Assembly (NCBI GenBank): GCA_964010765.1
Contig: CAXGMD010000066.1
Span: forward strand, 1 to 19,584
DNA: 19,584 nt
Source: an uncultured bacterium
Lineage (GTDB): Bacteria; SAR324; NAC60-12
Direction: 5' to 3'
Shown: one piece after another, positions 1 to 19,584 of the stretch
How positions within the stretch are numbered: the stretch's first letter is position 1
How the letters are laid out: each line of letters starts with the position of its first letter
Position numbers and translations under genes: made by a program
The notes under the pieces: generated by a model
What the model was told of the DNA's origin: nothing
Databases searched by the model: none
Seen by the model: the letters and a program-made list of their open reading frames with translations, nothing else

Positions 1-60
1 GCTTTGCTACAGCAAATCAAAAACGATGTTGGAAGTTTCTTTGAAACTGCTCATCAATAA
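1..60 (+). CDS. Possible 3' end of a gene entering from the left edge (…ALLQQIKNDVGSFFETAHQ*)
   Basis: Frame 1 is open from base 1 to TAA at 58-60 and converges on nfeD. Too short to assign a product. Confidence 0.35.
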   Translation, partial: ALLQQIKNDVGSFFETAHQ

Positions 61-158
61 ACTAAACAACCCTTAAGCGCCAACGCCGTCTGCTCTAGCA
101 GTGAGGCTTCATCAGATCCCCCGTCTCAGCAAATTGATTAGAAGTTCTTCAACTGAGG

Positions 159-629
159 CTATTCATTCAGTCTCCGATCAAAATCCTTTTCTAGGTAATC
201 CTGAAAATCAATGCTCTCTTCCACATCCACTTGATTACCTGAAACCGCTACGACTTTAACCTTCTTGCCAACGGGCACTTCCACCTCACAGGATCTTACG
301 TTCCAAACGTCCGCATTGATTTTGACTTTGCCAGTCCCCTTCTGATTATCGATCGCCTCCACGAGAACCCCTTCCATCCCAATCAAGCCCTCCACTCCAG
401 ATTTGTACTTTTGCTGATCTGTACCGCTGAACGATCTCTTGATCACGACAAACAAGACCATACTGAGTACTGGCCAAATCCCCAATACTGACCAATGGTC
501 CACAAAATAGCTGACTGGAGCGGTGGCAAGGGCTGCCAAGCCCAAGGGCATCCAGAACATCATTGGCAGGACGAATTCCAGTCCCACCAGTCCTAGCCCA
601 GCGAGGAACAAAATCAACCAAAGTTCCAT
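159..629 (-). CDS. nfeD: NfeD family membrane protein (short form with C-terminal OB-like domain)
   Basis: Hydrophobic N-terminus (WLILFLAGLGLVGLEF…), then LIGMEGVLVEAI…GKVKINADVW…G.KVKVVAVSGNQVDVE. Start overlaps the SPFH stop (TGATG, 627-631). Confidence 0.9.
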   Translation of the reverse strand: MELWLILFLAGLGLVGLEFVLPMMFWMPLGLAALATAPVSYFVDHWSVLGIWPVLSMVLFVVIKRSFSGTDQQKYKSGVEGLIGMEGVLVEAIDNQKGTGKVKINADVWNVRSCEVEVPVGKKVKVVAVSGNQVDVEESIDFQDYLEKDFDRRLNE

Positions 630-1639
630 CAGCTTTTCGACTGATTAAACAGATCTCCTAAATTGCCAAACGCCGCCATCGATTTGGAGGCGTCGTACGG
701 AAGATAGACCTTGTCCCCCTCACCATGCGTAAATTTCTCATAGGCATCAATATAAGACTTAGAGATCATGTAGTTAGTGGCTAGCTTGACATCTCCTCCA
801 AGGGCCTCGGCAATTTTTTTGATGGCTTCCTTTTCTGCAGAAGACATGATTTCCAGCGCTTGTGCAGTACCATTGGCTCTTGAAATAGCCGCCTCTCTCT
901 GGCCCTCTGCAGTTTGAATCAAAGACTCTCTTTCACCTGTAGCTTGGTTGATCATTTCTTGTCTTTCACCTTCGGATCTGGCGATTCGGGATTGCTTGTC
1001 GCCCTCTGCAGACAACACGGCAGCGCGCCTCTCACGCTCAGCCTGCATCTGCTTCTCCATGGCTTCCAGTACTTCCTGGGGAGGTGAAACATTGGCTAAT
1101 TCCACGCGGTTTACCAAGACCCCCCATTTGTTTGTTACGTCATCAAGAACGATCTTCAGGCTGGAGTTGATTTTATCCCTGGAAGCCAGCGTTTCGTCCA
1201 AATCAAACTCCCCAATCAATGACCTCAGGGTGGTTTGGGTCAGCTGGCTGATCGCCAAAGGAAGATCGTTGATTTCATAGACTGCTTTTTCGGGATCGGT
1301 AATCTGCATGTAGACCACGGCATCAATTTCAAGGGATACGTTGTCTTTGGTGATCGTAGTCTGAGCCGGAATGTCCAGCACCCTTTCCCGCATGTCGATT
1401 CTCTCTAACTCTTCATTCCGCCAATTGATTTTACGAATTTGTTCGATGACCGGAAGTTTGAAATGAAGCCCAGATTTCATGGTTCTATTAAAGGATCCGA
1501 GCCTTTCGATCATCATGACTTCGCTCTGCCGGACAATTTTCACCATGTTCTTCATGAATAAGAAGATAATGAATATGGTGACGAGCGTGGAGAAGCCAGG
1601 AAAGGCATCTAGCAACGTGTAGATAATTTCATCTTCCAT
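629..1639 (-). CDS. SPFH/Band 7 domain protein (QmcA/paraslipin-like)
   Basis: N-terminal TM, then ERLG, IDMRE, ITKDNVSLEIDAVVY, QTTLRSLIGEFDLDETL, KWGVLVNRVEL and MEKQMQAERERRA. Paired with NfeD. Confidence 0.95.
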   Translation of the reverse strand: MEDEIIYTLLDAFPGFSTLVTIFIIFLFMKNMVKIVRQSEVMMIERLGSFNRTMKSGLHFKLPVIEQIRKINWRNEELERIDMRERVLDIPAQTTITKDNVSLEIDAVVYMQITDPEKAVYEINDLPLAISQLTQTTLRSLIGEFDLDETLASRDKINSSLKIVLDDVTNKWGVLVNRVELANVSPPQEVLEAMEKQMQAERERRAAVLSAEGDKQSRIARSEGERQEMINQATGERESLIQTAEGQREAAISRANGTAQALEIMSSAEKEAIKKIAEALGGDVKLATNYMISKSYIDAYEKFTHGEGDKVYLPYDASKSMAAFGNLGDLFNQSKS

Positions 1640-1807
1640 GGTTGAGCTTCCTCAAATGAAGAATTATGAACCGCGCAATCTAGCGTCAACGGTTACCGTG
1701 CGGTTCCTAAATTGGATTTTGGTGCTTCAACGGGATTTTTCTTCTAACAGGTAGAAAGGCAGTTCTGAATTATTGTGTCGATGAAGTCAAGGTCCGGAAG
1801 GTCACTC

Positions 1808-2170
1808 TTAAATCCAAACATCATTCTCTGCTGTCAGAGTGCCCCCAGTTTCTCCAGTGTTGACGACACCCCTTGGCTCCACTAGCAGCACCTTGCACTC
1901 GTTCTCGGCGAAGGGCTTGTGCTCTTCTCCCCGTGGAACCACGAACATTTCTCCCTCGCTCAGGTGGACTGTCCGATCCTTGAACTCAATGCTCATCGAT
2001 CCCTCCAGGACAATGAAGGTCTCATCCGTGTCTGAATGGTGATGCCAAGTGAATTCGTCTTGGATCTTCACCAACTTGAACTGGTAGTCATTCATCTCTG
2101 CAATGACTTTGGGAGACCAGTGCTCTGAAAAGAGGTTTAGTTTTGACTGAAAATTGACGGGTTGACTCAT
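1808..2170 (-). CDS. Cupin domain protein
   Basis: Cupin motifs [11 protein letters not shown] and [14 protein letters not shown], plus [19 protein letters not shown] and LLVEP. Confidence 0.9.
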
Positions 2171-2181
2171 GCTCGTACTCT

Positions 2182-2628
2182 CTACAACTTATGAATGACG
2201 TGCCGTACCACTCCCCAAATTTGGAAGTCATCGTCCACAGAGACTGGGATGCTGGGATAATCTGGATTTTCTGGCTGAAGTTCAAAACACTCCCGAGTCT
2301 GGACCAAGCGCTTGAGGGTGAACTCCCCGTTGAGGGAGGCAATCACGACCTTCCCGTTTGGCTTTTTCTTCGAGCGATCCACGATCAGCAAGTCTCTATC
2401 ATGAATTCCAGCACCCACCATTGAGTCGCCACTTGCCCGGACAAAGAAGACGTTGTTGGGATCCGGTACGAGGTACTGGTGCAGGTTGAGGTAGCCATCG
2501 TAGTAGTCCTGGGCTGGACTAGGAAAGCCTGCAGAGACCATCGATTCAAACATCGGTCGCTGGTACTCTTCTGCGAGAGGCATCTGTACGGGAAAAACAA
2601 AGGTGAATGGGAGTAGGTTCATGTGCAT
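2182..2628 (-). CDS. umuD: UmuD-like peptidase S24 protein (DNA polymerase V subunit/LexA superfamily)
   Basis: Autocleavage site [12 protein letters not shown], catalytic Ser in GDSM, LLIVDRS, catalytic Lys in FTLKRL, PENPDY and IWGVV. No N-terminal HTH. Start could be 2628, 2622 or 2583. Confidence 0.88.
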
Positions 2629-2642
2629 GGTTTTTAAATTAA

Positions 2643-2954
2643 TTACGTGATCAGCAGTTTCTGGACGTTGTCACACTCAGGATGATTTTCCCCTTTTCTC
2701 TTCAGATCCCGCAGTTCATAGGCATATGCCCAAAACTTACGGTAGTCCTGTTTCGTAAGTCGGAGGTTCCCATTTTCATCATGCAGGAGCTGATCGAGGC
2801 TCTTTCCTAAATCAGTCGCTCGGTCATCAAACCAGCTCTGCCACGCTGCGCTGTAGTCTTCATAATCAAGACCGGCTTTCTTGTGCAGTAGTCGCCAGAT
2901 CACCACTTCGCATTGCCGTAATCTCGTTCGATCCTGTTGCGTTAGCTTCTTCAT
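2643..2954 (-). CDS. Hypothetical protein, 103 aa, helical and Trp/Tyr-rich
   Basis: ATG at 2954 preceded by GGGA (ORF track starts at TTG 2966). Protein-like composition and a 14-nt gap to umuD suggest an operon. Confidence 0.7.
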   Translation of the reverse strand: MKKLTQQDRTRLRQCEVVIWRLLHKKAGLDYEDYSAAWQSWFDDRATDLGKSLDQLLHDENGNLRLTKQDYRKFWAYAYELRDLKRKGENHPECDNVQKLLIT

Positions 2955-3083
2955 TTTGTTTCCCAATATAGAATTACTCTCTGCACATTGCTCATCCGGC
3001 AGGCAACGCTCACCTTTCTGTGAAATTCAGGGATCCTGTATGCCTTTTTGAAAGATTGTGCGCTTTGAGATGCAGGGTAGAAT

Positions 3084-3111
3084 GTAATTGGAAGTCTTAG
3101 TAATTGGAAGT
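3084..3111. repeat. 12-bp direct repeat GTAATTGGAAGT x2 (16-bp period) in a divergent intergenic region
   Basis: Exact copies at 3084-3095 and 3100-3111. Confidence 0.6.
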
Positions 3112-3320
3112 AAAGCCCAACTGACAGTGACTTTTTCATGAAAGATTCGATTGAGAGAGTGCCGTGAAACGAGACACTACGCCAAAAAAGGTGGATCTGC
3201 TACTCATTTAGCAGAATTTGTCGAGGATGAGCTACTCGCTAAGTGAAGCCATCCCAATCTGAGCTAATCAAGATCGAATTAACTCCTATTAAGAGTAAAT
3301 CATTTTTTGAGGAGAACCCA

Positions 3321-4445
3321 TTGAGCGAAAACCGAAAGATTGTTTCAACCGCAACCCGACAGGGGGAGCTGATTTTATCGATCGTTCAAAACGAAATACC
3401 CATACCAAGTGATGATGAAGTGATTGTGAAGATGGAGGCCGCCCCCATTAATCCATCAGACATGTTTCCCTTGTTGGCTTTTGCTGATTATTCACAGGGC
3501 AAGCTGATGCTGGACGGTCAACAGCAAAAGATGGTGGCACCGATCTCGGAGCAATTTCTGGATGCCATCCGCTCTCGTCTTGACCAAACCCTGCCTGTTG
3601 GCAATGAGGGCGCAGGTCGGGTTGTGACTGCTGGTGCCAATGCCAAAAACTTGGAAGGAAAACTCGTATCGCTCGTATCCGGCCAGTGCTATCAGCAATT
3701 TGTCAAGGTGCCTGCAGCGATGTGCCTGGTCCACAAAGAAGACACTACGGCAGAAGAGGCGGCTTCCTCTTTCGTAAACCCAATCACCGCCTTGTGCTTT
3801 ATTGAAACGCTGAAAAAAGAAGGTCACAAAGCGATGGTACATACCGCTGCGGCTTCCAATCTAGGCCAAATGCTCTTGAAGCTCTGCCTACAGGAAAACA
3901 TTGATCTGATCTGTGTTGTTCGCTCAGTAGAACAGGCACAACTTCTACGAACATTGGGAGCAAAATACATCATCAATTCGACGAATGAAGGCTTCAAAGA
4001 ACAGTTAGTGGAGGCAATGGCAGAAACGGGTGCCACCCTAGCTTTCGATGCGATTGGTGGTGGTAGAATGGCGGACACGCTGCTTTCCTCGATGGAACAG
4101 GCCCTGAGCCGCAACGCCTCTGGCTTGAACACCTATGGTGCTGAACAACACAAGCAGGTTTATATCTACGGAAGGCTCGCGCGTGGTCCCATTACCCTGG
4201 GACAAAACTATGGCATGTATTGGGGGGTTGGGGGCTGGCTCGTGATGCCGGTTCTGAAGAAATTGGGCCCAAAGCGCGCTGCAGAGCTGCAAGCTCGAGT
4301 GGTCAATGAGATAAAGACCACATTTACCAGCCACATTACCGATGAGTTGAGTCTGCTTGAAGCAATCGATCCAGCGAACATCGCTCGCTACTTTCCCAAA
4401 AAAACGGGAGAGAAGTATCTGATCAAACCCCAGCAGGGACTGTAG
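3321..4445 (+). CDS. Medium-chain dehydrogenase/reductase (zinc-binding dehydrogenase-like, NAD(P)H oxidoreductase)
   Basis: EAAPINPSD, GNEGAG, SSFVNPITA, HTAAASNLGQML, AFDAIGGG and TGEKYLI. Probable start is TTG 3321, 6 nt after GAGGAG (3309-3314), rather than GTG 3243. Confidence 0.9.
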   Translation: MSENRKIVSTATRQGELILSIVQNEIPIPSDDEVIVKMEAAPINPSDMFPLLAFADYSQGKLMLDGQQQKMVAPISEQFLDAIRSRLDQTLPVGNEGAGRVVTAGANAKNLEGKLVSLVSGQCYQQFVKVPAAMCLVHKEDTTAEEAASSFVNPITALCFIETLKKEGHKAMVHTAAASNLGQMLLKLCLQENIDLICVVRSVEQAQLLRTLGAKYIINSTNEGFKEQLVEAMAETGATLAFDAIGGGRMADTLLSSMEQALSRNASGLNTYGAEQHKQVYIYGRLARGPITLGQNYGMYWGVGGWLVMPVLKKLGPKRAAELQARVVNEIKTTFTSHITDELSLLEAIDPANIARYFPKKTGEKYLIKPQQGL

Positions 4446-4614
4446 GAGATCCTAATTTGCTGCTTCTCAGTGCTGTCTGGAGTGAATGAGTTGCTCTGGC
4501 GGTCGACATGGCGTGAGGACGCAGAGGGCCAGATTAATAGCTAAAAACCAGCAGAGCAATTCGGGGCAACTACTCTCTCAGCGGCTAAGCATGATCCTGT
4601 TGCTCAAGATTCCA

Positions 4615-4716
4615 CTAGATCTGGGGCACTTCTAGGACGGTTTCCAATAAACCCAGGCCAGCTAGAATGGCAATGATCAAGAAAAGCCAAATGAACAGGT
4701 TTTTTCCATCATTCAT
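4615..4716 (-). CDS. Candidate 33-aa single-pass membrane peptide MNDGKNLFIWLFLIIAILAGLGLLETVLEVPQI
   Basis: ATG 4716 to TAG 4615-4617, with an 18-residue uninterrupted hydrophobic segment. Below the ORF-track cutoff and no clear SD. Confidence 0.45.
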   Translation of the reverse strand: MNDGKNLFIWLFLIIAILAGLGLLETVLEVPQI

Positions 4717-4796
4717 GGCAAGCTAATCAATTTGGAGGATTTGTTAATCTTAGGGAAGTCTCTGTAGAGACCTCCCAACGAAGATTCCCAATGAAG

Positions 4797-4830
4797 TGCG
4801 GGAAGTAAAAAGATGAGAAAACTTCCCGCA
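4797..4830. repeat. Perfect 10-bp inverted repeat TGCGGGAAGT-N14-ACTTCCCGCA within a hairpin cluster
   Basis: Arms at 4797-4806 and 4821-4830, flanked by further hairpins at 4753-4776 and 4838-4858. Confidence 0.65.
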
Positions 4831-5013
4831 TTTGGAGCTCACGAACCAGTTTTGTGAGAGGATCAGTGAGCAAGAGACCCTTTGAACAGCTTGGCCACTG
4901 TATTCAGAGCGTATCGCTTGGAGCCTCAGAAAACGATTTATAGGGTTGCTAATTCTAAATTTCAAGTAATGTTTGAATATATACACCCTATGGTCTACTG
5001 CGGAGAGGAGTTT

Positions 5014-5115
5014 ATGTGTTCAAAATATTTTTATCATTCTCAAAAGAAATATCGTTTCACATCACCAATCCTAGTGAAGCTTCGTGAAAGACTGACTCGG
5101 CAAACACTAGCGTGA
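5014..5115 (+). CDS. Candidate 33-aa basic peptide MCSKYFYHSQKKYRFTSPILVKLRERLTRQTLA
   Basis: ATG 5014 preceded by GGAGAGGAG (5002-5010). It is the 3' part of ORF-track entry 4882..5115. Confidence 0.35.
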   Translation: MCSKYFYHSQKKYRFTSPILVKLRERLTRQTLA

Positions 5116-5134
5116 ATTTCTGTATGATCTTGTC

Positions 5135-5680
5135 TTAGTTTCGGCTGGGAGCAAGCTGTTGTAGCAGGAATTCAAATGGCATGGGTGCATCAAGTTCAAT
5201 CACTTTTGCCTGAAGTTCAGGATACTGCTCGAAGTACCCACGAAGTTCTCGGCGTTTAGCTAAGAAGTTCTGGAGCATGTACAAAAGAATCAAATCCTTG
5301 CTGAAGAAACTCTGTCGCAGAGATTCTCGATTTCCTGAGAAGATCACTTCCCTGGTCCATGCTCTCCGAATCGTTCGCCCAAGCAGTTGGATAAAGACAC
5401 GAACAAAGGGATAATTCAGCCAAATGATATGTGTGGCTCTTTGCCAAATCAGCATTTTGGCAGAGGCCCCATGCCCGTCAATTACCCATCGATCCTCAGC
5501 AATTGCGGCTGCTACCAGCTCGCAAAACTTCTCTGATTTGCGCAGCGTCCAGTTCTCCTGCCAATACATTTCATCAATTTTGAAGTATTGGATTGCGTAC
5601 TTTTCGCTCAATTGCTGGGCGAGTGTACTTTTGCCACAACCACTGATCCCGATGATCGCAATGCGCAAGGTTGGCATCAT
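5135..5680 (-). CDS. P-loop kinase, adenylate-kinase-related/FlaR 'topology modulation protein' family
   Basis: Walker A GISGCGKST, IDEMYWQENW, WVIDG, IIWLNYP and GNRESL. Confidence 0.85.
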   Translation of the reverse strand: MMPTLRIAIIGISGCGKSTLAQQLSEKYAIQYFKIDEMYWQENWTLRKSEKFCELVAAAIAEDRWVIDGHGASAKMLIWQRATHIIWLNYPFVRVFIQLLGRTIRRAWTREVIFSGNRESLRQSFFSKDLILLYMLQNFLAKRRELRGYFEQYPELQAKVIELDAPMPFEFLLQQLAPSRN

Positions 5681-5835
5681 TTTTCCGATCCAAGCTGATT
5701 TATGAATCCCCCAAAGGGACCGGGTTCATGCTGGATAGATCCCAAGCTAGAGATCCGGCTGGCTCAATTTCTGCTGCTGTTATCTGATGACAACCATAGG
5801 CCGCTTCCATTCTTCATTTCTTTGGGGGTTTTCAG

Positions 5836-6003
5836 ATGACATGGCAGAATCGTTTTTCAGGGGTTTTCCGTACTAAGAACCCCAGTGGTTCCAACAATAC
5901 AATCGAACCCACTGAACAAGAAAATTATCGACTGATTCTCTTGGGCATGCAGAAGGTGCATGGACATCTCTTTCAGTTGAGCGAACCAAAAAAGTCTAAT
6001 TGA
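5836..6003 (+). CDS. Possible 55-aa small protein (MTWQNRFSGVFRTKNP…EQENYRLILLGMQKVHGHLFQLSEPKKSN)
   Basis: ATG 5836, 7 nt after GGGGG, to TGA 6001-6003. Fills an otherwise empty gap. No recognisable family. Confidence 0.3.
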   Translation: MTWQNRFSGVFRTKNPSGSNNTIEPTEQENYRLILLGMQKVHGHLFQLSEPKKSN

Positions 6004-6050
6004 GGGAATGGGACATGGAGTCCCGAGATTAATGCTTCGAAATAGGGTTT

Positions 6051-6209
6051 TTAAGAATTTCTCTGTTCGTCAAATTCCTTTATCAACTTCTTCACTTCGA
6101 CGAGCTTGCGTTCTAATTCCTCACGCTTGTGCCAATCCCTCCTTTGTTCTGCAGCAAGCATTTCACTCTTGAGTTCTAACATGCGATCCAGCAAATCAAA
6201 GCGATCCAC
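6051..6209 (-). CDS. Unannotated 52-aa coiled-coil protein with UVR-domain-like spacing
   Basis: GGGAG (6219-6223), GTG 6209, TAA 6051-6053. Translation MDRFDLLDRMLELKSEMLAAEQRRDWHKREELERKLVEVKKLIKEFDEQRNS is strongly amphipathic and helical. Confidence 0.7.
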   Translation of the reverse strand: MDRFDLLDRMLELKSEMLAAEQRRDWHKREELERKLVEVKKLIKEFDEQRNS

Positions 6210-6301
6210 GAACAATTACTCCCTTGCTACTAGCTAATGTGGTCGTTATTTCGGCCAAAAATGGTTTCCACAGGTTCTTCTCTTTTGTTTGAGATGATTG
6301 A

Positions 6302-7141
6302 TCAAACTAAGTAAGCTCGAAAAATGGACGGCCTCAGACGGCAAAAGTTATTCAACTGTCCGGAAAGCTGGAACAAAGAAGGTGATACCCGATAATTGAA
6401 CACCCGATAGAGGTGGTACTGTTCGCGATTTCTCTCAGAGAATAGCAATTCATTGGCAGTCACGAAGAACGGGGTCAGCTTGCCATACTTGGTGGTCTTC
6501 ACCTCAATGAAACGTTCCTTACCATCCTGTTCAAAAGAGCGGATGTCGTAGCCCATGTTGGGCCCAATCGTTTCAGAAACCTGCTCCACAGAGTCCAGCA
6601 AATCCATCCGGCCCATCGTCCGTAACCGTGCCTTTTCATAGGCCATCACTAGTTTTTCTCCCGCATCTCCCAACTGTTGATTGCTTGCTTCCAACTCCAG
6701 ATAGTTGATGCCAACCCACGCCTCTGCATCATTTGGTGAGAGCAGTGGCAAGGAAGGATTCTTGGGGGCACTCTCCATTATCTCCAGCAGTTGCTGCATC
6801 ATCCGTGGTTTGGGGACTGTCAATGTGTCCTGTAAAAATAGTTGGCTGAATTCAGGATTTTGCTGAAGAAACTCCCGAATCACTTCAGGGACAAGCTCTT
6901 TCTGGTAGTTGTAAAGCGGCTTGTATCCACTGATACTCGGTAACCCGAGTTCGATCAGTGCTGCGCTGATGTTCTGGTACATCAACTCAATTTCATATTC
7001 TATTCGCAAATTGAGACGGCTAACCAGCTTTTTACAGTGATCTACTTTATTGTAGAATTTCCCCAACATCTCGCTTCGGAGCATCGAGAAATAGTCTTCC
7101 ACGATGATTTCTACTTCGGTGTGCGTCCATGTCCGGTGCAT
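6302..7141 (-). CDS. DUF3883 (NOV_C) PD-(D/E)xK nuclease-domain protein
   Basis: C-terminal GDAGEKLV…E, GYDIRSF…RFIEVKTT, F.VTANE and YHLYRVFN. N-terminal WT..E…V.DYF.ML…QNISA.L…G…I.GYKP..NYQ module. ATG 7141 is likelier than TTG 7195. Confidence 0.88.
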   Translation of the reverse strand: MHRTWTHTEVEIIVEDYFSMLRSEMLGKFYNKVDHCKKLVSRLNLRIEYEIELMYQNISAALIELGLPSISGYKPLYNYQKELVPEVIREFLQQNPEFSQLFLQDTLTVPKPRMMQQLLEIMESAPKNPSLPLLSPNDAEAWVGINYLELEASNQQLGDAGEKLVMAYEKARLRTMGRMDLLDSVEQVSETIGPNMGYDIRSFEQDGKERFIEVKTTKYGKLTPFFVTANELLFSERNREQYHLYRVFNYRVSPSLFQLSGQLNNFCRLRPSIFRAYLV

Positions 7142-7451
7142 TGGATGCCTGGTCTGTGAGGAGGTTTCAATAGTGAGGACAAAGTCAGTTCCCAACTGAA
7201 CATAGGTGGGAGAAGAGAATCAATTTTTTCGCTGAAGAGAGCACCTGAACAGGACAACAAGATCCAGACCACACGAAGGATACAGATATCAGGACGCTAT
7301 GGCTGCGAGTTGTTCATTCTCAAATGGTGCGGATCAGAGAAGCGCTGTACTTGCCTCCGGGATTCCTGGGCAAGCACTGTATCAAGGTAGGAATTGATCG
7401 CTTGGAACTAAGGTCTGCGAATCAAACTTTGTGAAGCTTTTGAACGACAGG

Positions 7452-7907
7452 TCACTCAGGCTGGATGTGGCAACTCATCTCGTAGACGTTCCAATCTGAC
7501 TTGCTGGCAACTTTGTCATACAGTCTGCGAGCCTGATAGTTGTTATCTCGGGTGATCCAGCGGAAAAGTCCCCAGCCTTCCTGAAGACCAATTCGTTGTA
7601 GTTTATCCAGCAGCAATTGACCCACTCCACCACCACGAGCGCTGGGCAGGACAACCAAATCATCCAGAAAGCCGATATTCTGACCACGTAACGGGTTCGG
7701 CATCGCTCGGAAATGAGCCATGCCCACGAGTGCAGATTCTTGAACAGCCACCAGACCCTGAAGTGGGTGGGATGAATCCATCAGCCAACCCCATGTGGTT
7801 TGAATGCCCGTTTCGGTGAGAGCAACTCGATAGTGTTCTGCATAGACCTGGTAGAGTTCCAACCATTGCTCAAAGTCTGCTTCTTTCAGTTCACGGATAA
7901 GAGTCAT
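7452..7907 (-). CDS. GNAT family N-acetyltransferase
   Basis: FLDDLVVLPSARGGGVG (motif A) and WITRDNNYQARRLYDKV. Start moved to ATG 7907 (MTLIREL…) to avoid overlap with the upstream gene. Confidence 0.92.
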   Translation of the reverse strand: MTLIRELKEADFEQWLELYQVYAEHYRVALTETGIQTTWGWLMDSSHPLQGLVAVQESALVGMAHFRAMPNPLRGQNIGFLDDLVVLPSARGGGVGQLLLDKLQRIGLQEGWGLFRWITRDNNYQARRLYDKVASKSDWNVYEMSCHIQPE

Positions 7908-7938
7908 CGGAGAGAGCTTGTTGTGTTCGTTGTAGGAT

Positions 7939-8571
7939 TCAATGACAGCCACCATATTCAATGCGGCCATCTGGCATTACGGTGTTGCAGAGGCGGGAGC
8001 CGAGCATCAGCGCAAAGTGCATTTCTGCGCCTTGTAGGTCAGCACCATCTAAATCAGCTTCCCGTAAGTCGACTCGATAACAGACAGCTTCCCTCAGGTT
8101 GGCTCCTCGTAACTCGGCTCGACGTAAATCCGCGTAACTGAGGTTGGCTTTCTCCAGATTGACGTTCATCATCACTGAGCTCTGCAACTCTGCTCTCTCC
8201 AGGTTGACTGCACGCATGTCGGCTTCATTCAGATCAACATCTTCCAAATCTGCACCCTGAAGCTGTGCTCCCTGCATCGTTGTAAAATCAAGGTTCGCCT
8301 CCCAAAGATGCGCTCCGCTCAAGTTCGCTCCTTCCAACTGGGCTCCTTCCAAATTGACTTTTTCCATCTTGGCCCCAACCAGATTGACCCCACGGAGATC
8401 TGCGTAACTCAGATCGGCTCGGCTCAAGTTGGCATAGCTCAAATCTGCATCGACCAGATCTGCCCCATTCAATTCAGCCCCTCGCAGATCCACACCAGAC
8501 AGTTGACCTTCCGGACAAGCGTTTGTCTCACGCAATTGCCGCAAATGAGCGGGATCAAAGTTTTCTTCCAT
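7939..8571 (-). CDS. Pentapeptide repeat protein A
   Basis: Long A(D/N)Lxx array, N-cap FDPAHLRQLRETNACPEGQL, C-cap LCNTVMPDG…GGC. SD-like GGAG just upstream. Confidence 0.95.
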   Translation of the reverse strand: MEENFDPAHLRQLRETNACPEGQLSGVDLRGAELNGADLVDADLSYANLSRADLSYADLRGVNLVGAKMEKVNLEGAQLEGANLSGAHLWEANLDFTTMQGAQLQGADLEDVDLNEADMRAVNLERAELQSSVMMNVNLEKANLSYADLRRAELRGANLREAVCYRVDLREADLDGADLQGAEMHFALMLGSRLCNTVMPDGRIEYGGCH

Positions 8572-8820
8572 GCTCCCTACCTCTGCATGAAGCGCAATGA
8601 CGTTATAGGTTGGGGTACTTAAAAAAGTTATCGATAGACCTGATGAAAAATGTCACAAACTGAACACAAAACAAGGTTATTTTCTTGCCCTAGAACAACA
8701 ATTTTCTGAGTCACATTTCCACGACAAGATTAAGAATATCACCTTCCATCTAAGTCATCACTCACTTCCTCCACCAGCAACATCCCTGATGTAGGCCGAA
8801 GATAATTGTGATGTGTAATT

Positions 8821-8980
8821 TTATTTTTGTCTTTTATTATTAATTTTATAGATTTCAAAAAATTATTATAGATTTTTTTATTTATTTATAAATTAAATTA
8901 GTTATTTATAAAAAATTCATAAAAAAGTATAATTTATTATTGAAATTTAAAATACTATTTAGTAACATTAATGAAACTTA
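8821..8980. promoter_or_regulatory. Extremely AT-rich divergent promoter island with 20-bp periodic TTATA cores
   Basis: 14 G/C in 160 nt by count. TATAAT at 8928-8933 (+) with TTTATA 17 nt upstream. TATAAT on the minus strand at 8865-8870. Confidence 0.6.
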
Positions 8981-9029
8981 AGATGACAGAGAAACAACAT
9001 CCGTTGCACACAACACTTGGAGAAATAAA

Positions 9030-9497
9030 ATGGCTAACTACAATCCACTTCACTTTCAACAACTGACAGAAACCAAGTCGAGCCCCATCTGCAGCCTATC
9101 CGGCGCCGTATTGAGCGGTTTAGATCTGTTGGGAGCTGATCTGCGTTATGGCACTCTAGAAGGAGCAGACTTGAGTGGCTCTAATCTAGCAGACGCAAAA
9201 CTAACAACAGCAAATCTGGGTAGGGCAAAACTGAGTGAAGCACGTTTGGCAGGAGCAGATCTCTATGGAGCTAATCTGGAAGAGGCAGACCTGCGAGGAG
9301 CAGACCTACGGGGAGCGGACTTACGCCGAAGCAAACTAGCCCAAGCAGACCTACGGGGAGCAGACCTACGAGGAGCAGACCTAAGGGAAGCGGATTTGTT
9401 TGGAGCGGATTTTCGTGATGCTGATTTGCGAGAAGCCAATCTAGAGATGACCGCCTTCGGTGGACAACGTTTCTGTGACTACATCAATGTCGCTTAG
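9030..9497 (+). CDS. Pentapeptide repeat protein B (C-terminus possibly degenerate)
   Basis: GGAG SD (9019-9022), N-cap YNPLHFQQLTETKSSPICSL and ADLRG repeats. Paralog of 7939-8571. Confidence 0.9.
   Translation: MANYNPLHFQQLTETKSSPICSLSGAVLSGLDLLGADLRYGTLEGADLSGSNLADAKLTTANLGRAKLSEARLAGADLYGANLEEADLRGADLRGADLRRSKLAQADLRGADLRGADLREADLFGADFRDADLREANLEMTAFGGQRFCDYINVA
9285..9404 (+). repeat. 15-bp tandem repeat, consensus GCAGACCTACGGGGA (encodes ADLRG)
   Basis: Near-identical units start at 9285, 9300, 9345, 9360 and 9375. Units at 9300 and 9345 are identical. Diverged units start at 9315, 9330 and 9390. Confidence 0.85.
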
Positions 9498-9560
9498 GGC
9501 ACTGAAAACAATTCTCTACATCCAACGCTTCTTCCGCCAGCTAAGACAACACACCCTACG

Positions 9561-9584
9561 TTGGCTCCTCACAGTGGGGGCCGA
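9561..9584 (+). terminator. Possible hairpin between convergent pentapeptide B and selenoprotein genes
   Basis: TTGGCTCCT-CACAGT-GGGGGCCGA stem with three G·U pairs and no clear U-tract. Confidence 0.3.
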
Positions 9585-9592
9585 CCACAAAG

Positions 9593-9808
9593 CTACTTCA
9601 ACAAGTCTACAATCTCTTGATCCTCTGGAAACCTACCTTCATTCAACTTTGAGAAGAGCAACTGATCTTCAGCGAAGACCTCAAAAGCCCCTCTTCCGCC
9701 AGCTACCAGTTGCGTTTCTAGTTGCAACTGTTCCTTCACTGTAGCAGCCAACCTGGCTGCTCGGGGTTGGTAGTTTCAAACTCTGCAGTATTCAATACGA
9801 ATCGTCAT
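9593..9808 (-). CDS. SelT/SelW/SelH (Rdx family) selenoprotein, 71 aa, in-frame UGA read as Sec at codon 11
   Basis: SD AGGAGA (9814-9819), ATG 9808, TAG 9593-9595. Translation MTIRIEYCRVUNYQPRAARLAATVKEQLQLETQLVAGGRGAFEVFAEDQLLFSKLNEGRFPEDQEIVDLLK shows Rdx hallmarks: IEYCxxU.Y..RA, G..G.FEV and LFSK…GRFP. SECIS lies just downstream of the UGA (9776-9778). Confidence 0.95.
9743..9761 (-). promoter_or_regulatory. Bacterial SECIS element
   Basis: mRNA reads UGA-AACUACCAACCCCG-AGCAGCCA-GGU-UGGCUGCU: a perfect 8-bp stem starting 14 nt after the UGA, with a G-led apical loop. Confidence 0.88.
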
Positions 9809-9899
9809 TTTTGTCTCCTGATCGTTTCATTGGATTCATTAGCTAGCTTAGTCGATTGAGAGCCGAAAGACCAAGCTGACTCTTGCATCTGGTATCGAA

Positions 9900-10904
9900 T
9901 CAATCACCCGGCAGGGGAACCTCTGGACCAAGCATGCCTTCTTTTCGAAGTTCCAACCAAAGATCACGCGGAATTTCTAGCTCAAATAACCACAAGTTTT
10001 CCTGCCACTCCTCACGACTCCGTACACCGGTCAATACCGTGGCAACTGCTGGGTGACCGAGCGGAAACTGTAGAGCAGCAGCCTTGAGAGGCACACCATG
10101 TCGTTGACAGATCACTTCCATCGCCAAAGCCCGATCAATCAAGTCCTGGGGAGCCTCAACGTAGTTGTAGGTGGTTCCAGGGACTGGATTGGCTAAAATC
10201 CCACTATTGTAGACACCGCCAATCACAATTGAGGTCCCGTGCTTCAGACACTTGGGGAGCAATTCAGCCAACGAACTTTGATCCAGCAGGGTATAGCGTC
10301 CTGCGAGTAAAAAGCAGTCAAAGTCCCCATGATCAAGGAACTTGGACAGCATCTCCCATTGATTCATTCCTGCGGAAACAGCCTTGATACTACCCTCCTC
10401 ACGCAAACGATTCAGGGCCTGATAGGCTCCTAGCACCGCATCCGTGAAGTGTTCGTCAGAATCATGGATATGCAGAATGTCTACTGCGTCCACTCCAAGA
10501 CGCTGAAGGCTCTCCTCATGGGAGCGCAGCACTCCATCGTAAGAGAAATCAAAAATGAAGCGCTTGTCTGGATTCGCCAGGTAGAACGGCTGTCTGTCGC
10601 CGTAAAGTTCAGTACCTTCACGGACACCTGGACGAATCAACCGACCAACTTTGGTAGAAATCAGTGGACGACTGGACAATTGCGGTAGGCTACGGCCGAT
10701 CCGTTCTTCAGAGAGACCATATCCATAGAAAGGGGCTGTGTCCACATAGTTAATCCCTGAATTCAGAGCCTCTTCAATTGTTAGGAGTGCTTCTTCTTCA
10801 GAGACTTTATTCAGCAAGTTGCCTAAAGGCGCTGCGCCCAGAGAGAGTTGTGACACACTCAGTCCACTGGATCCCAGGGCATTGGTTTCAAATGGATTGG
10901 GCAT
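9900..10904 (-). CDS. Aldo/keto reductase (D-threo-aldose/L-fucose dehydrogenase-like)
   Basis: LGAAPLGNL, DTAPFYGYGLSE, STKVGR, DFSYDG, LHIHD, LLAGRYTLLDQ and GGVYNSGIL. Confidence 0.93.
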   Translation of the reverse strand: MPNPFETNALGSSGLSVSQLSLGAAPLGNLLNKVSEEEALLTIEEALNSGINYVDTAPFYGYGLSEERIGRSLPQLSSRPLISTKVGRLIRPGVREGTELYGDRQPFYLANPDKRFIFDFSYDGVLRSHEESLQRLGVDAVDILHIHDSDEHFTDAVLGAYQALNRLREEGSIKAVSAGMNQWEMLSKFLDHGDFDCFLLAGRYTLLDQSSLAELLPKCLKHGTSIVIGGVYNSGILANPVPGTTYNYVEAPQDLIDRALAMEVICQRHGVPLKAAALQFPLGHPAVATVLTGVRSREEWQENLWLFELEIPRDLWLELRKEGMLGPEVPLPGD

Positions 10905-11147
10905 AGGACTTCCTGAAATGAGTTTCGAATTACGATCAAGACCAAAGCAGTATCATTCCTGAGGTCGATACGATCAAAAAATGGCTATCCGCAAGATACT
11001 CTATTAGAGATGTGGTGCAAGGATTCATATTTTGCTGACAGTCGAATCCAGGACTGCCATATTAATTGTTACAGGAAACTGCCTAGGTCATTTTGACCCA
11101 GTTCCCTTGCTGCTGTAGCCATTCCCTCTTAACCAAAAACGGAGTTT

Positions 11148-11591
11148 ATGATTAAACTGACTGAAAATGAAGCCTTGATGGTACTGGTGGATCTCGTCCA
11201 GGAATCTGATGAATTGCCTGCGAAGGCCCGCTTGGAAATTGATGGGAAGGTCAAATGGCTACTAAAGCAACATGAGAAGATTAGCGATCCTCAATGGACG
11301 CTCTATCACCGCAAGTGGAAAGCAACGAGCCAGCACGATGAATTTTATGAATCCGCCATTACTGTTCTGAAAGGCAGTACAGTAGAAACACGTCATCGTG
11401 CTTGTGCCTGGATGTGGGCTGCCGCCATCGCTGCTGGAGTAGCTTCAGCTACAATTGATGAGAACAATGTTTCTGCCAAGGAGATGAAACTCATCCAACA
11501 AACTCGAAAACAGCTCGGTGTTTCCATCACAGAGCAGTATGTGGCTTTTGGCAAACTACCTCATACGGCACTGGAAGAGTTGAAACCCTAG
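11148..11591 (+). CDS. Hypothetical protein, possibly TerB-like
   Basis: GGAG SD. C-terminal MW..A.A…D…VS.KE..LI…..QLGVS resembles the TerB-family A.ADG…E…L…LG pattern. Confidence 0.7.
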   Translation: MIKLTENEALMVLVDLVQESDELPAKARLEIDGKVKWLLKQHEKISDPQWTLYHRKWKATSQHDEFYESAITVLKGSTVETRHRACAWMWAAAIAAGVASATIDENNVSAKEMKLIQQTRKQLGVSITEQYVAFGKLPHTALEELKP

Positions 11592-11638
11592 TACGGAGAC
11601 GCGTTTTAGTTTAGGGAAAGTAAGTAAACGTTAGGAAC

Positions 11639-11662
11639 GGGTGGGATTCAGCAATCCCACCC
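11639..11662. terminator. Strong hairpin between convergent genes, probable terminator
   Basis: GGGTGGGATT-CAGC-AATCCCACCC, a perfect 10-bp stem 18 nt beyond the fliG stop. U-tract is weak. Confidence 0.7.
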
Positions 11663-11680
11663 AGCAGAGTTGGAAGTAAC

Positions 11681-12688
11681 TTAGACGACGTCGTCGCCAG
11701 CTCCAGCCATGATGAGTTTGCCTTCCTCTTCAAGCTTCTTTACAACCTTGATGATCTTTTGTTGGGCACCTTCAACGTCTGCGACTTTAACTGGCCCCAT
11801 GTTCTCCAGATCATCGTTGAGCATCTCGGCTGCCCTGGTGGACATTGAGCTCAGAATCAACTCCTTGACCGCATCACTGGCGGTCTTCAAGGCCATCGCT
11901 AGATCAGCTTTATCCACATCCTTCAAGACTGTCTGCATCTGCTTGCTATCAATCAGCGTCAAATCTTCGAAGGTGAACATCAATTCACGAATTTGCTCAG
12001 CTAGATCAGGATTCGATTCCTCGATAGTGGAGAGAATTCGCGTCTCGGACGCCTTGTCAATTGCGTTAAGGATCTCGGCCACTGGTGCAACTCCACCGAC
12101 TTTGGTCACCATGCTACCTGCCTGTTTCATTTCATCTGTTAGCACTTCGTTGAGTTCATTGACCACCCCTGGAGGAATACTGTCCAGAGAAGCGATTCGA
12201 TAAACAACATCTGCCTGGAGATTTTCCGGAAGAGTTCGCAGGACAGTAGCTGCCTGGTCCACATCTGACAAGTAAGAAATGATTAAGGCAATGGTCTGCG
12301 GGTGTTCAGTCCGGATGTAGTTGGAAATCATCACGGGATCAATAAATTTAAGCGCCTCTAGCCCCATGTCTTCGGTCTGGGCACTCATTGATGCGCCAAG
12401 CTCTTTCGCTTTGTCTGGACCCAAAGCCTTGCTCAAGGCATTCTTGATGAAGTCTGGAGAAGCCATCAGGTCTCCCCCTCCATCACTCATCACAGACTGT
12501 CTATAAAACTCTTCAAGAACCTGATCCAATTCCTCGGACGAGATATCGTTGAAGCGAGTCATGTAGTAGCCAACCTGCTGAATCTCAGCTTCTTCGAGGT
12601 TCTTCATGACATCGGCAGCCCCCTCTTCGCCCAAGGCTAGCAATAGGATCGCCGCTTTCTTGGGACCCGTTAGTTTGCCAACCGCCAT
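11681..12688 (-). CDS. fliG: Flagellar motor switch protein FliG
   Basis: KKAAILLLALGEE, EHPQTIA, GG linker, MFTFEDL and torque helix MSTRAAEMLNDDL. AAGGAG SD. Confidence 0.96.
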   Translation of the reverse strand: MAVGKLTGPKKAAILLLALGEEGAADVMKNLEEAEIQQVGYYMTRFNDISSEELDQVLEEFYRQSVMSDGGGDLMASPDFIKNALSKALGPDKAKELGASMSAQTEDMGLEALKFIDPVMISNYIRTEHPQTIALIISYLSDVDQAATVLRTLPENLQADVVYRIASLDSIPPGVVNELNEVLTDEMKQAGSMVTKVGGVAPVAEILNAIDKASETRILSTIEESNPDLAEQIRELMFTFEDLTLIDSKQMQTVLKDVDKADLAMALKTASDAVKELILSSMSTRAAEMLNDDLENMGPVKVADVEGAQQKIIKVVKKLEEEGKLIMAGAGDDVV

Positions 12689-12747
12689 ACCTGCTCCTTA
12701 GACAATGGTTTAAGTGTGATCAGAACGTGTAAAGAAAATTTATGTCA

Positions 12748-12763
12748 CATCTTTGCAAAGATG
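12748..12763. promoter_or_regulatory. 16-bp perfect palindrome CATCTTTGCAAAGATG upstream of fliG
   Basis: Exact self-complementary 16-mer about 60 nt upstream of the fliG ATG. Confidence 0.45.
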
Positions 12764-12803
12764 CAAACCACATACGTTTTGCCCGCGGGAAGAGCAGATT
12801 TTT

Positions 12804-13679
12804 TTAGTTCCCCATTCCGTGAGAGCGATCATACCCATTGATGGACGGAGAGCGCCAACCAACTTTGGTCAATTCGTCATTAGTGGGACAGTAGTGTTCC
12901 ACTCGTAAAGGATAACAAGTAGAAGAGTCGCTGGAGTGTTCGCTACCACAATCACCCCCAGGGCAAGCTGAGAGCGCCCCTAGCAGATGTACCTCTGCAA
13001 AGAATTCCAGATAGTCTCCCGAGCGAACCGGGCTGGCCTTCATGAAATACTGGTGGGTGTCCTGAAGAAAACCTGTGCACATGAAGACATTGAGTACATC
13101 GTGCACATCAGCCTCTATCTCGGCTGTTGAGAGTCCCGTCTCTAGGGCCAAGCTGCGGATTAGGTTGGAGTGACAGCAGTGATGATATTTGGTCTGGTTC
13201 AACAGAAACGAGGTGTAGGGATCACAGCGAGTACCGATGACATCATGCACACCGGCTCCAAATTCGTCGAAGCCGTACCAGTCCAGGGTGTCCGCAGTGA
13301 TCGTTGCCAGTGGACGCAAGTAGGGAAACCCCGACCAGAGTCGATCTCCTGTCGAGAGATGCGTACCGTGAAGCGCTCGTGTCTTACCGCTGTAGAAACG
13401 CTCCTGTAGATTCTCTGCCTGCCAGAGGTTGAGATCTCCCACCTGGGGCCCATCCACACAGACAATCCGAAAGAAATGACCGGCTGGAATTTCGAAAGTT
13501 CGTGCTTCCCTTGCAGGCACCTCCAAAGACTCTACCAATTCAAAATTTTTGCGTGCTCGAAAGTATAATTCGAGAGGAGCCACCTTGAGTTGGTCCACCG
13601 GATAGCAAATCACCGGTCGGATAGCCTTGCGCTTTTCCGCATCCAGAGGTGCTGGGAAATCAGGGGTTCTGGACTTCAT
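12804..13679 (-). CDS. DUF1989/urea carboxylase-associated family protein
   Basis: GPQVGDLNLW, ERFYSGKTR, HDVIGTRCDPY, CCHSNL, HDVLNVFMCTGF, GDYLEFFAE and LSACPGGD. Confidence 0.9.
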   Translation of the reverse strand: MKSRTPDFPAPLDAEKRKAIRPVICYPVDQLKVAPLELYFRARKNFELVESLEVPAREARTFEIPAGHFFRIVCVDGPQVGDLNLWQAENLQERFYSGKTRALHGTHLSTGDRLWSGFPYLRPLATITADTLDWYGFDEFGAGVHDVIGTRCDPYTSFLLNQTKYHHCCHSNLIRSLALETGLSTAEIEADVHDVLNVFMCTGFLQDTHQYFMKASPVRSGDYLEFFAEVHLLGALSACPGGDCGSEHSSDSSTCYPLRVEHYCPTNDELTKVGWRSPSINGYDRSHGMGN

Positions 13680-13729
13680 GAGATGATTCAGAGTTTGAGG
13701 AGCGTCGATATCGAAACAAGCAAGGAGAG

Positions 13730-13750
13730 AGGCACCCGTCGTGAGTGCCT
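13730..13750 (-). terminator. Hairpin directly after the metY stop
   Basis: mRNA AGGCACUC-ACGAC-GGGUGCCU followed by a pyrimidine run (CUCUCCUU). Confidence 0.55.
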
Positions 13751-13757
13751 TTAACTG

Positions 13758-15059
13758 TTACTCTTGGATCTGCTGGAAGGCTTCATCGAGATCATTAATG
13801 ATGTCCTCGACCCGCTCCAAACCGACTGAGAGGCGAATCACTTCCGGACCGGCTCCTGCGGCAACGCGCTGCTCATCGGTCAATTGTCGGTGGGTAGTCG
13901 ATGCTGGGTGAATGATTAAGGACCGCGTGTCACCGATGTTGGCCACGTGACTATGTAGTTCTACTGACTCCACCAGCTTCACACCTGCCTCGTAGCCTCC
14001 CTTGATGCCAAAGGTGAAGACCGATCCCGCTCCACCTTCGAGATATTTTGAAGCCAACTGATGGAAAGAATTGTCTGGCAAGCCCGCATAAGATACCCAA
14101 TCCACCTGCGGATGACCCTGCAGAAACTCTGCGACTCGCTGTGCATTCTGGCAATGTCGTTCCATGCGCAAAGCCAAGGTCTCTACACCGTTGAGGGTCA
14201 ACCAGGCATGAAAGGGGGACATGGTTGAGCCAAGGTCACGCAAACTAACCGCATGGCTATAGAGCGTGTAGGCCAGATCATTGCCAAAGGTTTCAGCAAA
14301 GGTGATCCCGTTGTACTCCGCCGCTGGTTGACTCAGGCTGGGGAACTTCTCATTACCAAGCCAGTGAAAGGTTCCAGAGTCGATGACCACACCCCCAACC
14401 GCATTGCCCTGTCCAGATAGAAACTTGGTCGTGGAGTGGGTGACGAGATCTGCCCCCCATTCGATAGGCCGGCAAAGGGCTGGGGTCGCCATCGTATTGT
14501 CTACGATCAGGGGCACACCCGCTTCCTGAGCCACCTTGGCAATGGCTTTGAGGTCAATCACCACACCACCCGGATTGGCAAGGCTCTCGACAAAAATGGC
14601 GCGAGTGTTTTCCGTTACCGCCTGTCGGAATGCATCTGGATCAGTGGCCTCGACAAAGATCGCCTTCCAATCGAATTTCTGAAAGCTCTTGCCCATCAGA
14701 TTGATGCTACCCCCATAGAGCTTGTTCGCGACGATCACTTCCATGCCGGGAGACATCAGGGCAAAGAGTGCCAAGACTTCGGATGAATGTCCCGAAGCGG
14801 TACAAGTGGCTCCCCGTCCTCCTTCGAGTGTAGCCAATCGCTCCTCCAGCGCTGCCACAGTCGGATTCGTCAAACGGGAGTAGATGAAACCGGGCGTCTG
14901 TAAGTTGAAGAGCGATGCGGCATGATCAGCGTCTTCAAACACGTAGGAGGTTGTTTGATAGATTGGGAAGGAACGTGCTCCGGTAGTCGCCTCCGGGGGA
15001 GTTCCCGCATGGATCGCCAGCGTCTCGAAACCGTACTGGGGATGGAGGGACTTCTTCAT
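13758..15059 (-). CDS. metY: O-acetylhomoserine aminocarboxypropyltransferase/sulfhydrylase (PLP-dependent)
   Basis: PIYQTTSYVF, IYSRLTNPT, LYGG, VDNT, HSTTKFLSG (PLP Lys), HVANIGDTRSLIIHPASTTHRQL and RLSVGLE. Confidence 0.95.
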   Translation of the reverse strand: MKKSLHPQYGFETLAIHAGTPPEATTGARSFPIYQTTSYVFEDADHAASLFNLQTPGFIYSRLTNPTVAALEERLATLEGGRGATCTASGHSSEVLALFALMSPGMEVIVANKLYGGSINLMGKSFQKFDWKAIFVEATDPDAFRQAVTENTRAIFVESLANPGGVVIDLKAIAKVAQEAGVPLIVDNTMATPALCRPIEWGADLVTHSTTKFLSGQGNAVGGVVIDSGTFHWLGNEKFPSLSQPAAEYNGITFAETFGNDLAYTLYSHAVSLRDLGSTMSPFHAWLTLNGVETLALRMERHCQNAQRVAEFLQGHPQVDWVSYAGLPDNSFHQLASKYLEGGAGSVFTFGIKGGYEAGVKLVESVELHSHVANIGDTRSLIIHPASTTHRQLTDEQRVAAGAGPEVIRLSVGLERVEDIINDLDEAFQQIQE

Positions 15060-15538
15060 CGATGCCTCCGTTGGCTGGAGATCACTCCGGTGTTGATGCC
15101 TTGCCAGCCCAGTTCTCCCCAGAGTCGGGAGTACTCGATCTTCGGGCAGCGATTCATGACGACCTGTAGACCATTTTTTTCAGCAATTGCACGAGCTTCC
15201 TCGCTGACAACCCCAATTTGCAGCCAAAGCACCTTTGCCCCGCACTGTACCGCCTCTTCAGCAATCGCAGGAGCTTCCTCTCCTCTGCGAAACACCTCGA
15301 CCATGTCAACTGGTCCTACATCGGCCAACTTGGCTTGCACGGTTTCTCCCAGCAGGGTTTGACCGGCAGCTCTTGGATTGACGGGCAGCATCTGGTAGCC
15401 CTTCTGAGAGAGGTATTTCATCACAAAGAAACTGGGACGTTTCCAATTGGTAGAGGCTCCTACTACTGCGATCCGGCGAACGCTGCGCAGGATATCTCGT
15501 AGTTGCCGATCCGATACTTCAGTGGTGAGTGTGTTCAC
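15056..15538 (-). CDS. CoA-binding protein (YccU-like)
   Basis: IAVVGAS, RPS..V..YL, PVNP, VDMVEVFR, LWLQIGV and MNRCPKIE. ATGA overlap with metY. Confidence 0.93.
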   Translation of the reverse strand: MNTLTTEVSDRQLRDILRSVRRIAVVGASTNWKRPSFFVMKYLSQKGYQMLPVNPRAAGQTLLGETVQAKLADVGPVDMVEVFRRGEEAPAIAEEAVQCGAKVLWLQIGVVSEEARAIAEKNGLQVVMNRCPKIEYSRLWGELGWQGINTGVISSQRRHR

Positions 15539-15922
15539 GCTAGCTTAGAGAAAAAAGAGTTCAATCAACAGACGAGCTACGTTCTAAGGAAGGCATAGCC
15601 GAAGTTCAAAAAATGCAGTAGAGTGGCTATCATTCCTCACAAACAAAGCTCAAGTTTTGTTGCAGTAAACCATCTTCAGAGAGCACCTGATGGGTGGAGA
15701 TCGTGACGAATTAAGAAATTACGTTTTTTGGTCTGTCCTGCAGTTCCTGCTAATCACTTGGGTTTTCAACTCCTGAGCTTGGGGCATTTGAAGGTCATGC
15801 AGCAACCTCTCAAGTTGGATTATCCCTGAGCCGGCCGCTGCCCATGGTCGGAGCGCTCCATTTTGTTTTTCTAGTCATAGCTGGAAGTAAGTTACAGGCT
15901 GTGCAATCGGCTCACACGATTA

Positions 15923-15931
15923 ATTATAGCA
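15923..15931 (-). promoter_or_regulatory. Extended -10 promoter element (TGnTATAAT)
   Basis: Minus strand reads TGCTATAAT in an intergenic region, pointing toward the CoA-binding/metY operon. Confidence 0.5.
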
Positions 15932-15968
15932 AAAAGCGTCACCCCCCTGCTACACTTCTAGCCCTAAC

Positions 15969-17123
15969 TCACCAGTTTGTGATCGACCCGTCCCGTCGTC
16001 TCAAGTGTGGCGCTTCCCAAAACTCGAAAGCTTGATGCTGCAAGCGCTGTTCATCGATGGTGATCCCCAACCCGGGAGTCGAGGTAACTGGCAGGACTGC
16101 TCCGTTCAGTCTAGGTTGATCTAAGAAGACTTCAGAGTCCTCAAATCCCAGATGTTGCTCTACGGGACTAGCCCTTGTTTCGAGCCAGGCGAAGTTAGCG
16201 ACCGCTGCAGCAAAATGTAACGTAGCGGCTGTACAGACTGGTCCTAGTGGGTTATGCGGCATCATGTCAATGTAATGTGATTCACACCAGCCGGCCACCT
16301 TCATTGACTCTGTCAAGCCGCCCACATTACACACATCGATCCGGGCAAACTGCAGGATGTCTTCCTCAACATAAGGCTGGAACTGCCACTTAGAGGCAAA
16401 CTCTTCACCAATAGCAAAGGGGATATCTGTCAGTTTGCGCAACGCATGATAGGCACTTGGACATTCGTCTCGAATCGGTTCCTCGATGAAATCTAGGGTG
16501 CCCCTCGGCATTTTTTGGCAAAAGCTGGCAGCTTCTGCGACATTCAGCCGGTGATGATAGTCGATGCCAAGAACAACCTCCTCCCCCAGTTGTTCCCGGG
16601 CCTTTGTGCACCATTTGGCAGATTCTGCCAAATGCTCCCGTGGTTCATAGAGGTCCTTGCTGCCGTGACCCGAAGGTGAGAGCCGCATGGCGTTCCACCC
16701 AGCCGACACAAGTTGCTTCGCTTGGTCGATCATTTCCAGACCTGGGGGAGCGCTGGTTGTTGCGAAGGTCGGGATGAAGTCTCTCTGCTTGCCACCCAGT
16801 AACTCGTAGACTGGAACCTGTAAGGCCCTACCCTTGATGTCATGCAGGGCAATATCAATTGCTGAGATCGCTGCCAAAAGCACGCGGCCACCCTCAAAGT
16901 ACTGGCTTCTATATAACTCCTGCCAAAGAGAACCAATCTGGAAAGCAGGCTTGCCCACGAGCCATTCACTGAAGTGTTCGATCGCACCAATCACTGCTTT
17001 TTCTCGACCAGACAGGCCGCTCTCCCCCCAACCAAAGATGCCTTCATCCGTTTCCACCTTGACCAGCAACTGATTTCGGATGCCAACTTTGACGGGATAG
17101 GGAACGATTTTGCTGATTTTCAT
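15969..17123 (-). CDS. Enolase-superfamily acid-sugar dehydratase (galactonate/mannonate dehydratase-like)
   Basis: GWGES, SAIDIALHDI, DYHHR, FIEEP, GEE and PHNPLGP. True start is probably ATG 17123 (MKISKI…), because the ORF-track extension overlaps the upstream gene. Confidence 0.9.
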   Translation of the reverse strand: MKISKIVPYPVKVGIRNQLLVKVETDEGIFGWGESGLSGREKAVIGAIEHFSEWLVGKPAFQIGSLWQELYRSQYFEGGRVLLAAISAIDIALHDIKGRALQVPVYELLGGKQRDFIPTFATTSAPPGLEMIDQAKQLVSAGWNAMRLSPSGHGSKDLYEPREHLAESAKWCTKAREQLGEEVVLGIDYHHRLNVAEAASFCQKMPRGTLDFIEEPIRDECPSAYHALRKLTDIPFAIGEEFASKWQFQPYVEEDILQFARIDVCNVGGLTESMKVAGWCESHYIDMMPHNPLGPVCTAATLHFAAAVANFAWLETRASPVEQHLGFEDSEVFLDQPRLNGAVLPVTSTPGLGITIDEQRLQHQAFEFWEAPHLRRRDGSITNW

Positions 17124-17151
17124 GTTGAGCTTCTTGAAAAGCGTAAAGGAA

Positions 17152-18249
17152 TCAGCTTCCTTGGAGGAAGCTGGAAAGTTTATTCTGATCAAAGACAACC
17201 CCATGACCGATAATGTCAAGAGGTTTGGCGTTGCCGTTGCTGAACTGAAACGGTTGAACCGTGTATTGATCGATAGGGAAGGAGTGGACTTCCAGGTAGC
17301 CCGGATTCGGAACACCTGCCAACAGGCTCACGTGCAGTTCGTGCATGCCATGTGAAGAGACCATCAGATCCCGATTTGCACAGAGTTGAGCGACTTGTAA
17401 CCATGGAGTGATGCCCCCGATTGTCCCCACATCCGGTTGTGGAAACCGCAACACGTTTGTTTGTAAAGCCGCTTGGAATTCAAGGAGTGTGTGGAGATTT
17501 TCTCCCTGCGCCAAGGGAATCTGAATCTGCTCTCCAATCCTTTGAAAAGCAGCAAAATCGTCAGGAAGCGTGGGTTCCTCAAACCATGTTACGGAGAGAT
17601 CTTCCATCGCCTGGCCAATCCAGATGGCATCCTTTACATCCCACTTCATGTTGGCATCCACCATGAACTCGATATCTGACGGTATCAGCTTGCGGATGCT
17701 CCTCGTGCGTTGAATATCTTGCTGCAGATCATCCAGACCAATCTTGATCTTGATACCCCGGTAGCCCTGTCCCAGTTTCTCTGTGATCACCTCCTGCTCG
17801 CGTTCCATCGTGTAATTCAAGTCGATGAGACCTGCATAGGCTTGAACTTCAGGCTGATTACCCCCCAAGAGTTTCCAGAGAGGTAGCTCTTGGGACTTCG
17901 CTCGCAGATCCCAGAGAGCGATGTCCAGTGCCGCGATGGCAAAGCTAGCGACCCCTCCCCGTCCCACAAAATGAACGTGCCAGTTCAGCATTTCCCAGAG
18001 TTGTTCAACCTTGTCAGCATCCTGACCAATCAGTGTTGGAGCCAGATCGTCAACCAACAGGCGATGAATTGCACTTCCCCCCTTACCCCCCGTGTAAGTG
18101 TAACCCATTCCTGTCAGGTTACTTTCGAGAGTGACCTGAGTAGTAATCAATTCAAAATGGGTGTGGTTGGCGTGCTTGGCGTCATAGAGTACTTCAGCTA
18201 GCGGAATCCGGTAGTATTTGGCCACGATAGATTTGATCTTGTTGTTCAA
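17152..18249 (-). CDS. Mandelate racemase/muconate lactonizing enzyme family protein (acid-sugar dehydratase-like)
   Basis: KIK (KxK), DAN, FEEP, GEN, QPD and SHG motifs. Probable TTG start 18249, 7 nt after GAGGAG (18257-18262). Confidence 0.9.
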   Translation of the reverse strand: MNNKIKSIVAKYYRIPLAEVLYDAKHANHTHFELITTQVTLESNLTGMGYTYTGGKGGSAIHRLLVDDLAPTLIGQDADKVEQLWEMLNWHVHFVGRGGVASFAIAALDIALWDLRAKSQELPLWKLLGGNQPEVQAYAGLIDLNYTMEREQEVITEKLGQGYRGIKIKIGLDDLQQDIQRTRSIRKLIPSDIEFMVDANMKWDVKDAIWIGQAMEDLSVTWFEEPTLPDDFAAFQRIGEQIQIPLAQGENLHTLLEFQAALQTNVLRFPQPDVGTIGGITPWLQVAQLCANRDLMVSSHGMHELHVSLLAGVPNPGYLEVHSFPIDQYTVQPFQFSNGNAKPLDIIGHGVVFDQNKLSSFLQGS

Positions 18250-18260
18250 GGTGTGGCTCC

Positions 18261-18788
18261 TCAAGCTCGTTCAAATGGCATTGTCTGCTCTATAGCTTCG
18301 ATCGGTTCATTTTGCAGGATCTGGTGTAAGCGGTAGGTCATCACTACATCCCAGGCGTTGTAATGCAACAATCGCTTGAGCCAGAGAGCGTTGCCCTCTC
18401 GTTGGTAGCGTCGCCAGAGGAAGACCGCATCCCGTCCACTTGCCTGGTTCAGATAGGCGGGACTACGGATCTGAAGATTCTCGCAGATCGTCTTTAGCCC
18501 ACCACGAAGTCCTTGTTTACGCCCGACCTGACAGAGATCGATGTGATCTGAGTGTTTTTCCACCCCAAAGTGCTCAACGAGAAAGGGTTCGTCAAAGCGT
18601 TTGCCGTTATAGGTGATCAGTTCTGAAGAAGCCTGCCACGCTTCACAAAATTGCTGCGGGGCATGTCTACCGGCAATCCAGTGTCCCCAACCCTGTGCTG
18701 CAGACCACCAGACAATCGTCGTGATCTGGCTCCGCGTCGGGCTCAGCCCAGTTGTCTCAATGTCCAAGTACATAGAATCGCTCTTCAA
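18261..18788 (-). CDS. YprB-like RNase_H_2/DEDD-type exonuclease
   Basis: YLDIETTGL, TYNGKRFD, HIDL, GGLK and YNAWDV. Confidence 0.88.
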   Translation of the reverse strand: MKSDSMYLDIETTGLSPTRSQITTIVWWSAAQGWGHWIAGRHAPQQFCEAWQASSELITYNGKRFDEPFLVEHFGVEKHSDHIDLCQVGRKQGLRGGLKTICENLQIRSPAYLNQASGRDAVFLWRRYQREGNALWLKRLLHYNAWDVVMTYRLHQILQNEPIEAIEQTMPFERA

Positions 18789-19040
18789 CTAACCACTAAA
18801 GAAATGTGCCGCAGTACAAGCTTTTAAAGGTTGAACCGCATGTTTTGCCAGAAATTGTCGCAGCCTGCAATTTCTCAATTCAAACCATTTCCAAGACTCA
18901 AACTGGACTGCGCGATCACTTTGAAGGATGCTGAAGCACTTACGATAGGAAATTTACAAATTCATTGAAAATTACCCCATGAGATTGAGTGTCGATCTCT
19001 TGGAAAAAGCGTATTGGTAGAAACCAAAGAGGAGCAAATA

Positions 19041-19584
19041 GTGCTGTCAGAAAACAAGGAACGCTCCATAGAGTTTCAGGGATGGCTATTTGGAATGCTG
19101 GGGATGTTGATTTTCAGCCTGACTCTGCCAATGACCCGGATGGCAGTGGAGTCACTTTCGCCCTATTTTGTTGCCTCGGGAAGAGCAATGCTGGCGGCTT
19201 TGGTGGGACTGCCAATCCTTTTGATCACATCACAGCCTCGACCCACACGGCTGCAGTGGAAGGGACTCTGGCTGGCTGGACTGGGCGTGATCTTTGGGTT
19301 CCCCGTCTTGATGACAGTAGCTATGCAGCTTGTGCCGGCTTCGCATGGCGGTGTGGTACTAGGCATTTTACCTTTGACGACCGCCATCACAAGCACCATT
19401 CTGCTGCGTGAGCGGCCTTCGGTTGGTTTCTGGATCTGTGGAGTTTTCGGCAGTGCTGCCGTGATCATTTTCTCCCTCAGGGAAGGCGGAGGCTCCTTTC
19501 AATCAGGGGACTGGCTGCTTTTTGGTGCAGTGATCTCTGCGTCCTATGGCTACGTCAAGGGGGCTGAGATGTCTGCACAACTGG
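19041..19584 (+). CDS. EamA/DMT family transporter (partial, runs off the window; absent from the ORF track)
   Basis: GAGGAG (19029-19034) then GTG 19041. Translation …GWLFGMLGMLIFSLTLPMTRMAV…GRAMLAA…GVIFGFP…VPASHGGVVLGILPLTTA… is open to the end. Confidence 0.92.
   Translation, partial: MLSENKERSIEFQGWLFGMLGMLIFSLTLPMTRMAVESLSPYFVASGRAMLAALVGLPILLITSQPRPTRLQWKGLWLAGLGVIFGFPVLMTVAMQLVPASHGGVVLGILPLTTAITSTILLRERPSVGFWICGVFGSAAVIIFSLREGGGSFQSGDWLLFGAVISASYGYVKGAEMSAQL

Follow-up and report, generated by a model that had tools for sequence, protein, structure and literature searches.

SelW-like proteins have been catalogued as a bacterial selenoprotein family since at least 2005 (PMC1088965), and the family is tabulated as PF10262 with a CxxU motif (PMC9312934). 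It was the most abundant family of the Sargasso Sea selenoproteome, with 48 genes (PMC1088965), and again the top family in the GOS data, where 427 Sec forms were counted versus 56 Cys forms (PMC2398784). SelW-like genes were reported in several deltaproteobacteria and clostridia (PMC1794560), and in Epsilonproteobacteria they were missed by annotation (PMC4607533). A 2026 review describes the SelW-like family as "predicted with high confidence", not bench-verified and functionally largely uncharacterised (PMC13188914). Our literature search, which covered titles and abstract openings and few subscription journals, found no bench study of a bacterial SelW-like member, and no substrate for a bacterial Rdx/SelW member was found in the literature searched. 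For SAR324 combined with selenoprotein, the one match in that search was PMC5029168, whose main text tabulates two SAR324 genomes and nowhere mentions SelW.

The gene described here lies in a 19,584-nt stretch of SAR324 DNA (the window) and shares with the prokaryotic SelW-like proteins of the Sargasso and GOS sets its size, the CxxU and GxFEV motifs, the in-frame UGA, an intragenic bSECIS and the marine setting; it differs from them in nothing of kind. It is thus an ordinary gene, a further copy in the selenoprotein family that is the most abundant one known from sea-water bacteria. The SAR324 selW is a real gene for a small redox protein, and its apparent stop codon is almost certainly read as Sec.

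Gene structure and family assignment

The sequence-only reading had described a Shine-Dalgarno sequence, an ATG, ten codons ending in C-R-V, a TGA, 60 further sense codons and a TAG, and each of these elements was found on the minus strand of the window:

9593..9808, minus strand: selW-like gene of the Rdx family, encoding a putative selenoprotein in 71 codons and closed by TAG (PF10262, TIGR02174 and structure model)
9815..9819, minus strand: Shine-Dalgarno-like AGGAG, 6 nt before the ATG at 9808..9806, read from the sequence
9785..9787, minus strand: TGC codon of Cys8, the first CxxU residue and the sole Cys codon of the gene
9776..9778, minus strand: in-frame UGA at codon 11, presumed Sec codon
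9677..9691, minus strand: G-A-F-E-V, residues 40-44, the GxFE(I/V) signature of the Rdx family
9595..9593, minus strand: stop codon TAG, ending the 60 sense codons 3' of the TGA

The first ten codons read MTIRIEYCRV and are followed by the TGA, giving the CxxU motif C8-R-V-U11. GGAG is kept upstream of the ATG in all seven genus loci, and Cys8, G40 and F42 are invariant in 22 of 22 aligned homologues. A strain in public run X1 carries a 24-nt insertion at window position 9819, on the border of the ribosome-binding site of selW, and the gap between selW and the upstream aldo/keto reductase gene is 23-24 nt longer in congeners than in the studied genome.

As the earlier reading had also pointed out, the table-11 ORF list (ORFs of at least 60 aa) misses the gene and shows at this position the antisense frame 9460..9744 on the plus strand only. 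Being the sole listed ORF at the locus, that frame could be taken for the real gene, with the SelW-like frame as an incidental by-product. It gave no NCBIfam match, it is broken by internal stops in four of six genus relatives, and it has no conserved sequence beyond the genus, which leaves this explanation an exceedingly small chance. The open run behind the TGA is itself no evidence for a gene, since at least 60 open codons follow 10,257 of the 172,727 TGA triplets in the genome (5.9%). A chance origin is excluded by the family match across the TGA, by the same codon-11 TGA in 30 of 30 loci of relatives and by a conserved hairpin.

For profile and PDB searches the read-through protein was written with C in place of U. 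The profile search suggested by the sequence-only reading placed the translation above both curated cut-offs: PF10262 (Rdx) matched residues 2-70 with 70.4 bits (cut-off 22.6, E = 1.5e-19) and TIGR02174 (CXXU_selWTH) matched with 62.9 bits (cut-off 34.2). The best-scoring model over the whole length was NF041051 SelTWH_Campy, which also matched 22 of 22 aligned SAR324 homologues; its 86.1 bits fall under the 88-bit equivalog cut-off, and by this sequence score the selW product is close kin of that subfamily, not a member. No other Rdx gene over the cut-off was found in the genome. By the family definition in PMC10650576, Rdx proteins carry a consensus tGxFE(I/V), which corresponds here to RGAFEV at residues 39-44 in the C-terminal part. 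The N-terminal CxxU/CxxC motif that follows the first strand in the family is represented by C8-R-V-U11.

An AlphaFold2 model built with 22 homologues as input had a mean pLDDT of 96.1, with a strand at residues 3-8 and a helix at residues 14-28, and this predicted structure has the thioredoxin-like fold expected of the Rdx family. In a Foldseek search against the PDB the model matched 2fa8, a bacterial SelW-related structure, with TM 0.91 and an rmsd of 1.1 A. All 22 structure matches listed at E <= 0.001 were SelW-related or MIEN1 chains; the overall ranking was bacterial SelW-related proteins, then MIEN1, mouse SelW and, further down, thioredoxins. The solved Cys-form bacterial Rdx proteins, from Agrobacterium (Atu0228, 2fa8), Vibrio (2p0g), Bordetella (2ojl), Streptomyces (SAV_2001, 3dex) and Pseudomonas (2obk, 2oka), have the same fold as the SAR324 SelW model (TM 0.82-0.91, rmsd 1.1-2.8 A). 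They differ from it in having Cys in place of Sec, in their sequence (24-32% identity) and in their length, with 77-86 residues solved and ~105 deposited versus 71 in SAR324 SelW. A sequence search of the PDB matched four entries; in the two alignments shown, the UGA column is Cys in 3dex (CTQC), whose CxxC aligns with the CxxU of SAR324 SelW, and in 2ljk (CEPC). Mammalian SELENOW (2npb) and MIEN1/C17orf37 (2ljk; 38% identity to SAR324 SelW for MIEN1) share the Rdx fold and the CxxU/CxxC motif with TM 0.68-0.79. The SECIS of mammalian SELENOW is a eukaryotic element in the 3'-UTR, whereas that of SAR324 selW is bacterial and intragenic.

The SECIS hairpin and the selenocysteine machinery

A hairpin that the sequence-only reading had not described is present downstream of the UGA:

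9743..9761, minus strand: bacterial SECIS hairpin, 8-bp stem and 3-nt loop GGU at 9753..9751

Its loop lies 22 nt after the UGA and its energy is -13.2 kcal/mol. The bSECIS model given in PMC13188914 has a 3-9 nt loop, a G in the first two loop positions, a spacing of 16-37 nt and an energy of at most -7.5 kcal/mol, and the selW hairpin agrees with all four of these constraints. The loop G was present in 30 of 30 SAR324-order loci and, among the matches listed, in all 28 GTDB-wide loci that have the motif; the codon of which it is the second base reads Arg, Ser or Gly in different genomes. Over 28 distinct sequences, 87.1% of the stem cells were paired, compared with 73.7% after shuffling and at most 53.1% when the stem was slid along the alignment. 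The stem covariation score for the same sequences was 0.396; shuffling gave 0.138 and sliding no more than 0.145. Both shuffle comparisons are inflated by the relatedness of the sequences. Four pairs covary, and in three of them (alignment columns 18-36, 21-33 and 24-30) each partner is the third base of a codon; columns 21-33 switch between AU (13) and GC (12), and columns 18-36 show four Watson-Crick types. In 12 of the 28 distinct sequences one particular stem pair is lost, and folds of 59-111 nt were only mildly stable relative to shuffles (z -1.3 to -2.0). The covariation at silent positions, together with a loop G that is kept while its codon changes between Arg, Ser and Gly, points to a constraint on the RNA. 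The positional covariation is stronger evidence for a SECIS than the shuffle test.

The genome (3.86 Mb, 92% complete) bears out the earlier proposal that the organism decodes UGA as Sec with selA, selB, selC and selD encoded elsewhere. The search proposed there for selABD and tRNA-Sec located selA (contig C39, 514.8 bits), selB (C52, 366.7 bits) and selD (C141, 378.4 bits), each over its curated cut-off, and a selC tRNA-Sec with UCA anticodon (C1, 60.1 bits by Rfam, with ARAGORN in agreement). The four genes lie on four contigs, none of them the selW contig. The selD gene has an in-frame TGA of its own (KTCG-TGA) followed by a hairpin.

Genome-wide reassignment of UGA to Trp, Gly or Cys would explain the read-through with no part for selenium, and the Cys found at this column in distant homologues is in line with it. 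Against such a code change, TGA is the commonest stop and closes 1,199 of the 2,207 open frames, non-genes included, that reach 250 codons; in addition, prfB (RF2) is present over its cut-off, the only UCA-anticodon tRNA found is of the Sec type, and 12 of the 30 homologues themselves end in TGA. UGA is a normal stop elsewhere in this genome, and we consider reassignment extremely improbable. Recoding of the selW codon 11 as Sec is the reading we retain; judged from the machinery, the hairpin and the conservation, there is very little doubt that Sec would be inserted there.

A PrdB-like gene and a gene with a peroxiredoxin (Prx) domain are further in-frame-UGA genes of the genome. They come from a crude genome-wide SECIS scan that gave 455 candidates, 64 after an overlap filter and mostly noise, three of which were scanned against families. 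An in-frame TGA and a hairpin were seen in the PrdB-like gene (G000:C1:20366-21166, plus strand) and in a 59-codon membrane-protein gene (G000:C90:1234-1410, plus strand). The Prx domain belongs to an apparent three-part fusion that runs off its contig end (G000:C118:7226-8554, plus strand, the same as L093:127-1455): an N-terminal domain gave no Pfam match, the PrxQ/BCP-like domain (PF00578, 106 bits) contains a TxxU motif whose U is an in-frame TGA, with a G-loop hairpin behind it, and the C-terminal region is weakly similar to the SiaA protein phosphatase. Judged by its domains, the fusion could be a selenium-based peroxide-sensing phosphatase. Related TGA-containing Prx domains in shorter frames were found in 5 of 40 relatives (E <= 1e-30). 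A tRNA-Pyl(CUA) called by ARAGORN (G000:C64:16896-16980, minus strand) was rejected as spurious, its cloverleaf being poorly paired.

Conservation and genomic context

We searched 41 genomes: the organism's own, 8 of the same genus, 16 more of the family and 16 of the order. Homologues of selW were found in 32 of them, and all 33 matches contained exactly one TGA; one genome (G021) has two selW-like matches (C146 and C184), each with its single TGA. Thirty loci were retrieved (28 by tblastn and 2 by motif), 7 from the genus and 23 from elsewhere in the SAR324 order, spanning two families and protein identities of 39-94%. The sequence-only reading had proposed an alignment of homologues at codon 11 and had named a lack of conservation 3' of the UGA as a refuting result. 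All 30 loci have the TGA as codon 11, preceded by a start codon at a distance of exactly ten codons and followed by an open frame of 60-77 codons. The pN/pS ratio of codons 12-71 within the genus was ~0.32, from few and non-independent differences. No Cys version of selW was seen among the homologues searched in the order (41 genomes). A scan across GTDB, biased by the query's own peptides, gave at least 29 loci, four of them again from the same genus; among the matches listed, 28 of 29 carry TGA in a CxxU motif, in one case in a truncated locus, and the remaining one is a weak match that lacks the motif. A close named homologue, from a single-cell genome of the SAR324 cluster, is 92% identical, and on that ground the host is taken as SAR324.

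The alignment bore the proposal out, with TGA in all 30 order loci and in at least 28 GTDB-wide, and Cys in 3dex and 2ljk. These data also bear on the explanation that codon 11 is a nonsense mutation, or a sequencing or assembly error. With the standard code the gene yields a 10-residue peptide, and an exact look-up in a collection of 15 billion proteins returned no match, although the C-for-U query is blind to records that carry U; exact look-ups of three sequences were all without a match. Against this stand the same TGA in 30 of 30 loci with the open frame behind it, the complete Sec machinery and the contigs of three public runs (X1, X5 and X15), which span codon 11 with the TGA unchanged, all differences falling at other positions. 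A decayed or misread gene is so improbable that we set it aside in favour of a functional selenoprotein gene. Three RNA libraries gave contigs that cover selW (of the 23 listed runs, 4 were examined), which is compatible with its transcription; in X1 and X3 the contig depth is higher over selW, a quantity that cannot rank genes or show strand.

The selB gene was detected in 37 of the 41 genomes. It is present in 29 of 31 relatives with selW, the two exceptions being 75% and 73% complete, and in 7 of 9 relatives without selW, in which selW is either dispensable or unassembled. Two of the latter belong to the same genus and have selB: in G008 the 4-kb selW stretch falls between two contig ends, and in G001 the only matches to the region were fliG paralogues. 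Two single-contig genomes of the order (G027:C1 and G032:C1, 1.6-1.7 Mb) retain selB and a Sec-form selW.

The immediate neighbours of selW in the window are as follows:

9900..10904, minus strand: aldo/keto reductase gene (PF00248), upstream neighbour, 91 nt before selW
9030..9497, plus strand: pentapeptide-repeat gene (PF00805), downstream neighbour, convergent, genus-level synteny only

In all seven genus loci selW lies 91-119 nt downstream of the aldo/keto reductase gene and convergent with the pentapeptide-repeat gene. An operon of selW with the aldo/keto reductase was considered and rejected: their adjacency holds in 7 of 7 genus loci but in none of the 23 other SAR324-order loci, and it is treated as local synteny. 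Neighbour families were scanned for 50 of 246 neighbour ORFs, taken as cluster representatives and nearest neighbours. Outside the genus, the gene divergent from selW in 13 of 23 loci encodes an HD-domain protein whose similarity to dGTP triphosphohydrolases is weak and stays below cut-off; these loci come from both of the families sampled (L032-L035, L037-L039, L041, L042, L044, L046, L047 and L051). In 9 of 23, rpsU is convergent on selW. In 3 of 23 a gene for a flavoprotein disulfide reductase (PF07992/PF02852) follows selW on the same strand:

L032:1-1278, same strand as selW: flavoprotein disulfide reductase
L033:1-993, same strand as selW: flavoprotein disulfide reductase
L035:1-864, same strand as selW: flavoprotein disulfide reductase

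From its placement, this enzyme is possibly the reductant of SelW in those genera. The neighbours change between genera and no constant one was found among the loci compared; the genomic context therefore names no substrate. Linkage of selW to sel genes was likewise rejected, as only two genomes, G009 and G020 of a single genus, have selB ~3 kb from selW, and there unrelated genes intervene; in G032 the distance is ~14 kb. A Prx/SelW gene pairing was reported in ten GOS reads (PMC2398784). It was unseen in the 50 of 246 neighbour ORFs scanned, a weak negative because the ORF caller would cut a Sec-containing Prx at its TGA. A promoter and terminator scan gave counts at shuffle level and nothing convincing beside selW.

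Two other features of the window may be recorded here. Divergent pentapeptide-repeat genes lie by selW (7939..8571, minus strand; 9030..9497, plus strand), and the HetL, Qnr, MfpA and PipB NCBIfam models all scored them far below cut-off. A fliG gene (11681..12688, minus strand) is present with no other flagellar genes in the window, and further fliG-like copies were seen in G005 (three) and G008 (two).

Proposed function

The claim of the earlier reading, that this is a SelW/Rdx-family CxxU selenoprotein recoded at an in-frame UGA, is upheld by the family cut-offs, the codon-11 TGA in 30 of 30 loci, the machinery and the SECIS; of the three outcomes that it had named as refuting, none was observed. 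Taken as a whole, with Sec recoding and a redox role together, a SelW-like selenoprotein is a highly probable reading of the gene. Translation would start at the ATG at 9808, and the hairpin with its loop G 22 nt downstream of the UGA would recruit SelB with Sec-tRNA(UCA) for insertion of Sec at codon 11. The product would be a soluble protein of 71 residues with a minimal thioredoxin-like Rdx fold, in which the predicted loop between strand 1 and helix 1 carries Cys8-x-x-Sec11.

CxxU oxidoreductases cycle between a selenol/thiol form and an internal selenenylsulfide. From family and motif, the SelW product is probably a cytosolic thiol/selenol oxidoreductase. The Sec11 selenolate, as the presumed attacking residue, would attack an oxidised Cys of a partner protein (a disulfide, a sulfenic acid or a thiolated Cys), Cys8 would resolve the mixed bond to leave an internal Cys-Sec selenenylsulfide, and an NADPH-driven system would re-reduce it. 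Thioredoxin reductase (TrxB, G000:C1:74896-75798) is present over its cut-off and five thioredoxin-domain matches were found in the genome; this thioredoxin reductase/thioredoxin pair is the most plausible candidate for the recycling reductant, an assignment we make tentatively. Mammalian SELENOW has been reported to partner with glutathione and with 14-3-3 proteins, which are confined to eukaryotes (PMC10650576). None of the nine genomes of the genus searched yielded a canonical glutathione synthetase, and across all 41 genomes there was no match over cut-off to TIGR01380 and none to PF04262; the studied genome has a GCS2-type ligase. Glutathione as a partner of SAR324 SelW is doubtful.

The protein might instead be a true selenoprotein with a task other than catalytic disulfide reduction: it might bind or pass on selenium or a soft metal or, as a switch for redox or selenium status, bind a partner protein. 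The retention of Sec in the retrieved homologues of the order and in at least 28 GTDB-wide loci with the motif speaks for such a role, as do the few Cys versions of SelW-like proteins reported in Sec-using bacteria (PMC1794560), the binding of 14-3-3 proteins by mammalian SELENOW through a mechanism described as unresolved (PMC10650576) and the title of 2obk, "putative Se binding protein", which is the depositor's label only. Set against it, CxxU on a thioredoxin-like fold is the standard arrangement of an oxidoreductase, and selW is not clustered with sel genes apart from the selB ~3 kb away in two genomes of one genus. We consider such a role unlikely and prefer the thiol/selenol oxidoreductase.

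A wider picture for SAR324 may be drawn from synteny, in which SelW would be near-core, always in the Sec form and independent of glutathione, and would exert redox control over the neighbouring HD-domain, dNTP-hydrolase-like enzyme. Its near-core part would follow from the presence of selW in 32 of 41 genomes, always with Sec, including the two single-contig genomes of 1.6-1.7 Mb; its partnership part would follow from the back-to-back placement with the HD-domain gene in 13 of 23 loci outside the genus, taken as ancestral. We regard this picture as quite improbable; if it were true, the HD-domain enzyme would give bacterial Rdx proteins their first defined target.

The role of the ocean's most abundant selenoprotein family is no more testable through the SAR324 copy than through the hundreds already catalogued. 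The short length, single Cys and clean SECIS of SAR324 selW make it a convenient bait for substrate trapping. Its recovery regains a gene that standard callers drop and further fills in the view of SAR324 as a lineage that uses Sec.
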